Assembly (NCBI GenBank): GCA_019637315.1 | Contig: JAHBVU010000019.1 | Location: 1,371-65,370, forward strand | Reading direction: 5' to 3' | Length of the DNA stretch: 64,000 nucleotides | Source of the DNA: Gemmatimonadales bacterium | Lineage (GTDB): Bacteria > Gemmatimonadota > Gemmatimonadetes > Gemmatimonadales > GWC2-71-9 | Shown here: positions 1-64,000 of the stretch, piece by piece | Position numbering within the stretch: the stretch's first letter is position 1 | Layout of the letters: each line of letters opens with the position of its first letter | Translations under genes and position numbers: made by a program | Notes under the pieces: generated by a model | What the model saw: only the letters and a program-made list of their open reading frames with translations | What the model was told of the DNA's origin: nothing | Database searches by the model: none

Positions 1-207
1 ACGCCCTTCGTGCGCGCCGCGCTGACCGAGGCCTACGGCGGCGACATCGCCGAGATGACCCGGTTTCGCGACGCCCGCTGCCCGACCGGGAAGCAGGGCG
101 AGTCGTGGGATGTCGGCAACCTCGCGGTGTTCCTCGCGTCCGAGAAGGCGAAGTACATCACCGGCGCCGAGATGGTCGTGGACGGGGCCCAGACCCTCAG
201 GATCTAG
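1..207 (+). CDS. SDR-family oxidoreductase, C-terminal end only (gene starts upstream of the window)
   Basis: The frame is open from base 1 to TAG at 205-207. The tail ...NLAVFLASEKAKYITGAEMVVDGAQTLRI is a typical short-chain dehydrogenase C-terminus. GC3 is high. Confidence 0.7.
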   Translation, partial: TPFVRAALTEAYGGDIAEMTRFRDARCPTGKQGESWDVGNLAVFLASEKAKYITGAEMVVDGAQTLRI

Positions 208-210
208 CCG

Positions 211-1146
211 ATGATGATTTCGACGATCGACACCCATACGGCCGGCGGCCCGACCCGCATCGTGCTGGACGGTTTGCCGCCGCTGACTGGCGCGACGGCC
301 GCAGAGCGCATGGGTGTCTTCCGAACCGAGCACGACGCGATTCGGAAGTTCCTGCTCAACGAGCCGCGCGGTCATCGCGGCATGTACGGCGCGGTGGTCA
401 GCCCGTCAGATGATCCCGAGGTGGACCTGTCGGTCTTTTTCATGACGACCGGCGGGTATCTCCCGACCTGCGTTCACGGCTCGATCGGCGTGGCAACCGC
501 AATGCTCGCCGAGGGGAGGCTCCAGCCTCGGCCCGACGGTAACCTGTACTTCGACACCCCGGGCGGACGAATGCCGCTGACCCCGCGGTATCAGGGCGGT
601 GCCTTGGCCGCGATCTCGTTGCGGACTCAACCAGGGACGGTCACTCAGCCCCAGGTCGAGCTGGACGCTGACGGCGCCCAGATCGTGGCCTCGGCGGTGT
701 TCTGCGGTGTGCCTTTCCTCCTCGTCCCCGCCGATCAGACTGGCAAGGCGGCAGTCCAGGACAACCTGGCGTTCTTCGTAGACCTCGGGGTGCGGCTGCT
801 CGCCCAGGCGGGGCCGAGCTACGTCCTGGCGCTGTTTTACGAGGCGCTACCGGGTGGAGGGTTCCGCGATGTTGTCATCGGACGGACCGGTGGCATCGAT
901 CGATCGCCGTGTGGCGCCGGTGTCGGCGCGCTGGCAATCCACGAACACGTCGCGGGCCGCCTTCCGGTCGGTGCCGAGCTGACGGTCACGGGGCTCATCG
1001 GAACTCAGTTTGCGGTCCGCGTGGTGAGCGCCGACGCGGGCGGGGTGACCCCCGAGATTTCGGGGAGCGCCTGGGTCACCGGCACCCATCAGTTTGTGCT
1101 GGCCGAGTCGGATCCGTTGGCGGAGGGTTTCGATCTGGGCCGGTAG
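211..1146 (+). CDS. Proline racemase / 4-hydroxyproline epimerase family protein
   Basis: 311 aa. It has the N-terminal IDTHTAGGPTRIV and C-terminal DRSPCGAG family motifs. It starts 4 nt after the SDR stop codon. Confidence 0.85.
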   Translation: MMISTIDTHTAGGPTRIVLDGLPPLTGATAAERMGVFRTEHDAIRKFLLNEPRGHRGMYGAVVSPSDDPEVDLSVFFMTTGGYLPTCVHGSIGVATAMLAEGRLQPRPDGNLYFDTPGGRMPLTPRYQGGALAAISLRTQPGTVTQPQVELDADGAQIVASAVFCGVPFLLVPADQTGKAAVQDNLAFFVDLGVRLLAQAGPSYVLALFYEALPGGGFRDVVIGRTGGIDRSPCGAGVGALAIHEHVAGRLPVGAELTVTGLIGTQFAVRVVSADAGGVTPEISGSAWVTGTHQFVLAESDPLAEGFDLGR

Positions 1147-1160
1147 CCGGCGGCCGCCGC

Positions 1161-1179
1161 TCAACGCCCTGGGCGTTGA
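1161..1179. terminator. Perfect 8-bp-stem hairpin TCAACGCC-ctg-GGCGTTGA after the proline-racemase-family gene
   Basis: The inverted repeat was read directly, 15 nt after the stop at 1144-1146. There is no clear T tract. Confidence 0.4.
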
Positions 1180-1382
1180 ACTCGGACAACGGATCTTTGA
1201 AGTCGGGGAGTATCGGTGCCTGCCGGTGACCACTGCATGCCGAGACAAGTCAGGGTCCAGACGGCTTCGATCCGCTCTTCCCGGGAATAGCGCAGCCACT
1301 CCAGGTCGGTGAGCGGTTGAGTTTCCCCCGGACGTACGACGCGGCTAACGATATGGCGATGGGAACGAGGGGTCTCGGCCAT
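1161..1382 (-). CDS. Hypothetical small protein (73 aa from MAETPRSH...), possibly a decaying or foreign gene
   Basis: Part of ORF 1161..1424. GC3 is lower than in neighbouring genes (about 65% by hand count). I recognised no motif and no clear SD. Confidence 0.25.
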   Translation of the reverse strand: MAETPRSHRHIVSRVVRPGETQPLTDLEWLRYSREERIEAVWTLTCLGMQWSPAGTDTPRLQRSVVRVQRPGR

Positions 1383-1454
1383 GTCGCAATATAGTGATTG
1401 GGCCTCGGCTGCAGCCTGTGCCATCCTGTCGGTTCCGTCCCCTTATCTTCGGGC

Positions 1455-3356
<1,902 letters not shown>

Positions 3357-3433
3357 CGGGGGCGTCCCCTGGCACCGGACCGGGTGGGACGGGCGGGTCA
3401 CGATTGGGTTCGGGCGGCTTCCTATCTTGGGGC

Positions 3434-4105
3434 ATGACTACTCGTAACCGTTGCGATGCACGCATCGCCAGCCGCCTTGCCGCCGCCTTCGTGTTCGCGG
3501 CCGCTGCCCTCGCCACCTCGCAGGCCCCTGCCGCCGCACAGATCACCGTCGCCGGCGGCTACACCTATATGCCTGGCCGGATCGGCGATGCCCGGTCGGA
3601 GCACGGCCCGACGCTCCGTCTGGACTTGCGCCTCGTCTCCAACCGGTGGGCCCGGCTGTCGGTGGAGGGTAGCGTCGATCGACTGAATCAATCGCGGATC
3701 CAGGGCGGCAACGACGCGTGCCTGCTGCCTGGCAACGTGGTCGGGCGGTGCAACCTGGATATTCGGAATCGCGATCTGGTGCTGACCGGGGCAGTCGTGA
3801 CTCGGTTCGGTCCGCAGGGGTCGGGCGTCAATCCGTATCTGCTCGTCGGCGCCGGGGTCACCTCCGTGCGGACCAAGCTGGATCAGGTCGGGACCGATAA
3901 CGCGGGCAACGTGCTGCCCAACTTTACCGTCTCGGGCACCTCTACCGATGGCGGCCTCGTGGCCCCGCTCGGCGCAGGCGTGGCCATTCCATGGGGTGGT
4001 CGGGCCTTCACGATCGAGGCACGGGCTACCCCGATCCTCCACAACTACTCGGGCGGGCCCCAGTTCAACGTGATCCCCAGCCTGACGGTCGGGTTGCGGT
4101 TCTGA
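3434..4105 (+). CDS. Outer-membrane beta-barrel protein (porin-family-like)
   Basis: Signal peptide ...AAALATSQAPAAAQ, alternating beta-strand pattern and a terminal aromatic residue (...LTVGLRF). I chose the start at ATG 3434. Confidence 0.6.
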   Translation: MTTRNRCDARIASRLAAAFVFAAAALATSQAPAAAQITVAGGYTYMPGRIGDARSEHGPTLRLDLRLVSNRWARLSVEGSVDRLNQSRIQGGNDACLLPGNVVGRCNLDIRNRDLVLTGAVVTRFGPQGSGVNPYLLVGAGVTSVRTKLDQVGTDNAGNVLPNFTVSGTSTDGGLVAPLGAGVAIPWGGRAFTIEARATPILHNYSGGPQFNVIPSLTVGLRF

Positions 4106-4216
4106 TCCCGACGCCGCCACCGCGGTCGCCGGCATCCAGCCGGCGGCGCGGAGCGGCTGATCCACCGGTCTCCACCCGCTGGCGCCGCGCGGCTGGCGGC
4201 GTATCTTCTCGCCACC

Positions 4217-6058
4217 ATGTCCTGGCTGCTTTCCATCCTCGTAGGCTTCCTCGCGGCGGCCGCCGGCGGCGTCATTGCCGGCGCCATCGCGTCGGGGGCG
4301 GTTTCCTGGTACCGGATCTCGAGCTTCGAAGGCGGCTCCGGCTACTTCGTCGTCGGCATGATCATCCTCGGCCTGATGGCCGGCCTGCTGATCGGTGTGA
4401 TCGGCGCCAGGATCGTGGCCGCCGGCCCGAATCCCGGCTTCCTCAAGGCGCTGGGTGTCGGGGTCGGTGTCGTGGTCGGTCTGGGCGTTCTGATCGGTGG
4501 GGCGGCCCGGCTCCTCGCCGACGTACCGCCGACGGTTGGCGGGCAGGAGTTGCACGTCATGGTCGAGGTTCGCTGGCCCGAGGGTGAGCCGGTTCCGGAC
4601 CCGGAGAGCACCAGGGCCCGGATCGCGCTCGGCTCGGTCAGTGGTGCTCGGGTGCTGCGCGGGTCCTCGGATGGTCCGCTCTGGCTCGGCGACGTTCGAC
4701 TCGAGGAGGGGCGGCAGGTCGTGCCCGGTGCGGTCGAGCTGTTCACCGAGCGCGGCAAGCGGGTCATCGACATCCAGGTCGGCGACTCGAGCCTCGCCGG
4801 TTTTCTGCTGCCGATACCGCGCCGGCCCGGGCGGAGGCACTTCGAGTGGAGTCCCTGGTACCCGACGCCGCGCGGCGGATCCGAACCGTGGCCCCCGCAC
4901 AAGTTCTCGATTCGCTACCGGATCCAGCCGCGCGACCAGCCGGTTCGGGTCGATCGGATCGGTGACTTCGAGGTGGCCACGATCGCATGGGGATTCTGGG
5001 CCGAATCGGGGGGGCGCCTCGCCGCCAGCGCCGAGTACCTGATCAGCCACCGCGGCCAGCCGGTGGATTTCGCGGTCGACACGGCCAGCAACGGACCGGT
5101 GCCGGGCGCTGCGCATCGAGCGCAAGCTGTCGGAGTCGTCGTCGGCGCGACCCCGGCGCTGGTGGCGGCTGTACCCGGCAGGGCAGCGTCCCGGCACTGC
5201 TATCTGGTGGTCCCGGCCGGCGACTCGGCGCGGGTCGAGCGGATCGGCCCCTGCGGCTACACGGTCGATGCCGATCTGCTGACCTCCGATACGGCACAGT
5301 TCTGGGCCCACCGGTCCCGCACGACGGTGCGGGGGACGATCGACCGGGTCACCTATCGCGAGCCCGGTCGCTATCAGGTGGGCGACGCGGTGCTCGATAC
5401 CCGCCGCCTCACGATCCAGCCGCTGCCGCAGTTTCCCAGCGAGACCAGTCAGCCGTCGGACGTTCCGCCGCTCGGCATTTCACCGGATGAGCGGAGCCTG
5501 GTGCGCTTCGTCTATCATGGCTATTCGGTCAGCACGACGGTGTTGCTCGACGTGGATCTGGTGGCGGGCACGGCGACGATGTTGCCGATCGACCGGAATC
5601 GGATGCGCTACGCCGAGGGAAGCGAACTCGACCCCGCCTGGGTGCTGCACCACTTCGAGTGGGTCCGCGGCGCCGACGGGATCGATCGTCTCAGGGAGCG
5701 ACCGAACTTCACGCCGCTACCCTATCGGGGTCGGATCTCCACCGCGCACGACGGGGGGCACTACTACACCTTGAAGCCGGCCGGCCAGGCGCTGGCGGAC
5801 GCGGTGGTCGAGTTCCTGGTTGCGGAGCTGGGAGGGACGGTGCTGCCTCGCGGGGAGTACGCCACCTGGGACAAGGTCCGGATTGGCGAGCGGACCGTCA
5901 GCGTGATGGCTACCGGCAGCGCCGCCGAGGCATACGTGATGGTGTCGCTCGAAATCGGCGAGAAGGACCCGGCTCTGATTCCGGACGTGGCGCGTCGGTT
6001 CGATGCGGCGCTCGCGACCGGCCGGTACGACGCGCTGTTCGGCGTTCCCGAGTCGTGA
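4217..6058 (+). CDS. Hypothetical membrane protein (3 predicted N-terminal TM helices plus a ~480-aa domain I do not recognise)
   Basis: 613-aa ORF with high GC3 and a Gly/Ala/Ile-rich hydrophobic N-terminus. I recognised no motif. Confidence 0.6.
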   Translation: MSWLLSILVGFLAAAAGGVIAGAIASGAVSWYRISSFEGGSGYFVVGMIILGLMAGLLIGVIGARIVAAGPNPGFLKALGVGVGVVVGLGVLIGGAARLLADVPPTVGGQELHVMVEVRWPEGEPVPDPESTRARIALGSVSGARVLRGSSDGPLWLGDVRLEEGRQVVPGAVELFTERGKRVIDIQVGDSSLAGFLLPIPRRPGRRHFEWSPWYPTPRGGSEPWPPHKFSIRYRIQPRDQPVRVDRIGDFEVATIAWGFWAESGGRLAASAEYLISHRGQPVDFAVDTASNGPVPGAAHRAQAVGVVVGATPALVAAVPGRAASRHCYLVVPAGDSARVERIGPCGYTVDADLLTSDTAQFWAHRSRTTVRGTIDRVTYREPGRYQVGDAVLDTRRLTIQPLPQFPSETSQPSDVPPLGISPDERSLVRFVYHGYSVSTTVLLDVDLVAGTATMLPIDRNRMRYAEGSELDPAWVLHHFEWVRGADGIDRLRERPNFTPLPYRGRISTAHDGGHYYTLKPAGQALADAVVEFLVAELGGTVLPRGEYATWDKVRIGERTVSVMATGSAAEAYVMVSLEIGEKDPALIPDVARRFDAALATGRYDALFGVPES

Positions 6059-6062
6059 AGGC

Positions 6063-6091
6063 TTGACGGCCTGCGAGGGAGGCCTTAGCAT
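6063..6091 (+). promoter_or_regulatory. Sigma70-like promoter TTGACG-17-TAGCAT for the TetR operon
   Basis: Hexamers read directly at 6063-6068 and 6086-6091 with a 17-nt spacer, in an otherwise GC-rich context. Confidence 0.5.
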
Positions 6092-6100
6092 ATCTCAGAA

Positions 6101-6116
6101 TTAGTCAATTGACTAA
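6101..6116. promoter_or_regulatory. Perfect 16-bp palindrome TTAGTCAATTGACTAA, candidate TetR operator
   Basis: The palindrome was read directly and verified against the antisense ORF translation (...SQLTNSEIC). It lies about +3 to +18 relative to the predicted promoter and 83 nt upstream of the TetR ATG. Confidence 0.65.
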
Positions 6117-6198
6117 ATCGTACGACTAAGCAGAGCCAACCGGGGGCACGAATGGCGACGATGCGGGGCGTTTCTGGTGCCCGGAAAGCAGTGCGAGG

Positions 6199-6861
6199 AT
6201 GACCAGCCACTCGGAGCGGGCCGCCGCCGCGCGGCAGGACACCGAGCAACGGTTCCTCGATGCCGCCGAGCGGCTGCTGGTGGAGGTCGGCTACGCCGCC
6301 ATCACGACGCGTCGCCTGGCGGAAGAGACGAGGGCCAACCAGGGCCTGATCCACTACTACTTCGGCTCGATGGAGGAGCTCCTCCTCCGCGTGCTCGAGC
6401 GCTTCACGGAGCGGCTGGTGGCGCGGCAGCGTGAGATGTATGCCTCGCCGGCGCCGTACCTCGAGAAGTGGCGCACGGCGATGCGCTACCTCGACGACGA
6501 CCGTCCCTACCAGAAGATCTGGTGGGAGCTGCAGGCCATGGCGTGGAATCGGCCGGAGTTCCGCGAGCGGGTGGCCCGGGTGCAGGCTGCCTGGTGCGAT
6601 GCGATGCGGCCGGCGGTCGCTGAGGCGGTTCGGCGTTACGGGCTCGAGGGTCCGCTCTCGGCCGACCATTGGGTCACGCTGGTGGTCGCGCTGAACGAGG
6701 GGATCATTCTGGAGCGGCTCTCGGGCACCCGGCGCGGCCACGCGGAGCTGCTTGCTGCGATCGATGCCTGGCTGGTCGCGCTGGAAAGTGGGGTGCAGGC
6801 GTCGCGGCCTCCCGGGCTCCCGGCGAGCGAGGGGAGCCGCGCCACCGCGAGGACTCGATGA
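6199..6861 (+). CDS. TetR/AcrR family transcriptional regulator
   Basis: 220 aa with an N-terminal HTH (...GYAAITTRRLAEETRANQGLIHYYFGS...) typical of TetR_N. Confidence 0.85.
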   Translation: MTSHSERAAAARQDTEQRFLDAAERLLVEVGYAAITTRRLAEETRANQGLIHYYFGSMEELLLRVLERFTERLVARQREMYASPAPYLEKWRTAMRYLDDDRPYQKIWWELQAMAWNRPEFRERVARVQAAWCDAMRPAVAEAVRRYGLEGPLSADHWVTLVVALNEGIILERLSGTRRGHAELLAAIDAWLVALESGVQASRPPGLPASEGSRATARTR

Positions 6862-8984
6862 GGGCCGTCGAGCCGGTTCGGGCCGGGTACGCCGAGCGCG
6901 AGGGGGTACGCCTCTATTACGAGGTGTTCGGCGAGGGCAGCCGCCCGACCCTCTTTCTGCTCCCCACCTGGTCGATCATCCATTCGCGGCAGTGGAAAGC
7001 GCAGGTACCATACCTCTCGCGCCACTTCGGCGTCCTGACCTATGACGGACGCGGCAACGGCCGCTCCGACCGACCCCAGACCCCCGAAGCGTACACTGCG
7101 GCAGAGTACGCCCGGGACGCGCTGGCGGTGATGGACGCCGCCGGGACGGAGCGCGCCGTGCTGGTCTCGCTGTCGATTGGTGCCCAGCATGCGCTCCGGC
7201 TGGCGGCGGACCACCCCGAGCGAGTGGACGGGATGGTCTTCATTGCCGCGACCGTTCCGCTTGCCCCGGGACATTCCGTGCGCAGCGCCCACTCCTTCAC
7301 CGAGCCGCTCGCCACCACGGAAGGGTGGGCGCGCTACAATGCCCCGTACTGGCGTCGTGATTTCGTCGGCTTCCTCGAGTTCTTCTTCTCGCGGATGTTC
7401 AGCGAGCCGCATTCGACCAAGCAGATCGAAGATTGCGTGGCCTGGGGGCTCGAAACGGATCCCGAAACGCTGATCGCCACGGCCCGGGCTCCCTGGCTCA
7501 CCGAAGCGGAGACGCTGGCGCTGTGCGGCCTGGTTCGCTGTCCAGTGCTCGTGCTGCACGGCGACCAGGATGAGATCAGTCCGCCCGCTCGCTCCGTGGC
7601 GCTGGCCCATGCCACCGGAGGGGCGCTGGTTACCCTCGAGGGCTCCGGCCACGGTCCCCACGGGCGCGACCCGGTGACGGTGAACCTTCTGGTGCGAGAC
7701 TTCGCCGGGAGCATCGCTGCGCATCAGGATGCGCAGCCGAGTGCTGCGCCGCCGCCCGCAGTCTGGCGGCGGGCGCGGGCCCGGAAGCGGCGGGCGCTCC
7801 TCGTGTCCTCACCGATTGGCCTGGGCCACGCGCGCCGGGGTCTCGCGATTGCGAGGGAGCTCCGCCGGCTGGTGCCGGACCTCGAGATCGACTGGCTGGC
7901 GCAGGACCCCGTGACCCGCGTGCTGGAGGCGGAAGGGGAGCGGATCCATCCCGCCAGTGCGCACCTGGCCAATGAGTCGCGTCACATCGAGAGTGAGTCG
8001 GGCGAGCATGACCTGCACGTCTTCCAGGCGTGGCGGCGCATGGACGAGATCCTGCTTGCCAACTTCATGGTCTTCCTCGATCTGGTGCGTGCGGAGCCGT
8101 ACGACCTCTGGATCGGCGACGAGGCGTGGGAACTCGACTACTACCTGCACGAGAATCCCGAGCTCAAGACCGCGGCCTACGTCTGGCTGAGCGACTTCGT
8201 GGGATGGCTGCCCATGCCGGACGGCGGGGAGCGGGAGGCCGCACTCACGGCCGACTACAACGCGGAGATGATCGCTCAGATCGCGCGGTACCCGCGGGTC
8301 CGCGACCGCTCGATCTTCATCGGCGACGCGGACGACATCGTTCCGGAGCGCTTCGGCCCCGGCCTGCCGTGGATCCGCGAATGGACCGAGGCGCACTTCC
8401 GGTTCTCCGGCTACATCGGCGGTTACGACCCGGCCGAACTTCCGGAGCGCAGCCGGCTTCGTGCCGAGCTGGGCTACGGACCTGACGAGCAGGTCTGTCT
8501 CGTCACGGTGGGTGGCTCCGGCGTGGGACGTGACCTGCTGGCGCGCACCGTCGCGGCCTTCGACGAGGCGCGCCAGCGGGTGCCGGTGCTCCGGATGGTG
8601 GCGGTTGCCGGCCCGCGGATCGACCCGCGTGGTTTCGGGGAGCGGGAGGGACTCGAGGTCCTTCCCTATGTGCACGGACTCTATCGCCACCTGGCGGCGG
8701 CCGACTTCGCCGTGGTGCAGGGTGGGCTCAGCACCACGATGGAACTCGTGGCGGCCGAACGACCCTTCCTGTACGTCCCGCTGCGGCATCACTGTGAACA
8801 GAACTTCCACGTGCACCACCGGCTGCTGCGCTACGGCGCCGGTCGGAAGCTGGATTTCGACGAGGCGTCGCCCGCGGCCATCGCGGAGGCGATTGCGAGT
8901 GATATCGGCCGCACCGTCCGCTACCGACCGGTCCGGTCCGGTGCTGCGCGGCGAGCGGCAGAGATCATTGCCGAACTGCTCTGA
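6858..8984 (+). CDS. Fusion protein: N-terminal alpha/beta hydrolase plus C-terminal GT-B glycosyltransferase (MurG/GT28-like)
   Basis: ATG 6858 overlaps the TetR stop (ATGA). The hydrolase part has YDGRGNGRSD and VSLSIGA (nucleophile-elbow-like). The GT part has LLVSSPIGLGHARRGLAIAREL and ...QGGLSTTMELVAAERPFLYVPL. It is one uninterrupted frame. Confidence 0.75.
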   Translation: MRAVEPVRAGYAEREGVRLYYEVFGEGSRPTLFLLPTWSIIHSRQWKAQVPYLSRHFGVLTYDGRGNGRSDRPQTPEAYTAAEYARDALAVMDAAGTERAVLVSLSIGAQHALRLAADHPERVDGMVFIAATVPLAPGHSVRSAHSFTEPLATTEGWARYNAPYWRRDFVGFLEFFFSRMFSEPHSTKQIEDCVAWGLETDPETLIATARAPWLTEAETLALCGLVRCPVLVLHGDQDEISPPARSVALAHATGGALVTLEGSGHGPHGRDPVTVNLLVRDFAGSIAAHQDAQPSAAPPPAVWRRARARKRRALLVSSPIGLGHARRGLAIARELRRLVPDLEIDWLAQDPVTRVLEAEGERIHPASAHLANESRHIESESGEHDLHVFQAWRRMDEILLANFMVFLDLVRAEPYDLWIGDEAWELDYYLHENPELKTAAYVWLSDFVGWLPMPDGGEREAALTADYNAEMIAQIARYPRVRDRSIFIGDADDIVPERFGPGLPWIREWTEAHFRFSGYIGGYDPAELPERSRLRAELGYGPDEQVCLVTVGGSGVGRDLLARTVAAFDEARQRVPVLRMVAVAGPRIDPRGFGEREGLEVLPYVHGLYRHLAAADFAVVQGGLSTTMELVAAERPFLYVPLRHHCEQNFHVHHRLLRYGAGRKLDFDEASPAAIAEAIASDIGRTVRYRPVRSGAARRAAEIIAELL

Positions 8985-9053
8985 CTGAAGGCTTTCGGGC
9001 GGGAGCCGGTTCGTCCCGCCGTGTCTCCATACTCCTTCGACCGGGAGGCTCTG

Positions 9054-9836
9054 ATGCGTCGCACTCTCTACCTTGTCTACGGGCTGGTCGCCTACGCGCT
9101 CTTCTTCGGCACCTTCCTCTACGCCATCGGATTCGTTGGCAACCTGGTGGTGCCGAAGTCGATCGATTCCGGTACGCCGGGCTCGCCGATGGCCGCGTTC
9201 CTGGTCAACGCCCTCCTGCTCACCCTCTTTGCCGTGCAGCACAGCGGGATGGCGCGACCCGGATTCAAACGCTGGTGGACCCGTCTCGTGCCCGAGCCGG
9301 TCGAGCGCAGCACCTATGTGCTGCTCGCCAGCCTGACGCTGCTCGCCCTCTTTGCGTTCTGGCGTCCGCTCCCGCAGGTGGTCTGGGACGTGGGCGGGGG
9401 TACCCTTGCCGGCGCGGTGCTGCTAGGCCTCTTTGCGCTGGGTTGGCTGATCGTGCTGCTGTCGACGTTCATGATCGGGCACGCCAACCTCTTCGGCCTC
9501 GAGCAGGTCTGGACGAACCTGCTTGGTCGGATGCGCGGCGACGATCAGTTTCGGACGCCGCTGCTCTACGGACTGGTGCGTCACCCGATCATGCTGGGCT
9601 TCCTGATCGCGTTCTGGGCCACACCGGTCATGACGGTTGGGCACCTGCTCTTCGCGGTCGCCACGACGGGATACATTCTGATCGCCACGCGGCTCGAGGA
9701 GCGCGACCTGATAGCCCATTTCGGCGATCGCTATCGCGAGTACCGGCGCCGGGTCCCTGCGTTCCTGCCCGTGCCGCGGGTCGGGCGTCATGCCGAGGTC
9801 CGGGACGGGGAACGGGGACGGGCCGGCGCGAGCTGA
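9054..9836 (+). CDS. ICMT/PEMT-like membrane methyltransferase, MddA-like (methanethiol S-methyltransferase family candidate)
   Basis: 260 aa and multi-TM. C-terminal motif [21 protein letters not shown]...[30 protein letters not shown] lies 5 nt upstream of ATG 9054. Confidence 0.65.
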
Positions 9837-9843
9837 AGGGGCG

Positions 9844-11517
9844 TCAGTAGCCGGCCGCCACGCCGTCCCGGCGCGACTCGGTGCCGCCGATGTAGCCGCG
9901 CTCGCTCCGCATGATGGCCTGGGCGCCGCCGAAGAAGACCGGCAGGCCGTTGAACACCGTCTTCGAGTCGAAGCGCTCGTGACCCATCGCCATGAGCCGG
10001 GCAATCACGTCCGGCCGGATGGCCGACTCGAGCGCGACCGAGGCGCCGCGCACGTGATTGAAGCGCGGCGCGTCGATGGCGGCCTGCACATCCATGCCGA
10101 AGAGCAGAATGTTGAGCAGGATCTGGATGTGGGCCTGCGGCTGCTGCGCACCGCCGACTACGCCGTAGCTCATCCAGGGCTCGTCCTTGCCGTCGGGGCC
10201 GATCCTGGTGACGAACCCCGGAATGATGGTGTGACGCGGCCGGCGGCCGGGCGCCACGGTGTTCGGCTGCCCCGGTTCGAGGCTGAAGCCCACGCCGCGA
10301 TTCTGGAGCGGAAAGCCAGTGCCTGGCACGACCACGCCCGAGCCGAAGCCGCCGGCCACGCTCGTGATCAGGGAGACCATGTTGCCCTCGGCGTCGGCGG
10401 CGGTGAGGTAGGTCGTGTTGCCACTGCCCGGGATCGCGCCATGCGCAGGGCCGGCCGAGGCGCGGGCCGGGTCGATCAGTGCGCGCCGAGCGGCGATGAA
10501 CTCGTCGGTCAGCAACTGCTCGGCTTTGACGGTCATGTAGCGCGGATCGCCGACATAGTGATCGAGATCGGCATAGGCGAGCTTCTTCGCTTCGATCAGG
10601 TGGTGGAGGTAGGGCGCCGAGTTGTGACCCATGGCGGCAAGGTCGTACGGCTCCAGGATCCGGAGCATCTCGAGCGCGGCAATGCCCTGACCGTTAGGCG
10701 GCAGCTCCCAGAGCCGGTAGCCTTTGAACGGCACTCCGACAGGGTTGATCCACTCCACCTCGTGGCGGGCAAAGTCCTCGACCGTCAGGAAGCCCTTGAG
10801 CGACTGAATGCCGTCGGCGAGCTGGCGCCCCAGCGCGCCACCGTAGAACACGGCGGGGCCCTGCGCCGCGACGGTGCGCAGGGTCCGAGCCAGGTCCGGG
10901 TTGCTGAACCACTCGCCAACCTTGGGGGCCCGGGTGCCGTCGATCAGAAGGTTCTGCCGTGCCCCAGGGTCCTGCCGGATCGGATTCGCCATGACCTCCC
11001 ACTCGGCCGCGATCATCGGACTGACCGGAAAACCGGCCTCCGCCAGCGCCACCGTCGGTGCGATGGCGTCAGCCAGCGAGATCGTGCCGTAGCGCGAGAG
11101 CAGCGCCTGCCAGCCCGCCAGCGCGCCCGGCACTGTGATCGTCTCTGCGCCGATGCTCGGCATCCGGGTGTGGCCGCGGCGCTTGAGCTCTTCGAGCGTC
11201 ATCAACGCGCCGGCCCTGCCGCTCGAGTTGAGGCCGACCAGCCGCTGCTCCTTGGCCGACCACATGATCACGAAGAGGTCGCCGCCGATGCCGCTCATCA
11301 TCGGTTCGACCAGCCCGAGCATCACGGCGGCAGTCACGGCCGCGTCGACCGCGTTGCCGCCGTTCTGCAGGACGCGGAGCCCGGCCTGACTGGCCAGCGG
11401 CTGCGAGGTGGCGACGATGCCGTTAGGCGCATAGACCGCGGCGCGAGGCTGGGCGACCACCGGGGCAGCCACGGGGGCGGCCAGCACGAGCGAGGCGGCA
11501 ATGAGGTATCGAGTCAT
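9844..11517 (-). CDS. ggt: Gamma-glutamyltransferase
   Basis: 557 aa with a signal peptide. N-terminal GIVATSQPLASQAGLRVLQNGGNAVDAAV and the autoprocessing-site region GNTTYLTAADAEGNMVSLITS. Confidence 0.9.
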   Translation of the reverse strand: MTRYLIAASLVLAAPVAAPVVAQPRAAVYAPNGIVATSQPLASQAGLRVLQNGGNAVDAAVTAAVMLGLVEPMMSGIGGDLFVIMWSAKEQRLVGLNSSGRAGALMTLEELKRRGHTRMPSIGAETITVPGALAGWQALLSRYGTISLADAIAPTVALAEAGFPVSPMIAAEWEVMANPIRQDPGARQNLLIDGTRAPKVGEWFSNPDLARTLRTVAAQGPAVFYGGALGRQLADGIQSLKGFLTVEDFARHEVEWINPVGVPFKGYRLWELPPNGQGIAALEMLRILEPYDLAAMGHNSAPYLHHLIEAKKLAYADLDHYVGDPRYMTVKAEQLLTDEFIAARRALIDPARASAGPAHGAIPGSGNTTYLTAADAEGNMVSLITSVAGGFGSGVVVPGTGFPLQNRGVGFSLEPGQPNTVAPGRRPRHTIIPGFVTRIGPDGKDEPWMSYGVVGGAQQPQAHIQILLNILLFGMDVQAAIDAPRFNHVRGASVALESAIRPDVIARLMAMGHERFDSKTVFNGLPVFFGGAQAIMRSERGYIGGTESRRDGVAAGY

Positions 11518-11548
11518 TCGCGCAATCTAAGCGGGTGGTGGAATCACG

Positions 11549-11590
11549 ACCTCGAAGCGGGTAGTGGGTCCACCCACTACCTCGAAGCGG
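11549..11590. repeat. Direct repeat ACCTCGAAGCGG (x2, 30-bp period) flanking and overlapping the inverted repeat GTAGTGGGT-cc-ACCCACTAC
   Basis: Read directly in the divergent ggt / CocE-family intergenic region. Coordinates are anchored on the ORF 11564 start. Confidence 0.6.
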
Positions 11591-11653
11591 CGCTCCTTGC
11601 GTTGTCTCGCCGACGCCGTAGAATCAACGGTCTCCCCTCCAGCCGAGAACCGG

Positions 11654-13558
11654 ATGTTACAGCGCAGTCTTGCCGCCGTTGCGGTGTTGATGCTGGCCGC
11701 TTGTGCGCCGCGTGGCGCCGACGAGAACGCCGGCCGCATCTCCACCTTCGGACAGTATCAAGGGTACGACGAGCCGCGGTTCACCGAGTGGGTCCGCACC
11801 TCGGAGTACGTCACGGTGCGAGACGGCACCCGCCTCGCGGTCGACGTGATTCGCCCGGCGGTCAACGGCCAGGCGGCGGATGGCAAGTTTCCAGTTGTCT
11901 GGACTCACTCGCGCTACCACCGTGGTACGCCCGAGGCGGCGGCCGTGCTGGCGAGTCGCGACGTGCGGAATCTCGGGTCGAAGGCGCGGGCTAGCGAGGA
12001 ATCGCTGGCGCGCCGCAACGCGCCGTCGATGGTCGACGTCAATCCGACCCTGCAGCGGCTGGTGCGACACGGCTATGCGGTCGTCGCCGTGCAAGTGCGC
12101 GGCGGCGGTGCCTCGTTCGGCCGGTACGAGGGGCTCTTTTCCCCGACCGAAACGCGCGACGCCTACGATGTGATGGACTGGATGGTCAAGCAGCCCTGGA
12201 GCGACGGCAATCTCGGCATGTTCGGCGGCTCCTATCTCGGTATCACGCAGTACATGGCGGCCAGCACGGCGCATCCGGCGCTCAAGGCGATCTTTCCCAT
12301 CGTGGCGGCGTTCGACATGTACAACGTGGTGTACGAGGGCGGGATCTACCGCGAGAACACCATGCAGCACTGGGGCATCCTGACCCACAGCCTCGACAAG
12401 GTCTACCCCGAGCCGCCGGTCGATGCCGACACGAGTGGCGCCTTGCGGGCCGAAGCGCTTGCCATGCACGAAAAGAACTGGGACGTGGTCGAGCAGTATC
12501 GTCGCGCGGTCAATCGCGACTATGACGCACCCGACTTTGCCTGGTCGCGCCATGATCCGGCTGGCGTACTCGATGCCATTAATCGGGCCGCGGTGCCAGC
12601 ATATCACTTCGGCGGCTGGTACGACATCTTCGCCAGGGACGAGATGCTCTGGTTTGCCAACTACAAAGGCCCCCAGCGGGTCACCATGGGCGGCTGGGCC
12701 CATGCTGCGCACGACAGCATCGTCAACCTCGAGTACGTCCGGGTCCTCGGTGCGGAGCAGCACCGCTGGTTCGACCGCTGGCTCAAAGGCATTCAGAACG
12801 GCGTCGACAGCGGCGCACGAATCAACTATGCGCTGATGCTCGACCCCGGCAAATGGGAATGGCGCTCGGCCGATGAGTGGCCGGCCAAGGGCGTCAGTAA
12901 TGTCGAGTACTTCTTCGGCGGCGGTGGGTCCGGCAGCGTCAAATCGGTCAACGACGGTGTGCTGGCGACGGCGGCCTCAGCCGCGGGGAGCGATCGGTAC
13001 CTCGTCGACCTGACGACCACGACAGGCACCGCGAGCCGCTGGGACAACGCAGTCGGGCAGGGACCGATGCGTTATCCGGACCTGGCCCCGAACGAAACGA
13101 AAGCGCTGACCTACACGACGGAGGCGCTGGCTGCGGATCTCACGGTCGTCGGTCATCCGGTGGTGACGCTCCACGTCAGCTCGAATCAGAGCGACGGTGA
13201 TTTCTACGCCGTGCTCACCGAGGTCGACAGCGCCGGGGTCTCCCGCTACGTCACCGAGGGCATTCTGCGGGCCTCGTATCGCGATACCACGACGCCGCCA
13301 TACGATTATCTCGGTTTGCCCTGGCACCGTGCGTACAAGGCGGATCGGAAGCCGCTGACCCCAGGTCAGGTCGTGACGCTGCAATTTCCGCTGCATCCGA
13401 CTGCCACGGTGTTCAACGCCGGCCACCGGCTCCGGGTCACGATCATGGGCGCCGACGCCGACAACACCGAGCGGCCGCCGGTGCGGGGTCGCCCGACGGT
13501 AACGCTGCATCGCGGCCCCGAGCATCCGTCGGGCATCCGGCTGCCGGTGATGAAGTGA
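11654..13558 (+). CDS. CocE/NonD family hydrolase (S15 X-Pro dipeptidyl-peptidase-like), lipoprotein
   Basis: Signal ...VLMLAACAPRG. Motifs DGTRLAVDVIRP, GGSYLGITQ (GxSYxG nucleophile) and a C-terminal beta-sandwich with ...HRLRVTIMGAD. Confidence 0.85.
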   Translation: MLQRSLAAVAVLMLAACAPRGADENAGRISTFGQYQGYDEPRFTEWVRTSEYVTVRDGTRLAVDVIRPAVNGQAADGKFPVVWTHSRYHRGTPEAAAVLASRDVRNLGSKARASEESLARRNAPSMVDVNPTLQRLVRHGYAVVAVQVRGGGASFGRYEGLFSPTETRDAYDVMDWMVKQPWSDGNLGMFGGSYLGITQYMAASTAHPALKAIFPIVAAFDMYNVVYEGGIYRENTMQHWGILTHSLDKVYPEPPVDADTSGALRAEALAMHEKNWDVVEQYRRAVNRDYDAPDFAWSRHDPAGVLDAINRAAVPAYHFGGWYDIFARDEMLWFANYKGPQRVTMGGWAHAAHDSIVNLEYVRVLGAEQHRWFDRWLKGIQNGVDSGARINYALMLDPGKWEWRSADEWPAKGVSNVEYFFGGGGSGSVKSVNDGVLATAASAAGSDRYLVDLTTTTGTASRWDNAVGQGPMRYPDLAPNETKALTYTTEALAADLTVVGHPVVTLHVSSNQSDGDFYAVLTEVDSAGVSRYVTEGILRASYRDTTTPPYDYLGLPWHRAYKADRKPLTPGQVVTLQFPLHPTATVFNAGHRLRVTIMGADADNTERPPVRGRPTVTLHRGPEHPSGIRLPVMK

Positions 13559-13641
13559 TGGTTGCCGGGGCGATCGGCGGCAGGGTGGTGGGCGCTGAGA
13601 CCGATCGTGTGTTGGATACTGACCCGGCCCGCGCCGTCAGC

Positions 13642-14832
13642 TCAGGCTGAGGCGCGCGTGCTGGGCGCTTCGTTGAGCAGCCATGCCAGGGCGTAGCGGT
13701 TGGCTCGGTGGTCGCCGGTGGGTAGCGTCGTTGCCCCGAGCCGTGTGGTAATCGGGTGGCGCTCACTCCGAGTGCTCAGGTAGCGGAGAGCGAAGGTGAC
13801 GACGTCGGCGGCGGTGTAGGCCGAGCGGCCGCGGAGCAAGCGCCTGAGCTGGGCCAGGTCGCGACCGCTCGTGACCAGCCCGACGGCAAGGGGCGGCGTC
13901 GGCGACTGCCAGTGCCGCCCGCGTTCGCCGCCTTGGCCAGCGGTCGGACTCGCGTGGTCGGCTTCCTCGCACCAGGCAAAGAGATTGCGGATATAGATGC
14001 CCGCCGCCGCGGAGCGACACTGCGCGTTCGCGCAACCCTTGCTTCGCACGCCTTCGGTCCAGTAAGGAATCCCGCGCTCGCCGAGCTGGCTCAGCCTGCA
14101 ATCGTCACCTTCCTCGGGCAGGCCGCAGTCGACCACCACGCCATCGACCGGGCTCGCATCGAGGGTGCTCTCGATGGCCCGGGGGCCGACGATTGGTATC
14201 AACCAGGGACGGAAGGCGCGTTGCCTCGGCAACGGCCCGAGCTGCCGCGGGTCGAAGGAGACTGTGTCGGGGCCGATGACCGGGCCGCGGGTCGGCAGTT
14301 TGATCGATACGAGCTCGTGCTGAGCCAGGCGCTCGAGGGCATTGCGGAAGCCGCGTGGTAGCTGGCCCTGGATCAGCACGGCGTCGACCCCGGCCAGGAT
14401 GGCTCCGTACAGGACGGCGAGATTCGGCACTCCCTCGCCGATGGTGAGCGAGATCCCGACAGGAGCGTCGTGACCTTCCTTGGCGAGCCCGACCTCGACG
14501 AAGGCGGCCAGCGCCGCCAACCCTGCGGGGTCCGTACTGGCGGCACGGCGGCAGGCCGCGAGCAGGCTTTCTCCGGTGGCGGCGGGCCGACGACCGGCAA
14601 AACAACTCTGCTGAACCCTGGTGGCCAGGTCATGGTATGGAAAGTCGGCCATCAGCCGACGAATCCGTCCACCGGGGTCACCAGCCTGGAGGTGCCGGAT
14701 CAGGAAAGCCTCCACATGATTGCCGGAGACCACCCCGAGTTGCCCGGCCCGTGATACCGCGCTGGCCAGGCGCCAGCCAGCGGCGCCATCGGGGCCCTGG
14801 ATGATCCGAGGCAGGTTCAGTCGAATGCTCAT
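13642..14832 (-). CDS. Nitronate monooxygenase (NMO/2-nitropropane dioxygenase)-like protein, divergent long form
   Basis: N-terminal LPRIIQGPDGAAGWRLASAVSRAGQLGVVSG resembles the NMO FMN-binding start. The rest is poorly conserved. Confidence 0.5.
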   Translation of the reverse strand: MSIRLNLPRIIQGPDGAAGWRLASAVSRAGQLGVVSGNHVEAFLIRHLQAGDPGGRIRRLMADFPYHDLATRVQQSCFAGRRPAATGESLLAACRRAASTDPAGLAALAAFVEVGLAKEGHDAPVGISLTIGEGVPNLAVLYGAILAGVDAVLIQGQLPRGFRNALERLAQHELVSIKLPTRGPVIGPDTVSFDPRQLGPLPRQRAFRPWLIPIVGPRAIESTLDASPVDGVVVDCGLPEEGDDCRLSQLGERGIPYWTEGVRSKGCANAQCRSAAAGIYIRNLFAWCEEADHASPTAGQGGERGRHWQSPTPPLAVGLVTSGRDLAQLRRLLRGRSAYTAADVVTFALRYLSTRSERHPITTRLGATTLPTGDHRANRYALAWLLNEAPSTRASA

Positions 14833-14957
14833 GGGCCAATGCTAAGGCTCGGACCATGAGATTCCCGTGAAGGCGGGGTGAACCCCGGCCGGAGTGGGCG
14901 CCGGGCCGCTTGCGACCAGGGCGCAATCGGCTGACTCCCCGGGCGCGGCGGCGATGG

Positions 14958-17462
14958 CTAGCCCCAGTTGGTGCCGAACGAGCAGGGCGGGGCCGGTGCC
15001 GGGCTGCCCTCCCAGATCTGCCGGGCATAGAAGCGCAATGTTATGGCGGGCGAAAACCCCGAGACCCGCGCCCGAACGGTGCCCCGCGCCCACCCCGAGT
15101 TGCTGACTTCCATCATCATGAACACGAGCATCTGGGTCCCGAAGATGTTATCCAGGACACTGCCGCCGTAGTTGCGCGAGAATCCGGAGGGCCCTCCGGG
15201 AGACTCGGACGCGCTGCCGATGTAGACCCGCGCCTCGAGCTTGGGCGAGTGGGTCGTGTCGGCGGGAAAGAGCGGCAGTGCCTTGGCAGACGCTCCCTGC
15301 CCAGCTGCCGTCACCACGAAAAAGGTGCCGAACTGGCGCCCCGTGTTGGGGGTCAGCAGCGAGAGGAAGCCGTCCCTCGGGGTGGCGACGACCTTGTTGA
15401 CCTGAGCGAGCCACCGCCCATACGCACTGGCCTGGGCGCCGCTGAAACTGTTGCTCGGACTGTCGGCCTCCATGGCAACGCACTCCATCCGCCAGTGGTA
15501 CCCCTCCTGAATCGTGATCAGGAGGGAGTCGGCGGCCAAGCGGGTTCCCGCGGCGTCGAACAACTCGACCTTGGGACGGTAGGCGCCTCTCACGGGGAAC
15601 CGGTGGATGACCGTCGCATCGGCGAATCCGGTTTCGATGGGCGCGACGTGAGGGCCGAAGCTGAAGCGATACTTTGATCCAGGTCCTCCGAGGCCCTCGT
15701 TGACGACCGACCAGGTGATTTCCTGCCCGATGATGGCCTGGAAACGGTCTCGGTTGATGCGGAAAGGAACTCGCTCGACGTCGACCATGGTGAAGTGAGA
15801 GTAGAGCCACTCACCGATATTGGGGTCGTCGTGGGTGACGCGATGCGTCATCCCGAACCGGTGAGCGCCGAGGCTGACCGGAACCTTGACCCCGGGCAGG
15901 AGATCCTCGCGGTCATCACCGAGGAAATCGCCCTCGACCTTGTAAGCTCCGGTAAAGACCCGATCGGGATGGGTGTTCGCAGGGCCGCGAGACACTTTGC
16001 AATCGCGACAGAGGGTTCGGAAGGTTAGATCGGTGCTCGCGGTCCTGATACCGCTGGTGACCGAACGCCAGAGCGTGTCGACCGGGTCGCGATACTCGAG
16101 CCCGACCGGGTGAAACAGATTGTCGCCGATCGTCTTGTTCTCCAGTTGCTCCCAGAGCGCTGCGAACTTGGTGTTGTCGACCAGCGCGCTGACGCCCATC
16201 ACGACGAGTCGCGAGTATGGTTCGGCAGGGCGCTCAGCGTGCTGCGCAAACTGAAACGGTGTCACGTTCTCGGTGCTGAACTCGAGGATCCGCTCCTGGC
16301 CCGGGACGTTCGGGTCCGAGACATAGATTCTGCCGCCGGTCGTGTTCGGCTCGATCGCCTGCGCAACGATCGAGTGTCCTCCGGTCCAATCGGCCCGGTA
16401 GATGCCCAGCGCCTGGGCCCGCCCGGTCGTGAGCATGGCAAGCGCCAGCGCCTCGGATTGCGTGATCACCCACGCCGGGCCGCCGAACGTCGTCCCGGCC
16501 TCGGCTGTCGTTTCCTGAAGGATCTGGGCGATGATGCCGGGCCTGGCTCCGTCCCAGTCACCGGTTCGCTGAACCACGGATGCCAGCCGAATGCCCTCGG
16601 GGTTGTCCACCTCCAGGGTCGCGACCTCATCGTAGAGACCGTTGAGTGCGCCGTGGCTGGCCTTCCTGGTGTAATGGTGGTGGAGTGCCGAGAGCGTCGA
16701 CCCCGCGCAGAAGCCTCCGGGAGCGAGGACTGAGCCGCGGTTGATGAAGTCCCAGTCATCGACGCCGGGCGTGAACGAGGTGCGTATCAGGGTTCGGAGG
16801 TCGGCGAGCGATGCCCCGATCAGGATGATCTCGACTTCGCCGGTGGGCGGCACGACGGCCGCAGCCGGGCGGAACGCCGAGCTGCTCGTGGTCGGGATGA
16901 CCATCTGGGCGGCCGAGAGGTGTTGGGTGACCAGGCCGAGCGAAGTGTCGGTGCGCGCCGCCAGGGGGATCAGCTCCAGCGTTCCGGTGCTCGGGTCGCG
17001 GAAGAACGCGGCGACCGCCGAGTCACTGCCGATCCGTGCCGGGACGAAGAGCCGAAACGGCTTCGCGGCGAAGGCCTGCCCGTTGCTGATCCGGATGGTG
17101 GACCCGATCTGCCGGGTCCGGGCCGGCAGGGTCGGTCGGACCTCCTTCATTTCGCTTACCGTCCACTGGGTCCCGGTCGTGAATGCCCCCGCAGGCACCG
17201 TGATCCTGAGCCCGGCAAGCGGGCTGCCCGTTTTGGTAACCGTCAGAGTCCCGCCTCCGGCACCGAGCGGCGCGTCGAGCACCACGTCGATGGGGCTTGG
17301 TGGCGGCGGTGGCGGAGGAGGAGGTGGTGGTGGCGGCGGTGGTGGCGGCGGGGCCGGCGGCGGCGCGGGCGGATTGGGCGTTACGGCCGGGTCGCCGCCA
17401 CCGCAGGCGGTCGCGAGAACGGCCAGCAGCAAGACAGCGAGAAGTGCACGGACCGGGCGCAT
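14958..17462 (-). CDS. Large secreted lipoprotein: poly-proline tether, papain/C39-like Cys-His domain, PKD-like domain, unknown C-terminal domain
   Basis: 834 aa. Lipobox LATAC. Proline-rich tether PNPPAPPPA followed by 18 prolines. Candidate nucleophile GGFCAGSTLSALHHHY and His/Asp region WTGGHSIVAQ...IYVSDPN. A PKD-like stretch ITWSVVNEG...ELFDAAGTRL. Confidence 0.75.
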   Translation of the reverse strand: MRPVRALLAVLLLAVLATACGGGDPAVTPNPPAPPPAPPPPPPPPPPPPPPPPPPSPIDVVLDAPLGAGGGTLTVTKTGSPLAGLRITVPAGAFTTGTQWTVSEMKEVRPTLPARTRQIGSTIRISNGQAFAAKPFRLFVPARIGSDSAVAAFFRDPSTGTLELIPLAARTDTSLGLVTQHLSAAQMVIPTTSSSAFRPAAAVVPPTGEVEIILIGASLADLRTLIRTSFTPGVDDWDFINRGSVLAPGGFCAGSTLSALHHHYTRKASHGALNGLYDEVATLEVDNPEGIRLASVVQRTGDWDGARPGIIAQILQETTAEAGTTFGGPAWVITQSEALALAMLTTGRAQALGIYRADWTGGHSIVAQAIEPNTTGGRIYVSDPNVPGQERILEFSTENVTPFQFAQHAERPAEPYSRLVVMGVSALVDNTKFAALWEQLENKTIGDNLFHPVGLEYRDPVDTLWRSVTSGIRTASTDLTFRTLCRDCKVSRGPANTHPDRVFTGAYKVEGDFLGDDREDLLPGVKVPVSLGAHRFGMTHRVTHDDPNIGEWLYSHFTMVDVERVPFRINRDRFQAIIGQEITWSVVNEGLGGPGSKYRFSFGPHVAPIETGFADATVIHRFPVRGAYRPKVELFDAAGTRLAADSLLITIQEGYHWRMECVAMEADSPSNSFSGAQASAYGRWLAQVNKVVATPRDGFLSLLTPNTGRQFGTFFVVTAAGQGASAKALPLFPADTTHSPKLEARVYIGSASESPGGPSGFSRNYGGSVLDNIFGTQMLVFMMMEVSNSGWARGTVRARVSGFSPAITLRFYARQIWEGSPAPAPPCSFGTNWG
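17298..17351 (-). repeat. Run of 18 consecutive proline codons (CCN)18 inside the lipoprotein gene
   Basis: Codons counted by hand in frame. The plus strand reads (GGN)18. Confidence 0.85.
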
Positions 17463-17588
17463 AGTGAATCTCGATTGAGAACCATGCTATACGCGCAAGC
17501 GGCCCGGGCGCGGGATCACCCGTGCAGCATCTGGCCCGGGAAGGTCAGTTCCTGGTTCGCGGGCCACCCGTCATCGGCCAGTGGGGCG

Positions 17589-19610
17589 CTAGTGCCGCGT
17601 CGCGTGAACCCAGTCCCAGTGATCGGCCGCGCGCTTCACGGCGCGGTCGATGTCATCCTCGAGCAGCATCCGTCGGGCTACCAGGCTGTTGGCGACTCGA
17701 CGGGCCTGCGCAAGGTACGCATCGCGGTTCGGGTAGAGTGACGCGATGGCGGGGCGCGGATCCCGCGCTGCGGCGCGCGCGCGACCATCGACCGGAAGCG
17801 CCAGGTAGCTGCCCAGGATCCGGGTCAGCTCGGTGGTGTCGCCCGGCTGGCCGCGACGCAGGTTCCACGAGAGGTAACTCGCGAGCGGCGCCTCCAGTTC
17901 GACCGAGCGCATGCCCCCCACTTCATTGCCGAGCGAATCGACCTGGGGGACCAGCACCGGGAACGGTTTCGACAAGGTCGGCGGCTCGCGGTCGACGATG
18001 CCCTCGCGCCAGCGCGGCCCATAGTCGAGCCGATCGGGCTGATGCACCACGGTCGGTCGGCCCAGGTCCGGCACCGAGGGTATCGCGACCTTGTCGATGC
18101 TGACGAGATCGCCGCGGGCAAGGGTCGGATAGGCGCTGGGCAGCGGTTCCTTGCCGTCACGGACCCACTCGACCAGCCCGACCAGCAAGGCGCGAAGAGG
18201 CAGGCGGTAGTCGAGCGCCTGACTGCGATAGACCCGAGATCCCGGATGTCGGGTTGCGTCCGGCGGCGGGAACGGCCCGGGAACATGCTGGGCCGAGGTG
18301 AGCAGGTAGATCCGCTCGTTGGCCGGGGGCGCGAGGTCGCGAGCGCCATCCGGCGTGGTGTGAATCAACGACGCCGCGCGGCCCCAGTACTCGTAGCCCG
18401 AGTTGGTCTGGAAGACATAAGGCAGGTGCGCCCGATCGAACAGGTGCGAGTTGATGCCGTCCGTCACGCCAGTCTCAGGATCGGTGCTCGGCTCGCTCGT
18501 GAAGGGAAACAGGTCGGTCGGGAAAAAGAAGGCGTCGTAGCGATGCCCGTCACGCGATGGCTGCGCAAAGCGGTGGTTGAAGCTGCCCCGCCCGCCGCCG
18601 GCAACATGGATCAGCATGCCGTCGAAGACCTTGCGGCCGCGTTCGTCGGTGTTGAAGCCCTGGTAGAGGAAGTGGCGCAGCAAGCGACCGGTCTGGGAAA
18701 TCCCGAAGGCCACTGCGTGGCGAGCGGCAAAGGGGCTCGACGGGTCGTACTTGGCGTGGCTCATCGCGTCGCGAATGGCGGCCAGACCCAGGCCCGCAAC
18801 CCGAGGGTCCTGACTCCGATAGACCAGTTCGTAGATCCGGCCTGCCTCGAACCCCTTGGCGCGATAGATCCAGGCCGGGTCGGCCACCGGAGCACCGTTG
18901 ACCTCGCGGGCAAAGCGCCACTCCGAGCGCGGCACCGTCTGGCGCGGCGCGTAGCGCCCGTCGCGTACCGTCAGCACATGCTGGTCGGAATCCGGATCGA
19001 TCGCGGGATAGGCGACATGATTGCCATGCGCCACCGAGAGCGAGTTGACCGTGCGTGCCACCACCCAGTCCGCCCGGAGCACGCCCGTGATGGGCGAGCC
19101 GTCGGCGTTCCGCACCACCGGTACCTCGAGGCCGAGTCGATCGGCGTCGTCGGGAGGAACGTCGTGCTGCCAGCCGACCCAGACCAGGGTGAGCCCCTGT
19201 CGCAAGAGGAGCGCGTCGCCGACATCCTCGATGGTGGTCGGGCGCGGCGCCATGGTGCCGTAGTCGAGAACCTGAAGCAGATATTTGAGTCCGCGATTCG
19301 ACACCTCGAACAGCGCGACGCCATTGGCCACCGGCTGCTTGGGGCGCAGCGCGGTAAAGTCGGCCCAGGCCTCGACTCGGCCATTCCGCCGCGGCGCCTT
19401 GTCGAGATCGACGATCCGCGCGTTGTATCGATTGGCCGGATCGAAGGCAAAGAGGATCCGTCCCTCGATCATCTCATAGGCCCCCGCCGCGCCGAACGAT
19501 CGACCGCCGGCAACATCGGCTCGGCGGGTGATTTCGATACTGACGACCTCGGCAGCCGCCGAAGCGATCGAGGAGACGAGCAGCAACAGAAAGACGCGAA
19601 GCGCGCGCAT
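17589..19610 (-). CDS. Secreted protein, probably of the 'alpha/beta hydrolase domain-containing' family
   Basis: Start chosen at MRALRVFLLLLVSSIASAAA. The N-terminal region VVSIEITRRADVAGGRSFGAAGAYEMIEGRILFAFDP...LFEVSNRG resembles a family I recall under that name. This was not verified. Confidence 0.6.
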   Translation of the reverse strand: MRALRVFLLLLVSSIASAAAEVVSIEITRRADVAGGRSFGAAGAYEMIEGRILFAFDPANRYNARIVDLDKAPRRNGRVEAWADFTALRPKQPVANGVALFEVSNRGLKYLLQVLDYGTMAPRPTTIEDVGDALLLRQGLTLVWVGWQHDVPPDDADRLGLEVPVVRNADGSPITGVLRADWVVARTVNSLSVAHGNHVAYPAIDPDSDQHVLTVRDGRYAPRQTVPRSEWRFAREVNGAPVADPAWIYRAKGFEAGRIYELVYRSQDPRVAGLGLAAIRDAMSHAKYDPSSPFAARHAVAFGISQTGRLLRHFLYQGFNTDERGRKVFDGMLIHVAGGGRGSFNHRFAQPSRDGHRYDAFFFPTDLFPFTSEPSTDPETGVTDGINSHLFDRAHLPYVFQTNSGYEYWGRAASLIHTTPDGARDLAPPANERIYLLTSAQHVPGPFPPPDATRHPGSRVYRSQALDYRLPLRALLVGLVEWVRDGKEPLPSAYPTLARGDLVSIDKVAIPSVPDLGRPTVVHQPDRLDYGPRWREGIVDREPPTLSKPFPVLVPQVDSLGNEVGGMRSVELEAPLASYLSWNLRRGQPGDTTELTRILGSYLALPVDGRARAAARDPRPAIASLYPNRDAYLAQARRVANSLVARRMLLEDDIDRAVKRAADHWDWVHATRH

Positions 19611-19687
19611 AGGTGCCCTGGCCGAGTGAAAGGAATGCCTGCCGGAAACTAGAGAGAGTGCCGACCCCACGCGAGAGCAGGTGCCGC

Positions 19688-20566
19688 TTACGCCCGGGTT
19701 GCCGCGAGGCGCTCGGCCCAGACGGCCAGCCCGGGAGCATCGAGCCCGTCGGCGAGGACCCGGAAGTCAGGCGTGGCGCCGGTCCAGCGCAGTTCATCGA
19801 CGTCGCGGAACAGCTCCGTGTCATCGCGCAGTGTGGCGAGCTGGCGGAAGAGCAGCGCCCTATCCCGTTCGGCCGCGAGGGTGGTCGCGAGCCGGGCCGC
19901 ACCGCGAACGCTGACCGCCCACGCGGCTGGATCCGAGGGAATCGCCTCGATGTGGCCGTAGTGCGCCAGGACCGTCGCGGCGCTCTTCTCGCCCCAGCCG
20001 GGAAGGCCCGGGTAGCCGTCGGCCGTGTCGCCCACCAGCGCGAGCCAGTCGGGAATCGACGCCGGGGGCACTCCAAACTTTGCGACGACGCCCGGTTCGT
20101 TGCGCACCTGACGACGCATCCGGTCGAACTGAACGACCCGGTCGCCCACGACCGCTTGGCTCAGATCTTTGTCCGGGGTGCAGATCATCACCTGCGTGAC
20201 GCGCGGATCGGCGGCCGCAATCCGTGCGGCCGAGGCGAGGCCGTCGTCCGCCTCGAGCTCGATCATGGGCCAGACCACGACACCCATCGAACGGAGCGCC
20301 GCCTCGAGCGGATGGAACTGCGAGAAGAGGGCAGGGTCGATGCCGTCGCCCGTCTTGTAGCCGGACCAGAGACTGTTCCGGAACGACTCGATCACATGAT
20401 CCGTCGCAACGCCGACGTGGGTGGCGCCGCTCTCGAGGAGGCGGAGCACGGAGTTGAGCACGCCGACGGTGGCGCCGACCTCACGTCCGTCGCGGTCTGA
20501 GGCGGGCGGAACAGCGTAGAAATGACGGAACAATTCGAAGGTGCCGTCGATCAGGTGAACGATCAT
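19688..20566 (-). CDS. 5'-3' exonuclease (FEN/Pol I N-terminal-like, stand-alone)
   Basis: MIVHLIDGTFELFRHFYA..., acidic metal-site motifs (ELEADD, PDKDL) and an H3TH region GDTADGYPGLPGWGEKSA. Confidence 0.85.
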   Translation of the reverse strand: MIVHLIDGTFELFRHFYAVPPASDRDGREVGATVGVLNSVLRLLESGATHVGVATDHVIESFRNSLWSGYKTGDGIDPALFSQFHPLEAALRSMGVVVWPMIELEADDGLASAARIAAADPRVTQVMICTPDKDLSQAVVGDRVVQFDRMRRQVRNEPGVVAKFGVPPASIPDWLALVGDTADGYPGLPGWGEKSAATVLAHYGHIEAIPSDPAAWAVSVRGAARLATTLAAERDRALLFRQLATLRDDTELFRDVDELRWTGATPDFRVLADGLDAPGLAVWAERLAATRA

Positions 20567-20664
20567 CCCGGAAACGTATCGCGATCGAGGTCGAAACGCT
20601 TCCACTCGTCAGACTCCGGGCTTATGCTACAAGCTTCACTCCGCCACAATCTCGAGGTCATCAA

Positions 20665-22182
20665 ATGCGACGACGCTTGTCACCGATCGCCTTCTGTCTG
20701 GCGCTCCTTCTCGCGCTGATTGCGCCGCTCTCGGCGCAAAGATCCGCCGCCCCCAACCTGGCCGGCTTCGACCAGTGGGTTACCTCTGTCATGGCTGAGT
20801 GGAAGGTGCCCGGCCTTGCGGTCGGTGCCGTTCAGGATGGCAAGGTCGTGTTCATCAAGGGGTACGGGCTTCGCGACGTCGAGGCCAGACTGCCCGTTAC
20901 CCCGCAGACCGTGATGGCCATCGGCTCCAACTCCAAATCGTTCACCGCAGTGCTGATGGCCATGCTCGCGGACGAGAAGAAGCTCGACTGGGACACCCCG
21001 GTTCGAACCTATCTCCCCGACTTTCGGCTCTATGACGAGATTGCCACTCAGGAATTGACGCCGAAAGATCTCGTGACGCACCGCTCCGGGCTGCCGCGGC
21101 ACGACAATCTCTGGTATGGCCGTCCGTTCACGCGGGAGCAACTCTTCCAGCGGCTTCGTTATCTCGAGCCGAGTGCGTCGATTCGGTCGCGGTATCAGTA
21201 TCAGAATCTGATGTTCCTCGCCGCTGGCGTCCTGACGGAACGCCTGACGGGCCGGACCTGGGAACAGCAGCTGCAGGAGCGGATCTTCACGCCACTCGGT
21301 ATGTCGCGCGCCAGTGCGTCGGCCAATGACATCGTCCGAGCCGGCGACTTTGCCTACCCGTACATGATCCGGGATGGCGCGGTGGTGCGGGTGCCGTATC
21401 GGAACATCGACGCCGTCGGTCCTGCCGGTTCGATCAACGCGAGCGTGGAGGACATGCTCAAGTACATCCAGTTCCGGATCGATCAGGGCACCAGCGGTGG
21501 CACCCGTCTGGTGTCGGAGGCGCAGGAGCGGCTGCTGCAGAGTCCGCACATGGTGTCAGGCGCCGGATTCAGCTACCCCGAGCTGGGGTTGGGCAACTAC
21601 GGGCTTGGGGTTGGTGTCTCGACCTATCGCGGCCACAAGATCGTCAGCCACGGCGGCGGAATCGACGGCTTTATCTCGGCGATGTCGTGGCTGCCTGATC
21701 GTAAGATGGGCATCATGGTGGTGACCAACTTCTCGGGCGACAATCCTTTGCCGGTCATGGTGATGCGCACGCTGTACGACCGCTTGCTGGGCGCGCCGGC
21801 GGTCGACTGGGCGGCCCGCGAGCGGACCGAGTCGGCGCAGAATCAGGAGCGGCAGAAGCGGCAGCGCGAGGCCCGGATGGCGGAGCGCAAGATGGGGACC
21901 TCGCCGAGTCAGTCGTTGGCGGCGTATGCCGGAAGCTATGAACACGCCGGGTACGGGACGCTGGTCGTGACGGTGGATGGCGGCAAGCTGACCGCGACGC
22001 TGGATCCGCACCGGGTCTCGCTGGATCACTTCCACTACGATGTCTGGGAAATCAACGATCCAGGCAACATCGTGCCGTTCGGGGGGCGGTTGCAGTTCCT
22101 GACCAATGCCAAGGGCGAAATCGATCAGGTCGCCTTTCCGCTCGAGCCCAACGTGGCAGCTATCCGCTTTACCCGGAAGTAG
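20665..22182 (+). CDS. Serine hydrolase, beta-lactamase/PBP-like (class C fold) with a C-terminal DUF3471-like domain
   Basis: Signal peptide, SxxK motif (GSNSKSF), YxN-like region, and a C-terminal GSYEHAGYGTLVVTVDGGKL module. Confidence 0.85.
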   Translation: MRRRLSPIAFCLALLLALIAPLSAQRSAAPNLAGFDQWVTSVMAEWKVPGLAVGAVQDGKVVFIKGYGLRDVEARLPVTPQTVMAIGSNSKSFTAVLMAMLADEKKLDWDTPVRTYLPDFRLYDEIATQELTPKDLVTHRSGLPRHDNLWYGRPFTREQLFQRLRYLEPSASIRSRYQYQNLMFLAAGVLTERLTGRTWEQQLQERIFTPLGMSRASASANDIVRAGDFAYPYMIRDGAVVRVPYRNIDAVGPAGSINASVEDMLKYIQFRIDQGTSGGTRLVSEAQERLLQSPHMVSGAGFSYPELGLGNYGLGVGVSTYRGHKIVSHGGGIDGFISAMSWLPDRKMGIMVVTNFSGDNPLPVMVMRTLYDRLLGAPAVDWAARERTESAQNQERQKRQREARMAERKMGTSPSQSLAAYAGSYEHAGYGTLVVTVDGGKLTATLDPHRVSLDHFHYDVWEINDPGNIVPFGGRLQFLTNAKGEIDQVAFPLEPNVAAIRFTRK

Positions 22183-23041
22183 CCCGTTCGTCGTCGTTGA
22201 GGCGCCGCCATCGTGCACCTCCCGATGGCGGCGCTTCTGTATTCGGTCGCGCCACCATGCCCGCTGACTCCAACGCCAGCAAGTGCGCCAGCAGCGACTG
22301 CGCGGCTGCCGGGTAGAGCACGGGGTCGATGTCCGTGTAGATCCGGCGGACCAGGCCCTCCAGCGTATCCGGCTGCTCTGCCAGCGCGTCGAGCGCCTGC
22401 CGTGTCCGCATCATCCGGTGCTCGCGAAGCGCCTGGAGCCTTCCGTACGGATCGACCACGGCTTCGCCGTGGGCGGGGTAGAGGGCCGCCAGATCCGGCA
22501 GGCGCAGCATCCGCTCCAGCGACGCGAGGTAGTCCGGCAGATTGCCTTCCGGTGGCATGATGATCGTGCTCGACCAGGCCATCACGGTGTCACCGGGGAA
22601 GAGGGCCCCTTCCGCAGGGTAGTGGAACGAAAGGTGGTCGGCGGTGTGCCCCGGCGTGTGGAGCACGTGGACCAGGGCATCTCCCAGGGGAATCGTGTCG
22701 CGATCCGCCAGGGTGCGATCGACCCGAAACCCGGCGTGGTGACCGAAGAACATCACCGGCGCCCCCAGTCGCTCGGCCAGTTGCGGAGCGAGCGGCCAGT
22801 GGTCGGGGTGTCCGTGACTCGGAACTACCGCGCGGACCGAGGCGTTGCCCACGGCCGCGATGATGCGGTCGGCGTGGCCGTCGTCGCGCGCTTCACCGGG
22901 GTCGAGAATCAGCAGGTCGGAGGTGCCGATCAGATGGGTATTGGTGCCCGGGCCGGTGAACGGTCCCGGGTTCTGCTGCGTGATGCGACGGATCGACGGC
23001 GCGAGGGTGACGGTCTCGCCATAGCGGATCGGCGGGGTCAT
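22169..23041 (-). CDS. MBL-fold metallo-hydrolase
   Basis: HxHxDH motif (PSHGHPDHW). 290 aa. Its start overlaps the upstream NUDIX gene stop by 4 nt. Confidence 0.85.
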   Translation of the reverse strand: MTPPIRYGETVTLAPSIRRITQQNPGPFTGPGTNTHLIGTSDLLILDPGEARDDGHADRIIAAVGNASVRAVVPSHGHPDHWPLAPQLAERLGAPVMFFGHHAGFRVDRTLADRDTIPLGDALVHVLHTPGHTADHLSFHYPAEGALFPGDTVMAWSSTIIMPPEGNLPDYLASLERMLRLPDLAALYPAHGEAVVDPYGRLQALREHRMMRTRQALDALAEQPDTLEGLVRRIYTDIDPVLYPAAAQSLLAHLLALESAGMVARPNTEAPPSGGARWRRLNDDERATSG

Positions 23042-23868
23042 GGCAGGAAAGCGCGGTCCCGTCCCTCGCGGTCGAGCAGGGAGATGTCGGGTTCACCCAG
23101 ATCGTAATCCTCGTCGCCGGGCAGCACGAGCCGACCCTGGTACACCTTGGGCAGAATCGCCGGCAGCGGCAGCCGCTGACGACGTGCCCAGCTGACGGCC
23201 TCTGCAGCCGACGGGTGATCGGCAATGGCGCGAAGGTTGGCCATGGTTGGCAGAATGATCTGCCACTCGCGCTTCCGAGCCCGCTCGGTGGCCTCGTCCG
23301 GACGGACCCAGTCCGAATCGGTCAGCTCCCAGTCGTCGTGCGCGGCAACCTGATTGGCCGGCGCCTCGGCCGCGAAGAAACGCGTGTCGAAACGGCGCGG
23401 CTCGCCCATCGGGGTAATCCAGTGGGAGAGGTACGCCAGACGATCGAGGGCGAGGGTCAGGTCTTCCTGTTCGAGCAGCGCGCCGAAAGACAGGGTGCCT
23501 GCGTTCAGCCGATCACGGAGCGACCGGTAGTGGGCATCGGCCTCCGGCGCGCTGAAGTCGAGCAGGTTGCCCTGCCGGTCGTAGGCGAGCAGCACGCCAG
23601 CTTCTTCAAAACACTCGCGCACGGCCGCGACGTGGAACGCCAATCCTTGTCCGGCCACACCAAGCCGTTGATCGGCGGTGCGGGCATCGAGACCGCTGCA
23701 GCGACCCGGGTCGATCGCGTCGAGTACGTCGACCCGCCCGCCCGGAAACACGTACGCACCGCCGACGAACGCCGAGCTTGGATTGCGGCGGACCATGAAG
23801 ACCTCGACGCCGACCGCTGCATCACGAAGCAGCAGAATCGTCGCGGCAGGGCGAATTGCCATTGTCAA
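23038..23868 (-). CDS. NUDIX hydrolase
   Basis: NUDIX box GGRVD...AAVRECFEEAGV. The ORF-track start at 23868 is TTG, and ATG at 23862 is an alternative start. Confidence 0.8.
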   Translation of the reverse strand: MTMAIRPAATILLLRDAAVGVEVFMVRRNPSSAFVGGAYVFPGGRVDVLDAIDPGRCSGLDARTADQRLGVAGQGLAFHVAAVRECFEEAGVLLAYDRQGNLLDFSAPEADAHYRSLRDRLNAGTLSFGALLEQEDLTLALDRLAYLSHWITPMGEPRRFDTRFFAAEAPANQVAAHDDWELTDSDWVRPDEATERARKREWQIILPTMANLRAIADHPSAAEAVSWARRQRLPLPAILPKVYQGRLVLPGDEDYDLGEPDISLLDREGRDRAFLP

Positions 23869-24062
23869 ACGCGCGGTCCTCCTCAGTGAACCTCGGTCAC
23901 TGGAATGATACCCCGTCGGTCCGATGCCCGGAAACCGATCGATCGCTGGCTGGAGCGATCTCGCGGCATGTGTGCGAGCGAGCGATGGCGGTCGTCCGAG
24001 TTCTAAGGGCGGGCTCGTTTACCCTGCCGCCCGAACCATCGTCGAGAAGGAGGGACGTTGCG

Positions 24063-24293
24063 ATGACCCGTCATACTCCAGGCGTACTTGAGTCGCTGGT
24101 CTCCCGCATTCGCCGCTGGTTCTCCGGACGTCCGGACAGCGGTGAGCCCGGGCCAACGACACCGTCGCAGGTCACGGCGCAGCCCGCCGATACGCCCCTG
24201 GGTCAGCCAGGACGGAATCAGGAAGACCGGCTCGACGAGGCGCTTCAGGAAACGATGCCCACCAGCGACCCGATTTCGGTGCGCATCGAGTAG
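24063..24293 (+). CDS. Small hypothetical protein (76 aa)
   Basis: AAGGAGGG SD about 9 nt upstream of ATG 24063. C-terminal EALQETMPTSDPIS resembles a recurrent '...FPASDP' tail seen in small bacterial proteins. Confidence 0.45.
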   Translation: MTRHTPGVLESLVSRIRRWFSGRPDSGEPGPTTPSQVTAQPADTPLGQPGRNQEDRLDEALQETMPTSDPISVRIE

Positions 24294-24313
24294 ACCTCCA
24301 TTCCCGTGCGCTC

Positions 24314-26188
24314 CTAGCGAGCGGACAGCGTGGCTGCGGCCGTGCCCGAGGGTGCCTCCGTCGTGAAGAGCTCGATCGAGAGCTGACCCGCGTCGAGCGC
24401 CGACCGATTGACGCCGACCAGTGTCAGCACGCCTTCGCCGGTCAGCGTGCCGGGACGCACCAGCCGTTCGATGACCGGGCCCGGCGTACCGCCGCTGTTA
24501 CGCCGGAGCACCACAGCGTTCACCTGGTCGGCCGGCACGCCAGTCACCCGGACCCGATAGCGCAGGTCTCCCGTGCTTGGCTCGAAGCTGAACTCCCCGA
24601 CCGTGCGACCCGAACCGTTGCCGCCGCGAACCGTAAACCTCTGCGCGGCTGGCGCGCGTCCGCGGACCAGCGGGGGCGTATTGGGTGGCGGCCGTCGGCG
24701 CGGCCCGACCCGCTCAAAGGCGGCCGCAATGGCTACGAGTCGGACATCATCGTACGGGCGGCCGAGCATTTCGTAGGCAACCGGAAGCCCGTCCGCCGTG
24801 AAGCCGGCCGGCGCACTCAGGGCCGGCATCCCCGAGTTGGCACTGAGCTGACAGGTGCCCCCGAGTTGCGGATCGCCGACGAGGACGGGTCGTCGCTGCA
24901 TGGTTGGATAGACCAGGGCGTCGAGCTTGAGGCTGTCGAGGACGGCCACGAGGCGCTCCCGCAGCACCGCGCGCCCAGCCAGCGTCTGACGATAGGGTTC
25001 GCTGTTCGGCGACGAAACGGTATCGGCGCGGCGGAAGCGGGCATCGAGCGCGTCATGGTAGAGACCGCGGTCGAGGATTTCGCTCAGGCTCGCAACCGGG
25101 GCGCCCGGCACGCGGCTCAGGTACTCTGCCAGGTCGAACTTGGTTTCGTAGTTGAGCACGCCGGAGGCTCGCAGCAGGCCATCGAGCTCCGGAATCGCGA
25201 CCGGGACCAGCTCGGCGCCATGCTGCGCCATGGCCGCAGCCGCGGCGCGCACAGTGTCGCGGATATCGGCGTCGGCAGCTTCGATCAGGGCGGTCAGCAT
25301 GCCGAGTCGCACGCCGCGCAAGCTGGCCGAGTCGACCGCCGCCAGGAAGCGGAACGGCGGGCGATTGGCGAGCGATGCCGTGGTCGGGTCGGCCGGGTCG
25401 TAGCCGACACTGACCTCGAGGGCAATCGCCAGGTCCGCAGCGGTGCGGGCCAGGGGGCCGGCAATATCCTGGGTGTGCGAGAGTGGCTGGACCCCCGATC
25501 GGCTGACCAGACCCTGCGTCGGCCGAAGCCCGAACAGGCTGTTGTAAGCCGCCGGGATCCGGATCGATCCGCAGGTATCGCTGCCCCAGCCGATGGCGGC
25601 AAAGCTCGCCGCAATGGCGACACCGGTTCCGCCGCTCGAGCCGCCGGGGCAGCGGCGCGGGTCGTACGGATTGCGGGTCTGGCCGCCCAGCGACGAGATC
25701 GAGGTGATCCCGGCGGCCAACTCGTGCATGTTGGTCTTGCCGAGAATGATGGCGCCGGCCTCACGGAGGCGTTGCACCACGAACGCGTCGGCCCCCGGCC
25801 GGAGCGTTGCGAGCGCCAGCGAGGACCCGCTGGTTGGCGCGTCGGCCGTGTCGAAGTTGTCTTTGAGAAGAATCGGAATGCCGTGCAGGGGTCCGCGCAC
25901 CCGCCCGGCGCGTCGCTCGGCGTCGAGTCGGGCGGCGTCGGTGCGGGCGGAGGCGCTCTGACGAATCACGCTGTTGAGGCCGGGGCCGCCGACATCGTAG
26001 GCTGCGATCCGCGCCAGGTAGGCATCGACCAGGGCTACCGAGGTCACTGTGCCGGCCTGGAGAGCGGCTTGCAACTCGCGGGCGGAGCGCTCGGTCACGT
26101 CGAAGCTTGCCTGCGCAGCGAGGCAGGCGGGTCCAGTGGCGAGCAGCAAGGCTGCTCCGAGCCGACGACCGAACGGGGCGATGCGCAT
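24314..26188 (-). CDS. Amidase (amidase-signature family) with signal peptide and an extra C-terminal ~130-aa domain
   Basis: AS motifs GGSSGG and KDNFDT. Start at MRIAPFGRRLGAALLLATGPACLAAQ with GGAG SD. The C-terminal beta-rich extension is faintly CHRD-like. Confidence 0.85.
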   Translation of the reverse strand: MRIAPFGRRLGAALLLATGPACLAAQASFDVTERSARELQAALQAGTVTSVALVDAYLARIAAYDVGGPGLNSVIRQSASARTDAARLDAERRAGRVRGPLHGIPILLKDNFDTADAPTSGSSLALATLRPGADAFVVQRLREAGAIILGKTNMHELAAGITSISSLGGQTRNPYDPRRCPGGSSGGTGVAIAASFAAIGWGSDTCGSIRIPAAYNSLFGLRPTQGLVSRSGVQPLSHTQDIAGPLARTAADLAIALEVSVGYDPADPTTASLANRPPFRFLAAVDSASLRGVRLGMLTALIEAADADIRDTVRAAAAAMAQHGAELVPVAIPELDGLLRASGVLNYETKFDLAEYLSRVPGAPVASLSEILDRGLYHDALDARFRRADTVSSPNSEPYRQTLAGRAVLRERLVAVLDSLKLDALVYPTMQRRPVLVGDPQLGGTCQLSANSGMPALSAPAGFTADGLPVAYEMLGRPYDDVRLVAIAAAFERVGPRRRPPPNTPPLVRGRAPAAQRFTVRGGNGSGRTVGEFSFEPSTGDLRYRVRVTGVPADQVNAVVLRRNSGGTPGPVIERLVRPGTLTGEGVLTLVGVNRSALDAGQLSIELFTTEAPSGTAAATLSAR

Positions 26189-26210
26189 GCGAGAATACTC
26201 CAACCGAGGT

Positions 26211-26248
26211 GAAACAGAACGGCGGGCCACTCGTTGGGCCCGCCGTTC
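26211..26248 (-). terminator. Rho-independent terminator after the beta-propeller gene
   Basis: On the minus strand: GAACGGCGGGCC-caacgagt-GGCCCGCCGTTC (12-bp stem) followed by TGTTTC. Confidence 0.75.
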
Positions 26249-26293
26249 GCGACCAGAACCGGGTGCCGCGACGGTGCCGCGGTGCCGAGCAGG

Positions 26294-27544
26294 TTACTTG
26301 CCGGCGGCCGGCTCCATCTTCCAGAACGCGATGCCGCCCGCCTGCTGCCCGACGTCGACGGTAGCGACCTTCGCGAGCGCCTGCAGGTCGTAGATGTCGA
26401 CCTTGCCAGGCTCGGCGCCTTTGCCCTCGTTGCTCACGAAGGCGTAGCGGGAGTCCGGGGTGATGACGACGCCATGGGTTACCGTCGTCGAACTGGTAAA
26501 CTTGCCGACCTGCTTGCCGGTGGTGAGGTCGACGACTTCGACGCCGTTGCCCTGCTTGAGCGTGATCACCAGCAGCTTGCCGTCGGGCGAGGTGGCGAGG
26601 TTGTACGGCCCGCGACCGGCAGCAAAACGGCGGCTCACGGCCCACGCGCCGTGGTCGACTTCCAGAATCTCATCCGACTTGTTGCAGGCCACATAGATCC
26701 GGGCTCCATCCGCCGACGGCTGCGCCCAGGTGGGTGAGCAACTCTGCGGTTCCATCGCGTGGCGCATGCCGCGGTAGCCGACATCGGCGGGGTCGACTTC
26801 GGTGCCGGGTCGGGCCGGGGCATGCCCGCTGTGCATATGCGCAGCCATCGCGCCGCGATCGTCGACGGGCAGGGGACCTTCCTTCCCCTTGGCCACCGAG
26901 AACCGGCGGGAGACTGCAAACTTGCGGGTGTCGATCTCGACCAGCTGATCGTCCATCATGCAGCCCGAGTAATGAAAGCGGCCGCTCGGATCGATCCGGC
27001 TGCCGTGGGGCATGGTGCAGGTGATGATCCGGGTGACCTCGGTGTGAGTCGGCGTGTAGACCACCGAGAAGGTCGAGGGCACCATGTCGCCGTGCAAGTT
27101 GAAGTTCGCCGCCAGGGCGTAGAGTCCGTCCGGCGAGATGTCGATCGAGGCAGGGAAGTTGCCGAGCAATACGCCCGGACCGACCAGGGTGTCCGGACCA
27201 AGCTCGTAGCGCCAGTACTTGCCGTCAGGAAAACCATGACCGGTCGTCATGTGCAGGTACTTGCCGTCGCGCGAAATGGCCAGGCCGTGCGGGCCTTCCA
27301 TCTCCGCGGCGAGCTCACCCACGGGTATGGTCTTTTCCACCGTGGCCCCGTCCGGCCCAAACCGGATCCGATGGATCAGGTCGGCCGACTCGGCGCCGAC
27401 ATAGGCCCAGTAGGTGGCCTTGGGCGGTGCCGGCTTGGCGGCCTGGGCCGCGAGCTCGGGTGCCTCGAAGGCGGCCAGCCCGGCCAGCACCCCGACCAGG
27501 GTCAACGAAAGGCTCGTCTTGCGCGTAGGGCTAATCGTCCGCAT
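26294..27544 (-). CDS. YncE/YVTN-type beta-propeller repeat protein, secreted
   Basis: Start at MRTISPTRK... with GAGGAAGGTGG SD. Repeated propeller-blade motifs (...SPDGKYL..., ...SPDGLYA..., ...SPDGKLL..., ...TPDSRYA...). A His-rich insert MAAHMHSGHAP. Confidence 0.75.
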   Translation of the reverse strand: MRTISPTRKTSLSLTLVGVLAGLAAFEAPELAAQAAKPAPPKATYWAYVGAESADLIHRIRFGPDGATVEKTIPVGELAAEMEGPHGLAISRDGKYLHMTTGHGFPDGKYWRYELGPDTLVGPGVLLGNFPASIDISPDGLYALAANFNLHGDMVPSTFSVVYTPTHTEVTRIITCTMPHGSRIDPSGRFHYSGCMMDDQLVEIDTRKFAVSRRFSVAKGKEGPLPVDDRGAMAAHMHSGHAPARPGTEVDPADVGYRGMRHAMEPQSCSPTWAQPSADGARIYVACNKSDEILEVDHGAWAVSRRFAAGRGPYNLATSPDGKLLVITLKQGNGVEVVDLTTGKQVGKFTSSTTVTHGVVITPDSRYAFVSNEGKGAEPGKVDIYDLQALAKVATVDVGQQAGGIAFWKMEPAAGK

Positions 27545-27602
27545 CGTTCCACCTTCCTCGCCAAACTTACGGATGTCCGTCACCCGTCGTGGAGTCATTC
27601 GC

Positions 27603-29624
27603 ATGAAGCTAACTCGTATCGGCGCCATCCCAACAGCGTTACTGCTCCTCCCGCTGGTCGGGGCGCCCCTCCAGGCGCAGAGCCCGGCCGTCGCCAAGCT
27701 GGTGGCGGAGCCGACGGCCCTGCGGATTCAGGCCGGTGACTCGACCCGGATCCGGATCCGGGCCTATGACGCCCAGGGTCGCGAGATTGCCGACCCGGAG
27801 GTCCGGGTTTTCGGCACCCGCCGAGCGGTCGCCTACAGTGACGGTATGGTCCACGCCCTGGCGGCCGGAACTCATACTCTGACAGCGGCGGCCCAGGGCT
27901 CGGGCGGAAGTCCGATCATGCTGGAAATCCCGGTGACCGTGACTTGGCCACAGATCACTAAGCTGGAGATTGTGGCCGATCAGGGCAAGCTCTACACCGG
28001 GGTGACCCTGGCTCACCGGGCCCGGGGCCTTCACGCCGACGGCAGCGAGCGACCGGGACTGGCCCCGACCTGGCGCAGTTCCGACCCGTCGGTGGCCACG
28101 GTCGACCGGTTCGGCAACGTCCGCGGCGTCAAGCCGGGCACGGTGACGATCTCGGCACAGGATGCCGGGGCGTCGGCTACGCTGACGCACACGGTTGCTG
28201 CACATCCGGTCACGGCGCTGGAGATTTCGCTGCCCGACTCGACGCTCAGGACCGGCGACGTGATCCACCTCAAGGCCGTGGCTCGGGGTGCCGGAGGACG
28301 GGTCGTGACCGACGCTCCGGTCACCTGGAGCTACAGCTATGTGCCCGCCGACACCGTGGCGCCGTCGGGGCTTCCAGGTGGATCCGGCATCGTTCAGTTC
28401 GGACGCTTCGCGGCGAACCATCCGGGGCGGTACACCGTCATGGCGCGGTCCGGGACCGCCTTTGCCGAGAAGACGCTCGAGGTCGTCGAGCGGAGTGCCC
28501 GGCGCCCAATTCAGATCACTGCCCGTGGCAACATCAACCACGTGCACACCTCCGATCTCTGGCCCTGGGCAGGGAAGGACGGCCGCGACTATGCGCTGGT
28601 CGGGACCTGGGGCGGCGACGGCTATGCCTACGTCTTCGACATTACGGACCTCAATAACCTGGTCAAGACCGACTCGATCAAGATCGACGCCCGCACCATC
28701 AACGACGTCACGGTGTCACCCGACGGCCGCTACGGAGTGCTGGCGCGTGAAGGCGCGTCGAACCGGATCAACGGCGTCGTGATTCTCGATCTGGCCAATC
28801 CGCGGCACCCCAAGGTCGCGTCGACCTTCGAGCAGGAACTCACCGGCGGCGTGCACAACATGTTTGCCACCGATGACTACCTCTACGCCATCTCCGGCGG
28901 GGCCAAGTACGTCATCATCGACATGAGCGACATTTACAAGCCGAAGTATGTCAGCGAGTACCGCCACCCGAATGCCCGGATTCACGATCTCTGGGTCAAG
29001 GACGGCATTGCCTACTCGGCGCAGGGCGGGGCGGGGACGGTGGTTGTCGACGTTGGCAACGGGAAGTGGGGCGGCTCGCCCCAGAATCCGAAGCTGATTA
29101 CGACCTACGCGGTCAACAGCGGTCACGAAATCTTCCCGTACTACCAGGAGTCGACCGGGCGGACCTACCTGTTCATCGGCGACGAAGAGATGAACCGGTC
29201 CAATCGGGTCTGGGCCGGCACCAACTATCGCAACGAGATGACCACACCGGGCGGCGTACCGCAGACGTCCGGCGGATACGTCCATATCGTCGACTTCACC
29301 GATCCGATGAAGCCGATGCCGGTGGGCCGTTATCACATCGAGGACTTCGGTGCGCACGACATCATCGTCAAGGACGACGTGCTCTACCAGGCCTACTATG
29401 AAGGTGGCGTGCGGGTCGTCGATGTCTCCGGCGAGCTGATGGGCAACCTGGTCGACCAGGGCCGTGAGATTGCCGTGTTCAAACCGTACGATCCGAAGGG
29501 CTTCACGCCCAATGCGTCGTTCGTGATGAACGCCATGCCGTGGAAAGGGCATGTGCTCTTCACGGACTTCAACACGGGTCTGTGGGCGGCGCGGGTCATG
29601 CCGAAGGAAACGCTGACGCCCTGA
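27603..29624 (+). CDS. Secreted protein with Big_2-like Ig domains followed by LVIVD-repeat beta-propeller
   Basis: Signal ...PLVGAPLQAQ. Ig-like repeats (VATVDRFGNVRGVKPGTVTISA). LVIVD-type repeats GVVILDL, KYVIIDMS, GTVVVDVG, YVHIVDFT and GVRVVDVS. Confidence 0.8.
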   Translation: MKLTRIGAIPTALLLLPLVGAPLQAQSPAVAKLVAEPTALRIQAGDSTRIRIRAYDAQGREIADPEVRVFGTRRAVAYSDGMVHALAAGTHTLTAAAQGSGGSPIMLEIPVTVTWPQITKLEIVADQGKLYTGVTLAHRARGLHADGSERPGLAPTWRSSDPSVATVDRFGNVRGVKPGTVTISAQDAGASATLTHTVAAHPVTALEISLPDSTLRTGDVIHLKAVARGAGGRVVTDAPVTWSYSYVPADTVAPSGLPGGSGIVQFGRFAANHPGRYTVMARSGTAFAEKTLEVVERSARRPIQITARGNINHVHTSDLWPWAGKDGRDYALVGTWGGDGYAYVFDITDLNNLVKTDSIKIDARTINDVTVSPDGRYGVLAREGASNRINGVVILDLANPRHPKVASTFEQELTGGVHNMFATDDYLYAISGGAKYVIIDMSDIYKPKYVSEYRHPNARIHDLWVKDGIAYSAQGGAGTVVVDVGNGKWGGSPQNPKLITTYAVNSGHEIFPYYQESTGRTYLFIGDEEMNRSNRVWAGTNYRNEMTTPGGVPQTSGGYVHIVDFTDPMKPMPVGRYHIEDFGAHDIIVKDDVLYQAYYEGGVRVVDVSGELMGNLVDQGREIAVFKPYDPKGFTPNASFVMNAMPWKGHVLFTDFNTGLWAARVMPKETLTP

Positions 29625-29643
29625 TTCGCGTCGTTCGGTCTTT

Positions 29644-29690
29644 GTCGCCCGTCGAACCTGGATCCGGTTCGGCGGGCGACATTTTTTGGG
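29644..29690 (+). terminator. Rho-independent terminator after the LVIVD gene
   Basis: About 15-bp stem GTCGCCCGTCGAACC/GGTTCGGCGGGCGAC followed by ATTTTTTGG. Confidence 0.85.
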
Positions 29691-29756
29691 GCGGTGATCC
29701 GGCGCTTCGAGTGGCAGGCGGATCTGCCGCCTGCCGACCGGATGCCGGATCAATCG

Positions 29757-31274
29757 CTATCGTTTGCGGAGCTCCAGATACGAAGCAACCGAGAAGAAGA
29801 GCGGATCGATGCCGGTCTGGGCGCTGGCCTGACCGCGTAGAACGCCATTGACGAGACGCAGGTCGAAGGCGACGGTATGGGACACCCAATCGACGTCGGG
29901 TGTCGGAATGGTGCCGGCAAAACGGCCGCTCAGGACGCCGTCACGGTAGCTTGGCATGTTGACCAGGGCGCGGAGCTGTTTGCGAAGCAAAGGGTCATCG
30001 CCTGGACGCATCGCCTCGCCGATCTGGGTCTGCATTTCGCCTGATGACCGGACTTCCAGCTCGAAGGGAAGGGTTCTGGTCCAGGTACGCAGCGTGCCGG
30101 TCCAGGTGCCGACCAGCTCGGCCGGTGGCGCGAATGCGGCTGGCGCGGGCGTCGGTCGGGGCCGGGCGCGCTCCGCTTTGAGCGAATCGGCGTAGCCGGG
30201 CAGGATGACGGCAGCCGCCTCGCTCAGGACGTCGCCGAACGGTGCGGCCGACGCGTTGGTCAGCACCACGATGACGGCGTTGGCTTCCGGATAGAGGTGG
30301 AGGATGGTGCTGACTCCAGGCATCCCGCCGCTGTGCTGAACCAGCCGGTGTCCGCGATCCTGACCGACGACCCATCCCAGGCTGTAGTGCGAACCAAAGG
30401 CCGGTGTCTCCGGGCGCTGCATCTCGTCGATTCGCGATGCAGGCAGAATGGCCCGCTGCTCGGCTAGCTTGTTCTTGAGGTGGAACATGCCGAAGCGCAC
30501 CAGGTCGTGCGCGCTGGAGTAGACGGCCGACCCGCCCGGATGATCGAAGGTGTAGAACGGCACCGGTTTGCCTCTCCAGTACCGCTCGGCGACATAGGGC
30601 TCGAGTCCGGGGGCGATATCGATCGAAGTCCGGGTCAGTCCCAACGGCAGGAAGACTTCGTTCCGCATGAAATCGGCGTAGGTGCGGCCGGACACCCGGC
30701 TGATGATATCGTCCAGAATCCCGTAGCCAAGGTTCGAGTACTGGAAGGTCTCGCCAGGTGCGGAGACCAGGATGCCGTAGCGACCGACGGTTTCATCCAT
30801 CGAAGGGCGGCGGCGGGTTGCCTCGTTGTCGTAAAAGAACTGGTAGTGAAGAGGCAGGCCCGAGGTGTGCGCCAGGATTCGTCGGACCGTGGCACCCGAG
30901 GCATCGCCGGCCAGACCGGTAATCTTACCGAAGCCGAGGTAGTCGTTGGCGGGCCGATCGAGATCCACCTGACCGCGGTCGACGAGAAGCATCAGGCCGG
31001 TGGCCGTGATCGGCTTGGAGATCGAGGCCAGCGAGAACATGGTGTGCTCGGTGGCCGGGATGAGTTTTTCTCGGTTGGCCCAACCGAAACCCTCCTCCCA
31101 GACGATCTTGCCGTCTTTGGCAACGGCAACCGCAACGGCGGCGACACCGCGCTCGACGACCAGGCGGTTGGCGGCTTCGCGCACGGGTTGCCAGCGATCG
31201 GGGCGCGGTGAACTTTGGGCGCCGATCAGGGTCGGCGTCAGGGCAAGGAGGATCAGGCCAAACGATCGTCGCAT
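29757..31274 (-). CDS. Serine hydrolase, beta-lactamase/PBP-like
   Basis: Signal peptide and SxxK motif (ASISKPIT). 505 aa. Confidence 0.85.
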   Translation of the reverse strand: MRRSFGLILLALTPTLIGAQSSPRPDRWQPVREAANRLVVERGVAAVAVAVAKDGKIVWEEGFGWANREKLIPATEHTMFSLASISKPITATGLMLLVDRGQVDLDRPANDYLGFGKITGLAGDASGATVRRILAHTSGLPLHYQFFYDNEATRRRPSMDETVGRYGILVSAPGETFQYSNLGYGILDDIISRVSGRTYADFMRNEVFLPLGLTRTSIDIAPGLEPYVAERYWRGKPVPFYTFDHPGGSAVYSSAHDLVRFGMFHLKNKLAEQRAILPASRIDEMQRPETPAFGSHYSLGWVVGQDRGHRLVQHSGGMPGVSTILHLYPEANAVIVVLTNASAAPFGDVLSEAAAVILPGYADSLKAERARPRPTPAPAAFAPPAELVGTWTGTLRTWTRTLPFELEVRSSGEMQTQIGEAMRPGDDPLLRKQLRALVNMPSYRDGVLSGRFAGTIPTPDVDWVSHTVAFDLRLVNGVLRGQASAQTGIDPLFFSVASYLELRKR

Positions 31275-31378
31275 CGTCGCGGCTCACGGTGGAGATGTGG
31301 ACTGGTGTTGCGGTTGGGATCCTGCAAGTTATCGTCATGCCCCGATCCGGCGCGAGGTGTGGGGACCCTCGAGCCACT

Positions 31379-31407
31379 TTACAATCTCGAGGTCTCCAGA
31401 TTATCGT
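31379..31407 (+). promoter_or_regulatory. Candidate sigma70-like promoter TTACAA-17-TATCGT for the Cys-leader / dsbD-N / tlpA unit
   Basis: Hexamers read directly in a locally AT-richer stretch. The predicted TSS is near 31414. Confidence 0.35.
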
Positions 31408-31442
31408 CCTCCCTCGACACTACTGATGTTCGGAGTTTGCTG

Positions 31443-31514
31443 ATGCCGCTGGTCCGCGCCACTGTCGCCTGTTGTTGTCCCCTCGAATCCGGGTGGGGCG
31501 GCGCGCGGCTATAG
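31443..31514 (+). CDS. Candidate leader peptide MPLVRATVACCCPLESGWGGARL (23 codons, three consecutive TGT Cys codons)
   Basis: ATG with GGAG 7 nt upstream. TGT TGT TGT lies at 31470-31478. The sequence was confirmed from ORF-track frame 31215..31514. A terminator lies downstream. Confidence 0.45.
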   Translation: MPLVRATVACCCPLESGWGGARL

Positions 31515-31559
31515 CAGCATAGTCTATCGCGCCACGGCGGCGCGCAGTCAGATCGCTTC

Positions 31560-31595
31560 CGGCCCACCCTGTTCACGGGTGGGCCGTTTTCGTTG
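31560..31595 (+). terminator. Intrinsic terminator inside a 5' leader (attenuator candidate)
   Basis: CGGCCCACCC-tgttcac-GGGTGGGCCG followed by TTTTCGTTG. It sits 60 nt upstream of the dsbD-N-like start codon, with no gene ending before it on this strand apart from the mini-ORF. Confidence 0.75.
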
Positions 31596-31656
31596 TGGCC
31601 TGCCCGAGACCTGACTTGTCAGTGGACGGTCGTACCTCGGCGTAAGGAAGGAACCA

Positions 31657-32130
31657 ATGCAGGTCTCATTGAAGCTGGTTATCTGGTTGTCCGTGCTCGC
31701 GGTGTCGAGCGCTCAGGCGCAGGGCCCTGATCCGGTTCGCTGGTCGGTGGCAATCGTGCCGACGCGTGGGGGCACCCCGGACGTGGTCACCCTTGCGGTG
31801 ACGGCGTCGATCGAACCTGGCTGGAAGGTGTATTCGCTGACCCAGACATCGGGCGGGCCCTATCCCCTGCGGATCGCGCCGGGCGGCGAGTCGGTCGTGC
31901 TGGCGGGCGCCGTCACGGGTCCGACGCCGATCGTTCAGGAAACATCGGCATTCGGTATTCCGGTCGAGGTCTATGGCGGCGAGCCCCGATTCGTGGTGCC
32001 AGTTCGGGTTGGCTCAGGAGGATCGAAGGCCGGGGCCGAACTGCGCGTCCGCTACCAGGCCTGCACCGAGACCACCTGCCTGCCGCCCCGGACCGCCACC
32101 CTCGTTGCGCAGCTGCCAGGAGCCCGGTGA
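31657..32130 (+). CDS. DsbD N-terminal (alpha) domain-like thiol-disulfide protein, secreted
   Basis: Signal peptide and the C-terminal motif RVRYQACTETTCLPP (YQxC...C.PP typical of DsbD_N-like domains). AAGGAAGGA SD. Confidence 0.7.
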   Translation: MQVSLKLVIWLSVLAVSSAQAQGPDPVRWSVAIVPTRGGTPDVVTLAVTASIEPGWKVYSLTQTSGGPYPLRIAPGGESVVLAGAVTGPTPIVQETSAFGIPVEVYGGEPRFVVPVRVGSGGSKAGAELRVRYQACTETTCLPPRTATLVAQLPGAR

Positions 32131-33350
32131 TGCTGGAACTGAGCAGTCTCGCGCGTGGGTGGGTTGCCATCGGGCTGCTGACTCTTGGCTCGGCAGGTCT
32201 CGCGGCGCAGGAGCCCAGCGGCCGCTGGACCGGCACGATCAGCTATGACTCGTTGCGCATCGACTTTCCGCTCGAATGGGCCGTCGAGTCGGGGCGCCAG
32301 CTGGTTCGGCTCTACAACGGCGACCTGCCGGTGACCTCGACGGCAGTGCATCGGCAGGGCGACTCCGTCGTGGTCGAGTTTGCCCACCTGGCCACGAGGT
32401 TCGAAGGCGTGCTCGAGGGCGGCGCCTTCCGGGGTCGCTATGGCAACGAGCGGCGCGGTTACCATCCGGTCGAGGCGGCGCCGACCCTCGAGGCGGCACG
32501 ATTCGCAGCCGGGGCCCCTCGGATCGACGGAGAGTGGTACCTGCCGGTCGAAACCGCCAAGGGCGAGCGCGCCTGGCGTTTCGTGGTACGGCAGGACGGA
32601 TCGCAGCTGTCCGCGACGATCCTCCGGGTGGACGGCGATGCCGGAGCTCTCACGGGCGGCTGGACGGGGTCCAGGTTCGTGCTCAGCCATTTCGCCGGAA
32701 CCCGTCCGGCGCGGCTCGAGATCGATCCGCAGTCGGATGGCACGCTCCGGCTGACGCTTCATGCGCCGCGGGGAGCGCCCCGAAGCTTCGAGGCGATCCG
32801 ACCCGAGCTGGCCCGTGCCCGGGGGCTCCCCGAGCCCGCCGACGTCGCGACGCACACCAGGGTTCGCGATCCGAAAGAGCCGTTCACCTTTGCGTTTCCC
32901 GATCTCGACGGTCGGCTGGTCACGGAGCGGGACGCCCGCTTTGTCGGCAAGGTCATCGTGGTGAATGTCACCGGCAGCTGGTGCCCCAACTGCCACGACG
33001 AGGCGCCCTTCCTGGCCGATCTCTACCGGCGCTATCGGGACCGGGGGCTCGAGGTCGTCGCCCTGGACTTCGAAGAAGCGGAGGAACTGGAGGATCTCAG
33101 CCGGCTGCGCGCGTTCGTCGCCAGGTATGGCATCGAGTACCCGTACCTCGTGGCGGGCGAGCCCGGCGAGGTCGCTGCCAAGCTGCCGCAGGCCGTCAAC
33201 CTGAACACCTGGCCCGCCACCTTCTTCATCAACCGGGAAGGCCGGGTTCACGCGGTGCGAAGCGGCTTTGCCGCCAAAGCCAGCGGGTCGTATCACGACG
33301 CGCTGGTGCGGGAGTACATCGCCATCGTGGAGGGTCTGCTCGACCAGTAA
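32127..33350 (+). CDS. TlpA/ResA-family thioredoxin-fold thiol-disulfide oxidoreductase with a long N-terminal domain
   Basis: ATGA overlap with the upstream gene. CxxC motif VNVTGSWCPNCHDEAPFL in the C-terminal ~140 aa. Confidence 0.8.
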   Translation: MMLELSSLARGWVAIGLLTLGSAGLAAQEPSGRWTGTISYDSLRIDFPLEWAVESGRQLVRLYNGDLPVTSTAVHRQGDSVVVEFAHLATRFEGVLEGGAFRGRYGNERRGYHPVEAAPTLEAARFAAGAPRIDGEWYLPVETAKGERAWRFVVRQDGSQLSATILRVDGDAGALTGGWTGSRFVLSHFAGTRPARLEIDPQSDGTLRLTLHAPRGAPRSFEAIRPELARARGLPEPADVATHTRVRDPKEPFTFAFPDLDGRLVTERDARFVGKVIVVNVTGSWCPNCHDEAPFLADLYRRYRDRGLEVVALDFEEAEELEDLSRLRAFVARYGIEYPYLVAGEPGEVAAKLPQAVNLNTWPATFFINREGRVHAVRSGFAAKASGSYHDALVREYIAIVEGLLDQ

Positions 33351-33355
33351 GACTG

Positions 33356-33426
33356 GGCGCCGTGGCCAAGTGGTAAGGCAAGGGTCTGCAAAACCCTGAT
33401 CACCGGTTCGATTCCGGTCGGCGCCT
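33356..33426 (+). tRNA. tRNA-Cys: tRNA-Cys (anticodon GCA)
   Basis: Cloverleaf folded by hand. Acceptor GGCGCCG/CGGCGCC, anticodon stem AGGGT/ACCCT with loop CTGCAAA, T arm ACCGG-TTCGATT-CCGGT, discriminator U. CCA is not encoded. It starts 6 nt after the tlpA-like stop codon. Confidence 0.9.
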
Positions 33427-33448
33427 CTGGACTCCTCGAATGCAGGAC

Positions 33449-33480
33449 GGCCCGAGCAACCATGGCTGGTTGCCCGGGCC
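33449..33480. terminator. GC-rich hairpin between tRNA-Cys and the convergent glutamate dehydrogenase gene (bidirectional terminator candidate)
   Basis: GGCCCGAGCAACCA-tggc-TGGTTGCCCGGGCC, 13 bp with one mismatch. No strong T tract. Confidence 0.5.
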
Positions 33481-33503
33481 GCGGCCGGCGATCCTCGTGC
33501 GGC

Positions 33504-34916
33504 TTAGGGGAAGAGGCCCAGTTCCTCGTAGCTGACGGCAATCTTGTCGATGGCGGACACGAACGCTGCGGTGCGGAGGTCCGTCGGGCCCTTGGGCCGG
33601 AGCAGGATGTCGCGAATCTGGTGGTAGGCTACGGCCATGGAGTCTTCCAGGCCCGAGTTGACCAGATCCTCTTCGCTTGCTCCGTGGGCAATCCGATCGA
33701 GCTCGGCCTGATCGATGGCACGTCCGGTCGACTGCTGGACCAGATTCAGGATGCCCAGGTTCGATTGCTCTTCGAAGCGCCGCTGCATGCGTCCGAAACG
33801 GACGTGCGAGAGGTTCTTGAGCCATTCGAAGTACGAGACGGTGACACCACCGGCATTGAGATAGAAGTCGGGAATGATGTAGACGCCCCGCGCTTTGAGG
33901 ATGCCGTCTGCCTCCGCCGTGGTTGGTCCGTTGGCCGCCTCGCCGATGATCTTGGCTTTGATGCGCGGAGCGTTGTCCGCGGTAATCACATTCTCGAGAG
34001 CGGCAGGGATCAGGATATCGCAGTCGAGTTCGAGCGCAGCGATCGACTGTGGGATATCCTGAGCCCCCGGATAACCCAGGATCGACTTGTTGGTTTTCCG
34101 GTGCTGCATCACCCGGTCGAGGTCGAGACCCTTCGGGTTGCTGATTGCGCCTTCATACTCGGCCAGCCCAACCAGCACGGCGCCCTGCTCCTGGAGAAAC
34201 TTGGCGGCGTAGTAGCCCACATTGCCGAGACCCTGGATCACGACCCGCTTCCCGGCCAGCCCGGGAGTCAAACCGAGCTTCTTCATGTCGTCGGCGACGT
34301 TGCAGGCTTCGCGCAGGCCGAACATCACCCCTCGACCGGTGGCTTCGGTGCGGCCCCGGATTCCACCCTGCGAAGCAGGCTTGGCGGTCACGCAGGCCAT
34401 CGCATTCAAGTCATTGCTCAGGCTGCGGTAGGTGTCGGCAATCCAGGCCATTTCGCGCGAGCTGGTGCCGTAGTCGGGCGCCGGAACGTCCACGCCAGGT
34501 CCGATGAAGTTCTTGCGCCAGAGCTCGAAGGTGTAGCGCCGGGTTATCCGCTCGAGCTCCGCAGCCGAGTACTTGTGGCGAGCAATCCGGATGCCGCCCT
34601 TGGCGCCACCGAAGGGCACATCCAGCAGGGCGCACTTGAACGTCATCAGCGACGCGAGACCCATCACCTCGTCGGCCGTGACGGCCATCGAGTAGCGGAT
34701 CCCGCCCTTGGTCGGCATCCGATGGTGGCTGTGTTCCGCGCGCCAGGCGTGAATCACCTCGATCGTGCCGTCGTCGCGACGAAGCGGGAAGGTCATCTGA
34801 TAGACGGCATTGCATGCCTTGATGTGCGCCAGCAGGGTCGGGTCGTGCGGGGTCAGGGCCGCGGCCTGGTCGAACATGGCTTCGACCTGCGCGAGGAGAC
34901 TGACTTCGGTCGTCAT
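33504..34916 (-). CDS. Glu/Leu/Phe/Val dehydrogenase family (glutamate dehydrogenase)
   Basis: Motifs TKGGIRY and VPFGGAKGGI. Rossmann GLGNVG. Start at MTTEVSLLAQ with GGGAG SD. Confidence 0.9.
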   Translation of the reverse strand: MTTEVSLLAQVEAMFDQAAALTPHDPTLLAHIKACNAVYQMTFPLRRDDGTIEVIHAWRAEHSHHRMPTKGGIRYSMAVTADEVMGLASLMTFKCALLDVPFGGAKGGIRIARHKYSAAELERITRRYTFELWRKNFIGPGVDVPAPDYGTSSREMAWIADTYRSLSNDLNAMACVTAKPASQGGIRGRTEATGRGVMFGLREACNVADDMKKLGLTPGLAGKRVVIQGLGNVGYYAAKFLQEQGAVLVGLAEYEGAISNPKGLDLDRVMQHRKTNKSILGYPGAQDIPQSIAALELDCDILIPAALENVITADNAPRIKAKIIGEAANGPTTAEADGILKARGVYIIPDFYLNAGGVTVSYFEWLKNLSHVRFGRMQRRFEEQSNLGILNLVQQSTGRAIDQAELDRIAHGASEEDLVNSGLEDSMAVAYHQIRDILLRPKGPTDLRTAAFVSAIDKIAVSYEELGLFP

Positions 34917-34947
34917 GACGGCTCCCGGATGTGAAGGTGTCGCGTGA

Positions 34948-36135
34948 TCAGTGCGGATGCGTGTGCCGGCGATGGTGTTCTCGGAGCAGGTCCTTGCCGT
35001 AGTCGTTGCCATTCGGGGTTCGGACCACGGCATGAATGTGGTGGCGGGTTGGCCCGGTTCCGTGCTCTCGCAGCGCAATCGGGCGCTGATGGTCGAACTC
35101 GATCAGAATGACGGGGCTGTGGATTCGGTAGTAGAAGACGGCGTCGGGCTCGGTCGGCCCGATCCAGGCGAAATGGGTCCGGTCGAGGTGCGCCTCGACC
35201 TCGGCCATGCGCACCCGGGCGTGACCTTCCCGCATGTTGCCGACGTAGAGGCCGATCAGGTCCAGCAGCTGACGCCGCTGGCTGGGCGAAAACGAACGAG
35301 CCGACACACCGGCGTAGTCGAGCACGACGTTGTCACGAAAAGCCTCGGTCAGCGTGTTGACGCCTGCCTTGGCGCTGTCGATGATCGCCGCCTTGCGTTG
35401 ACCGGGCATCAGGGCATTGACCAGGGCCAGGCCGGCGTCCTGCTCCTGCTGCAGGATCGAGACGCCCTGGTACTTGCCTGACGTCGCCGTGACAGGCTCG
35501 GAGCCGACGAACATCGGGGTCATCACCACCTGGTCGCCCAGGACGAAGTAGTTGATGATCAGGTGATGCCCGTCGAGCTGCCAGCCCCAGGGTTCGGTTT
35601 CCGAGGGCTCGCCCATGATGGTGATCCAGTAGAGCCACTCGCCGTACTCCTCGAAGTTGCCCGTCAGCTCCGCCAGCGTGTGATTGAGTCGCATGATGTC
35701 GCGGCTCAATCGCAGGCCCTTGGCGCTCAGCGAGGCGCCCAGCATGGCAAAGGCCGCCTCACGCTGGGCCTCGCTCATCTCCCTGAAGCCAACGCCCTGG
35801 CGAACGTAGAAATGCTGGTTCATCCATTTACGCCACTCGGGGTCGTCGTCGGCAAAGAGCGTCTTGGCTTGCTGAATCGGGGTCAGAGACTTGATGAAGG
35901 TGCGTGCGGCCTCCACGGCAGGAGCTGTGGAGACACCGGTCGATCGAATTGGAAAGAGGCCAGTGAGCGGGGTGCCGTCGGTAGTGATGCCCTTGAACGG
36001 CTCGGCGAGGCCGCGGGCTTCCGCCTCGCGGGACAGCCGCGCTGCGCGGGCCGCGGTACTCTCCTGCTGCGCTCCGAGCTCTGGTACTCCGACTGTTACG
36101 AGCAGACTCACAACGGTGACGGCCAGCAAGCGCAT
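34948..36135 (-). CDS. DUF3500 domain-containing secreted protein
   Basis: Signal peptide. The [14 protein letters not shown] motif matches my memory of the DUF3500 'W.w..GHHl..n' core. Confidence 0.6.
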
Positions 36136-36311
36136 GGATCCGTGCTCCGAGGCAGGTGCCTGAATCTAGCCGGTCCGAAGGCCAAGGCCAGCGGCTGGCC
36201 CTGGCCAGGGCCGAGGGCACCTGCCGCCTCAACGTTTCGTGGGGGCAGGACGTAGTGCTTTTATGTGTCCAACTTCGCGTCGCCACCCCACGCTCGAGAG
36301 GTAGCCGGTCT

Positions 36312-37286
36312 ATGTCGTTCCAATCAAATCCCTCCCGTCGAGACGTCGTCAAGTTCGGGCTGCTCACAGGTGTCGGCCTGGTGGCCGGGACCAGCAGGGG
36401 CCTCTGGGCCGAAGAGCTGGCGCGTCTGGAGCAGCTCCCGCTCATCACCAAGGCGATCCCGTCCTCGGGCGTCAAGATCCCGGTCGTGGGTATCGGCACC
36501 AACCAGTACAACTTGGCCGCCGATCAGCGCGACTCGCTGCGTGATACCATGAAGCGGTTCGTCGAGTTGGGCGGGTCGGTCTACGACACGGCAACCGGCT
36601 ATGCGAGGGGCGAGTCCGAGGCGGTTCTGGGCGAGCTGTCGAGCGAGCTCAAGCTGCGTGACAAGCTCTTCTTCGTCACCAAGGTGGTGGCTCCGGAAAA
36701 CAATATCGAAACCGGGCGGGCGGGTTTTGCCACCTCGCTCGAGCGCCTCAAGACCAACGTGCTCGATGGCCTGCTGGTCCACAACCTGGCCGGCACCGAC
36801 GTGCTCATGCCGGCCTTCCAGGAGTGGAAACAGCAGGGTAAGATCCGTCACCTGGGCATCTCGACCTCCAGCGAACGGCAGTATGACGCGCTGGCTGCGG
36901 AGCTGACCAGGCACAAGCTCGACATCGTCCAGATCGATTACTCGCTCGGCAACCGGGGCGCCGCCGACCGCCTGCTGCCCCTGGCCATGGACCGCGGGGC
37001 GGCGGTGATGATCAACCTTCCGTTCGGCGGCCGGCGGGGCGCCAGCGTCAACTTCCCGAAGCTGGCCAGCGTGCCGTTGCCGGGGTATGCCGCCGATTTC
37101 GACATCAAGACCTGGCCGCAGTTCTTTCTCAAGTACGTGGTGTCGCACCCGGCTGTGACGATTGCGATTCCGGGCACCCGTCGGGTCTCGTACGTCGAGG
37201 ACAACATGGGGGCGGCACGCGGCAGGCTGCCCGATGCGGCGGCGCGGAAAAAGATGGAAGAGACGTTCGACGCGCTTCCGGCCTGA
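36312..37286 (+). CDS. Aldo/keto reductase with twin-arginine (Tat) signal
   Basis: N-terminal SRRDVVKFGLLTGVGLVAG. AKR motifs GTNQY..., YDTATGYARGESE, KIRHLGISTS. Confidence 0.8.
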   Translation: MSFQSNPSRRDVVKFGLLTGVGLVAGTSRGLWAEELARLEQLPLITKAIPSSGVKIPVVGIGTNQYNLAADQRDSLRDTMKRFVELGGSVYDTATGYARGESEAVLGELSSELKLRDKLFFVTKVVAPENNIETGRAGFATSLERLKTNVLDGLLVHNLAGTDVLMPAFQEWKQQGKIRHLGISTSSERQYDALAAELTRHKLDIVQIDYSLGNRGAADRLLPLAMDRGAAVMINLPFGGRRGASVNFPKLASVPLPGYAADFDIKTWPQFFLKYVVSHPAVTIAIPGTRRVSYVEDNMGAARGRLPDAAARKKMEETFDALPA

Positions 37287-37306
37287 TTCGACTGCAGTAA
37301 CTTTGA

Positions 37307-37344
37307 ACGGTCCCGCGCCGGCTGGTGCGGGACCGTCTCTTTTG
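37307..37344 (+). terminator. Rho-independent terminator after the aldo/keto reductase gene
   Basis: ACGGTCCCGC-gccggctggt-GCGGGACCGT followed by CTCTTTTGG. Confidence 0.85.
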
Positions 37345-37381
37345 GGTTGCACTCCATCACCCATGCCATTCCGGGGTCATC

Positions 37382-38290
37382 GTGACAGGTATCGCGCGCA
37401 TTTTCCGATCGGGGCTGCTCCTGGCCGGCCTCCAACTCGCTGCGTCCACGTCGGCGGCGGCGCAGGCCAAACCCGATGTACTCTGGAAGAATCTGGAGGC
37501 AACCGTTCAGCGCGCTGCCGCCGGCTTCGATGGGGTGCTCGCGGTGACGATTCAGGACCTGACGGATGGCCGCACCGTGCGGATCCGCGGCGATGAGGTG
37601 ATGCCGACCGCCAGTATGATCAAGATTGCGGTGCTGGTCGAGCTCTACCGGCAGCGACGCATGGCGGAGCTCTACACCCTCGACACCACCGACCTGGTGT
37701 CGGGCAGCGCCATCATGAGTCGCTACACTCATGGCGTGACACGACTGACGCTTCGGGATGTGGCAACCGCGATGATCGGGGAGAGTGACAACGGCGCCAC
37801 CAATATCCTGATCGACAAGCTGGGCATGGATCGGATCAACGCCATGCTGGCCGGCCTGGGGTACAGCAAGACCCGGCTCGAGCGGAAGATGATCGATCTG
37901 GAGGCCGCGCTGGCAGGGAAGGAGAACATCGCATCGACGGACGAAACCGTTGCGATGCTGGCCGCGGCGCATCAGGGCAAGCTCTTCTCGGCTGATCTCA
38001 CCGCTGATTTCTTCCGCGTGCTTGCGACGCCCAAACGCAGTCGGCTCATGTCCCGTCTGCCCGCGGGCGCCCGCGGCGCGACGAAGACAGGCACTCTCGA
38101 TGCCGTCGTCACCGAGGCTGGCGTGCTCTACCCGCCCGGGCGCCCCTTCGCGATTGCCGTGATGACGACGTACGTGCACGATGTCCCTGGGGCCGAGCAG
38201 TTGATCGGCGAGATCTCGCTCGCAGCCTGGAACCACTTTGCCCGACTGGGCAAGGGCTCGGCGTACGGTCGGGGTCTGCCGGTTCGCTGA
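37382..38290 (+). CDS. Class A beta-lactamase-like serine hydrolase, secreted
   Basis: GTG start chosen downstream of the terminator. Motifs SxxK (ASMIK), SDN (ESDNGATN) and KTG (ATKTGTL). Confidence 0.75.
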   Translation: MTGIARIFRSGLLLAGLQLAASTSAAAQAKPDVLWKNLEATVQRAAAGFDGVLAVTIQDLTDGRTVRIRGDEVMPTASMIKIAVLVELYRQRRMAELYTLDTTDLVSGSAIMSRYTHGVTRLTLRDVATAMIGESDNGATNILIDKLGMDRINAMLAGLGYSKTRLERKMIDLEAALAGKENIASTDETVAMLAAAHQGKLFSADLTADFFRVLATPKRSRLMSRLPAGARGATKTGTLDAVVTEAGVLYPPGRPFAIAVMTTYVHDVPGAEQLIGEISLAAWNHFARLGKGSAYGRGLPVR

Positions 38291-38312
38291 ACGGTTCCTC
38301 AGGTATGTACCG

Positions 38313-38349
38313 GACGCCGCCTGGTCGACGCTGTCGGCCGGGCGGCGTC
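38313..38349. terminator. Long hairpin between convergent genes (17-bp stem including 2 G-U pairs, 3-nt loop)
   Basis: GACGCCGCCTGGTCGAC-gct-GTCGGCCGGGCGGCGTC, read directly. Confidence 0.55.
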
Positions 38350-38373
38350 GTCGTTACGGCCTGGCCACGGGGG

Positions 38374-38832
38374 CTAGCTGCTTGGTGCGCGTGCGTCCTC
38401 TGGGGCCGACCGAACTGCTGCCGGACGGATCCGGTGGCGAAGCGCGAGCAGGCCGCAGACCAGTCCGAGCGCCTGGGCAATGCCGCCCGCGACGATCGCT
38501 CCGCGGAGCCAGTCGGGCCCGTCGGCCCGATGAAACTCCGCGGCAGCGCGAACGGCTGTGCCGAGCGTGATTGCCCACCAAGCTAATTCGCCCGCCACCT
38601 CACGACGCGGTCGTTGAGACCTTGGAGGCCGTGGGAAGAGCCAGAGGGCGGTGCCGAGGATGGTCTGGAGCACCGCGCCGACGAGTATCAGGTGGGCGTG
38701 GACGCTGACCTGATGGCGTGCGGGCCACTGGCCCAGGAGTTCTCGGGCAAGCAGGAGCCAGAGACCGATGCCGATGCCCGCGGCCATGAACAGAGCGGCC
38801 GAAACCAGGAACCGCCGTGACAGTTCGGACAC
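38374..38832 (-). CDS. 4-TM membrane protein, paralog of the upstream gene, heme-copper-oxidase subunit I helix-X-like (HxH)
   Basis: 152 aa. The segment SVHAHLILVGAVLQTILGTALWLFPRP aligns with the upstream paralog. Confidence 0.6.
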   Translation of the reverse strand: MSELSRRFLVSAALFMAAGIGIGLWLLLARELLGQWPARHQVSVHAHLILVGAVLQTILGTALWLFPRPPRSQRPRREVAGELAWWAITLGTAVRAAAEFHRADGPDWLRGAIVAGGIAQALGLVCGLLALRHRIRPAAVRSAPEDARAPSS

Positions 38833-38835
38833 GGA

Positions 38836-39285
38836 CTACCCGGCAGCTCGGGTCGGCGCCCTGGCGAGTTGGCTGAAGGGCAGGGCGGCCCGATCGAGGG
38901 TGCGCCAGAGGTTCCAGACGAAGGCGTATGCCCCGACGGCTGAACCGATGCCACCCAGGGCGAGGAACCAGGTGGCCATGGGAGCCGCACGCGCGCGAAG
39001 AGCAAACCCGGTCACCAGCAGAGCCAGCCCGACGTTGGCGAGATACACATGGGCCATGGCCAGACGCGGCGCGTGGAGCGGCGTTGCGGCAAAGCGCGGC
39101 AGGACGTGGTACGCTACCCCGGCAATCATCATGAACACGAAGCCCAGGAGCAGCATGTGCAGGTGGACCGGCCGGTAGACCTGCCAGGCTGGTCGCAGCG
39201 CCATGGCGGCGCCGAGGGTGACGCCCAGAAGGAGCCAGACCAGCGCGCTGCGCAGAAAGCGCATGACATACGGATCCATCAGCAC
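38836..39285 (-). CDS. 4-TM membrane protein with heme-copper-oxidase subunit I helix-X-like motif
   Basis: 149 aa. PVHLHMLLLGFVFMMIAGVAYHVLPRF resembles the AHFHYVLSMGAVF......W.P.F segment of cytochrome oxidase subunit I. Confidence 0.6.
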   Translation of the reverse strand: MLMDPYVMRFLRSALVWLLLGVTLGAAMALRPAWQVYRPVHLHMLLLGFVFMMIAGVAYHVLPRFAATPLHAPRLAMAHVYLANVGLALLVTGFALRARAAPMATWFLALGGIGSAVGAYAFVWNLWRTLDRAALPFSQLARAPTRAAG

Positions 39286-39617
39286 ATCCGGCAGCAGGAG
39301 GGAGCGATCGTCACCGTGAGTTCGAGCCCATCATCGTCCGCCTCGACGGCGTGAGGCGTCTGCGGCTCGAGCTGAACCACCACGCCTGCCGTCAGTCGGC
39401 GGAGTTCGGACTCCCCGAGCCGGAGCGTGCCGGAACCGCTGTCGGTTGCAATCACGACCCGCTCCGGGTTCTGGTGCAACGGGAGCGCTTGGCGGGCTTG
39501 GAACAGGAGCCGGAAGGTGCGGCCGTCAGGTGTGGTGACAAGATCGACCACGGCGGGGCGGTCCGGCGAGCGCGCCGCGGGCAGGTCACAGGTCTTGGAC
39601 GCGAGTGGATCCGTCAT
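39279..39617 (-). CDS. Cupin-like small protein with a C-terminal SCCRMC tail
   Basis: 112 aa. GAGGA SD 5 nt upstream of the ATG. Beta-rich cupin-like pattern (LPLHQNPERVVIATDSGSGTLRLG...GVVVQLEPQTPHAV). Confidence 0.55.
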   Translation of the reverse strand: MTDPLASKTCDLPAARSPDRPAVVDLVTTPDGRTFRLLFQARQALPLHQNPERVVIATDSGSGTLRLGESELRRLTAGVVVQLEPQTPHAVEADDDGLELTVTIAPSCCRMC

Positions 39618-39672
39618 GGCAGTCCTCGAGAAATAGGTACCTGGATAATGGGCCGCTCGCCGGTGAGAGCGG

Positions 39673-39688
39673 TGTGACGCTTGTCACA
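39673..39688. promoter_or_regulatory. Perfect CRP/FNR-type box TGTGA-cgcttg-TCACA in the divergent promoter region
   Basis: Read directly and anchored on ORF 39681. It is centred about 42 nt upstream of a TSS predicted from a minus-strand CATTAT -10 (39650-39645), and 29 nt upstream of the crp/fnr-family ATG. Confidence 0.7.
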
Positions 39689-39716
39689 GGGAATCCGGCT
39701 GCGTTTGTTTTCGGGT

Positions 39717-40415
39717 ATGACAGCCCTGCTCGAGGCCTTGCGCGAGGCGTCCTTTCTTTCCGGCCTTTCCGAGCCAGCGCTGGAACGGTTGGCGGCCCGC
39801 TGTGTGCCACGAACCGTCGGCGCCGGTTTTTCGCTCTTCCGCGCTGGCGAGCCGTGCAGCGGCGTGTACATCGTCCTCGAAGGCCAAGTCCGGGTCTATC
39901 GGACCGCGCCCGACGGCAGGGAACAGACCCTCACGGTCGAGGGGCCGGGGCGCCCGGTGGCCGAGTTACCCTTGTTTGACGGCGGGCCGTATCCCGCCAG
40001 CGGGATAACGGTGGTAGCCTCGCAGCTTGCCTTTCTTCCGCGGGCGGAGTTCGAGTATGCCTTCCGGCACGATCCGGAGGTGGCGGCTGCCGTGGTTGCT
40101 GCGCTGGGGCGTCGCCTCCGGCACCTGGTGCAATTGGTCGAAACCATTGCCTTTCGCGATGTCGCGGCCCGACTGGCAATGCATCTCGCTGACTACGCCA
40201 GCCGCGATGGTCATCTCGATGGCCCCGATGTCGTCCTCGATCTGCCGCGAACCCAGGAAGAGCTGGCGACGGAAATCGGGACGGCACGCGAGTCCGTCTC
40301 ACGCGCCATCAAGCAGCTCAAAAAGGTTGGACTGGTTCGTGACCTGTCAGGAACGGTTTGGCGTCTGTCACCGGTCGGCCAGTTGCGGGACTGGGCCAGG
40401 GGTGGGGCCTCGTGA
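39717..40415 (+). CDS. Crp/Fnr family transcriptional regulator
   Basis: cNMP-binding-like N-terminus (FLSGLSEPALERLAAR...GEPCSGVYIVLEGQVRVYR) and C-terminal HTH (TQEELATEIGTARESVSRAIKQLKKVGL). There is no N-terminal Cys cluster of the FNR type. Confidence 0.85.
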   Translation: MTALLEALREASFLSGLSEPALERLAARCVPRTVGAGFSLFRAGEPCSGVYIVLEGQVRVYRTAPDGREQTLTVEGPGRPVAELPLFDGGPYPASGITVVASQLAFLPRAEFEYAFRHDPEVAAAVVAALGRRLRHLVQLVETIAFRDVAARLAMHLADYASRDGHLDGPDVVLDLPRTQEELATEIGTARESVSRAIKQLKKVGLVRDLSGTVWRLSPVGQLRDWARGGAS

Positions 40416-40457
40416 CACTCCGGAGCGAGGGACGCGCTGTTCGCCCAGGTTGGTGGC

Positions 40458-41000
40458 ATGACTGACGAGTCCGGTGACCCGCTGCCCGGCCTCGATCCCG
40501 AGTCTATCGTCGATCTCGACGTTCGGGGTGACCTTGCCGAGGGCAACCCGCCGCTCGGTCGTGTGCTCCGCGCGGCGGCGGCGCTGGCACCGCACCAGGT
40601 GCTCCATCTGCGATCGCCCTTCCGACCGGAGCGCTTGCTGGGCCGGCTCGCTCGAGAGGGCTATGCCTGGCACACGGAACGTTTCAGCGAGGGCGACTGG
40701 TCGACCTGGTTCTGGCGCAGGGAGGGTTTGTCGGTCCCGGGCGCGAGGACGAGCGATGACGCCGCGGCCGCCGTCTCGGATCTGGTGCCGGAGGGAGTAA
40801 TGGATCTGCGATTACTGCCGCCGCCGGAGCCGATCCTTCGCGTGCTCGAACGGATCGAGGTCGATCCCGGGCCGTTCGATATCCTGGTTCCATTCTACCC
40901 CGAGCCGCTGGTGCGAATCCTCGAGCCGACGGGCCGCCGAATTGTCCTGGTTCAGCATCGACCGGACGGCGTGCAGGTGCGGATCGAACCGGCGTCCTGA
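40458..41000 (+). CDS. DUF2249-like protein (two tandem repeats)
   Basis: Two repeats of the pattern LDVR...P....VL.....L.....L.L..PF.P..L (DLDVRGDLAEGNPPLGRVL...LHLRSPFRPERLL and MDLRLLPPPEPILRVL...ILVPFYPEPLV). Confidence 0.6.
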   Translation: MTDESGDPLPGLDPESIVDLDVRGDLAEGNPPLGRVLRAAAALAPHQVLHLRSPFRPERLLGRLAREGYAWHTERFSEGDWSTWFWRREGLSVPGARTSDDAAAAVSDLVPEGVMDLRLLPPPEPILRVLERIEVDPGPFDILVPFYPEPLVRILEPTGRRIVLVQHRPDGVQVRIEPAS

Positions 41001-41040
41001 CGGGCCGATTCGGCCTCGTTCCGCTTGCAGCGGCGGGACC

Positions 41041-41068
41041 AGGAGGGCATCATTGATGATGCCTTCCT
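41041..41068 (+). terminator. 12-bp-stem hairpin AGGAGGGCATCA-ttga-TGATGCCTTCCT after the DUF2249 gene
   Basis: Read directly (one G-U pair). No T tract. It also sequesters an AGGAGG motif. Confidence 0.4.
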
Positions 41069-41219
41069 CAGTCATGGAGTCGCCTGAATCACAACCGGCC
41101 GGTCGGTCAGTCTCGACCAGACCGGCGCAGGGTCAATTCGCCTGGTGCGGATCACCGGCACCCTCTTCATGGTCGACGCCGTTTGCATCGGTTATCAGCG
41201 ATGCTGCCAGTCTGAGACC

Positions 41220-43265
41220 GTGATTCGACTCATCCTCCTCGGCTTGATGCTGGCCGGACCGTCGTGGCTCGGCGCGCAGGAGCGCACCTGCCGACCAGCG
41301 CGGACGGCGCTCGTGTTGAGCGGCGGGGGCGCCAAGGGGATTGCCCACATCGGGGTGCTCGAGGCGCTCGATCGCATCGGCTATCGCCCGGATCTGATCG
41401 TCGGAACCAGCATCGGCGCCATCGTCGGCGGCCTCTATGCCAGCGGCTACTCGGCGCGTCAGATCGACTCGCTGACCCGGGCCCTGCCGCTCGCGGACAT
41501 CGTCCGTCCGTTCCGGGTCACGGCGCCCGATGCCTGGGACGATCGCCTCCCGCTCGTGTTCATGATTCGCGGTCGCAATGGATTCGAGTTTCAGACTGGT
41601 GTGGTCGACGAGAGTCGGCCTAACGCTCGGCTCAATGCGGCACTGCTGCGCGGCAACCTGACGGCCCGGGGCGACTTCGATCGGCTGCCGATTCCGTTCC
41701 GTGCCATTGCCACCGACCTGCGAACCCGCCAGCCGGTGGTCATCCGGGATGGCGACCTCGCCCGGGCGGTCCGTGCCAGCAGTGCGGTGCCTCTCGTCTT
41801 TCCGCCCGTCGTGCGCGATGGTGCGGTCCTCGTCGATGGCGGGCTGTCGGCCAATATCCCGATTGCCCAGGCACGGGAGGCCGGGGCGGACCGCGTCATC
41901 GTGGTCGACGTGACCGCGCGCCTCTCGTCGGATCTCGATCCGGAGTCGCCGTTCGGGCTGGCCGAGCAGTTGATCGGGTTTCTCTTCAATCAGGAGGAGG
42001 CTCCGCTCGGTCCCGACGACATCTATGTTCGGCCGGCGGTGCAGGGCTATCGGTCGCTCGACTTCTCGCCGGAGACGATCGACGAGATCCTGACGCATGG
42101 ACGGCGTGCGGCGGACACGACGATCATGCGGGGGCAATGTCTGGCCCGATCCGAGCCGATGGGTTCGGCGGCGTCGCCATCGGTACTGAGCGGATGGAGC
42201 GTCGCGAGCGGCATCGCCGCCGACGGCATTCTGCTGAGGCGGATACTGCCGCTGGATGCGTCTCGCAAGCTCGATGTCGAGCGGCTTCGCGCCGGCCTGC
42301 TTGGGCTGGCCGAAATCGAATCGTTTCGGGGGGCGTGGCTCAATCCGACCGGTCGGGGCGACAGCGTTCATCTGCACCTCGAGCCGATGCCGGTACCGCG
42401 CACCGTCGGCGGCGGCGGAGTCGCCTACGATCACGAATGGGGCGGCAAGATCTGGGTCGGCCTGTTCGATCGCCGCCTGGCGGGAAGCACACTCGAGGGC
42501 AGTGCGCTTGCCTCGCTTGGTAAGTATCAGCAGGAACTGTTCGGCTCCGTGTTCTGGCATGCCAGGGGAGGGTGGTCATCGGTGGCTCCGCACCTCACGC
42601 TCCGGGCCCGGTCCGATGACATTCGGCGGTTTTCGGCGGACGGTACCGAGTTGCCGCACCTGGTCGCCCGGGATGCCCGACTCACAGCTGGCGTGGAACT
42701 CCGACCCGCGCCCGGCTGGCGAGTCGCGGTCGGCGGCGACGCCCTGACCTGGGGATCCGACTCGACCCGTGGTAATGCGGCCATCGGCGGGTCGCTGCGC
42801 GTGTCACGAGCCGGGCCGCGGGGCGTCATGCTGACTGGCGACGCCCTCGTGATGGACGCCTTTCAGCGAGTGCGAGCGACGGCGTCCTGGCCGGTCGTGC
42901 GCAGGCGGTGGCGAGTGGCGCCATCTGCGCGGGTAGGCCTCGGGTCGTCGGGGCTTCCGGTGCAGCTGACCTTTCCGCTTGGTGGCAACGACGGCTTTCC
43001 CGGCGTGCATCACGGCGAGTGGCGGGGTACCCGGGAACTGATGGCGTCGCTCCAGGCTGGAGTGGCAGTGGTGCGTCCGCTCGAGGTTCGGCTCCAGTTC
43101 GCGGCGGGCCGGGCCTGGTCACCCGGTCTCGCGCGGGTCGACGGGCTGTACGGCGCCCGGGTCGGCCTCGGGGCCGAGACGCCTGCAGGGCCGATCGAGG
43201 TGGGCTATGGGGTCACGACCTCGGGCCGCGAAGCGCTCTACGTCAGGATAGGGAGGTGGTTCTGA
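41220..43265 (+). CDS. Patatin-like phospholipase fused to an Omp85/BamA-type beta-barrel (PlpD-like, type Vd secretion architecture)
   Basis: Patatin motifs LVLSGGGAKGIAHIGVLEAL, GTSIGA and DGG. The C-terminus ends in ...ALYVRIGRWF. A GTG start at 41220 gives signal VIRLILLGLMLAGPSWLGAQ. ATG 41169 is an alternative start. Confidence 0.8.
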   Translation: MIRLILLGLMLAGPSWLGAQERTCRPARTALVLSGGGAKGIAHIGVLEALDRIGYRPDLIVGTSIGAIVGGLYASGYSARQIDSLTRALPLADIVRPFRVTAPDAWDDRLPLVFMIRGRNGFEFQTGVVDESRPNARLNAALLRGNLTARGDFDRLPIPFRAIATDLRTRQPVVIRDGDLARAVRASSAVPLVFPPVVRDGAVLVDGGLSANIPIAQAREAGADRVIVVDVTARLSSDLDPESPFGLAEQLIGFLFNQEEAPLGPDDIYVRPAVQGYRSLDFSPETIDEILTHGRRAADTTIMRGQCLARSEPMGSAASPSVLSGWSVASGIAADGILLRRILPLDASRKLDVERLRAGLLGLAEIESFRGAWLNPTGRGDSVHLHLEPMPVPRTVGGGGVAYDHEWGGKIWVGLFDRRLAGSTLEGSALASLGKYQQELFGSVFWHARGGWSSVAPHLTLRARSDDIRRFSADGTELPHLVARDARLTAGVELRPAPGWRVAVGGDALTWGSDSTRGNAAIGGSLRVSRAGPRGVMLTGDALVMDAFQRVRATASWPVVRRRWRVAPSARVGLGSSGLPVQLTFPLGGNDGFPGVHHGEWRGTRELMASLQAGVAVVRPLEVRLQFAAGRAWSPGLARVDGLYGARVGLGAETPAGPIEVGYGVTTSGREALYVRIGRWF

Positions 43266-43471
43266 TGGCCGGACTGATCGGGCTGCTGGCCGCCGTCGCT
43301 CTCGTGATCTGGTTCGTGAGCCGGCCGAAGCGCGCGGCGGACCCGTCGCCCGTTGCCGATCGAGAGGAACTCGAGGCGGCCGAACGTGAGCTGGCCGATG
43401 ATGGCAACCCACGGGTCTTCGACGGGCAGGACGACGAGGACGATTGGGGTCCAGGAGCGCCGTCTCGATGA
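43265..43471 (+). CDS. Small single-TM protein with an acidic tail (68 aa)
   Basis: Its ATG overlaps the patatin-gene stop (TGATG). MAGLIGLLAAVALVIWFV TM helix followed by an Asp/Glu-rich tail. Confidence 0.45.
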   Translation: MAGLIGLLAAVALVIWFVSRPKRAADPSPVADREELEAAERELADDGNPRVFDGQDDEDDWGPGAPSR

Positions 43472-43543
43472 TGTTGCCCCGGCAGGAGGCTCCGGATAGA
43501 ATGGGGCCGAACCGCTGAATCACTCCTTGACGAGATCCTGCTG

Positions 43544-45073
43544 ATGCTTCGTACTCTGTTCCCACTGGCCCTGATCGGCCTCCCGTCGTCAACGCTTCTT
43601 GCGCAAGATACGGCCGCGCCTCCGGCTGCCGCCGCGGCTCGCGTAGCGGGCCGCGATGCCGCCGTCCGCTTCCCGGCAGATTCCGCAGTACGGCGGGACG
43701 GGGTCGTGACGATCAAGGGCCAGCGGGTCCCCTACCGCACCACGGTCGGGACCCAGCCCGTCTGGGACGAGAAGGGCGCCGTCGTTGCGGCCGTCTTCTA
43801 CACCTACTACGAACGCAGTGATGTGGCCGATCGATCCACTCGACCGCTGGCCATCTCGTTCAACGGTGGTCCGGGGTCGGCCTCGGTCTGGATGCACGTC
43901 GCCTATACCGGACCCAAGCTGTTGCGGATCGATAGCGAAGGGCATCCGGTGCAGCCCTACGGCGTCGTCGACAACCCGCACTCGATTCTCGACGTGGCGG
44001 ATATTGTCTATGTCGATCCGGTCAACACCGGTTTCTCTCGCATCGTGGGCGACGCCAAACGCGATCAGTTCTTCGGCGTCAATGAGGACATTGCCTACCT
44101 GGCGCGCTGGATCGATGCCTTCGTCGGTCGGCAGGGCCGCTGGACCAGCCCGAAGTATCTGATCGGCGAGAGCTATGGAACCAATCGCGTCTCCGGTCTG
44201 GCGCAGCGCCTGCAAAGCTCGCACTGGATGTATCTGAACGGAGTCGTGCTGGTCTCGCCCACGGTCCTGGGGGTTGACCGCGGCGGGCCGGTTGGTGCAG
44301 CCCTCAAGTTGCCGTACTATGCGGCGACCGCCTGGTATCACAAGGCGCTCCCTGCGGATTTGCAGGCTCGTGATCTCGATCAAGTCCTGCCTGAGGTCGA
44401 GCGCTTTACGGTTGACGAACTGATTCCCGGGATGGTCATGGGCGGCTCGCTCGAGGCGACCAAACGCGACGCGCTGATCAAGCGGTTTGCCCGGTACAGC
44501 GGCCTGTCGGAGGTCGTCGTGCGAGAGCACGCGCTGGCGGTGCCAACGTCCTTCTACTGGAAAGAATTGCTGCGCAGCAGCGGCTTCACGGTCGGACGGC
44601 TCGACTCGCGCTATCGCGGCTTCGACCGGGTCGATGCCGGCACGGCCCCGGACTTCGATCCAGCGCTCACCGCCTGGAACCATGCCTTTGCCCCGGCCAT
44701 CAACCACTACCTGCGTGACGTGCTCGGCTGGAAAACCGATCTGCAGTACTGGCTCTTCGGGCCGGTCCACCCGTGGAATCGGGTGGGAGACGAGACCGGC
44801 GCCAACCTGCAGCAGGCGCTTGGTGCCAATCCCTATCTGCATCTGCTGGTGCAGTCGGGCTACTACGACGGGGGCACTCCGTACTTCGATGCCAAGTACA
44901 CCATGTGGCACATGGATCCGAGCGGGCGCTTTCAGGATCGCATGAGCTTCAAAGGATACCGGTCCGGCCACATGATGTACCTGCGGCAGGAGGATCTTGC
45001 GACTTCGAACGAGGACATTCGCGCCTTCATTGCCAGAACGTTGCCGAAGGCGGGACAGCCCGCAAAGCGCTGA
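43544..45073 (+). CDS. Peptidase S10 (serine carboxypeptidase) family, secreted
   Basis: Motifs FNGGPGSAS and LIGESYG (GESYxG nucleophile). Confidence 0.8.
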   Translation: MLRTLFPLALIGLPSSTLLAQDTAAPPAAAAARVAGRDAAVRFPADSAVRRDGVVTIKGQRVPYRTTVGTQPVWDEKGAVVAAVFYTYYERSDVADRSTRPLAISFNGGPGSASVWMHVAYTGPKLLRIDSEGHPVQPYGVVDNPHSILDVADIVYVDPVNTGFSRIVGDAKRDQFFGVNEDIAYLARWIDAFVGRQGRWTSPKYLIGESYGTNRVSGLAQRLQSSHWMYLNGVVLVSPTVLGVDRGGPVGAALKLPYYAATAWYHKALPADLQARDLDQVLPEVERFTVDELIPGMVMGGSLEATKRDALIKRFARYSGLSEVVVREHALAVPTSFYWKELLRSSGFTVGRLDSRYRGFDRVDAGTAPDFDPALTAWNHAFAPAINHYLRDVLGWKTDLQYWLFGPVHPWNRVGDETGANLQQALGANPYLHLLVQSGYYDGGTPYFDAKYTMWHMDPSGRFQDRMSFKGYRSGHMMYLRQEDLATSNEDIRAFIARTLPKAGQPAKR

Positions 45074-45155
45074 CCTCTGATGCGGGTATATTGAAAGGCA
45101 GACGTTGCGCTCGGATATCGATCCGCCGCATCGGAGACCATGATGGAGACTGACC

Positions 45156-45407
45156 ATGAGTGATGACGATCTGAAGGCTGAACTGGAACGCCTGCGGGCT
45201 GAGAATGCGTCCCTCAAGGAGCGAGACAAATCGAAGCGGGCTGTCTACCTCAAAGTGAGCGAGAAGGGGGGGCTCTCGCTCTATGGATTGGGCCGCTTTC
45301 CGGTCACACTCTACAAAGAGCAATGGAGCCGACTGCTCGACATGGCGGACGAGATTCGCACCTTCTTGCGGGACAACGACGCGACCCTCAAGAGCAAGGG
45401 CGATTGA
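45156..45407 (+). CDS. Small hypothetical protein (83 aa, N-terminal coiled coil)
   Basis: GGAGA SD 6 nt upstream. The segment KVSEKGGLSLYGLGRFPVTLYKEQW looks like a conserved small-protein family whose name I cannot recall. Confidence 0.55.
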   Translation: MSDDDLKAELERLRAENASLKERDKSKRAVYLKVSEKGGLSLYGLGRFPVTLYKEQWSRLLDMADEIRTFLRDNDATLKSKGD

Positions 45408-45412
45408 CTGAT

Positions 45413-45446
45413 CGCGGCTCCCGGGTGAATCGGCCCGGGAGCCGCG
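45413..45446. terminator. 13-bp perfect hairpin between convergent genes (bidirectional terminator candidate)
   Basis: CGCGGCTCCCGGG-tgaatcgg-CCCGGGAGCCGCG. Confidence 0.6.
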
Positions 45447-45450
45447 AGCG

Positions 45451-46734
45451 TCAGCCGCCCACCCGGCTGGCGAGTACTTTGTCGATTCGCTTCTCGTCCA
45501 TATCGACGATCTCGAAGGTCCAGTTGTCCCACTGCACTCGATCGCCCGTCGCACCGACTCGTCCCAGCAGCAGCATCATCATTCCGCTCACCGTGTGGTA
45601 ACGTCCGGCGTCTTCTTCGGGGAGTTGCCTGATTCCCAACCGGTCTTTTAGTTCAGGAATCGGAATGGTTCCGTCGAGGAGCCAGGATCCGTCCTCGCGC
45701 TGCAATGCCCATGCGTCACCCCCGCCGGGGGTCGAGAGTTCGCCGGTCACGGCCTCGAGCAAGTCCTGCAGTGTCACCAGTCCTTTGATGCCACCGTACT
45801 CGTCCAGCACGAAGGCGGCCGACATGTGGTTGGTGCGGAAGCTCTCGAGCAGCTCGAGGCCGGTCAATGTCTCGGGGACGAAGGCAGGGGTCAGGAGCCC
45901 GGTCTGGATGTCCGGAGTTTCACCTTTGAGGGTCTGCGCCAGGATCTGCTTTGCCGTCACCACGCCAACCAGGTTGTCGAGGTCGCCGTCACAGACCGGG
46001 AAGCGGGAATGCACCGAGTCGGCGACGCGGGCCATATTCTCCGTGATGGGCGCCTTGGTGTCGAGGTAGACGATGTCGGCTCGTGGCACCATCAGCGACC
46101 CGAGTTTTCGATCGTCGAGGCGGAAGAGGTTGCGGACCATCTCATGTTCCTCACGCTCGATCACACCAGCCTCAGACCCTTCGGCGAGGAAGGCGTGAAT
46201 CTCCTCCTCGGTGATCGACGCACTCGTGCTGTTCCGAACACCCATGAGGCGGAGGATCGTATTGGTCGAGAAGGAGAGCAGATGGACGAACGGCCTCGTG
46301 AGTTTGGCCAGGAGCAGCATCGGACGCGCGACCAGCCGTGCCACGCTCTCGGGGCTGAGCTGCCCCAGGCGCTTCGGCACCAGTTCGCCGATGACGATCG
46401 ACACATAGGTGATTACGATCACGACCAGGCCGGTTGCCAGGATCGACGCGGCCGCCTCGTTCAGCCCAACCGAACTCAGCCATAACGCGAAAGGTCCTGC
46501 GAAGACCGCTTCGCCGACAATACCGTTCAGGATGCCGATCGAGGTTATGCCGATCTGGATGGTGGACAGAAAGCGGGTTGGGTCCTCCCCCAGCCGGAGC
46601 GCGACTTGGGCTGCGCCGTCGCCGGCGCCGGCGAGCTTGGTCAAGCGGGCCTTTCGAGCGGTCACGAGCGCGATCTCCGACATCGCGAACAGGCCGTTGA
46701 GCAGAATCAGGCCGACCAGCAGGGCTATGGCCAT
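45451..46734 (-). CDS. CNNM/TlyC/CorC-type hemolysin-family protein (DUF21 + CBS pair + CorC_HlyC)
   Basis: 427 aa. N-terminal LILLNGLFAMSEIALVTARK, a CBS region, and a C-terminal transporter-associated domain (...WTFEIVDMDEKRIDKV). Confidence 0.9.
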   Translation of the reverse strand: MAIALLVGLILLNGLFAMSEIALVTARKARLTKLAGAGDGAAQVALRLGEDPTRFLSTIQIGITSIGILNGIVGEAVFAGPFALWLSSVGLNEAAASILATGLVVIVITYVSIVIGELVPKRLGQLSPESVARLVARPMLLLAKLTRPFVHLLSFSTNTILRLMGVRNSTSASITEEEIHAFLAEGSEAGVIEREEHEMVRNLFRLDDRKLGSLMVPRADIVYLDTKAPITENMARVADSVHSRFPVCDGDLDNLVGVVTAKQILAQTLKGETPDIQTGLLTPAFVPETLTGLELLESFRTNHMSAAFVLDEYGGIKGLVTLQDLLEAVTGELSTPGGGDAWALQREDGSWLLDGTIPIPELKDRLGIRQLPEEDAGRYHTVSGMMMLLLGRVGATGDRVQWDNWTFEIVDMDEKRIDKVLASRVGG

Positions 46735-46950
46735 CGACGGTGGTTCCTCACAATGGTAAGGGAGGGAACGGCTTCTCGAGGGAACCTAGGTGCGCCCGGG
46801 TCTCCGAATCAACGGGATTCGGTGCCCCGGCTGCGCCGGAAGGTGCCAGCTTTCTCGAGATCGGAGTGTCTAAGCGATTGAGATGCAATGTGTTGACGCC
46901 TCCCCTCGCGTGGAACTCTGAGAGCCGCATCGCGCTTGGGTCCGGCGGCG

Positions 46951-46977
46951 CCGATCGGTCCGATCGGTCGGATTGGT
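46951..46977. repeat. Three tandem 9-bp units CCGATCGGT CCGATCGGT CGGATTGGT (each perfect unit contains the palindrome CCGATCGG)
   Basis: Read directly and anchored on ORF frame 46740. It lies in the 335-bp divergent intergenic region. Confidence 0.7.
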
Positions 46978-47069
46978 CCCTGGGGAGCGTGACCGTTAGG
47001 TTTGCCTTCCGCGCGTTCGCCCGCGGTGCGGGCGCACCCGAGGTCTTCACACGAACATGGTAGAGCGCA

Positions 47070-47669
47070 ATGGCTATCGATCCAGCCGACCTGCTTGCTC
47101 TGATGCGAGCCCGTCGCAGTCACAAAATGCCCTTCCTGAAGCCCGATCCCGTCGACGCCTCGCTGGTCGAGCAGGTGCTCGAGGCGGCCCGCTGGGCGCC
47201 GAGTCACGGCAAGACGGAACCATGGCACTTCACCGTCTATTCCGGCGAAGGCCGCCGCGGGCTCGGGGATGCCTTTGCTGAAGCATATCGGATCCAGGCC
47301 GAAGCCAAGGGGACCTACACTCAGGAGGCGTTCGAGACCAGTCGCGACAAGGTCTGGAAGGTGCCGGTGTGGATTGCCCTGACGCTCAAGCCCGGGGTCA
47401 AGCCTGACGGGTCGTTCGTGATGCCCGAATGGGAAGAACTCCTGGCGTTTGGCGGAGCGGTCCAGAACCTTCACCTGGCGGCGACGGCACTCGGTCTGTC
47501 GGGTCAGTGGTCGACTGGTGCGCAGGCCGTGCTGCCCCATGTCGCGGAGTTCGTTGGTGTGCCTGCGCCGTCTCGGCCCCTTGGATTCTTTCTGCTCGGC
47601 TATCCCGGCAACGTACCTCCGGATGTGGGCCGCCGTCCGCTCAGCGACAAGGTGACCTGGCGCAGCTGA
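47070..47669 (+). CDS. Nitroreductase family protein
   Basis: 199 aa. RRSHKMPF...VLEAARWAPSHGKTEPWHF is the typical nitroreductase N-terminus. Confidence 0.85.
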   Translation: MAIDPADLLALMRARRSHKMPFLKPDPVDASLVEQVLEAARWAPSHGKTEPWHFTVYSGEGRRGLGDAFAEAYRIQAEAKGTYTQEAFETSRDKVWKVPVWIALTLKPGVKPDGSFVMPEWEELLAFGGAVQNLHLAATALGLSGQWSTGAQAVLPHVAEFVGVPAPSRPLGFFLLGYPGNVPPDVGRRPLSDKVTWRS

Positions 47670-47688
47670 AACACTGAGACGAGGGAGG

Positions 47689-49203
47689 GTGCTCATGCGG
47701 TGGCAGATCGGACTGGCGCTGGCGTTGACGTTGAGTTGGGTTGCCTCGCTTTCGGCGCAGCGATCGGCCGGATCGCGGCCGGCCGGGCCGTTCGCGGCGC
47801 TGGACCGGTACGTACCCGCGGCACTGGCAGCCTGGGACGTGCCGGGCGCCGCGATTGCGATCGTACGCAACGACTCGATCGTCTACATCAAGGGGTTTGG
47901 CGTCCGGGAACTCGGCCTGCCGGCGCCAGTCGATTCTGCCACACTGTTCGCCATCGGCTCCAACACCAAAGCGTTTACGGCCACTGCCGCTGCGATGCTG
48001 GTGACCGATGGCAGGATGGCCTGGGACACGCCGCTGACAGCCTACCTGCCGGGTTTTGCGGTTGCTGATCCCTATGCGACCCGGCAGATCACGCTGCGGG
48101 ACGCCTTGGCGCACCGGACCGGTCTGGCTCGCTACGAGTCGGTCTGGTACGGCACCGGTTACTCGCGCGAAGACCTGCTGGCCCGCCTCCGTTACGCGGA
48201 GATGGAGGGTGGCCTGCGCAGCGGCTTCGGATACAACAACCTGGCGTACCTTGCCGCCGGTGCGGCTATCGGCGCGGCTGCGGGGAGCAGTTGGGACGCT
48301 GTCATCGCCGAGCGGATTCTCACACCACTCGGCATGGCGTCGACCAGTCCGGTCGGGGCTCCGCTGGAGCAGCCGGGCAATGTGGCGGCGCCGCACCAGC
48401 GCATCGGCCCCACCGTGCGCAAAGTCCCGGTGCGAAACATCGACAATGTTGCTCCGGCGGGCGCGATCGTCTCGAACGTGCTGGACATGGCGCAGTGGCT
48501 GCGCTTTCAGCTCGCCAATGGCAGCTATCGCGGCCAGCGGCTCGTGAGTGAGGATGCCCTGCGGGCCACCCGCTCCGCGCAGGTGGTGATGGGTGGCCCG
48601 GTGCCCGGTGAACCGTATCAGCCGTTGATCTCCGCGTACGGCCTCGGATGGGTGGTGTCGGAGTATGCCGGTCAGTCGCTCGTCTGGCACAACGGCGGGA
48701 TCGATGGCTTCATGGCTGAGGTGCGTCTGCTGCCGGGCCAGAACGCCGGGTGGGTGCTGCTGACGAACAGCTATGGCACCAACCTGATGCCGGCAATTTC
48801 GTATCGGATTGCCGACCTCCTGCTCGGGCGTCCGGCCCGCGACTGGAGTGCGGAGATGCTGGCTGCGCAGAGAGCGAGGCCGGTTCGAGCGCCGCAGGAG
48901 GCAAACATGGTCACCGGCGCCGTGCCGCTCCTGCCGCTCGAGCGCTACGCCGGTCGATACACCGACCCGCTCTTCGGCGAGGTGACGGTGGAGCTGCGCG
49001 GCGACCGTTTGCGGCTCGGGTACGGGCCCAACTTCTCGGGGCCGCTCGATCACTCGCTGATCCACACCTTCCGGGTATCCTGGGAGGGCCAGACCGCCGT
49101 TACGCTGCCCGGGGCAAGCGTCACTTTCGGGGTGGATGCCGCGGCGAGGCCGATCGATGTCACGATCAGCGGGCTGACGACCTTTCGTCGGGTCCGGCCG
49201 TAG
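47689..49203 (+). CDS. Serine hydrolase, beta-lactamase/PBP-like with a DUF3471-like C-terminal domain (paralog of 20665..22182)
   Basis: SxxK motif (GSNTKAFT) and the same architecture and C-terminal GRYTDPLFGEVTVELRGDRL module as the 20665 gene. Confidence 0.85.
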   Translation: MLMRWQIGLALALTLSWVASLSAQRSAGSRPAGPFAALDRYVPAALAAWDVPGAAIAIVRNDSIVYIKGFGVRELGLPAPVDSATLFAIGSNTKAFTATAAAMLVTDGRMAWDTPLTAYLPGFAVADPYATRQITLRDALAHRTGLARYESVWYGTGYSREDLLARLRYAEMEGGLRSGFGYNNLAYLAAGAAIGAAAGSSWDAVIAERILTPLGMASTSPVGAPLEQPGNVAAPHQRIGPTVRKVPVRNIDNVAPAGAIVSNVLDMAQWLRFQLANGSYRGQRLVSEDALRATRSAQVVMGGPVPGEPYQPLISAYGLGWVVSEYAGQSLVWHNGGIDGFMAEVRLLPGQNAGWVLLTNSYGTNLMPAISYRIADLLLGRPARDWSAEMLAAQRARPVRAPQEANMVTGAVPLLPLERYAGRYTDPLFGEVTVELRGDRLRLGYGPNFSGPLDHSLIHTFRVSWEGQTAVTLPGASVTFGVDAAARPIDVTISGLTTFRRVRP

Positions 49204-49228
49204 AGCTTGGAGCATGAGCGGCTCACCG

Positions 49229-49257
49229 TTGACCCTGGTGGGTCGGTCGCTTAGAGT
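49229..49257 (+). promoter_or_regulatory. Sigma70-like promoter TTGACC-17-TAGAGT placing the TSS at the ATG of the poly-Cys mini-ORF
   Basis: Hexamers at 49229-49234 and 49252-49257, verified against the antisense ORF translation. The ATG lies 6 nt after the -10. Confidence 0.5.
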
Positions 49258-49263
49258 CCCTGG

Positions 49264-49359
49264 ATGCAGCTGGTTCACTCCGTGACCCCCGCAGTACCCC
49301 CTGTGTGCCTCTCCCGCCTCGTCGGGACGGGTCACCAGGACTGTTGTTGTTGCCGCTAA
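49264..49359 (+). CDS. Candidate leaderless leader peptide MQLVHSVTPAVPPVCLSRLVGTGHQDCCCCR (31 codons)
   Basis: ATG at the predicted TSS. TGT TGT TGT TGC at 49342-49353, then CGC TAA. Confirmed via the antisense ORF (..SLAATTTV..). Confidence 0.45.
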   Translation: MQLVHSVTPAVPPVCLSRLVGTGHQDCCCCR

Positions 49360-49420
49360 AGACGTCCCAGGCGTCGTCCGAAGTTCGTCGTTCGTCAATT
49401 CAATAATCGAGGCAGGTCTT

Positions 49421-50410
49421 ATGTCGTTTCCATCGGGGACACTTCCCGTTGCGGTGTACTATGAGCACCCGGACTGGTTCAAGCCGCTTTTTGCCGAGCT
49501 CGATCGGCGCGGGATTCCCTGGGTTGCCCTGGATGCTGCGGCGCACGAGTACGATCCGGCCGACCTGACGCGCCACTATTCGCTGGTCGTCAACCGCAAC
49601 AGCCCGTCGGCCTATCTCCGGGCCCATGGTCAGGCCACGTTCCATACTCTCAACTGGCTTCGTCACGTCGAGCGTACTGGCACTCCGGTCGTCAACGGCT
49701 CGGCGGTCTATGGGCTCGAGATCTCGAAAGCGTTCCAGGTCGAGGTCCTTTCCGAGCTCGGCCTGCCGGTGCCGCGTGCACTCGTCATCAATCATGCCTC
49801 CCGGGCAGCCTCGGCAGCACAACGGTTGCGGTATCCGGTGGTCGTCAAGGCCAATATCGGCGGCAGCGGCGCGGGAATCGTCCGTTTCGATTCCGAAGCC
49901 CAATTGACCGAGGCCGTCGCGGCCGGCCGGATCGATCTCGGTGTCGATGGGACTGCCCTGGTTCAGGAACTGGCTCCACTGTCCGGGGGGCGGATTACCA
50001 GAGTCGAGGTCCTCGACGGCAAGTTCCTCTATGCCATCAACGTCTATCCGACTGGAGAGTCGTTCAACCTCTGCCCGGCCGACATCTGCCAGACGACGGA
50101 AGGGCGGGCGCTGGATCGCACCTTCTGCGCAGCAGACGCACCCAGGACCGGGATGCGGGTCGAGCGGGCGGATCCTCCCGCTCACATCATCGCGCAGGTC
50201 GAGAGGATCGCCCGTCATGTGCATCTCGATATCGGCGGCATCGAGTATCTGGTCGATGAGCGCGACGGTGAGCACTACTTCTACGATATCAATGCACTGT
50301 CGAATTTCGTTGCCGACGCCCCGAACGTGATCGGGTTCGACCCGTTTGCCCGCTTCGTGGATTATCTCGAAGTGCGAGCGGGTCTGGTCGCACGGGCTCT
50401 GGGTGCCTGA
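49421..50410 (+). CDS. ATP-grasp domain protein (RimK/GshB-like ligase)
   Basis: 329 aa. GAGG SD 8 nt upstream. ATP-grasp pattern (YPVVVKANIGGSGAGIVRF..., GGIEYLVDERDGEHYFYDINALSNF). Confidence 0.8.
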   Translation: MSFPSGTLPVAVYYEHPDWFKPLFAELDRRGIPWVALDAAAHEYDPADLTRHYSLVVNRNSPSAYLRAHGQATFHTLNWLRHVERTGTPVVNGSAVYGLEISKAFQVEVLSELGLPVPRALVINHASRAASAAQRLRYPVVVKANIGGSGAGIVRFDSEAQLTEAVAAGRIDLGVDGTALVQELAPLSGGRITRVEVLDGKFLYAINVYPTGESFNLCPADICQTTEGRALDRTFCAADAPRTGMRVERADPPAHIIAQVERIARHVHLDIGGIEYLVDERDGEHYFYDINALSNFVADAPNVIGFDPFARFVDYLEVRAGLVARALGA

Positions 50411-50412
50411 CG

Positions 50413-51462
50413 ATGCGTTTCGGATACTGGTTGCCGGTGTTCGGCGGGTGGCTTCGCAACGTTCCGGATGAGGGCATGGATGCGTCGTGGAGCTATGTCA
50501 GCCGCCTCGCGCGCCGCAGCGAAGAGATCGGCTTCGATCTGACGCTGATTGCCGAGTTGTTCCTCAACGATATCAAGGGTGTGAACGCTCCCTCGCTCGA
50601 CGCCTGGTCCACTGCGGCAGCGCTGGCGGCAGTTACGCAGCGGCTCGAGCTGATGGTTGCCGTGCGGCCGACCTTTCACCAGCCGGCCATCCTGGCCAAG
50701 CAGGCAGCCGCGATCGATCACATCTCCGGAGGCCGGCTGGCCCTCAACGTGGTCTCCTCGTGGTGGGCGGACGAGGCGCGACGGTACGGGGTGCGATTCG
50801 ATCAGCACGACGACCGATACGCCCGCACCGCGGAGTGGCTGGCGGTGGTCGACGGGGTCTGGCGAGAGCCCGAGTTCTCCTTCGACGGTACCTACTATCA
50901 GGTCGAGGGAACGATTCTCGAACCCAAGCCGGTGCGCCGGCCTCGACCGCCGATCTATGCCGGCGGCGAGTCGTCGGCGGCGAAGCGTCTGATCAGCCAG
51001 CAGTGCGATGCGTATGTGATGCACGGCGACCCGATTGAGGTGGTCTCAGCCCGGATCGGTGAGTTGTCCGCGCTGAGAGAGGCAGCAGGGCTGCCGCGGC
51101 TGTCCTTCGGCATGGCCGCCTATGCTATCGTGCGCGATACCGAGCAGGAGGCGGCCCGGGAGCTGGAGCGAATCACCAACGTCACTCCGGGCTCGCCCGG
51201 GTACGGCAACTATCGCGACTGGATCGCCAATACCCAGCTCGAGCGTCAGGTGTCGCTGCAGGATTACTCGGTATCCAACCGGGGGCTGCGGGCGGGCTTG
51301 ATCGGCACGCCGGAGCAGGTGGCGGAGCGGATTGCGGCCTTCGAAGCCGCAGGAGTCGACCTTCTGCTGTTACAATTCAGTCCGCAGGCAGAGGAGATGG
51401 AGCGCTTTGCCGACCAGGTCATCGGTCGGCTCAGCGCGACCCCCGCCGGGGGTGGTGCCTGA
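50413..51462 (+). CDS. LLM-class flavin-dependent monooxygenase (SsuD/SfnG/RutA-like group)
   Basis: 349 aa. Starts 2 nt after the ATP-grasp stop. Motifs AKQAAAIDHISGGRLALNVVSSWW and DDRYARTAEWL. Confidence 0.85.
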   Translation: MRFGYWLPVFGGWLRNVPDEGMDASWSYVSRLARRSEEIGFDLTLIAELFLNDIKGVNAPSLDAWSTAAALAAVTQRLELMVAVRPTFHQPAILAKQAAAIDHISGGRLALNVVSSWWADEARRYGVRFDQHDDRYARTAEWLAVVDGVWREPEFSFDGTYYQVEGTILEPKPVRRPRPPIYAGGESSAAKRLISQQCDAYVMHGDPIEVVSARIGELSALREAAGLPRLSFGMAAYAIVRDTEQEAARELERITNVTPGSPGYGNYRDWIANTQLERQVSLQDYSVSNRGLRAGLIGTPEQVAERIAAFEAAGVDLLLLQFSPQAEEMERFADQVIGRLSATPAGGGA

Positions 51463-51537
51463 CCATGGGTCGGGCCGCCGCGATGATGCGGCGGCCTGAT
51501 CCCCATGGGCCGAACGTCGTCCTAACCCAGCCCATAG

Positions 51538-52635
<1,098 letters not shown>

Positions 52636-53072
52636 CGGTCCGATTCAGCACGCCGAGGCCCATCGAGACTGCGCAGCTGCCGTCGTCGTTCGCCGCTGGT
52701 CAGCGGGCGACTGCCAGTGGTCGAGTGCTGCCGTGCGTCACTGGTGCTGGCAAGGCAGGGATCTGCGTTGCTGGCGCGGTCGGGCCGGGCCAGGGCAGCG
52801 CAATCGTGGCGATGAAGACCGTGGGCTGGAGGTGGCTGGCGGGCTGGTTGGCGGGCATATCCAGAATCCGATTCAGGTGCGGGGTCGATCCATTTTCCTT
52901 CACAGTAGGAAGAATCGGGCCAGCATGTTCTGCTTATGTAAAGTGTTTTACTGCAAAGATTTAGCTGATCGTACCTCGGCCGGTGGCCCGCCCGTCGTGT
53001 CCTCGGGACGGGTCACTGTCGCTGGATTGGGACGGTCGGACGTCCTAGAGAGAGACGAATCCGGCAGGGTGC

Positions 53073-53480
53073 ATGCTGCAATCGATCAAGCGAGAATGGC
53101 GTCTGCTGCGCGACGCGGAGCCTGGCCGTCGCTTTCGTGACCGCTATCGGCGAACCCGCAAGGGTGGATCATCGTTCGGTGCTCGGGTCGCGCGCATGGT
53201 TGCGGGGCTGGCCATCACCGCTGCTGGTGCGTTCATGGTTCCTGCCCCAGGACCGGGCTGGCTGGTCGTTGCCCTGGGGCTTGGCCTGATCGCCAGCGAT
53301 ATTCGCCCGCTCGCGACCTTTCTCGACCGCGCCGAGTTGCGCGTCCGCGACATCGGCGAAGGGCTGTCGGTGTGGTGGTCCGCCCGTTCGCGCTCGGTGC
53401 GGATGATGCTGGGAGCCCTGGGAGGTCTGGTCGCCGTTGCCGGCAGCTACGGGCTGCTCAGGCTCTTTGTGCTGAGCTAG
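53073..53480 (+). CDS. PGPGW-motif small membrane protein
   Basis: 135 aa with VPAPGPGWLVVALGLGLIA. Confidence 0.7.
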   Translation: MLQSIKREWRLLRDAEPGRRFRDRYRRTRKGGSSFGARVARMVAGLAITAAGAFMVPAPGPGWLVVALGLGLIASDIRPLATFLDRAELRVRDIGEGLSVWWSARSRSVRMMLGALGGLVAVAGSYGLLRLFVLS

Positions 53481-53481
53481 T

Positions 53482-54747
53482 TCACGGTTTCAGGATGCGA
53501 TGGACCCGGACATGCTCCAGGCCGTCGTCGTCGGTCCAGACCCCGAGGATTCGGTCCGCCTCGACCTGGATCAGGCGAAACCCGGCTGGCGTCGAGAGCC
53601 GACCCAGCAGTGCGCCATCGGGGCCCACCACGGCAAATTGCCGTTGCTTGATCCCGGGCCGCACCGCCTCTTCGATCCAGACGCCGCCATCCGGGGCAGG
53701 GAAGAGACCCTGGATCCACAGCATGGCCGTCGGGTAGCGGATTCCATCGAGCTGCGCCAGGTACTGCGTCTTGAACTGGTGTGGCGCCGCTCGCATCTGT
53801 GGCGCCGCATCCAGCATTTCGCGCCACTCGGCCCGGTGAACCGAGATGTCGCTGGCGCTCAGGCGCATCGCGTCGATCGGCGCGCGGATCAGCAGATCGA
53901 GGCTCCCGTCCGCCCGATATCGTTCGACCTGCCAGCTGTTGTTCTGCGCCAGAAATATGTGCGCGCCGCGGATCCCGGCGACGGTCTGCTTGCCCAGCGG
54001 CACCGGGGTCGGGATCGGCACGGTTTGCGGTCCGAAGGTGACGGTTACCTGGGTCATCTCGGTGCCCGGCACGGATGCGATGGTATCGGCCGCCGTGCCG
54101 TCAGGTGCGTACCGGATGAAGCTGACCGTATCACGGGTCATCGATTCCCGGCGCTCACCGACGGTCAGGCTGAGCCGCTGCCCCACGACAGATCCGTCCG
54201 CCAGCGCACCCATCGGGACGGCAAAGGCCATCCGTCCGCCTTCACCGGGTGTCAGGCTCGATTGACCCCCGAGCGAGTAGGCGCGTCCTGCCTTGCCGTC
54301 GGGTGTGATCACCGTGAGTCGCTGGGTCATCACGTCCGCCGCGACGAGCGAGTCACCCGCAGCCGCCCAGACGCCCGACAGTGCTTGGAACTCCCCGGGG
54401 CCGCTTCCGGGTCGCCCGAGGCTGCCGGCGGGTCGTCCTGAGCTGTCGAAGAAGCGGATCGCATTTGCCAGGGCGGACGCCGCTGCGAGGCTACCGTCGG
54501 GTCGCATCACGGCGCCGACGATCTGCGTCAGCTCGGCCTCCGCCGTGCCGGCAATGCTGATCAGGGGGGCTGCCTCGATCGTCCAGGCCTGGTCCGCCTG
54601 CCAGGTGCCCTGTGCGTTGTCAACGATTCGGATTCCCGCACTGTCGCGGGTCGCGGCGGTGCTCCCGCCCTGGGAGGAACTGCTGCAGCCGGTCAATGCG
54701 AGCAGCAGTAGGGTCGCAGCGGCCGGGGTGTCGAGGTCGAGTTGCAT
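53482..54747 (-). CDS. Lipoprotein, NHL/6-bladed beta-propeller-like
   Basis: Lipobox LALTGC. The GSGPGEFQ motif and repeated blade-like segments. GGAAGG SD. Confidence 0.65.
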   Translation of the reverse strand: MQLDLDTPAAATLLLLALTGCSSSSQGGSTAATRDSAGIRIVDNAQGTWQADQAWTIEAAPLISIAGTAEAELTQIVGAVMRPDGSLAAASALANAIRFFDSSGRPAGSLGRPGSGPGEFQALSGVWAAAGDSLVAADVMTQRLTVITPDGKAGRAYSLGGQSSLTPGEGGRMAFAVPMGALADGSVVGQRLSLTVGERRESMTRDTVSFIRYAPDGTAADTIASVPGTEMTQVTVTFGPQTVPIPTPVPLGKQTVAGIRGAHIFLAQNNSWQVERYRADGSLDLLIRAPIDAMRLSASDISVHRAEWREMLDAAPQMRAAPHQFKTQYLAQLDGIRYPTAMLWIQGLFPAPDGGVWIEEAVRPGIKQRQFAVVGPDGALLGRLSTPAGFRLIQVEADRILGVWTDDDGLEHVRVHRILKP

Positions 54748-54908
54748 CGTGCCTTCCATGACGGGTGGTGCAGAAAGGTAGTCTCCTCGACTATCCGAGA
54801 CCTGTCTGGCGTGAGCTTGGGGTGACGAAATAGCCCCGGGATGGGCTGCCCCCCTTAGATTGAGCGACGTCGAAGCAGGTTTGACTCGCACCGTATCCTG
54901 GAGTTGTC

Positions 54909-56300
54909 GTGCCGTTTTCAGGTCTCAAGCTCGATCGCAGTCTGCTGACCGGTCTCAAGGAGTTGGGGTACACGCGCCCGACGCCGATTCAGACCGATGC
55001 CATTCCTCTTGCGCTGGAAGGGCGTGACCTGCTGGCGTGCGCCATGACAGGCAGCGGCAAGACGGCCGCCTTCATCTTGCCAATCCTGCATCGCCTGCTG
55101 AGCCGTCCTCGGGGTACGACCCGAGCGCTCGTGCTGACGCCAACCCGCGAACTGGCGGCCCAGATTCTCGAGAACCTGAATGACATGGCGGTTCACACTC
55201 CCCTCACCGCAGCGGCCGTCTTCGGTGGCGTCGGGATGGGGCCCCAGGAACATGCCTTTCGGGTCGGTGTCGACGTCATCGTCGCGACGCCGGGCCGTCT
55301 GCTCGACCACCTCCGGGCGCCATATGCCAAGCTCGATCGGATCGAGCACCTCGTGCTCGACGAAGCCGATCGGATGCTCGACATGGGCTTTCTGCCGGAC
55401 ATCCGCCGGGTGCTGCGCCATCTTCCCACCAAGCGCCAGACGATGTTGTTCAGCGCGACCATGCCCCGGGAAATCGCGACCCTGGCCCGAGAGATCCTGA
55501 GCGCGCCGGCCACCATCAATGTCGAACGGCAGGCTGCCCCGGCGGTCGGGATCACCCAGGCGGTTTATCCGGTACCGCAGGATCGAAAGGCGGCACTGCT
55601 GGCAACCCTGCTTCAACGTGATGAGATGCACGAAGCGCTCGTGTTCACGCGGACGAAGCATCGAGCCGATCGCCTCACCAAGTTCCTGGTGCGCGAGGGC
55701 ATTGCGGCGGAACGGATTCACGGCAATCGGTCGCAGGCGCAGCGGACGGCGGCACTGGCGGGCTTCAAGAACGGCACCCATCGAGTCCTGGTAGCTACGG
55801 ACATTGCCGCGCGGGGTATCGATGTCGAGGCGCTGGGCCATGTCGTCAATTTCGATGTGCCGGAGGTGGCGGAGGATTACATCCATCGGGTGGGGCGCAC
55901 GGCGCGTGCCGAGGCAACCGGTGAAGCGTTCACTTTCGTGGCGCCGGAGGAAGAGGGCGACCTCCGACGCATCGAGCACGCTATCGGCAAGCGCTTGCCG
56001 CGGGTTACGCTGCCGGATTTCGATCTGACCTCGCGCGCGGATGCGCCGCTCGAGGTGCCGCTGGCGCAGCGGATTGCCGAGATTCGGGCCCGCAAAGCCG
56101 AAGACCGGGTTCGGGCCAAAGCCAATGCCGCGCGTCGCGAAGCGGTGCAGCGTCAGCAACAGAGCGACCGACGGGCCGCTTCATCTCAGCGAGAGGGCTC
56201 GCGGTGGGATGCAAAGTCGCGGTCGGAGTCGTCGACAGGTTCGGGCCGGAACAAGCGGCGGCCGGGCGGCCCCAGGCGTCCGCCAACCAAGGGGCGTTAG
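54909..56300 (+). CDS. rhlE: DEAD-box ATP-dependent RNA helicase (RhlE-like) with a basic C-terminal tail
   Basis: Q motif TPIQ, AMTGSGKT, DEAD (VLDEAD), SAT, HRVGRTAR. GTG start with GGAG SD. Confidence 0.9.
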   Translation: MPFSGLKLDRSLLTGLKELGYTRPTPIQTDAIPLALEGRDLLACAMTGSGKTAAFILPILHRLLSRPRGTTRALVLTPTRELAAQILENLNDMAVHTPLTAAAVFGGVGMGPQEHAFRVGVDVIVATPGRLLDHLRAPYAKLDRIEHLVLDEADRMLDMGFLPDIRRVLRHLPTKRQTMLFSATMPREIATLAREILSAPATINVERQAAPAVGITQAVYPVPQDRKAALLATLLQRDEMHEALVFTRTKHRADRLTKFLVREGIAAERIHGNRSQAQRTAALAGFKNGTHRVLVATDIAARGIDVEALGHVVNFDVPEVAEDYIHRVGRTARAEATGEAFTFVAPEEEGDLRRIEHAIGKRLPRVTLPDFDLTSRADAPLEVPLAQRIAEIRARKAEDRVRAKANAARREAVQRQQQSDRRAASSQREGSRWDAKSRSESSTGSGRNKRRPGGPRRPPTKGR

Positions 56301-58024
56301 AACCCGCCGCCGCCGCCACCCCCGCCGCCGCCGCCGGAGGATCCACCACTGAACCCGGAGCCGCTCGAACTCCGGGGCGACGAACTCATCGTCGACGCCG
56401 CCTGGCTGGACATGGCGCTGAGCCGGCTCGAAAAGGCGGCGGCGTCGAAGGTGGTGAACGAGCGACCGGTGTACCAGGTGGGCGGTTCGCGGTAGATGTC
56501 ACGGAACGCCTTGGCCCACTGCTTCTCGACGCCAAACGCCATAGCGTACGGCAGGCACCGCTCGAACAATTCGGGCGTCCTGCCGACCCGGTCCAGTCGA
56601 TCGCTTTCCACCCGTTCCAGAAACTCCTCGAACCCGAGCACCCGTTCGAGGGCGCGCGCTCCGGCCACCGTGCGCGCCGGCATCACCATTCCGAACCCCA
56701 CGATGATGATCCCGGAGATGGCGCCCGCAATGAGGAATGGCACCGGGGTCAGGTCGAAGGCGGCCGAAATCATGGAGCCGACGATGGCAAGCAGCCCGCC
56801 GACAATGACACCGACACCGATCCAGAGCGCCTGCACCGAGTCCGGACGACGCTGGTAGTACTTCTTCCGAACCAGCTCGGTGTAGACCGACTGCCGGATG
56901 CCCGGGAGGCTCGAATAGAACTTGTTCTGCAGTGACGAGAGGGCCACCGAGGATTCGCCGCCGCCAAAGATACCGCTCAGCACCCGCGACTCATGAGGAC
57001 GCAATCCAGGGCGGTCGCCCTCGGTGCGGAGCCGATGGAACACGAAATCATCGCGCTCGAACAGGCCAAAGACCTTGGACTCCTTCCGCTCTTCGATTCT
57101 GAGATGGCCGTTGACCGCGAGATCGACCATCGTCGCGGTGATGTCGCGCATGTCGACCCGGTTGTCGATCAGGGTACCCGCCTCAGCGGGCGAAAGCCCC
57201 TCCGGCGCCGTGTACTGCACGGAAACCGGAAGCTTGGCGGGGTCACGCCCGCGTGCCCGCCAGGTGAGCAACATGGCGATGAAGATCGGAATCGGAATCA
57301 GCAGGGGCCAGTTGGCCGCCAGGAAGGCGAGCGCTCGATCGGTTCCGGTCGGCTCTGGCACGAGGCCCTTGTCCCAGCCGACCACCGCCGTCAGCCCTTC
57401 CCGAAATCCCAGCGCGGTGGGCATCGTAACCCGGATCTGATTCGCCCGCGTTTCCACGACGGCGTCGCGCCCGGTCGCGCCGTAGACGCCATTGAAGGCG
57501 GTGGCGCGAATCCCGCTCGCTCCGTGCGGCAGGGTGATCCGGGCCGAGGCGGCCTCGATCGGTACATCCCATTCGTCGCCGGTGATGTTCCAGTAGAGTT
57601 CGTCGTGCTCGTCGAAGAACCTGAGGCCGCCGTGAACGAGGTACTTGATGACTACGGTGCGGGTGGCGTCCTCGGCGTTAGGCACCCAGATCTTGAACTT
57701 GCGGTAGTGACGTTCCCGGCTCGATTCGTACGAGAGCGGCTCGCCGTCCTGGTTGGTGATCGACTGGAGGTCGAGGCGAATTCGCCAGTTGAAGCCGGAC
57801 GGCGTCCGGTACTCGACCGGGATCGAACGGTAGATGCCGTTCCAGACCCCGGTAAAGCGGGCCGCGATGGTCTCCGTGATTTCGAGTTCGCCGGTCGGGC
57901 GGACCGTGATGGCGGCGTCGAAGCGGGCCAGGACGAGCGAGCGCTGCTGTGCCGTGACCGGACTCGAGGCCGCAATCGAGCCGCCAAGCGTGGCAGCCAG
58001 CGCCAGCAACAGTCGAACGATCAT
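56297..58024 (-). CDS. DUF2207 domain-containing membrane protein with a poly-Gly C-terminal tail
   Basis: 575 aa. N-terminal FDAAITVRPTGELEITETIAARFTGVWNGIYRSIP. The tail ends in ...GGSSGG followed by a run of about 10 Gly and a final Phe. Confidence 0.8.
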   Translation of the reverse strand: MIVRLLLALAATLGGSIAASSPVTAQQRSLVLARFDAAITVRPTGELEITETIAARFTGVWNGIYRSIPVEYRTPSGFNWRIRLDLQSITNQDGEPLSYESSRERHYRKFKIWVPNAEDATRTVVIKYLVHGGLRFFDEHDELYWNITGDEWDVPIEAASARITLPHGASGIRATAFNGVYGATGRDAVVETRANQIRVTMPTALGFREGLTAVVGWDKGLVPEPTGTDRALAFLAANWPLLIPIPIFIAMLLTWRARGRDPAKLPVSVQYTAPEGLSPAEAGTLIDNRVDMRDITATMVDLAVNGHLRIEERKESKVFGLFERDDFVFHRLRTEGDRPGLRPHESRVLSGIFGGGESSVALSSLQNKFYSSLPGIRQSVYTELVRKKYYQRRPDSVQALWIGVGVIVGGLLAIVGSMISAAFDLTPVPFLIAGAISGIIIVGFGMVMPARTVAGARALERVLGFEEFLERVESDRLDRVGRTPELFERCLPYAMAFGVEKQWAKAFRDIYREPPTWYTGRSFTTFDAAAFSSRLSAMSSQAASTMSSSPRSSSGSGFSGGSSGGGGGGGGGGGF

Positions 58025-58575
58025 GGGTCGAGCGCGATCCGCGGAGCCGCGCCCTCCGCCGGCGTGTCGAGGCCGAAGAACTCGCGAGGCTGGATACGGA
58101 ACACTCCTGCAATCAGGTTGCTGGGAAACTGAGCGACGCTGGTATTGAGATCACGAACCACGGCGTTGTAGTACCGCCGGGCCTGCTGAACCTGCTCCTC
58201 GATTTCCGTCAGGCTGCGCTGCAAAGCCAGAAAGCTCTCGCCGGCTTTGAGGTCGGGATACGCCTCAGCCAGCGCGAGGATGCGCTTGACCGCGCCGGCA
58301 ATGTCGGCCTCGGCCGGGGCCATCGAGGCCGGGCCCGATGCGGCCAGCGCTCGGTTCCGGGCCGAGACGACGGCGTCGAGGGTGCTCTGCTCGTAGCCAG
58401 CGTGCCCCTGCACGGTCGCGACGAGGCTCGGAATCAGGTCGTGTCGGCGTTTGAGCTGGACATCGATGTCCGACCAGGCGTTGTCCGCCAGCAGGCGCAA
58501 CCTGGTCAGGCCGTTGAAGCCGACCACCACATACACGCCCACGACGACCAGCGTGGCAAGCAGCGCAAGCCCCAA
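58021..58575 (-). CDS. lemA: LemA family protein
   Basis: 184 aa. TTG start with GGAGAGG SD. Motif YYNAVVRDLNTSVAQFPSNLIAGVF. Its stop overlaps the DUF2207 start (ATGA). Confidence 0.9.
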   Translation of the reverse strand: MGLALLATLVVVGVYVVVGFNGLTRLRLLADNAWSDIDVQLKRRHDLIPSLVATVQGHAGYEQSTLDAVVSARNRALAASGPASMAPAEADIAGAVKRILALAEAYPDLKAGESFLALQRSLTEIEEQVQQARRYYNAVVRDLNTSVAQFPSNLIAGVFRIQPREFFGLDTPAEGAAPRIALDP

Positions 58576-58772
58576 GGGACCTCTCCGGTGGAGGTTGGGT
58601 CAGATCCGCACCCTGGAAGTCTCCTGCCGTCGTGTCGCGATTGCAAGTGAGTCGCTCGGTCCGGCGGTCGAGCTTGCAGTCCAGAAGGGGCGGCCGCGCG
58701 ACTATGCTTAACGGAGGCTTGCGGTCCGCAATCGACCCGCCCACCGGGCGGATCCCAACCCAGGCAGGTGAT

Positions 58773-60332
58773 ATGAAGACTGTTCGCGCTCCCGTGTGGT
58801 TTGCACTTGCGCTCGCCCTGGCTCCGGGCGCCGCTGCTCAGACCTTTCCGACCGACGATCCGGTAATCCGCCGAATCTGGGCGGAGGGAATGACGGAACG
58901 CTCCCAGGTCGAGCGCCTGGCGCAGGTGCTGCTCGATTCGATCGGGCCCCGTCTTTCGGGGTCGCCGTCGTTCCTGGCGTCGGTCGACTGGGTGGCATCG
59001 GTGTATCGGCAGTGGGGTATCACGGCGCGGAAGGAGCAGTACGGCACCTGGCAGGGGTGGCGGCGCGGTCACACCCACGTCGATCTGATTGCGCCGCGTC
59101 AGCGCACCCTCGAGGCCACCATGCTGGCCTGGAGCCCCGGCACGACGCGACCGGTCGAAGGGGAGGTCGTGCTGCTGCCGGATGTGCGCGATGCAGAGGC
59201 GTTTGCGGCCTGGCTGCCCAGCGTGCGCGGCAAGTTCGTGCTCTGGTCGCCGGCTGAGTTGACCTGCCGGCCGGATGAGAACTGGGAGCGCCTGGCGCGA
59301 CCGGAGACGGTGGCGAGGATGAAGGCGGCTCGCGAGGCCAACCGGCGGGCCTGGAGCGATCGGATGCGCCGGCTGGGGAGTGGGGCTGGCGCAGCGATCG
59401 AGCAGGCCGGCGCCGCGGGATTGCTGACCACGCTGTGGTCCGCCGGGTGGGGGGTCAACAAGGTCTTCAATGCGCCCACGCGCCAGATTCCGGCGCTGGA
59501 TCTCAGCTGCGAAGACTATGGTTTGCTCTTCCGGCTGGCGCAGAACAACCAGGGTCCGCGACTCCGGCTCGATGCGCGCTCGGAATCGCTCGGTGAGCAG
59601 CCGATGTTCAATCTGATCGGCGAGATCAAGGGCAGCGAGAAGCCCGACGAGTACGTCCTGCTGTCGGCGCACCTCGACTCGTGGGATGGCGCCTCCGGAG
59701 CTACCGACAACGGTACCGGCACCGTGATGATGATGGAAGCAATGCGCCTGCTCAAGGCGGCCTACCCGACCCCGAAACGGACCATTCTGGTGGGGCACTG
59801 GGGCGGGGAGGAGCAGGGGCTGATCGGGTCCCGCGCGTTTGCCGAGGACAATCCCAAGGTGGTCAGCGGGATGCAGGCGTCGTTCAACCAGGACAATGGC
59901 ACCTGGCGGATCGATTACATCCGAATGATGGGGCTGACCGGGGCGGGAGCCCACTTCGGCCGCTGGCTCAGTCAGATTCCGCCAGAAATCGAGAGTCTGA
60001 TTGACCTCGACCTGCCGGGTGAGCCCGAGCGGGGCGGGAGCGACCATATGTCCTTTCTGTGCGAAGGGGCACCCGCCTTCCGGCTCCAGTCGAACTATCC
60101 GGACTATCGGCAGTACACCTGGCATACCAACCGGGACACCTACGACAAGATCGTGTTCGACGACCTGCGCAACAACGCCACCCTGGCGGCGATGCTTGCG
60201 TACCTGGCCTCGGAAGACCCTGAGCGGGTGCCTCGCGACCGGCGGGTGATGCCGCCGGGCCCGGATGGCCGGCCGCAGCCGTGGCCCGCCTGTGGCCAGG
60301 CGCGCCGGAGCTTCGGCGGAGGGTCGCGCTGA
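58773..60332 (+). CDS. M28 family metallopeptidase, secreted
   Basis: Start at MKTVRAPVWFALALALAPGAAAQ. Motifs SAHLDSWDGASGATDNGTG, WGGEEQGLIGS and GGSDHMSF. Confidence 0.85.
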   Translation: MKTVRAPVWFALALALAPGAAAQTFPTDDPVIRRIWAEGMTERSQVERLAQVLLDSIGPRLSGSPSFLASVDWVASVYRQWGITARKEQYGTWQGWRRGHTHVDLIAPRQRTLEATMLAWSPGTTRPVEGEVVLLPDVRDAEAFAAWLPSVRGKFVLWSPAELTCRPDENWERLARPETVARMKAAREANRRAWSDRMRRLGSGAGAAIEQAGAAGLLTTLWSAGWGVNKVFNAPTRQIPALDLSCEDYGLLFRLAQNNQGPRLRLDARSESLGEQPMFNLIGEIKGSEKPDEYVLLSAHLDSWDGASGATDNGTGTVMMMEAMRLLKAAYPTPKRTILVGHWGGEEQGLIGSRAFAEDNPKVVSGMQASFNQDNGTWRIDYIRMMGLTGAGAHFGRWLSQIPPEIESLIDLDLPGEPERGGSDHMSFLCEGAPAFRLQSNYPDYRQYTWHTNRDTYDKIVFDDLRNNATLAAMLAYLASEDPERVPRDRRVMPPGPDGRPQPWPACGQARRSFGGGSR

Positions 60333-61348
60333 CCTGCCGCGTTGCGGCTCTGGCGGCCACGCTCCTGTGGCTGGCCGGATGCGGCGCCCGCACCAGCGGA
60401 CGTCCTGCTCCGCTCGGCGACCCGTGCGTCTTCGAGGCAGATGCGGGGCGCACCTGGCTCGACACGGTTCGCGTCGTTCTGGCCGAGCCTCCACTCGCCG
60501 ACGGTGACAGCAGCGCCGGCGATCGCTTCGTAGCGCGCCTCCTTGCGGACGGGGTCGAGGATGCCGATTGTCGGGGGAGGTATCGACCGGAGGCCAGGCA
60601 AGCCCTGTATCGGATGGCAACCGAAGGCGGTGCGGCGGTTGCTCGGTTGGTGCGAAACAGCGGTGGTGCTGGTCCGTCGGTCATTGTCGTGCAGCGGGCC
60701 GTTCCCGATCAGGATCTCCGTGACCTGCTTGACCGGGGTGCTGACCTGATGTTCGCCCTCGATGCGCGTGCCGCCGGGTATGCCGATGCCCATCCAGAGT
60801 GGGCGCTGCTGCCGACCGGCCCCCGCCGCCAGTACTACCTCGTCACGATCGATGGCGACCGTGTCGATGAACCGTCGGCTGCTGACCGAACCGACCTGGC
60901 CGTGCGCGCAGTGCGTGGACGGGCTACGCCCCTCGCTGCGGAGCCGTCCGACAGCGTCTGCAATCGAGTCCGTGCCGAGGGAGGGCGTCGGCGTCCGGTC
61001 GTTGCGTATCTGGCCCAGGACGAGGTGGCCCGGCAACTGGCCGAGCGCGTCGCCTCGCTCGCGGTTGGCGAATCCCGACCACCGTGGGTCGCCGAGCTGG
61101 GGCAGGGCGCCCGGGCGGAACCGGTGGCGTCGATAGCTGAGCTGAGGCGAATCATGGCGCGCGGCGAGGCCGCAGCGGTCGTCGCGGCTGGGCAGTCAGC
61201 GGCCAGGGTGGGCTGCGTGACGCCGTTGGACGCTCGGGTTGCCGCGCTCGTGACCGCCAGCGGCGCTGTGATCGTCCGGCGGGGTGTGCCGCCGCTGCGG
61301 TGGGCGCCGGGGCGGGTGGTCGGGTTCGCATCGACGAGCGTGCCGTGA
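60281..61348 (+). CDS. Hypothetical lipoprotein
   Basis: GTG start. Signal/lipobox ...AATLLWLAGCG. Overlaps the M28 gene end by 52 nt, and its stop overlaps the kinase start (GTGA). I recognised no motif. Confidence 0.5.
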   Translation: MARLWPGAPELRRRVALTCRVAALAATLLWLAGCGARTSGRPAPLGDPCVFEADAGRTWLDTVRVVLAEPPLADGDSSAGDRFVARLLADGVEDADCRGRYRPEARQALYRMATEGGAAVARLVRNSGGAGPSVIVVQRAVPDQDLRDLLDRGADLMFALDARAAGYADAHPEWALLPTGPRRQYYLVTIDGDRVDEPSAADRTDLAVRAVRGRATPLAAEPSDSVCNRVRAEGGRRRPVVAYLAQDEVARQLAERVASLAVGESRPPWVAELGQGARAEPVASIAELRRIMARGEAAAVVAAGQSAARVGCVTPLDARVAALVTASGAVIVRRGVPPLRWAPGRVVGFASTSVP

Positions 61349-62976
61349 CCTTTCGGACCCGGATCGTCCTCGCGTTTGCGGCTGTCGCGGTGCTGCCCGT
61401 GGCGCTGTTCGGCTGGCGGGTCCGCGCGGAGATGCAAGCTCGGCTGGAAGAGGAGGGGAGCAGGCGGGTTGGTGCGCTGGTGTCGACGATCGAGTCTGAA
61501 CTGCGATCGGAACGCAGTCGGGTGCGGGCCAGGCTGGGTCAGCTTGGCAGCGACCTCGCGGTCGACAATCGTTTCCGCCTGGTCCGGCAGGGCGGCGGCG
61601 AGTCGAATTGGCTGCTCGACTGGGCCGGCGAGGCAATGCGGGCGGCCGGTCTCGCTGCCCTGACGCTCCATGACAGCGCGGGACGGGTTCTGAGTTCCGG
61701 CCAGTATCGCAACGATTACGGTCGCTCGGCACCGCTGCTGCTGCGAGCGCTCGAGGGCCGCGGTGACAGTCTGTCGCTGGCTCGGGTTCGGACGGCCGAG
61801 GGACAGCGGAGTGTGCTGGCCGCGATCGACTCGTTCGCACTGCTTGGGCAGCGGTACTACCTGGTTGGCGGCGCGCCGCTCGATTCGTCGACGATTGCCG
61901 GATTCGGCGCGGATCCGGAAGTGCGCGCTGTGCTGGTCGGCAAGGCGCCGCTGCCGGAGACCGTCGCAGCGCGGATCCCGGTGATCGTGGTCGACGAGGT
62001 TGCCGGGGAATCGGCGGCCGGGGTGGTGGCCATTGTGCGGGACCCGGGGCCTGCCCGTGACCTGACCCGCCGGGTCGACCGTTGGTTCGTATTGGTACTC
62101 GGCGTGACTCTGCTCGGTGCGATCGGCATTGCGGTGGGTGTCGCCAATGCGCTGGCCCGTCCGATTACCGAGCTGGCGGACAAGACCGGCCGGATCGATC
62201 TCGATCGCCTGGACGTCGCGTTCGAGACCGATCGGACCGACGAGATCGGGGGATTGAGCCGTCTTCTCGCGGCCATGACGACTCGGCTCAAGCTCGGTGC
62301 CGCACGCTTGCGAGAGTCGGAACGTCGCGCCGCCGTCGGCGATCTGGCGCGACAGGTGACCCATGACATCAAGAACGGCCTGGCACCGATCCGCCACGCG
62401 GTTCGCCATTTCGGCCAGACCGTCGACCAGGCGCCTGATCAGCTGGTCGATGTCTATCGGGCCCGTCGCGGGACCATGGAGTCGAGCGTAGCGTACCTCG
62501 ATGACCTGGCGCGGAATTATGCCAGGCTATCGCCGGCGTCTGGCCCCGCAATGGCGGAGGCCAATCGCCTCGTTGACGAGTTGGCCCGGGGAGCGGCCCG
62601 AGACGGAGTGGTGATTCGGACCGAACTGATGACACCCGAGCCGCTGCTTCGGGCCGATCCAGTTCCGGTCAGGCGGATCCTCGAGAACCTGCTTGCCAAT
62701 GCGGTCGATGCCGCATCGCCAGCCGGGCAGGTCGTGCTGCGGGTGCGGCCCGGGGCGCCGGGCCAGGTCGTGATCGAGGTGGCAGACACCGGGGCGGGAA
62801 TGACCCGCGAGCAGCTCGATCGCGCCTTCGATGACTTCTTTACCACCAAGCCCCAAGGCACCGGACTCGGCTTGTCCGTGGTTCGCCGCCTGGTGAGCGA
62901 TCTGGGCGGATCGCTGGCTGTCGAGACGGCCGTTGGGCAGGGGACCACATTTCGGGTGGAGTTACCAACGGCATGA
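61345..62976 (+). CDS. Sensor histidine kinase (2 TM + periplasmic domain, HAMP, HisKA, HATPase_c)
   Basis: H box [13 protein letters not shown] box LLANAVDA, G boxes DTGAGM and GTGLGLSV. Confidence 0.8.
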
Positions 62977-64000
62977 GTCGCCTGCTGATCGTCGATGACG
63001 TCCCGGCCCTGGCCGAGTCCTACGCGTATGACCTGCGTCGGCTGGCTGGGCATCAGGTCGAGACGGTCACCAACGGGCCCGCGGCTCTCGCGGCGCTCGA
63101 AAGTGGCGGAGTCGATTGCGTCCTCCTCGATCTCGAGATGCCCGGCATCGATGGCTTCGAGGTCCTGCGTGAGCTGGCGCACCGGGGCAACGAGACCCCG
63201 GTCATCGTCTACACCGGCACCGGGGACTTCGACCGCTGCATTCAGGCGGTCAGGCTCGGTGCGGTCGGATTCATCGACAAGGCCGAACCGATGGAGCGGG
63301 TGGTCCTGGAAGTGGCGGACGCCATCGAGCGGGCTCGGCTGCGTCGGGAGGTGGTTGCGCTGCAGGCGCAGCTCGGTGAGTCGTCGCTGCGCGGGCGAAG
63401 CGCCGCGATGCAGGCCTTGCGTGACGCCATCGGTCGCACCGCACCGGTGCCGAGCACGGTGCTGATCCTGGGCGAAAGCGGGACCGGCAAGGAACTGGTG
63501 GCGCGTGAGATTCACCGGTTGAGCCCGCGGGCGCTCGGACCGTTCGTGCCGATCAACTGTGCTGCGCTGCCGGAGCATCTGATCGAGAGCGAACTGTTCG
63601 GTCACGAGAAGGGTGCGTTTACCGGCGCCGTGGCGGCTCGACGCGGCGCCTTTCAGATGGCCGGTGGTGGCACCCTCTTTCTCGATGAGATCGGTGAGTT
63701 GCCGCTGCCGGGTCAGGCCAAGCTGCTCCGGGTGCTCGAGCAGCGCGAAGTCATGCCGCTGGGGGCCTCACGCACCATCCCGGTCGATATCCGTATCGTC
63801 GCGGCAACCCATCGGGATCTCGATGCGGCCACCCGGAGCGGAGCCTTTCGCGACGACCTGCTGTACCGGCTCAATGTCCATACCTTGCAGGTTCCGCCGC
63901 TTCGCGAGCGGAAGGAAGACATCGTGTCGCTTGCCGAGCAGTTTGTCGAGGAAGTCTGCCTTCGTTTCGGTCTGCTGCCGAAGCGCTTGTCGGGCGAGGT
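62973..64000 (+). CDS. Sigma54-dependent response regulator (NtrC family), 3' end outside the window
   Basis: Its ATG overlaps the kinase stop (ATGA). REC domain (LLIVDD...[14 protein letters not shown]) followed by AAA+ motifs GESGTGKE and [15 protein letters not shown]. The frame is open to the window end, so it is not in the ORF track. Confidence 0.9.

Follow-up and report, generated by a model that had tools for sequence, protein, structure and literature searches.

The leader of an operon for two exported thiol-disulfide oxidoreductases in a Gemmatimonadales bacterium probably controls transcription by attenuation of the ribosome-mediated, leader-peptide type, with Cys-tRNA(Cys) as the signal. 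This leader, which lies within the 64-kb stretch of DNA analysed here (the window), contains a short open reading frame (sORF) with three consecutive cysteine codons, an intrinsic terminator downstream of it and, within the 3' part of the sORF, a strand able to pair with the terminator's 5' arm. The arrangement is conserved in relatives, hence it is more than the product of chance. The original prediction, which proposed trp/his-style attenuation responding to charged tRNA-Cys, is supported both by this conservation and by folding the leader with a ribosome masking parts of the RNA.

Architecture of the leader and the operon

The leader comprises the following elements:

31378-31407, plus strand: sigma-70-like promoter, TTTACA-18-TATCGT, the sole promoter-like site in 30800-32200
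31432-31435, plus strand: Shine-Dalgarno sequence GGAG, 7 nt 5' of the sORF ATG
31443-31514, plus strand: leader sORF of 23 codons, encoding MPLVRATVACCCPLESGWGGARL, from the ATG at 31443 to the TAG at 31512-31514
31470-31478, plus strand: putative sensor codons TGT TGT TGT (Cys 10-12), unchanged among close relatives
31477-31499, plus strand: hairpin 1:2, present in both the minimum free energy and centroid folds
31491-31500, plus strand: candidate antiterminator strand (region 2), with the terminator 5' arm (31560-31569) as its partner in ribosome-masked folds and by duplex energy
31497-31545, plus strand: conserved GC-rich central segment, with internal hairpins enclosed by the antiterminator helix
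31560-31595, plus strand: intrinsic terminator (regions 3:4) with its T tract, the putative attenuator, its stem scored by a terminator-scoring tool

The promoter-like site is one against a mean of 0.1 in shuffles of 30800-32200. A promoter had originally been read here as TTACAA-17-TATCGT; it is present, although the tool reads it as TTTACA (from 31378) and TATCGT (to 31407) with an 18-nt spacing. Transcription would accordingly begin near 31414. The sORF lies inside the 5' leader of the operon, with its ATG about 35-36 nt downstream of the end of the -10 hexamer (31407), and has a Shine-Dalgarno sequence from which it would be translated. The mini-ORF was recovered exactly as first described, with 23 codons, GGAG at 7 nt and three TGT codons. 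Two other candidate ORFs were dismissed: a 5-codon ORF (MFGVC, 31426-31443) overlapping the Shine-Dalgarno sequence is absent from relatives, and the frame of a minus-strand ORF (31379-31576) is broken by indels in the family alignment. A scan of 30500-32500 against Rfam 15 at E<=10 returned chance-level matches only (E>=0.88).

The terminator consists of the arms CGGCCCACCC (31560-31569) and GGGTGGGCCG (31577-31586), separated by the loop TGTTCAC and followed by TTTTCGTTGT, with nine G-C pairs in its 10-bp stem. It begins 45 nt past the sORF stop codon, and the ATG at 31657 is 70 nt past the end of the stem and ~61 nt past the T tract. The upstream gene (29757-31274), of the beta-lactamase family, is on the minus strand, hence the terminator follows no gene and belongs to the 5' leader, as had been predicted. 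Its sequence has a single occurrence within the window, and therefore it is not a repeat element.

Hairpin 1:2 pairs region 1, GUCCCCUCG (31477-31485), with region 2, CGGGUGGGGC (31490-31499). Within the latter, GGGTGGGGC (31491-31499) had been proposed as an antiterminator, and the predicted duplex with the terminator 5' arm was reproduced: 31491-31500 and 31560-31569 form seven contiguous pairs, one mismatch and two further pairs, at -19.7 kcal/mol, which beats 99% of shuffles of the same segment. Also found as predicted were a direct repeat, GGCGGCGCGC (31497-31506 and 31536-31545), each copy of which has a self-complementary GCGCGC core, and the CGCGCC (31528-31533) in the central segment.

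When ten Gemmatimonadota leaders were folded with a ribosome mask, stalling gave the antiterminator in all ten, and a ribosome at the stop codon left the 5' arm free. The proposal that a stalled ribosome frees the antiterminator therefore held in these folds; the accompanying proposal, that a ribosome running through would occlude this strand, needs a correction. A ribosome at the sORF stop codon would cover just the 3' edge of region 2, hence the OFF state would need the local hairpin 1:2 to refold. Without a stalled ribosome, this hairpin would lock the antiterminator away, making the design the full 1:2 / 2:3 / 3:4 scheme. Folding the full leader with a stalled ribosome still yields the terminator as the thermodynamic optimum, therefore the switch would have to be kinetic, as in trp. 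As a whole, 31410-31600 gains little in fold energy over shuffles (z = -1.6).

Downstream of the leader lie the following features:

31657-32130, plus strand: exported DsbD N-terminal-domain (DsbD_N) protein (Pfam PF11412, E=4e-13), carrying a signal peptide and a YQACTETTCLPP motif, the first putatively regulated gene, with its Shine-Dalgarno sequence at 31645-31654
32127-33350, plus strand: exported TlpA/ResA-class thioredoxin-fold reductase with a WCPNC motif, the second putatively regulated gene
33356-33427, plus strand: tRNA-Cys (GCA), identified with ARAGORN, 5 nt (33351-33355) past the stop codon of the TlpA-like gene
33449-33480, no strand assigned: GC-rich inverted repeat between the tRNA-Cys and the convergent glutamate dehydrogenase gene, read from the sequence

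The two proteins, with only two Cys in each, are concerned with cysteine chemistry rather than cysteine biosynthesis, a point that tells against the attenuator. The TlpA-like protein has a beta-rich N-terminal region of ~240 residues without an assigned function. In a fold search of the PDB with its AlphaFold model (pLDDT 87), the C-terminal domain alone matched ResA/TlpA-type structures.

The original prediction had overlooked the tRNA-Cys gene, which lies last in the operon. Judged from the sequence, it would be transcribed together with the TlpA-like gene, as the final member of one unit: a consensus scan of 32100-35200, of a kind that could miss a tRNA promoter within the TlpA-like gene, detected no promoter-like or terminator-like site. 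The layout of this junction is identical in three close relatives (loci L001, L002 and L161), and a tRNA-Cys is also last in the equivalent operon of a Vicinamibacterales genome (Acidobacteriota), where the gene order is swapped. The inverted repeat is the likely operon end, beyond which glutamate dehydrogenase (gdh) is encoded on the minus strand. A LanC-like gene in one relative (L168) prompted the idea that the sORF might encode a RiPP precursor, which was rejected: the window's 490-aa ORF on the plus strand (33462-34934) does not resemble the LanC-like gene, and is probably a spurious frame over the true minus-strand gene, glutamate dehydrogenase.

Conservation in close and distant relatives

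Together with the window, L001, L002 and L161, all from Gemmatimonadales and with TlpA-like proteins 82-85% identical to the window's, form a family of four members at 88% identity. By a condition set beforehand, the attenuator was to be abandoned if relatives lacked the mini-ORF or its Cys run; both are kept in all three, together with the start, stop, frame, 23-codon length, the three TGT codons, the post-Cys hairpin and the terminator. The promoter hexamers and their 18-nt spacing are retained while the spacer sequence varies, and TTCGGAG is invariant in all four leaders. Codons 7-9 change non-synonymously and the flanking non-coding DNA drifts, while codons 10-22 are almost invariant, third positions included, indicating constraint on the RNA as well as on Cys. 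Nucleotide identity within the family averages 82% from the Cys run to the end of the terminator and 78% in the two coding genes, compared with 66% from promoter to ATG and 54% in the spacer between terminator and start codon. The central segment (31497-31545) is nearly invariant.

Among these four sequences, hairpin 1:2 keeps its stem while its loop changes from AATC to GAAA and one closing pair from C-G to U-G, and the terminator shows one C-to-U change that retains a G-U pair. The stems contain no double substitutions, and hence none that are compensatory; changes are one-sided (G-C to G-U) because the family comprises only four members at 88% identity. The antiterminator duplex is stronger than in shuffles in the window, L001 and L002 (p about 0.002-0.01), with p = 0.07 in L161. 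In the other families, the complementarity did not exceed that of shuffles (p 0.09-0.86). Duplex energies between the antiterminator of one family and the terminator of another were no worse than those within families, a comparison that is uninformative because the terminator arms are all G/C-rich, and pair about equally with any G-rich tract.

In relatives at 54-59% identity, the leader sequences are unrelated but the architecture is the same, with a Cys-cluster sORF, an intrinsic terminator and DsbD_N/TlpA-like genes in that order. Nineteen terminator-bearing loci, four close and at least 15 distant, fall into ~10 sequence families. Of the checks suggested with the original prediction, that for co-occurrence of Cys run and terminator upstream of orthologous operons thus came out positive, and that for co-variation gave no compensatory change in the window's family. 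Leaders in L003, L164 and L168 contain ..DFTCCCPRC.., those in L122, L134, L151, L156 and L159 begin MxVVRCxxCSCC.., and the architecture is also present in L167, L170, L171, L081, L088 and L080, with two tandem modules in L069. A metagenome scan with the TlpA-like protein, in which the matches listed were 43-54% identical, fed this survey rather than the covariation analysis.

Cys clusters are the only feature common to the ~10 unrelated leader families, in which the sORFs range from 11 to 47 codons across the 19 terminator-bearing leaders (7-57 aa in the raw scan). Across 171 loci, intergenic Cys-cluster sORFs numbered 37 on the operon strand versus 7 on the opposite strand. Codon choice in the leaders also differs from that in neighbouring genes, with Cys encoded by 61 TGT to 25 TGC (71% TGT) against 77 to 239 (24%); TGT is the minor codon in the window as a whole (28 TGT to 96 TGC).

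Relationship to known amino acid-responsive leaders

The locus shares with trpL of Escherichia coli, hisL of Salmonella, and the leu, thr, ilv and pheA leaders a short leader ORF in which codons for the sensed amino acid stand in tandem, and a Rho-independent terminator 5' of the first structural gene, which here is kept at 19 loci. In these systems, the position of the ribosome selects between exclusive 1:2 / 2:3 / 3:4 pairings; here such pairings are predicted by folding, with an antiterminator that surpasses shuffles in the window's family only. The differences are in the host phylum, which is Gemmatimonadota; in the position of the sORF stop codon, which falls between regions 1 and 2 in the trpL/hisL class but 13 nt beyond region 2 here; and in the targets, as that class regulates biosynthetic pathways, whereas here cysteine would be sensed to control exported thiol-disulfide oxidoreductases and a tRNA gene. 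In E. coli pheST, the leader peptide is rich in the cognate amino acid and regulates part of that amino acid's own charging system, providing feedback on decoding capacity; there it is the synthetase that is controlled, here it would be the tRNA gene itself. A literature search found no report of a tRNA gene under a leader-peptide attenuator reading its own codons.

To our knowledge, cysteine has been a long-standing and conspicuous gap among the amino acids under leader-peptide attenuation. The one case that has been tested, from mycobacteria, is translational, and the one of terminator type, at Rhodobacterales cysS, is a prediction. The polycysteine leaderless sORFs of mycobacteria are experimentally proven cysteine sensors, forming a 'Cys ribulon' (Canestrari et al. 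2020, bioRxiv 10.1101/834739 / Mol Microbiol 114:93), and act on translation via sequestration of the Shine-Dalgarno sequence (bioRxiv 10.1101/834739). They likewise use consecutive Cys codons in an upstream sORF to report charged tRNA-Cys, at several sulfur and thiol metabolism operons per genome. However, they are found in an unrelated phylum, and their Cys tract is at the 3' end with no terminator, whereas the sORF at 31443 has a 5' UTR and Shine-Dalgarno sequence, which sets it apart from the leaderless class, as well as a Cys run in mid-ORF (codons 10-12 of 23) and, downstream, a strong terminator through which it would act. The uORFC-8-2 motif of the Rhodobacterales cysS leader, with tandem Cys codons in its first stem and an intrinsic terminator, had already been predicted to act by attenuation (Brewer et al. 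2021, RNA Biol, PMC8632094), therefore the original suggestion that a Cys leader combined with a terminator was unheard of proved too strong. That alphaproteobacterial motif shares its general plan with the locus described here, and is likewise tied to the tRNA-Cys charging system, yet it has two Cys codons (near uORF positions 14-15), mostly UGC, upstream of cysS, as opposed to three UGU upstream of the DsbD_N, TlpA-like and tRNA-Cys genes; the two have no detectable sequence relationship, and both are predictions.

The window contains one further element of this kind:

49264-49359: second polyCys sORF, near-leaderless, ending ..CCCCR, upstream of an SfnG/SsuD-like (sulfonate-monooxygenase-type) operon

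It closely resembles the mycobacterial class, being near-leaderless (TTGACC-17-TAGAGT, then 5 nt, 49259-49263, to the ATG), with a C-terminal Cys tract and no obvious terminator; folding its leader (49264-49435) gave no structure beyond that of shuffles. This sORF is conserved in L172-L174, and in L175 its place is taken by a SAM-II riboswitch, a swap that would be expected between two sensors of sulfur amino acids.

Alternative explanations and the proposed mechanism

The primary signal of a sORF-dependent attenuator could be other than cysteine supply, such as thiol oxidation or oxidative stress, leaving less reduced cysteine and less charging, or an arrest dependent on the nascent peptide or a ligand. 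Such signals would suit regulated genes that are thiol-disulfide oxidoreductases, the OsmC, PIG-L/LmbE-type deacetylase and rhodanese genes added to relatives' operons, and the Pro codon after the Cys run in many families. They are nevertheless unlikely, as the second polyCys sORF heads a sulfur-scavenging-type operon and can be replaced by a SAM-II riboswitch, pointing to sulfur amino acid status, and Cys is the only residue common to all families, hence no specific arrest peptide is apparent. The latter observation also bears on whether the sORF is instead a gene for a functional small Cys-rich peptide, such as a metal- or redox-active one, whose own promoter and leaky terminator set stoichiometry without any sensing. 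With a promoter, Shine-Dalgarno sequence and terminator of its own, a Cys-Cys(-Cys)-Pro or Cys-Cys-Arg pattern that recurs in unrelated families, and a LanC-like gene downstream in one relative, the sORF has some attributes of such a gene. This is quite improbable, however, given that nothing but Cys is conserved between families whose sORFs range over 11-47 codons; that conservation in the window's family is at the nucleotide level and extends beyond the stop codon; that the peptides have no signal sequence although the downstream enzymes are exported; that a peptide optimised for expression would hardly be enriched in TGT, the minor codon; and that the LanC-like gene is missing from the window.

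The ~180-nt terminated transcript might alternatively be mainly a trans-acting small RNA, the downstream operon having its own promoter. Promoter, conserved GC-rich core and terminator do make up a self-contained unit, and attenuator-derived small RNAs are known, rnTrpL being an example according to one account (PMC6614838). Yet there is no promoter-like site between the terminator and 31657, where the spacer is the least conserved part (54%), nor any Rfam match, and sequence-unrelated leaders at the same position in other lineages fit a function in cis rather than a conserved interaction with a target, making this reading very unlikely. Short ORFs and stable hairpins are common in GC-rich DNA, and the overall fold is just a little better than shuffles (z = -1.6), but the chance juxtaposition of ORF, Cys run and hairpin in an intergenic region is scarcely credible. 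Conservation at four close loci and at least 15 more distant ones effectively refutes it, and the strand asymmetry, the codon bias and the comparisons with shuffles argue the same way.

As a leader-peptide attenuator, the locus would operate as follows. Transcription would proceed from ~31414, and the 23-codon sORF would be translated. When charged tRNA-Cys is plentiful, the ribosome would pass UGU-UGU-UGU, and the hairpin 31477-31485/31490-31499 would reform behind it, locking up the G-rich strand; the terminator (31560-31586) would then form, and most transcripts would stop near 31595. When charged tRNA-Cys is scarce, which we infer to be the physiological signal, the ribosome would stall on the three wobble-read UGU codons, with a footprint whose geometry we place at up to about 31485-31490, masking region 1. 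This would free GGGUGGGGCG (31491-31500) to pair with the terminator 5' arm as it emerges from the polymerase, blocking the terminator, and RNA polymerase would continue into the DsbD_N, TlpA-like and tRNA-Cys genes.

A broader role is possible, albeit doubtful, in which the attenuator provides feedback on decoding capacity, with stalling at UGU raising transcription of the tRNA-Cys gene, probably the only one, alongside that of exported reductases. The locus may then be a node of a cross-phylum 'Cys ribulon', spanning Gemmatimonadota, Acidobacteriota and possibly Dormibacterota, in which terminator-based and leaderless or translational polyCys sORFs, interchangeable with SAM riboswitches, make sulfur scavenging and the thiol-redox homeostasis of the envelope depend on the charging of Cys-tRNA.

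Confirmation of this attenuator and its relatives would establish that Cys codons, too, can be read by classical terminator/antiterminator attenuation, and that this is common in soil phyla that have received little study; it would also show that a tRNA gene can be under an attenuator reading its own codons. The inclusion of exported thiol-disulfide oxidoreductases among the putative targets hints at a role for these enzymes in the cysteine or sulfur economy, or in thiol-redox repair, and the strong bias towards UGU rather than UGC could serve to test, in a natural setting, how wobble decoding tunes the sensitivity of an attenuator. For annotation of Gemmatimonadota and Acidobacteriota genomes, the practical rule would be to mark operons with a Cys-cluster sORF in their 5' leader as cysteine-responsive.

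A cysteine-codon leader and its relatives

The leader in front of the DsbD N-terminal-domain (DsbD_N) and TlpA-like genes is quite probably a transcription attenuator operated by the cysteine codons of a leader peptide, as strong comparative evidence and a coherent in silico switch both support this reading made by the original prediction. The elements the prediction listed across 31378-31656 were all present when the sequence was re-checked.

Features of the leader and its upstream neighbour
29757-31274, minus strand: beta-lactamase family gene, the upstream neighbour (annotation)
31378-31407, plus strand: promoter-like site TTTACA-18-TATCGT (consensus scan)
7 nt upstream of the sORF ATG, plus strand: Shine-Dalgarno (SD) sequence GGAG (sequence check)
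31443-31514, plus strand: leader sORF of 23 codons, encoding MPLVRATVACCCPLESGWGGARL (sequence check)
31470-31478, plus strand: Cys codons TGT TGT TGT (sequence check)
31491-31499, plus strand: GGGTGGGGC (sequence check)
31497-31506 and 31536-31545, plus strand: two copies of GGCGGCGCGC (sequence check)
31560-31586, plus strand: intrinsic terminator CGGCCCACCC / GGGTGGGCCG, then TTTTCGTTGT (terminator scan)

The promoter-like site was the sole one found by the consensus scan in 1.4 kb (shuffle mean 0.1), and the terminator, with a stem of 10 bp including 9 G-C pairs, has a sequence occurring once within the 64-kb window. Because the upstream beta-lactamase gene is on the minus strand, this terminator sits in a 5' leader, rather than behind a gene. 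An Rfam scan returned no match in the leader region.

Judged by its TlpA-like protein, the window belongs to Gemmatimonadales. The mini-ORF, Cys run and terminator were all retained in three close relatives (L001, L002 and L161, the other members of the window's WIN family, with TlpA-like proteins 82-85% identical to that of the window). The promoter hexamers and their 18-nt spacing were kept around a variable spacer sequence, as were TTCGGAG, the ATG, the 23-codon length and the frame, with TGT TGT TGT unchanged. The hairpin after the Cys run persisted, its loop changing from AATC to GAAA and one closing pair from C-G to U-G. Also kept were the GC-rich core, the tRNA-Cys junction and the terminator, in which a single C-to-U change left the pair as G-U. 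Mean nucleotide identity within the family was 82% over the segment spanning Cys run through terminator, 78% in the two coding genes, 66% from promoter to ATG and 54% in the terminator-to-start spacer. Codons 7-9 of the sORF vary non-synonymously (TVA, QAV, NLV, HAV), while codons 10-22 are near-invariant, third positions included. Hence the constraint is on the Cys codons and the RNA, not on the peptide.

More distant relatives have TlpA-like proteins only 54-59% identical to the window's, and leaders that are unalignable with it. These leaders share the order of promoter-like site, Cys-cluster sORF, intrinsic terminator (28-45 nt past the sORF stop codon) and DsbD_N plus TlpA-like genes, and are the decisive evidence for the attenuator reading. 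The distant leader peptides include ..SHRDVTCCCPCCRVVCCRTSHAGGLVTSICSG (L003), MSSAMLLRDFTCCCPRCCALRCRAG.. (L164), MRSSMLLRDFTCCCPRCRALRCRAE.. (L168), MSRKLNCCSLLTCACPISG.. (L167), MRSFTRRAISCCRPCG.. (L170), MSRIGVLGCCRRACG.. (L171), ..VVGCCPCRL.. (L081) and ..CCAGDCCPCCM.. (L088). A further example, L080, has ..STRSCCCPPQQ* and then a terminator. A separate family, immediately 5' of TlpA-like genes (L122, L134, L151, L156 and L159; peptides MxVVRCxxCSCC[PV]AG...), has a conserved hairpin within the sORF, right after the Cys codons, and the L156 terminator carries a compensatory A-U to G-C change. In L069, a Vicinamibacterales MAG, two tandem sORF-plus-hairpin modules at 2636-3000 (plus strand), MCMCCCLDGSEP and MQTKTLCGCCCRIRTSGRGRLYASR, sit upstream of TlpA-like, DsbD_N and tRNA-Cys genes; the second terminator was called by the terminator tool, and the first solely by our own scan. 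The first is weak, and could work in both directions.

Many Acidobacteriota loci have a near-leaderless sORF ending ..CCC(C)R(C)x*, lacking a clear terminator, ahead of GAF-ANTAR, PIG-L/LmbE-type deacetylase and TlpA-like genes. Such sORFs lie ~1.2-1.8 kb 5' of the TlpA-like gene in L030, L052, L138, L066, L124, L078 and L136, with a GAF-ANTAR regulator gene in between in L030, L052 and L138, and a PIG-L/LmbE-type deacetylase gene in L030, L138 and L066. Cys sensing may be coupled to ANTAR antitermination in the GAF-ANTAR versions. In the 171 loci surveyed, 37 intergenic Cys-cluster sORFs lay on the operon strand and 7 on the opposite strand.

Predicted switching of the leader

Ten Gemmatimonadota leaders were folded under three ribosome states. 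The free window leader forms the terminator (regions 3:4) and a local hairpin of 31477-31485 (region 1) with 31490-31499 (region 2, the antiterminator strand), and the G-rich strand was trapped in the local hairpin when no ribosome was present. In the stalled state (mask extending up to 12 nt beyond the Cys run, terminator 3' arm still unmade), the terminator 5' arm paired with the 3' portion of the sORF. For the window leader this pairing joined G31491-G31497 to C31563-C31569, followed by one mismatch and 2 further pairs. With the ribosome masked at the stop codon, the 5' arm stayed free. The alternative structures foreseen by the original prediction were thus recovered as a stall-dependent antiterminator, and the modelled folds follow the trp-type 1:2 / 2:3 / 3:4 logic.

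The WIN-family antiterminator duplex (-19.7 kcal/mol) beat same-segment shuffles at p about 0.002-0.01 (0.07 in L161). In other leader families, complementarity was no better than in shuffled sequence, and cross-family energies were no worse. Therefore a specific antiterminator is supported for the window, but its generality is unproven. Once the whole leader is present the terminator is the lowest-energy fold, so selection between the alternatives must be kinetic, like that of the classical systems. By the lengths that ribosomes are generally known to protect, one positioned on the stop codon (31512-31514) would overlie just the edge of region 2, so the OFF state relies on hairpin 1:2, which would refold behind the ribosome.

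The operon and its probable tRNA-Cys member

Features downstream of the leader
31657-32130, plus strand: DsbD_N protein gene, signal peptide (profile match and translation)
32127-33350, plus strand: TlpA/ResA-class thioredoxin-fold protein gene, signal peptide (profile match and translation)
33356-33427, plus strand: tRNA-Cys(GCA) (ARAGORN)
33449-33480, strand not given: GC-rich inverted repeat 3' of tRNA-Cys (sequence reading)
33504-35078, minus strand: glutamate dehydrogenase gene, convergent with the operon (as in L161)

The tRNA-Cys gene, overlooked by the original prediction, begins after a 5-nt gap (33351-33355) from the TlpA-like stop codon, on the same strand, and a consensus scan of 32100-35200 found no promoter-like or terminator-like site. 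The simplest reading is that leader, DsbD_N, TlpA-like and tRNA-Cys form one transcription unit, tRNA-Cys apparently being the final member of the attenuator-controlled operon. A plus-strand long ORF at 33462-34934 has no family match, overlaps the glutamate dehydrogenase gene, and is probably spurious.

ARAGORN identified tRNA-Cys as 12 of the 20 tRNA genes in the surveyed loci, downstream on the operon strand in 11 loci, comprising the window and L001, L002, L161, L069, L009, L018, L031, L094, L102 and L130, where it follows TlpA-like operons. L069, from another phylum, shares the window's three parts but orders its genes differently (leaders, TlpA-like, DsbD_N, tRNA-Cys; 12 nt from stop codon to tRNA), and in Bryobacterales loci tRNA-Cys lies directly 3' of a serine hydrolase, rhodanese or GAF gene that itself follows the TlpA-like gene. 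We found no published case in which an attenuator controls the tRNA gene for the very codons it reads.

The DsbD_N and TlpA-like translations contain two Cys each, the active-site pair only. Residues 30-240 of the TlpA-like protein (32127-32850) form a conserved, confidently modelled, beta-rich N-terminal region of ~240 residues, the hallmark of this subfamily and probably two domains; it had no Pfam match, nor any fold match among solved PDB structures.

Possible cysteine sensing beyond a single leader

A second polycysteine sORF lies between a serine-hydrolase gene and a three-gene operon encoding a RimK-like ATP-grasp protein, an SfnG/SsuD-like flavin monooxygenase (best NCBIfam match 258 bits, under the cut-off) and an OYE/NamA reductase.

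Second polycysteine sORF
49264-49359, plus strand: sORF encoding MQLVHSVTPAVPPVCLSRLVGTGHQDCCCCR* (sequence)

Its Cys tract is TGT TGT TGT TGC, and only 5 nt (49259-49263) separate the TAGAGT of an upstream TTGACC-17-TAGAGT from its ATG, making it near-leaderless. Counterparts precede orthologous operons in three relatives (..GCCCCR* in L172; MRTSTCMAMCSCCRP.., then a terminator, in L173; ..MSCCCCWRPACPG... in L174). In L175, a SAM-II (RF00521) riboswitch above the Rfam gathering threshold (2367-2441, plus strand) replaces the sORF ahead of the orthologous operon, which argues that such sORFs report sulfur amino-acid status. Another SAM-II riboswitch (L171, 1144-1213, minus strand), with conserved sequence recurring in L003, L164, L168 and L170, precedes the divergently oriented neighbour of the main leader, a Cys/Met-metabolism PLP enzyme gene (Pfam-confirmed only in L168 and L170). 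A further small intergenic ORF in the window that contains CC (26331-26393, plus strand; MPPACCPTSTVATFASACRS*) may be chance.

Long ORFs in the window use TGC 96 times versus 28 for TGT. Across 19 leaders TGT outnumbered TGC by 61 to 25, versus 77 to 239 in neighbouring genes (Fisher's test p = 5e-15, on data that are not phylogenetically independent); excluding two families found through their TGT pattern, the leader counts were 52 and 23. UGU is decoded by tRNA-Cys(GCA) through G-U wobble. Favouring the slower codon would sharpen the sensor. The Cys run in these 19 sORFs very often precedes Pro (CCCP, CSCCP, CCPC, CCCPP) or Arg (CCCR), which may reflect either the C-rich strand of the next hairpin or an elongation effect; the C-rich codons past the run, which in many families encode Pro, may do no more than provide region 1.

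Mycobacterial leaderless polycysteine sORFs were shown to sense cysteine, acting at the level of translation, where they sequester the following gene's SD, and Canestrari et al. stated in 2020 that uORF-mediated cysteine attenuation had not previously been described (bioRxiv 10.1101/834739). The window leader falls outside this class, as its sORF follows a 5' UTR that carries an SD, its Cys run lies in the middle of the ORF and it has a terminator, and would instead work like trp/his attenuators. The original prediction's view that a Cys leader had not yet been combined with a terminator is outdated, as a uORF with Cys codons, followed by an intrinsic terminator, was predicted upstream of cysS in Rhodobacterales (Brewer et al. 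2021, PMC8632094), a motif of which the window leader is not a member. We found no literature reports of such elements in Gemmatimonadota or Acidobacteriota, before DsbD_N/TlpA-type genes, or together with tRNA-Cys.

It is plausible, if speculative, that these enzymes reductively release cysteine or sulfur from extracellular disulfides under sulfur limitation, or that Cys-tRNA charging is a proxy for thiol oxidation, inducing envelope reductases. Companion genes in relatives (OsmC, LanC-like protein, rhodanese, PIG-L/LmbE-type deacetylase) fit a thiol/sulfur theme, and the AhpC/TSA-family proteins among those induced by sulfate starvation in Pseudomonas offer a lead. The added interest of this leader lies in the tRNA-Cys within its operon, its UGU bias, its unusual target genes, and the evidence that a Cys-sORF system spans several operons outside Actinobacteria.

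Follow-up and report, generated by a model that had tools for sequence, protein, structure and literature searches.

The amino acid attenuators of enterobacteria (trp, his, leu, thr and pheA) share a short ORF close to the promoter that repeats codons for one amino acid, rare ones among them, as well as the mutually exclusive pairings 1:2, 2:3 and 3:4 and a terminator with a U-tract. The thrU-tyrU-glyT-thrT-tufB unit of Escherichia coli is a mixed tRNA-mRNA operon, in which tRNAs and a coding gene share one transcript and are separated by RNase P. For cysteine, Cys-codon leaders without terminators have been predicted in Actinobacteria (Seliverstov et al., 2005; PMC1262725). In Mycobacterium smegmatis, leaderless polycysteine short ORFs act on translation (Canestrari et al., 2020; 10.1101/834739). 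These mycobacterial elements hide the Shine-Dalgarno sequence by pairing with the Cys tract, and no terminator hairpin is present (10.1101/834739). The authors of that study state that no earlier description existed of attenuation for cysteine by a uORF. In Mycobacterium tuberculosis, depletion of tRNA-Cys by VapC4 stalls ribosomes on the Cys codons of short ORFs and triggers Cys attenuators (PMC13096801). A tRNA-Cys gene within a Cys-leader unit is described in neither 10.1101/834739 nor PMC1262725. The literature that could be searched contained no case of a tRNA gene placed behind an attenuator that senses the same tRNA; many subscription papers lay beyond the search, and this is absence of evidence only.

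The DNA stretch analysed here, referred to as the window (64,000 nt), has a G+C content of 66.8%, and assemblies of Gemmatimonas and Gemmatimonadales are closest to it. It contains a putative transcription unit with the order promoter, Cys-codon leader with attenuator, dsbD_N, tlpA-like gene and tRNA-Cys (Table 1). The elements named above for the enterobacterial attenuators recur in its leader. In contrast to these attenuators, the leader is predicted to sense cysteine, to control periplasmic thiol:disulfide oxidoreductases instead of biosynthetic enzymes, and to head a unit that ends in the gene for the sensed tRNA; it matches no Rfam family. With the mycobacterial polycysteine attenuators it shares the Cys run of a short upstream ORF as predicted sensor of Cys-tRNA(Cys) and a signal common to several operons, and a second Cys-run short ORF of the window is leaderless like the mycobacterial ones. 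The leader at 31443, in contrast, belongs to a different phylum and carries GGAG in its 5' UTR, together with a terminator/antiterminator of the canonical type; neither a leaderless start nor Shine-Dalgarno sequestration without a terminator was found for it. In the tufB unit of E. coli the tRNAs lie 5' of the coding gene and no attenuator for their own codon is present, whereas the tRNA of the window lies 3' of the genes and behind the attenuator. The VapC4 axis shows the premise of the feedback proposed below, namely that lowering tRNA-Cys itself, and not only cysteine, suffices. There, a toxin lowers tRNA-Cys in trans, whereas in the window the synthesis of tRNA-Cys would be the output of the attenuator. 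Known parts are combined at this locus, i.e. a classical attenuator, a Cys leader and a mixed tRNA-mRNA operon; what is unusual is the proposed role of the sensed tRNA as output of the sensor.

Table 1. Coordinates of the features of the putative tlpA-tRNA-Cys unit, counted from the first nucleotide of the window.
Feature	Position	Strand	Evidence and remarks
Promoter-like site TTTACA-18-TATCGT	31378-31407	+	Sole sigma-70-like site in 31000-34000
Leader short ORF MPLVRATVACCCPLESGWGGARL-stop, 23 codons, three consecutive TGT at 31470-31478	31443-31514	+	ATG at 31443, TAG ending at 31514; GGAG about 9 nt 5' of the ATG
Attenuator region 1, CCCCTCG (RNA CCCCUCG)	31479-31485	+	Sequence; directly 3' of the Cys codons
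Attenuator region 2, CGGGTGGGGCGG (RNA CGGGUGGGGCGG)	31490-31501	+	Pairs with the 5' arm of the terminator when the ribosome is masked at the Cys codons
Attenuator region 3, CCGGCCCACCC; region 4, GGGUGGGCCG	Within leader RNA	+	Duplex energies
Attenuator terminator, stem CGGCCCACCC / GGGTGGGCCG, then U-tract TTTTCGTTGT	31559-31596 (stem 31560-31586)	+	Scan; 10 bp, 9 G-C pairs
dsbD_N, stand-alone DsbD N-terminal-domain protein, 157 aa, signal-peptide-like N-terminus, CTETTC motif	31657-32130	+	Pfam PF11412, E = 4e-13
tlpA-like gene, TlpA/ResA-like thiol:disulfide oxidoreductase, 406-407 aa, WCPNC active site	32127/32130-33350	+	Pfam AhpC-TSA, Redoxin, Thioredoxin_8
Spacer gactg, 5 nt, from tlpA-like stop codon to tRNA position +1	33351-33355	+	Sequence; 4-9 nt in relatives
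tRNA-Cys(GCA), U73, CCA incomplete	33356-33427	+	ARAGORN; Rfam 67.8 bits; nearly identical in 8 related loci
G+C hairpin between tRNA-Cys and convergent gdh, arms 33449-33461 / 33468-33480	33449-33480		Conserved; stem covaries among relatives
gdh, glutamate dehydrogenase, convergent, marks the 3' limit of the unit	33504-35078	-	Pfam ELFV_dehydrog

The region 31000-34000 was scanned for sigma-70-type promoters and for terminators. The hexamers of the single promoter-like site are kept in the related loci L001, L161 and L162 as TTTACA ... TATTGT, and the leader ATG lies 36 nt past the -10 hexamer. Apart from the attenuator terminator, the only terminator-like site on the + strand of this region (31047-31059) is located 5' of the promoter. 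Cysteine accounts for 0.4% of the codons in 26 confident genes of the window, and TGT is the minor Cys codon (12 TGT versus 42 TGC); a chance run of three TGT is therefore very unlikely. In the relatives, the Cys codons and the C-terminal half of the leader are constant and the remaining residues vary. An earlier note on this DNA, prepared from the sequence alone, had pointed out that the GCA anticodon reads the TGT codons of the leader only by G-U wobble. The wobble is real, but it is the normal state in bacteria and no peculiarity of this leader; the rarity of UGU is what matters.

A minimum-energy fold of the entire leader always gave the terminator, with a z-score of only -0.8. It was uninformative, and folds of the partial transcript with ribosome masks were used instead; in these, the transcript before synthesis of region 4 was folded with the ribosome masks applied. 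Calculated duplex energies were -15.2 kcal/mol for 1:2, -22.9 kcal/mol for 2:3 and -23.5 kcal/mol for 3:4. In silico, the 2:3 antiterminator was formed only with a ribosome footprint on the Cys codons, and this applied to all four sequences folded (window, L001, L161 and L162). Without a ribosome, or with a ribosome at the stop codon, region 2 was held by region 1 or covered. The relatives keep the terminator; in L162, one C is replaced by T, and the pair concerned is G-U. The short ORF with its Cys run close to the promoter and an intrinsic terminator before the first structural gene are both present, and the folds predict an antiterminator that depends on ribosome position and competes with the terminator. 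The Cys-codon leader is, as modelled, a well-formed and credible transcription attenuator. The proposal of the earlier note that the tRNA-Cys gene lies 3' of a Cys attenuator is supported by the alternative pairings, the terminator with U-tract and the three rare TGT codons.

The start codon of the tlpA-like gene (ATG 32130) overlaps the stop codon of dsbD_N. The C-terminal 140 residues or so of the TlpA-like protein have a ResA/TlpA-type thioredoxin fold, and the PDB entries ResA, CycY and TlpA match residues 243-385 only. For residues 1-240 (32130-32850), no Pfam family and no PDB sequence was matched. Among 4966 homologues of the protein, this N-terminal part of about 240 residues is conserved in thousands, with invariant W34 and N64-G65 and a block at about 166-173 with the consensus ILRVDGDTG.

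The tRNA-Cys(GCA) gene is the only tRNA gene found by ARAGORN in the 64-kb window. It is canonical and scores well above the threshold of the Rfam tRNA model RF00005 (67.8 bits at 33356-33426; gathering score 29), and the model was the only match when Rfam was searched over 29000-36000. The GCA anticodon and the discriminator base U73 are the main identity elements for CysRS. Both are present: the cloverleaf carries the anticodon gca, and U73 corresponds to the T at 33426, which follows the acceptor stem CGGCGCC. The next bases are C-U-G. C74 is encoded and is followed by U-G, therefore the full CCA is absent from the gene. The tlpA-like stop codon is TAA (33348-33350) and the tRNA begins at the sixth base behind it, as had been claimed; the positions that the earlier note gave for the tRNA gene, its spacing and the hairpin behind it were all correct. 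A small hairpin, CCAG-taaga-CTGG (33344-33356), bridges the stop codon and tRNA position +1. When compared with L001, L161, L162 and L172, it shows a double change in L001 (CCGG/CCGG), requires a bulge in L161 and has a 2-nt insertion in L172. With so few sequences and the poor fit of L161 and L172, this hairpin is unproven.

Between the leader terminator and the tRNA (31597-33355, + strand), no promoter-like and no terminator-like site was found by the sigma-70-type and terminator scans. Two weak candidates inside the 3' end of tlpA were rejected: for TTTGCC-18-TATCAC (33268-33297) the -10 hexamer is lost in L001, and CATCGT (33323-33328) has no -35. A 30-nt identity profile over four diverged relatives showed no peak in the 3' end of tlpA, where conservation is at the level expected for coding sequence; with few sequences, the power of this profile is low. 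The statement that no promoter-like sequence separates the tlpA-like gene from the tRNA consequently agrees with the scans. Coding gene and tRNA lie on one strand, with nothing but the 5-nt spacer between them, as in a mixed tRNA-mRNA operon.

These results bear on the main rival explanation, which we consider unlikely: the tRNA would be expressed independently and constitutively from an unrecognised promoter of its own in the 3' end of tlpA, the attenuator would gate dsbD_N and tlpA only, and the tight spacing would reflect compaction or shared ancestry. The empty scan, the candidate hexamers that are not conserved and the flat identity profile argue against it. A weak or non-sigma-70 promoter inside tlpA is nevertheless possible, given that only four sequences with 82-85% identity (tlpA products of window, L001, L161 and L162) were available. 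In addition, tRNA genes normally have strong promoters of their own, and a strong terminator ahead of an essential tRNA with one gene copy carries a risk; should there be no other tRNA-Cys gene, production of the tRNA would hang on read-through of that terminator.

The first strong hairpin behind the tRNA is indeed the one at 33449-33480, but, as a correction to the earlier note, it fits the convergent gdh transcript better. The A.C mismatches of its + strand (window, L172 and L001) are G.U on the minus strand, and the minus-strand helix is more stable by 3-10 kcal/mol in four of five variants (window, L001, L161, L162 and L172). On the + strand of the window, no U-tract was found 3' of the hairpin. 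Thus, the hairpin is at least as much a terminator of gdh; probably this is its main role, and it possibly acts in both directions. Since it suits the opposite strand, the 3' end of the + transcript has no dedicated signal, which counts against the Cys-attenuated unit. The same lack would fit a different explanation, which we regard as quite improbable: the tRNA would be co-transcribed, but selected as a module for mRNA processing and stability, with RNase P setting the 3' end and the half-life, or as an extra copy supplied only under cysteine stress. The 5-nt spacer speaks for such a module as well, since cleavage by RNase P would strip protective 3' structure from the mRNA.

The layout of the window is kept in eight other loci of the Gemmatimonas clade (L001, L161, L162, L163 and L171-L174); of these, the short contig L163 overlaps L162 and breaks off inside the tRNA, and L171-L174 are near-identical. 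Promoter hexamers, leader, terminator, both genes, the tRNA 4-9 nt past the stop codon, the hairpin and the convergent gdh are common to L001, L161 and L162. In L171-L174, leader, terminator and tRNA are also kept together. A beta-lactamase-family gene (29757-31274, - strand) lies between a Big_2 gene and the leader promoter; it is present in the window, L161, L171 and L172, and L001 has 143 nt in its place. The difference, immediately 5' of the promoter, is due to an insertion or a deletion.

Seven more distant dsbD_N-tlpA operons (L164-L170; 54-59% identity) each have a strong terminator behind a Cys-run short ORF, e.g. MHAHVVTTCCCCCRSCDGSR-stop and MSSAMLLRDFTCCCPRCCALRCR..., and no tRNA was found within 4 kb. 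The Cys leader is kept there without the tRNA, and therefore belongs to the operon; the distribution indicates that the tRNA was added in the Gemmatimonas clade. Conservation of the tlpA-tRNA-Cys adjacency, which the earlier note had proposed as a check, accordingly holds for the eight clade loci and fails for L164-L170. This loss of adjacency with retention of the leader would fit a tRNA with its own promoter, and is a point against the Cys-attenuated unit.

Recurrence in other lineages was assessed in 160 loci (1.41 Mb) from two scans that were chosen by similarity to the TlpA-like protein alone; among the matches listed, the metagenome part is mostly acidobacterial. DsbD_N partners were identified by Pfam, as tblastn matched only L001 and L046. 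The 160 listed loci contain 17 tRNAs. Nine of these are tRNA-Cys(GCA), all on the strand of tlpA and all confirmed by Rfam (61-70 bits), and they fall into five gene arrangements. Arrangement A is dsbD_N-tlpA-tRNA in Gemmatimonas. Arrangement B (L046, Vicinamibacterales) comprises promoter, Cys short ORFs, terminator, tlpA, dsbD_N and, 12 nt later, the tRNA. In arrangement C (L009, L014, L092 and L100, Bryobacteraceae), the order is short ORF, ANTAR regulator, M19 dipeptidase, CXXCH protein, tlpA, Ser_hydrolase, tRNA, carbonic anhydrase and peroxiredoxin. Arrangement D has the tRNA in front: in L069 (Occallatibacter savannae AB23) it lies 5' of a short ORF ending in ...LHLCCC-stop, with the CXXCH gene and tlpA next in order, whereas L072 has it directly against the CXXCH gene, the first gene of the unit. 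In arrangement E (L123), tlpA and a GAF-ANTAR gene are followed by the tRNA 6 nt later.

With one tRNA-Cys gene per genome of 4.4-9 Mb, which the expectation assumes, 0.16-0.32 tRNA-Cys genes are expected in 1.41 Mb. Under the same one-copy assumption, the Poisson probability of five independent events is about 5e-6 (7e-7 to 2e-5), and the binomial probability that nine of 17 tRNAs in the 160 listed loci are tRNA-Cys is 3e-11. Chance is a poor explanation for the five arrangements at so low a probability. In these sequences, tRNA-Cys is strongly and repeatedly tied to the tlpA operon family, and it is usually located 6-12 nt from a coding gene or overlaps one. Expression from an own promoter is disfavoured by the same numbers, as five arrangements at a P of about 1e-5 or lower are explained neither by chance nor by ancestry. 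The processing module likewise accounts poorly for them: any tRNA would do, yet all nine linked tRNAs are tRNA-Cys.

Judged from gene order, L046 is an independent repeat of the wiring of the window, with leader and terminator first and tRNA-Cys last. Two tandem Cys-run short ORFs of this locus, at 2579-2677 (..GGVCMCCCLDGSEP-stop) and 2860-2937 (MQTKTLCGCCCRIRT..-stop), lie between a promoter-like site and the terminator, 5' of tlpA. In L009, the Ser_hydrolase ORF (7234-7941; likewise in L014, L092 and L100) enters the tRNA-Cys gene by 21 nt and stops at a TAA in the D-loop, and in the L009-type loci the carbonic anhydrase gene, with its own Shine-Dalgarno sequence, starts 35-45 nt past the tRNA. 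The tRNA of these loci is overlapped on its 5' side and the next gene follows within 35-45 nt, so it lies inside the operon, with no room for separate signals. A tRNA wedged between genes and overlapping one of them is difficult to reconcile with independent expression; its position inside an operon is compatible with the processing module. With the tRNA ahead of the leader in L069 and against the first gene in L072, a leader cannot gate it in either locus. These two loci would fit a tRNA with its own promoter, and they weigh against a Cys-attenuated unit as the general case.

Three further observations were made in these loci. The CXXCH ORF of L072 (4437-5897) has no in-frame ATG, GTG or TTG past the tRNA-Cys gene (4455-4530), and in-frame starts exist only upstream of the tRNA or inside it; the overlap between the CXXCH coding sequence and the tRNA gene therefore appears to be complete. 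L010 contains two tlpA paralogues 1.8 kb apart (4571-5758 and 7522-8661). In L069, a group II intron (8552-9178, - strand; Rfam 163 bits) is located about 1.3 kb 3' of the end of the tlpA ORF.

An origin of the adjacency in mobile DNA was also considered, in which an island that carried the operon integrated at tRNA-Cys. Homologues of tlpA are spread over many phyla and are also found on a plasmid of Singulisphaera, which suggests horizontal transfer. The operon, however, is located 4-12 nt 5' of the tRNA and not on its 3' side, a search of the window for the 22-nt 3' end of the tRNA gave a single match at a tolerance of up to 3 mismatches, no integrase is found beside the tRNA, where the neighbours are gdh, DUF3500 and the beta-lactamase-family gene, and the arrangements differ between lineages. 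With the operon 5' of the tRNA, no repeat of the 3' end and no integrase nearby, integrase-mediated insertion is a poor explanation, and we regard an island as very improbable.

In the reading that we prefer, tRNA-Cys forms the final cistron of a unit under Cys attenuation, and slow reading of Cys codons increases its synthesis; in our judgement the chances that this is correct are about even. Co-transcription of tRNA-Cys with dsbD_N and tlpA is the best reading, although not proven, because the layout is conserved and tRNA-Cys recurs in tlpA loci. Like co-transcription, the cysteine response, the RNA processing steps and the feedback loop are inferred.

In the proposed mechanism, transcription would start from the TTTACA/TATCGT promoter and a ribosome would translate the 23-codon leader. 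With plentiful Cys-tRNA(Cys), the ribosome would reach the stop codon, and region 2 would be kept from the terminator by the CCCC/GGGG pairing of 1:2 or by ribosome cover. The 10-bp terminator would then form, and most transcripts would end at about 31596. With scarce Cys-tRNA(Cys), the ribosome would stall on the three rare UGU codons, cover region 1 and free GGGUGGG for the 5' arm of the terminator. RNA polymerase would continue by antitermination through dsbD_N, tlpA and the tRNA. RNase P would cut 5 nt past the tlpA stop codon, the 3' trailer would be trimmed, and the CCA end would be completed enzymatically; release of the tRNA would leave the operon mRNA with an unprotected 3' end of 5 nt. 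Slow decoding of Cys codons would in this way raise the output of tRNA-Cys, as a negative feedback on its supply and as a feed-forward boost when cysteine is limiting. One argument against the Cys-attenuated unit is that extra tRNA is of no obvious help if the amino acid itself is limiting.

The leader of the tlpA unit is not the only one of its kind in the window. A second Cys-run short ORF, MQLVHSVTPAVPPVCLSRLVGTGHQDCCCCR-stop (49264-49359, + strand), ends in ...DCCCCR-stop, with three TGT codons and then TGC. A promoter-like site, TTGACC-17-TAGAGT (element 49229-49359), ends 6 nt 5' of its ATG, so the transcript would be leaderless; no terminator was found after the short ORF. The genes that follow (49421-52635) encode an ATP-grasp protein, a luciferase-like monooxygenase and an OYE-type flavin oxidoreductase. 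By sequence, this second ORF looks like a mycobacterial-type Cys attenuator in a relative of Gemmatimonas. Thus, the organism appears to sense Cys codons at several operons.

Cys-run short ORFs also head tlpA-containing operons in many acidobacterial and verrucomicrobial loci. In these phyla they are often located 6-12 nt past a TTGACA / -10 pair, and are hence leaderless. Examples are ...ISCCCCCR-stop, ...ACCCCR-stop, ...RPCCCRCC-stop and M.VVRCCECSCC... (then a terminator). A loose count of Cys-dense short ORFs gave 91 upstream on the + strand versus 46-52 in controls, i.e. about two-fold, and the individual promoter-adjacent Cys short ORFs are stronger evidence than this count.

In Acidobacteriota and Verrucomicrobiota, Cys-run or Cys-terminal leaders were also observed directly before the gene of a GAF-ANTAR or ANTAR-only regulator (L035 4208-5037, L030, L128, L130, L076, L009 2360-3292 and L123 1413-2153). 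Genes past the ANTAR regulator encode, for instance, an M19 dipeptidase, a PIG-L/LmbE-like deacetylase, a CXXCH protein of about 450 aa and TlpA. The combination of leader and ANTAR regulator suggests a two-tier cascade at the RNA level for cysteine or thiol stress.

A wider form of the preferred reading is tentative, and we would sooner doubt it than rely on it. It holds that tRNA-Cys within a Cys-attenuated operon is a recurrent, selected design of Gemmatimonadota and Acidobacteriota, in which the ligand of the sensor is also its output. One unit would then set the level of tRNA-Cys, and hence the set-point of every Cys-leader operon, as an autoregulated 'Cys ribulon'.

Cys-codon attenuation is extended by these loci beyond mycobacteria, where it acts on translation, to putative terminator-based attenuators in at least three phyla (Gemmatimonadota, Acidobacteriota and Verrucomicrobiota), and the Cys-codon signal is linked to extracytoplasmic thiol:disulfide oxidoreductases. 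A complete 4.4-Mb genome is on record for close relatives of the window organism, so that a practical and inexpensive system for tests is at hand. Attenuators appear in textbooks as sensors of charged tRNA, and the tRNA itself is treated as a fixed reagent; if the preferred reading is true, the sensor also has the gene of the tRNA that it senses as an output. The closed loop could then steady the supply of tRNA-Cys, or increase it under shortage or oxidation of cysteine.

Follow-up and report, generated by a model that had tools for sequence, protein, structure and literature searches.

A cysteine-codon leader ORF with leaderless promoter geometry ahead of an ATP-grasp/monooxygenase operon in a Gemmatimonadales genome

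The leader and its operon

The forward strand of the window (the whole 64,000-nucleotide stretch of Gemmatimonadales DNA analysed here) carries, by sequence match, a sigma-70-type promoter TTGACC-N17-TAGAGT (49229..49257, with TTGACC at 49229-34 and TAGAGT at 49252-57), the -10 box of which ends 6 nt before an ATG at 49264. With this spacing the transcript is predicted to start at or next to A49264, so that translation would be leaderless; no Shine–Dalgarno (SD) sequence precedes this ATG, which is also the earliest possible start in its frame because an in-frame TAG lies within the -10 box. The promoter is the sole promoter-like site in 49100-49600 (0.0 expected from shuffles). The 31-codon sORF that follows (49264..49359) reads MQLVHSVTPAVPPVCLSRLVGTGHQDCCCCR* and closes with the Cys run TGT TGT TGT TGC (49342..49353), one Arg codon (CGC) ahead of the UAA stop. 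Such a run of four Cys codons occurs once in the six frames of the 64-kb window, for a chance expectation of about 0.07 per window by our own estimate from base composition. A 61-nt spacer (49360..49420), in which the SD of the ATP-grasp gene is GAGG (49409-49412), separates the sORF from the first structural gene. On recheck, the promoter, sORF, Cys run, spacer, SD and gene coordinates of the initial annotation all proved correct, whereas its statement that the leaderless geometry is common to several bona fide genes of the window was not reproduced: a strict scan returned the 49264 site only, and a relaxed scan gave no distance peak.

Two local hairpins are predicted in the leader. The larger, GC-rich and contained within the sORF directly 5′ of the Cys run (49300..49339), appears for the window, for its close relative L001 and for a second close relative, L161, in MFE and centroid folds alike; the top and base of its stem are invariant among these three species and its middle varies with no clean covariation. 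Its role may be that of a pause or a structural element. The smaller hairpin, GACGU-CCCAG-GCGUC (49361..49375), lies 2 nt past the stop codon, where a ribosome positioned at the Cys run or at the stop would cover it, and is kept in each of the three species by one-sided changes (A-U to G-U, U-G to U-A); as no T-run follows, it is not a terminator. A scan of 49100-49600 found no terminator-like site, bearing out the initial reading of the leader and spacer as devoid of an intrinsic terminator, and scans of the L001 and L161 leaders found no intrinsic terminator either. The Rfam families, SAM-II included, gave no match at E <= 1 in 49150-49470. The fold of the whole leader, in the window and in L001, is not better than that of shuffles (z = +0.4 to +0.55).

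The first structural gene (49421..50410, +) encodes, by profile matches, a RimK/GshB-like ATP-grasp ligase, homologues of which number more than 8000 at E <= 1e-20 among the matches listed. It is followed after 2 nt by a gene (50413..51462, +) for an FMNH2-dependent luciferase-like monooxygenase (LLM) of the SfnG/SsuD group, and of the first 80 loci, drawn from different phyla, about 75 have the two genes side by side. The LLM scores 210 bits against PF00296, 258 against the SfnG model TIGR04021, 173 against SsuD and 78 against RutA, so that its initial likening to SsuD, SfnG and RutA stands for the first two and not for the third. Although SfnG is the nearest family, 258 bits is below the 383 cut-off of the TIGR04021 equivalog, and the nearest PDB entries are 3rao (428 bits) and 8vw6 (366), with SfnG 8t0u lower at 182; judged by these scores, the LLM is a distinct subfamily within the SfnG/SsuD group. 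Literature searches on the ATP-grasp and LLM pair and on PDB entries 3rao and 8vw6 found no functional assignment. The 78-nt gap downstream of the LLM gene contains a GC hairpin, GGCCGCCGC-gatgat-GCGGCGGCC (51472..51497), with no T-run and not called by the terminator scan, and leads to a gene (51541..52635, +) for an old-yellow-enzyme (OYE) flavoprotein, NamA/YqjM-like by profile matches. The OYE gene follows the LLM gene in the window, L001 and L161 only and is thus an operon member in this clade alone; genes 3′ of the LLM are heterogeneous among loci, and no conserved third operon gene was found.

Conservation and the wider leader family

Close relatives, L001 and L161 among them, were obtained by exact-protein look-up. 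The terminator-less form with its CCC(C)R(R)* ending is confined to the window and these two closest relatives, in which the leader peptides are MLVVRRSITPAVLPGCASRLVGSGHQGCCCCR (L001) and MLVVRRSPIPAVPPVCVPRVVGMGHQGCCCRR (L161). Among the three, the leader (49229-49420) is 79-80% identical, the sORF 77-84% and the spacer 74-79%, versus 45-56% at 4-fold sites of the flanking genes; the promoter reaches 90-93%, its own spacer included, and keeps its leaderless geometry in L001 and L161, and identity drops to 40-57% immediately 5′ of the -35 box. By these identities, the leader of the window clade is under purifying selection. Reading frame and stop position are kept across a 3-nt, in-frame indel, and the substitutions are spread evenly over the codon positions (7/32, 9/32, 8/31), which argues that the peptide itself is not the selected product. 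L001 and L161 have 3-4 Cys codons, the fourth having become Arg in L161; that a 9-12-nt Cys run persists in the three at about 79% background identity is, taken alone, only mildly significant, and with three species in hand covariation is uninformative. Beyond the clade, the nearest relatives are L162 (81%) and L165 and L002 (77%), all of which combine the leaderless geometry with a CCCC/CSCC-R motif and a terminator. A MAFFT alignment places the Cys runs of both groups over each other and leaves about 95 nt missing from the spacer relative to the terminator-bearing L002, L162 and L165. A metagenome scan for nearer relatives yielded nothing above 73% identity. The organism of the window is itself known only as a metagenome-assembled genome.

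We then considered 166 loci with an orthologous ATP-grasp and LLM pair from Gemmatimonadota, Acidobacteriota, Bacteroidota and others. A Cys/Met-rich sORF lies directly 5′ of the ATP-grasp gene in 91 of the roughly 160 loci with assessable upstream sequence, amounting to 82 distinct peptides that are Cys-rich and often rich in both Met and Cys. These sORFs are found in Gemmatimonadota, Vicinamibacterales, Blastocatellia and Pontibacter; the check for a conserved Cys-run sORF ahead of orthologous operons, suggested in the initial annotation, thus came out positive across several phyla. Each peptide has its own start and stop, and the set is hypervariable except for Cys and Met, the codons for which are interleaved (for instance ..LMCTMCMCHLMW..). 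A strong terminator, that is a hairpin with a T-run, follows 65 of the 82 distinct leaders, and 38 of the 82 have the promoter at the start codon, a geometry seen at 0.34% of random ATG/GTG positions. Windows of 8 codons with at least 4 Cys codons occur upstream in the sense direction at 10/81 loci and in the antisense direction at 0/81 (mean of shuffles 0.47), and when 2.4 Mb were searched for a Cys-sORF with a strong terminator, 54 of 72 matches fell within 450 nt 5′ of an ATP-grasp gene. TGT makes up 62% of the Cys codons in 52 orthologous leaders versus 21% in adjacent genes (Fisher p = 4e-21). It is mainly this comparison with other loci, made at the level of sequence, that shows the Cys-codon leader to be more than a chance occurrence.

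In the terminator-bearing leaders, the terminator's 5′ arm has an alternative partner in an sORF segment 17-35 nt 3′ of the Cys cluster, and antiterminator pairing that would depend on ribosome position was present in silico in 15/15 tested relatives (the second leader of the window, described below, included). As modelled, these relatives’ leaders are cases of classical attenuation. A C-terminal Cys run with no terminator recurs independently in Pontibacter. At no fewer than 23 loci (at least; the count is a lower bound) the leader position of the same operon is occupied by the SAM-II core motif, and 5 of the 15 loci scanned pass the SAM-II Rfam gathering score directly upstream. SAM-II replaces the sORF in many loci while both enzymes persist, and from its presence at this position elsewhere, together with the SfnG/SsuD grouping of the LLM, the operon belongs to the sulfur amino-acid regulon. 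Our literature search found no Cys/Met leader described for the ATP-grasp/LLM operon or for these phyla; going by sequence comparison, the set is a widespread and apparently undescribed group of Cys/Met-codon leader peptides.

The window holds a second Cys leader on the forward strand (31378..31597), with promoter TTTACA-18-TATCGT (31378-31407), the SD GGAG (31432-35), the sORF MPLVRATVACCCPLESGWGGARL* (31443-31514) and an intrinsic terminator (31560-31586) followed by TTTTCGTT (to 31596). The genes 3′ of it encode DsbD_N (31657-32130) and a redoxin (32127-33350). An antiterminator is predicted between GGGUGGG in the sORF tail and the 5′ arm of the terminator, and the leader is conserved in two further loci, L167 and L168. 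To judge from these elements, it is a textbook Cys attenuator in the same genome. The other CCC runs of the window (1981, 9454, 59170 and 61736 on the + strand, 45575 and 19588 on the - strand) were set aside: they are out of frame in long ORFs, or tiny, and therefore probably due to chance, leaving only the run at 31470 as real.

Signal transmission at 49264 and rival explanations

These comparisons uphold the initial reading of the sORF as a true leader ORF, with its promoter placed for a leaderless start and a sulfur-related operon behind it, and show it to be conserved; we think it probable that the sORF is a tRNA-Cys-sensing leader peptide controlling a sulfur amino-acid regulon module. 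Charged tRNA-Cys would be sensed by the ribosome on the leaderless peptide 49264-49359, and the ATP-grasp/SfnG-like LLM(/OYE) operon would be the target. With the A of the ATG as the first transcribed base, a 70S ribosome would start translation immediately. When Cys is plentiful, the ribosome would pass UGU UGU UGU UGC CGC, terminate and depart, and operon expression would be low; when Cys-tRNA is scarce, this ribosome and those queued behind it would halt at the last sORF codons, with the Cys run (49342..49353) as the proposed stall site, and operon expression would go up. We infer the direction of control from the relatives, in which stalling would favour the antiterminator and SAM-II would turn the operon off.

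With terminator and antiterminator lost and the Cys run abutting the stop, the signal cannot pass via an intrinsic terminator, and constrained folding and duplex tests in the three species found no antiterminator or alternative-structure switch at 49264. The transmission route that we favour, and nonetheless hold as a doubtful one drawn by analogy, is tna-like: parked ribosomes would shield both the C-rich 5′ portion of the sORF and the RNA near the stop, keeping Rho-dependent premature termination or polarity from occurring. The Cys run ends 3 nt before the UAA, placing the putative stall codons next to the stop as in tnaC, and across the opening 78 nt of the sORF the composition is 41% C and 27% G, at the 97th percentile for the window. 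The route is weakly grounded in that the spacer is not C-rich (26% C, 26% G), 61 nt is short for Rho loading, and the ATP-grasp SD is normal. Another candidate, a weak terminator or pause site formed by the sORF hairpin (49300-49339) and the U-rich Cys codons after it, was rejected on its poor tail (ACUGUUGUUGUUG); as termination at this hairpin cannot depend on the reading of the Cys codons, it was dropped as a regulatory step.

Were the leader instead a translational attenuator of the Ms5788A type, a duplex formed by the sORF would hide the SD and start of the ATP-grasp gene and a Cys-stalled ribosome would free the SD. The architecture is indeed that of Ms5788A, being leaderless, with a C-terminal poly-Cys run, no terminator and an SD-led next gene (10.1101/834739), and CCCGCCUCG and CGAGGCAGG are 8/9 complementary in the window and in L001. 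In the MFE and centroid folds of L001, moreover, a long-range helix between the post-stop segment and codons 5-9 of the ATP-grasp gene encloses the ribosome binding site (RBS), but this helix is absent from the window and L161 folds. The initial annotation had suggested that ribosome position on the sORF alters access to the SD by way of two pairings, CCCGCCTCG with CGAGGCAGG (8/9) and GGGACG with CGTCCC. Both complementarities are literally present, yet neither is conserved or supported by the folds; the supposed anti-SD sequence sits inside the hairpin 49300..49339 and is changed from CCCGCCTCG to CCCGCGTCG in L161 (7/9) with no compensating change in the SD, and GGGACG:CGTCCC has a U-U mismatch in L001. 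When ribosome footprints were masked in the folding, no consistent change in RBS accessibility emerged in the three species: predicted RBS pairing is near-constant over the free, stalled, terminating and queued states, and a stall at Cys1 in the window raises SD pairing from 0.80 to 1.00 (0.71 to 0.83 in a shorter construct), which is the wrong direction. A duplex between the Cys tract and the peri-SD region is, by thermodynamic prediction, no better than shuffled controls. We consider translational attenuation unlikely. The roughly 95-nt gap in the MAFFT alignment fits just as well with a plain deletion by which the terminator was lost and the operon de-repressed, and the leader would then be a vestige: antiterminator and terminator gone, the operon constitutive or promoter-controlled, and the sORF translated but regulating nothing. 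Consistent with such decay are the missing spacer segment itself, the lack of a detectable structural switch, the loss of one of four Cys codons in L161, and the 90-93% conserved -35 to -10 region, the GGTC repeats of which mean that a protein operator could carry the regulation. However, the sORF and spacer identities given above are far above the neutral level, frame and stop survive the indel, and the Cys run uses the disfavoured TGT, like functional leaders. The same terminator-less C-terminal Cys design arose separately in Pontibacter and in Actinobacteria, in the latter of which it has been demonstrated to work (10.1101/834739), and this recurrence argues against simple decay; a vestigial leader thus strikes us as quite improbable.

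Two further explanations deny the sORF a regulatory role. That the sORF product is a working Cys-rich micropeptide, or a RiPP precursor that the ATP-grasp enzyme and the monooxygenase modify, was rejected as scarcely credible. Some ribosomal peptides, the graspetides, are matured by ATP-grasp ligases; a small ORF does lie directly 5′ of ATP-grasp and oxygenase genes here, and the ligase has a weak match to TIGR04187, an ATP-grasp RiPP maturase model. This match, however, scores 32.7 bits against a cut-off of 350; SAM-II stands in for the sORF at many orthologous loci that keep both enzymes, the peptides are hypervariable outside Cys and Met, and the substitutions have no codon-position bias, the four points on which the rejection was made. 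The sORF tails moreover overlap antiterminators, and a similar sORF precedes the unrelated DsbD_N/redoxin genes. Very improbable, too, is a chance ORF in a 5′ UTR whose conserved element is an untranslated RNA or a DNA motif. Short ORFs are common in GC-rich DNA, and one CCCC run is about 7% likely per window on base composition, but in-frame Cys/Met codons recur in more than 80 unrelated-looking leaders with their own start and stop, the Cys clusters are specific for strand and frame, TGT and TGC vary synonymously and with a bias, the start codon coincides with the predicted +1, and the Rfam search was without a match.

Relation to known leaders and significance

A close precedent for the proposed tRNA-Cys-sensing leader at 49264 is the ‘Cys ribulon’ of the mycobacterial polycysteine leaderless sORFs Ms5788A and Rv2334A (Canestrari et al. 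2020, 10.1101/834739). Shared with these are the predicted leaderless start, the short ORF with consecutive C-terminal Cys codons, its place as first cistron of a sulfur- or cysteine-related operon, the lack of an intrinsic terminator and the occurrence of more than one locus per genome, the window having two Cys leaders. The parallel drawn in the initial annotation is thereby upheld, except that the gene context is not ‘very different’, being sulfur amino-acid metabolism in both. The 49264 leader differs in belonging to Gemmatimonadota, in its independent origin, in its ATP-grasp and SfnG-like LLM operon, and in being known from sequence alone; the Cys-tract:peri-SD duplex that defines the mycobacterial leaders was not found at 49264, and the 31443 leader of the window is SD-led and uses a terminator. 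Candidate Cys leader peptides have also been proposed 5′ of cys/cbs operons in Mycobacterium, P. acnes and B. longum (Seliverstov et al. 2005, PMC1262725). These likewise have Cys-codon runs near the stop and no conserved terminator hairpin, and a Rho-dependent, tna-like mechanism was put forward for want of another, as at 49264; they are restricted to Actinobacteria and precede canonical cysteine biosynthesis genes. Unlike theirs, the 49264 leader has relatives that carry terminators, so that the loss of the terminator can be traced along the lineage. The uORFC-8-2 motif 5′ of cysS in Rhodobacterales consists of tandem Cys codons and then an intrinsic terminator (Brewer et al. 2021, PMC8632094). 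It matches the classical relatives (L002, L162, L060) and the 31443 leader, although it is alphaproteobacterial, contains just two Cys codons and regulates a gene for an aminoacyl-tRNA synthetase; to the terminator-less 49264 copy the resemblance is in the regulatory codons only.

Leaders of the trpL, hisL, leuL and thrL type contain regulatory codons in a leader ORF, and ribosome position selects between antiterminator and terminator. The same logic applies in silico to the relatives and the 31443 leader, with Cys, plus Met in many relatives, as the regulatory amino acids here; the 49264 sORF has the clustered Cys codons but neither terminator nor antiterminator. What the tnaC leader senses, by way of its nascent peptide at the stop codon, is free tryptophan and not the charging of a tRNA, and the E. 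coli tna spacer is about 220 nt long with defined rut and boxA. Common to tnaC-tnaA and the 49264 leader are the stall at the end of the leader ORF (putative at 49264), the lack of an intrinsic terminator and a parked ribosome proposed to exclude Rho; the 49264 spacer differs in its 61 nt and weak rut signal, and the sensing proposed for it is that of tRNA charging. The SAM-II riboswitch (RF00521) takes the same position, with a terminator, before the ATP-grasp/LLM pair in many Gemmatimonadaceae and would be a functional analogue reporting sulfur amino-acid status, but it is a metabolite-binding RNA and not a translated sensor, and it is absent from the window.

Taken by its sequence features, the 49264 leader is a real member of the known Cys-codon leader-peptide attenuators, with the phyla and the operon being new. 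A fuller, two-part reading we advance tentatively, as slightly short of evenly balanced: a multi-phylum attenuator class would read both Cys and Met, prefer wobble-decoded UGU, alternate with SAM-II and mark the module as a new sulfur-salvage step, and the lineage of the window would have rebuilt it as a terminator-independent, leaderless, stop-adjacent poly-Cys sensor. Cys-codon leader control would thereby be extended from Actinobacteria and Rhodobacterales to Gemmatimonadota, Acidobacteriota and Bacteroidota, abundant soil phyla whose gene regulation, to our knowledge, has barely been studied by experiment. The series from classical attenuator (the 77-81% relatives) to terminator-less leader (the >=90% clade) is graded and offers a natural experiment on mechanism change, while the UGU bias and the Met/Cys interleaving offer testable design rules for amino-acid-sensing leaders; as cultured Pontibacter, P. 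rufus and P. toksunensis among them, carry the C-terminal poly-Cys form, a laboratory test is feasible. For the widespread gene pair, the alternation of leader peptide and SAM-II is a strong regulon-based pointer to sulfur scavenging for Cys/Met synthesis. If this reading is true, the ATP-grasp and SfnG-like monooxygenase module would be a new sulfur-salvage step feeding Cys/Met synthesis, and the convergence with the ‘Cys ribulon’ of mycobacteria would place ribosome-directed regulons far beyond the Actinobacteria.

The 49264 leader and its operon

Re-reading of the window bore out every coordinate that the initial annotation had given for promoter, short ORF (sORF), Cys run, Shine–Dalgarno (SD) sequence, genes and gaps. 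On the + strand, a −35 box TTGACC (49229-34) is followed after 17 nt by a −10 box TAGAGT (49252-57) and, 6 nt further, by the ATG at 49264 of a 31-codon leader sORF, MQLVHSVTPAVPPVCLSRLVGTGHQDCCCCR, that ends at 49359; no earlier start is possible, since the −10 box contains an in-frame TAG. The sORF contains TGT TGT TGT TGC at 49342-53, four Cys codons in a row, an arrangement found nowhere else in the window, whichever frame is read, and a 61-nt spacer with GAGG at 49409-12 separates it from the ATP-grasp gene. Across 500 nt around the sORF, a promoter scan returned TTGACC/TAGAGT as the sole promoter-like site (0.0 expected) and a terminator scan no terminator-like site, in agreement with the earlier remark that an intrinsic terminator is missing. 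The accompanying claim that several genuine window genes have the same leaderless geometry was not reproduced. The window belongs to a bacterium of the Gemmatimonadota (Gemmatimonadales). One survey lists the value 22 for Gemmatimonadetes in its table of anti-SD types (PMC10783764), which we read as low SD use. The promoter spacer (49235-49251, 17 nt; CTGGTsGGnCGGTCGC), nearly invariant in the window and its closest relatives L001 and L161, holds GGTC repeats and a GACC..GGTC inverted repeat and could serve as operator for an additional protein regulator.

The operon (all +) comprises a RimK/GshB-like ATP-grasp gene (49421-50410), a luciferase-like monooxygenase (LLM, 50413-51462) starting 2 nt later and, after a 78-nt gap, an OYE gene (51541-52635). 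The gap contains a perfect 9-bp GC stem without T-run (51472-51497), which could act in mRNA processing or stability or hinder transcription in part. Characterised enzymes match the ATP-grasp protein weakly at best, its best matches coming from Gemmatimonadales MAGs. The LLM had been likened to SsuD, SfnG and RutA, and in profile comparison SfnG is nearest (TIGR04021, 258 bits, under the cut-off of 383) ahead of SsuD (173 bits) and RutA (78 bits); PDB entries 3rao and 8vw6, both uncharacterised, are nearer to it than SfnG or SsuD structures are. These scores and this nearness place the LLM in a subfamily of its own within the C–S-cleaving FMNH2 monooxygenase group. ATP-grasp and LLM genes are neighbours in about 75 of the first 80 orthologous loci, spanning Gemmatimonadota, Acidobacteriota, Bacteroidota, Myxococcota, Planctomycetota and Armatimonadota. 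Because the OYE gene lies 3' of the LLM in the window's clade only, and no conserved third gene was found in the orthologous loci, the unit is a two-gene module.

Other genes are found near these operons. A 199-aa nitroreductase-family protein (PF00881; 47070-47669, +), syntenic in L161, is a candidate FMN reductase partner of the two-component LLM; the longer ORF antisense to it (46809-47870, −; 353 aa, no family match) is probably spurious. Two beta-lactamase-fold paralogues (47689-49203, +, which also carries DUF3471, and 29757-31274, −) each adjoin one Cys-leader operon, and in L162 (5070-6458) and L163 a beta-lactamase/DUF3471 gene lies within the operon, 33 nt 3' of the LLM. A functional tie is possible, for example as a hydrolase acting on a pathway substrate.

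A divergent leader family with terminators

For comparison, 166 loci with the orthologous gene pair were fetched (80 species genomes, 80 metagenome contigs and 6 close relatives; L001-L166). A Cys-rich sORF recurs 5' of the ATP-grasp gene in widely divergent sequences, as exemplified by VNNAPASLMCTMCMCHLMWHQPQGTGDAHV (L060), MTRPNSTMMCCCCMCPQAHGGAGARAS (L019), MPRMLMCCWTDLPTERS (L015), VFAVQTCACCCCGDQ.. (L072, Vicinamibacterales) and, as C-terminal ends, ..CACLCCCRPTNERTDVYVT (L133) and ..TYCCCCCC (L074, Pontibacter). A fixed selection rule yielded a leader ORF in 91 of the ~160 loci with sufficient upstream sequence, corresponding to 82 distinct peptides, so that the conservation check proposed in the initial annotation came out positive. 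At least four Cys codons per eight occur in the sense direction at 10 of 81 loci, as against 0 of 81 in antisense and a mean of 0.47 in shuffles, and 54 of the 72 matches to a Cys sORF with strong terminator in 2.4 Mb scanned fall within 450 nt 5' of the ATP-grasp gene; the signal is strand-specific and place-specific. With the start taken as the best among a few candidates per sORF, 38 of 82 leaders have their start codon 4-10 nt past a TTGACx-N16-18-TAnnnT promoter versus 0.34% of random ATG/GTG positions, which makes leaderless geometry a conserved family trait.

TGT accounts for 62% of Cys codons in the leaders (52 sORFs, L001-L166) versus 21% in the adjacent ATP-grasp/LLM genes (p = 4e-21); the window's own genes have 4 TGT and 9 TGC, and its leaders provide TGT runs at 49342-49350 and 31470-31478. 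Such a preference would be expected if slow sensor codons, decoded by wobble, are selected. In the Gemmatimonadaceae version Met and Cys alternate, an MCxMCMC interleaving seen in L008, L019, L039, L047, L052, L060, L066, L068, L098 and L102, which suggests a dual Met/Cys sensor. Met makes up 7.6% of residues in these leaders versus 3.2% in Acidobacteriota-type leaders, a difference that is partly circular because the selection rule favoured Met. In L147 (1746-1832) and in L150 and L151 (1662-1814) a Cys-containing sORF with strong terminator lies ~600-700 nt 5' of the ATP-grasp gene, and an additional gene or a longer leader may intervene.

A GC hairpin with T-run (ΔG −15 to −33 kcal/mol) follows the sORF at 15-70 nt in 65 of the 82 leaders, and in all 15 leaders modelled the terminator 5' arm can pair instead with an sORF segment 17-35 nt 3' of the Cys cluster. 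Stalling on the Cys/Met codons would leave this segment free to form the antiterminator, and a ribosome reaching the stop codon would cover it and let the terminator form. So modelled, these leaders would be textbook attenuators turning the operon on when Cys-tRNA, and probably also Met-tRNA, is scarce.

Possible signal transmission at the terminator-less leader

A CCC(C)R(R) end before the stop, a 58-61-nt spacer and absence of a terminator are combined in the window, L001 and L161 only (ATP-grasp identity to the window 91% and 90%, respectively). The nearest relatives outside this clade, L162 (MRTSTCMAMCSCCRPMMSGDGRAHGRGDRG, 81%), L165 (MRKTTRWMSCCCCRHRMGFGGGRWDRGARG, 77%) and L002 (MTSPSPVMALCCCCRPMSSGDGHAYGTGDPG, 77%), have both leaderless geometry and a terminator. 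In a MAFFT alignment the Cys runs coincide, and ~95 nt comprising sORF tail, antiterminator and terminator 5' arm are absent from the window type.

The initial annotation had proposed that pairing between mini-ORF and SD changes SD access. Its anti-SD CCCGCCUCG reads CCCGCGUCG in L161, where compensation is lacking, and the GGGACG:CGUCCC pairing acquires a U–U mismatch in L001; a mycobacterial-type duplex of Cys tract and peri-SD region scored no better than shuffles. Constrained partition-function folding of free RNA, of stalls at the first or last Cys codon, of a ribosome at the stop and of a queued sORF left RBS pairing essentially constant in the window, L001 and L161. In the window, SD pairing even rises with a stall at the first Cys codon, since the sORF hairpin, once opened, releases a 5' arm that then pairs with the SD. 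The whole leader folds no better than shuffles; local hairpins just 5' of the Cys run (49300-49339) and just 3' of the stop (49361-49375) are retained and show no informative covariation. The reading as a leaderless Cys-sensing leader ORF is supported in the main, the specific base-pairing mechanism is not, and a translational route by SD opening appears rather unlikely.

That the leader is a vestige of the terminator-bearing form seems to us quite improbable. Identity over 49229-49420 is 79-80% among the window, L001 and L161 versus 45-56% at 4-fold sites of the flanking genes, and falls to 40-57% directly 5' of the −35 box; this terminator-less remnant is thus constrained. A 3-nt indel leaves the reading frame intact, and substitutions are evenly distributed across codon positions, which argues against selection on the peptide sequence as such. 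Two Pontibacter species, both cultured Bacteroidota suited to laboratory work, likewise have a stop-adjacent poly-Cys leader with a long spacer and no strong terminator (L069, P. rufus, ..HCCFC; L074, P. toksunensis KCTC 23984, ..YCCCCCC; ~215-360 nt 5' of position 4001), with a Bacteroidetes-type TATAAATT box 7-8 nt 5' of the ATG. In Actinobacteria such a leader was predicted (PMC1262725) and shown to work (10.1101/834739). The design therefore recurs and is not simply decayed. What would remain for the 49264 copy is a terminator-independent route lacking a stable alternative structure, and we tentatively favour a tna-like one, in which a ribosome parked beside the stop, together with those queued behind it over the sORF's C-rich beginning (41% C, 27% G, 97th percentile), would deny access to Rho. 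Whatever the route, we consider the sORF a probable functional Cys sensor for the ATP-grasp/LLM operon.

A second leader, known Cys leaders and apparent SAM-II exchange

The window holds a second Cys leader (31378-31597, +), with promoter (31378-31407), an SD-led sORF MPLVRATVACCCPLESGWGGARL (31443-31514; three TGT codons, GGAG 7 nt 5' of the ATG), a perfect terminator (31560-31586, then TTTTCGTT) and, from the folding model, a predicted antiterminator. Downstream lie DsbD_N (31657-32130, +) and an AhpC/TSA-thioredoxin-like redoxin (32127-33350, +). Leader and terminator are kept in L167 (same MAG as L161) and L168, and were not found in distant DsbD_N loci. With this one, Cys-codon leaders stand at two or more loci of the genome, in keeping with the 'ribulon' idea. 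A tRNA gene (33356-33426), the sole Rfam gathering-level match in the window, lies just 3' of this operon.

Candidate Cys-codon leader peptides are known from Actinobacteria (PMC1262725), experimentally dissected leaderless polycysteine sORFs from M. smegmatis (10.1101/834739) and a Cys-Cys uORF with terminator ahead of cysS from Rhodobacterales (PMC8632094). The close parallel drawn earlier to the mycobacterial sORFs extends to the leaderless Cys leader but not to the SD-sequestering duplex, one of their defining features, so that the 49264 leader would work like that class rather than belong to it. Our literature searches found nothing on Cys-codon leaders in Gemmatimonadota, Acidobacteriota or Bacteroidota or on the ATP-grasp/LLM pair, and Rfam has no family for the 49264 leader. 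New, then, are these three phyla, ATP-grasp/LLM as the controlled operon, Met/Cys interleaving, UGU bias, exchange with SAM-II, and a traceable change from terminator-based to terminator-less form.

In L013, L023, L026 and L050 neither Cys sORF nor SAM-II is present, and a third upstream type (..ggggaatcta..gcgagaattc..gcggaactttc..gccttga.., ~60-200 nt 5' of the ATP-grasp gene) may represent a protein-binding operator or else some unknown RNA element.

Many loci without Cys sORF, among them many Gemmatimonadaceae with the same ATP-grasp/LLM operon, carry at the same position a conserved motif and terminator that Rfam identifies as SAM-II riboswitch (RF00521). Its core motif occurs in 23 loci, and it scores above gathering directly 5' of the ATP-grasp gene in L016 (2591-2665), L018 (1056-1127), L046 (3823-3898), L056 (3809-3880) and L067 (3856-3932). 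SAM-II and Cys sORF thus appear to substitute for each other over evolution. Species thus differ in whether SAM or Cys/Met codons are sensed ahead of the operon; this alternation assigns the ATP-grasp/LLM module to sulfur amino-acid metabolism and fixes the expected direction of control.
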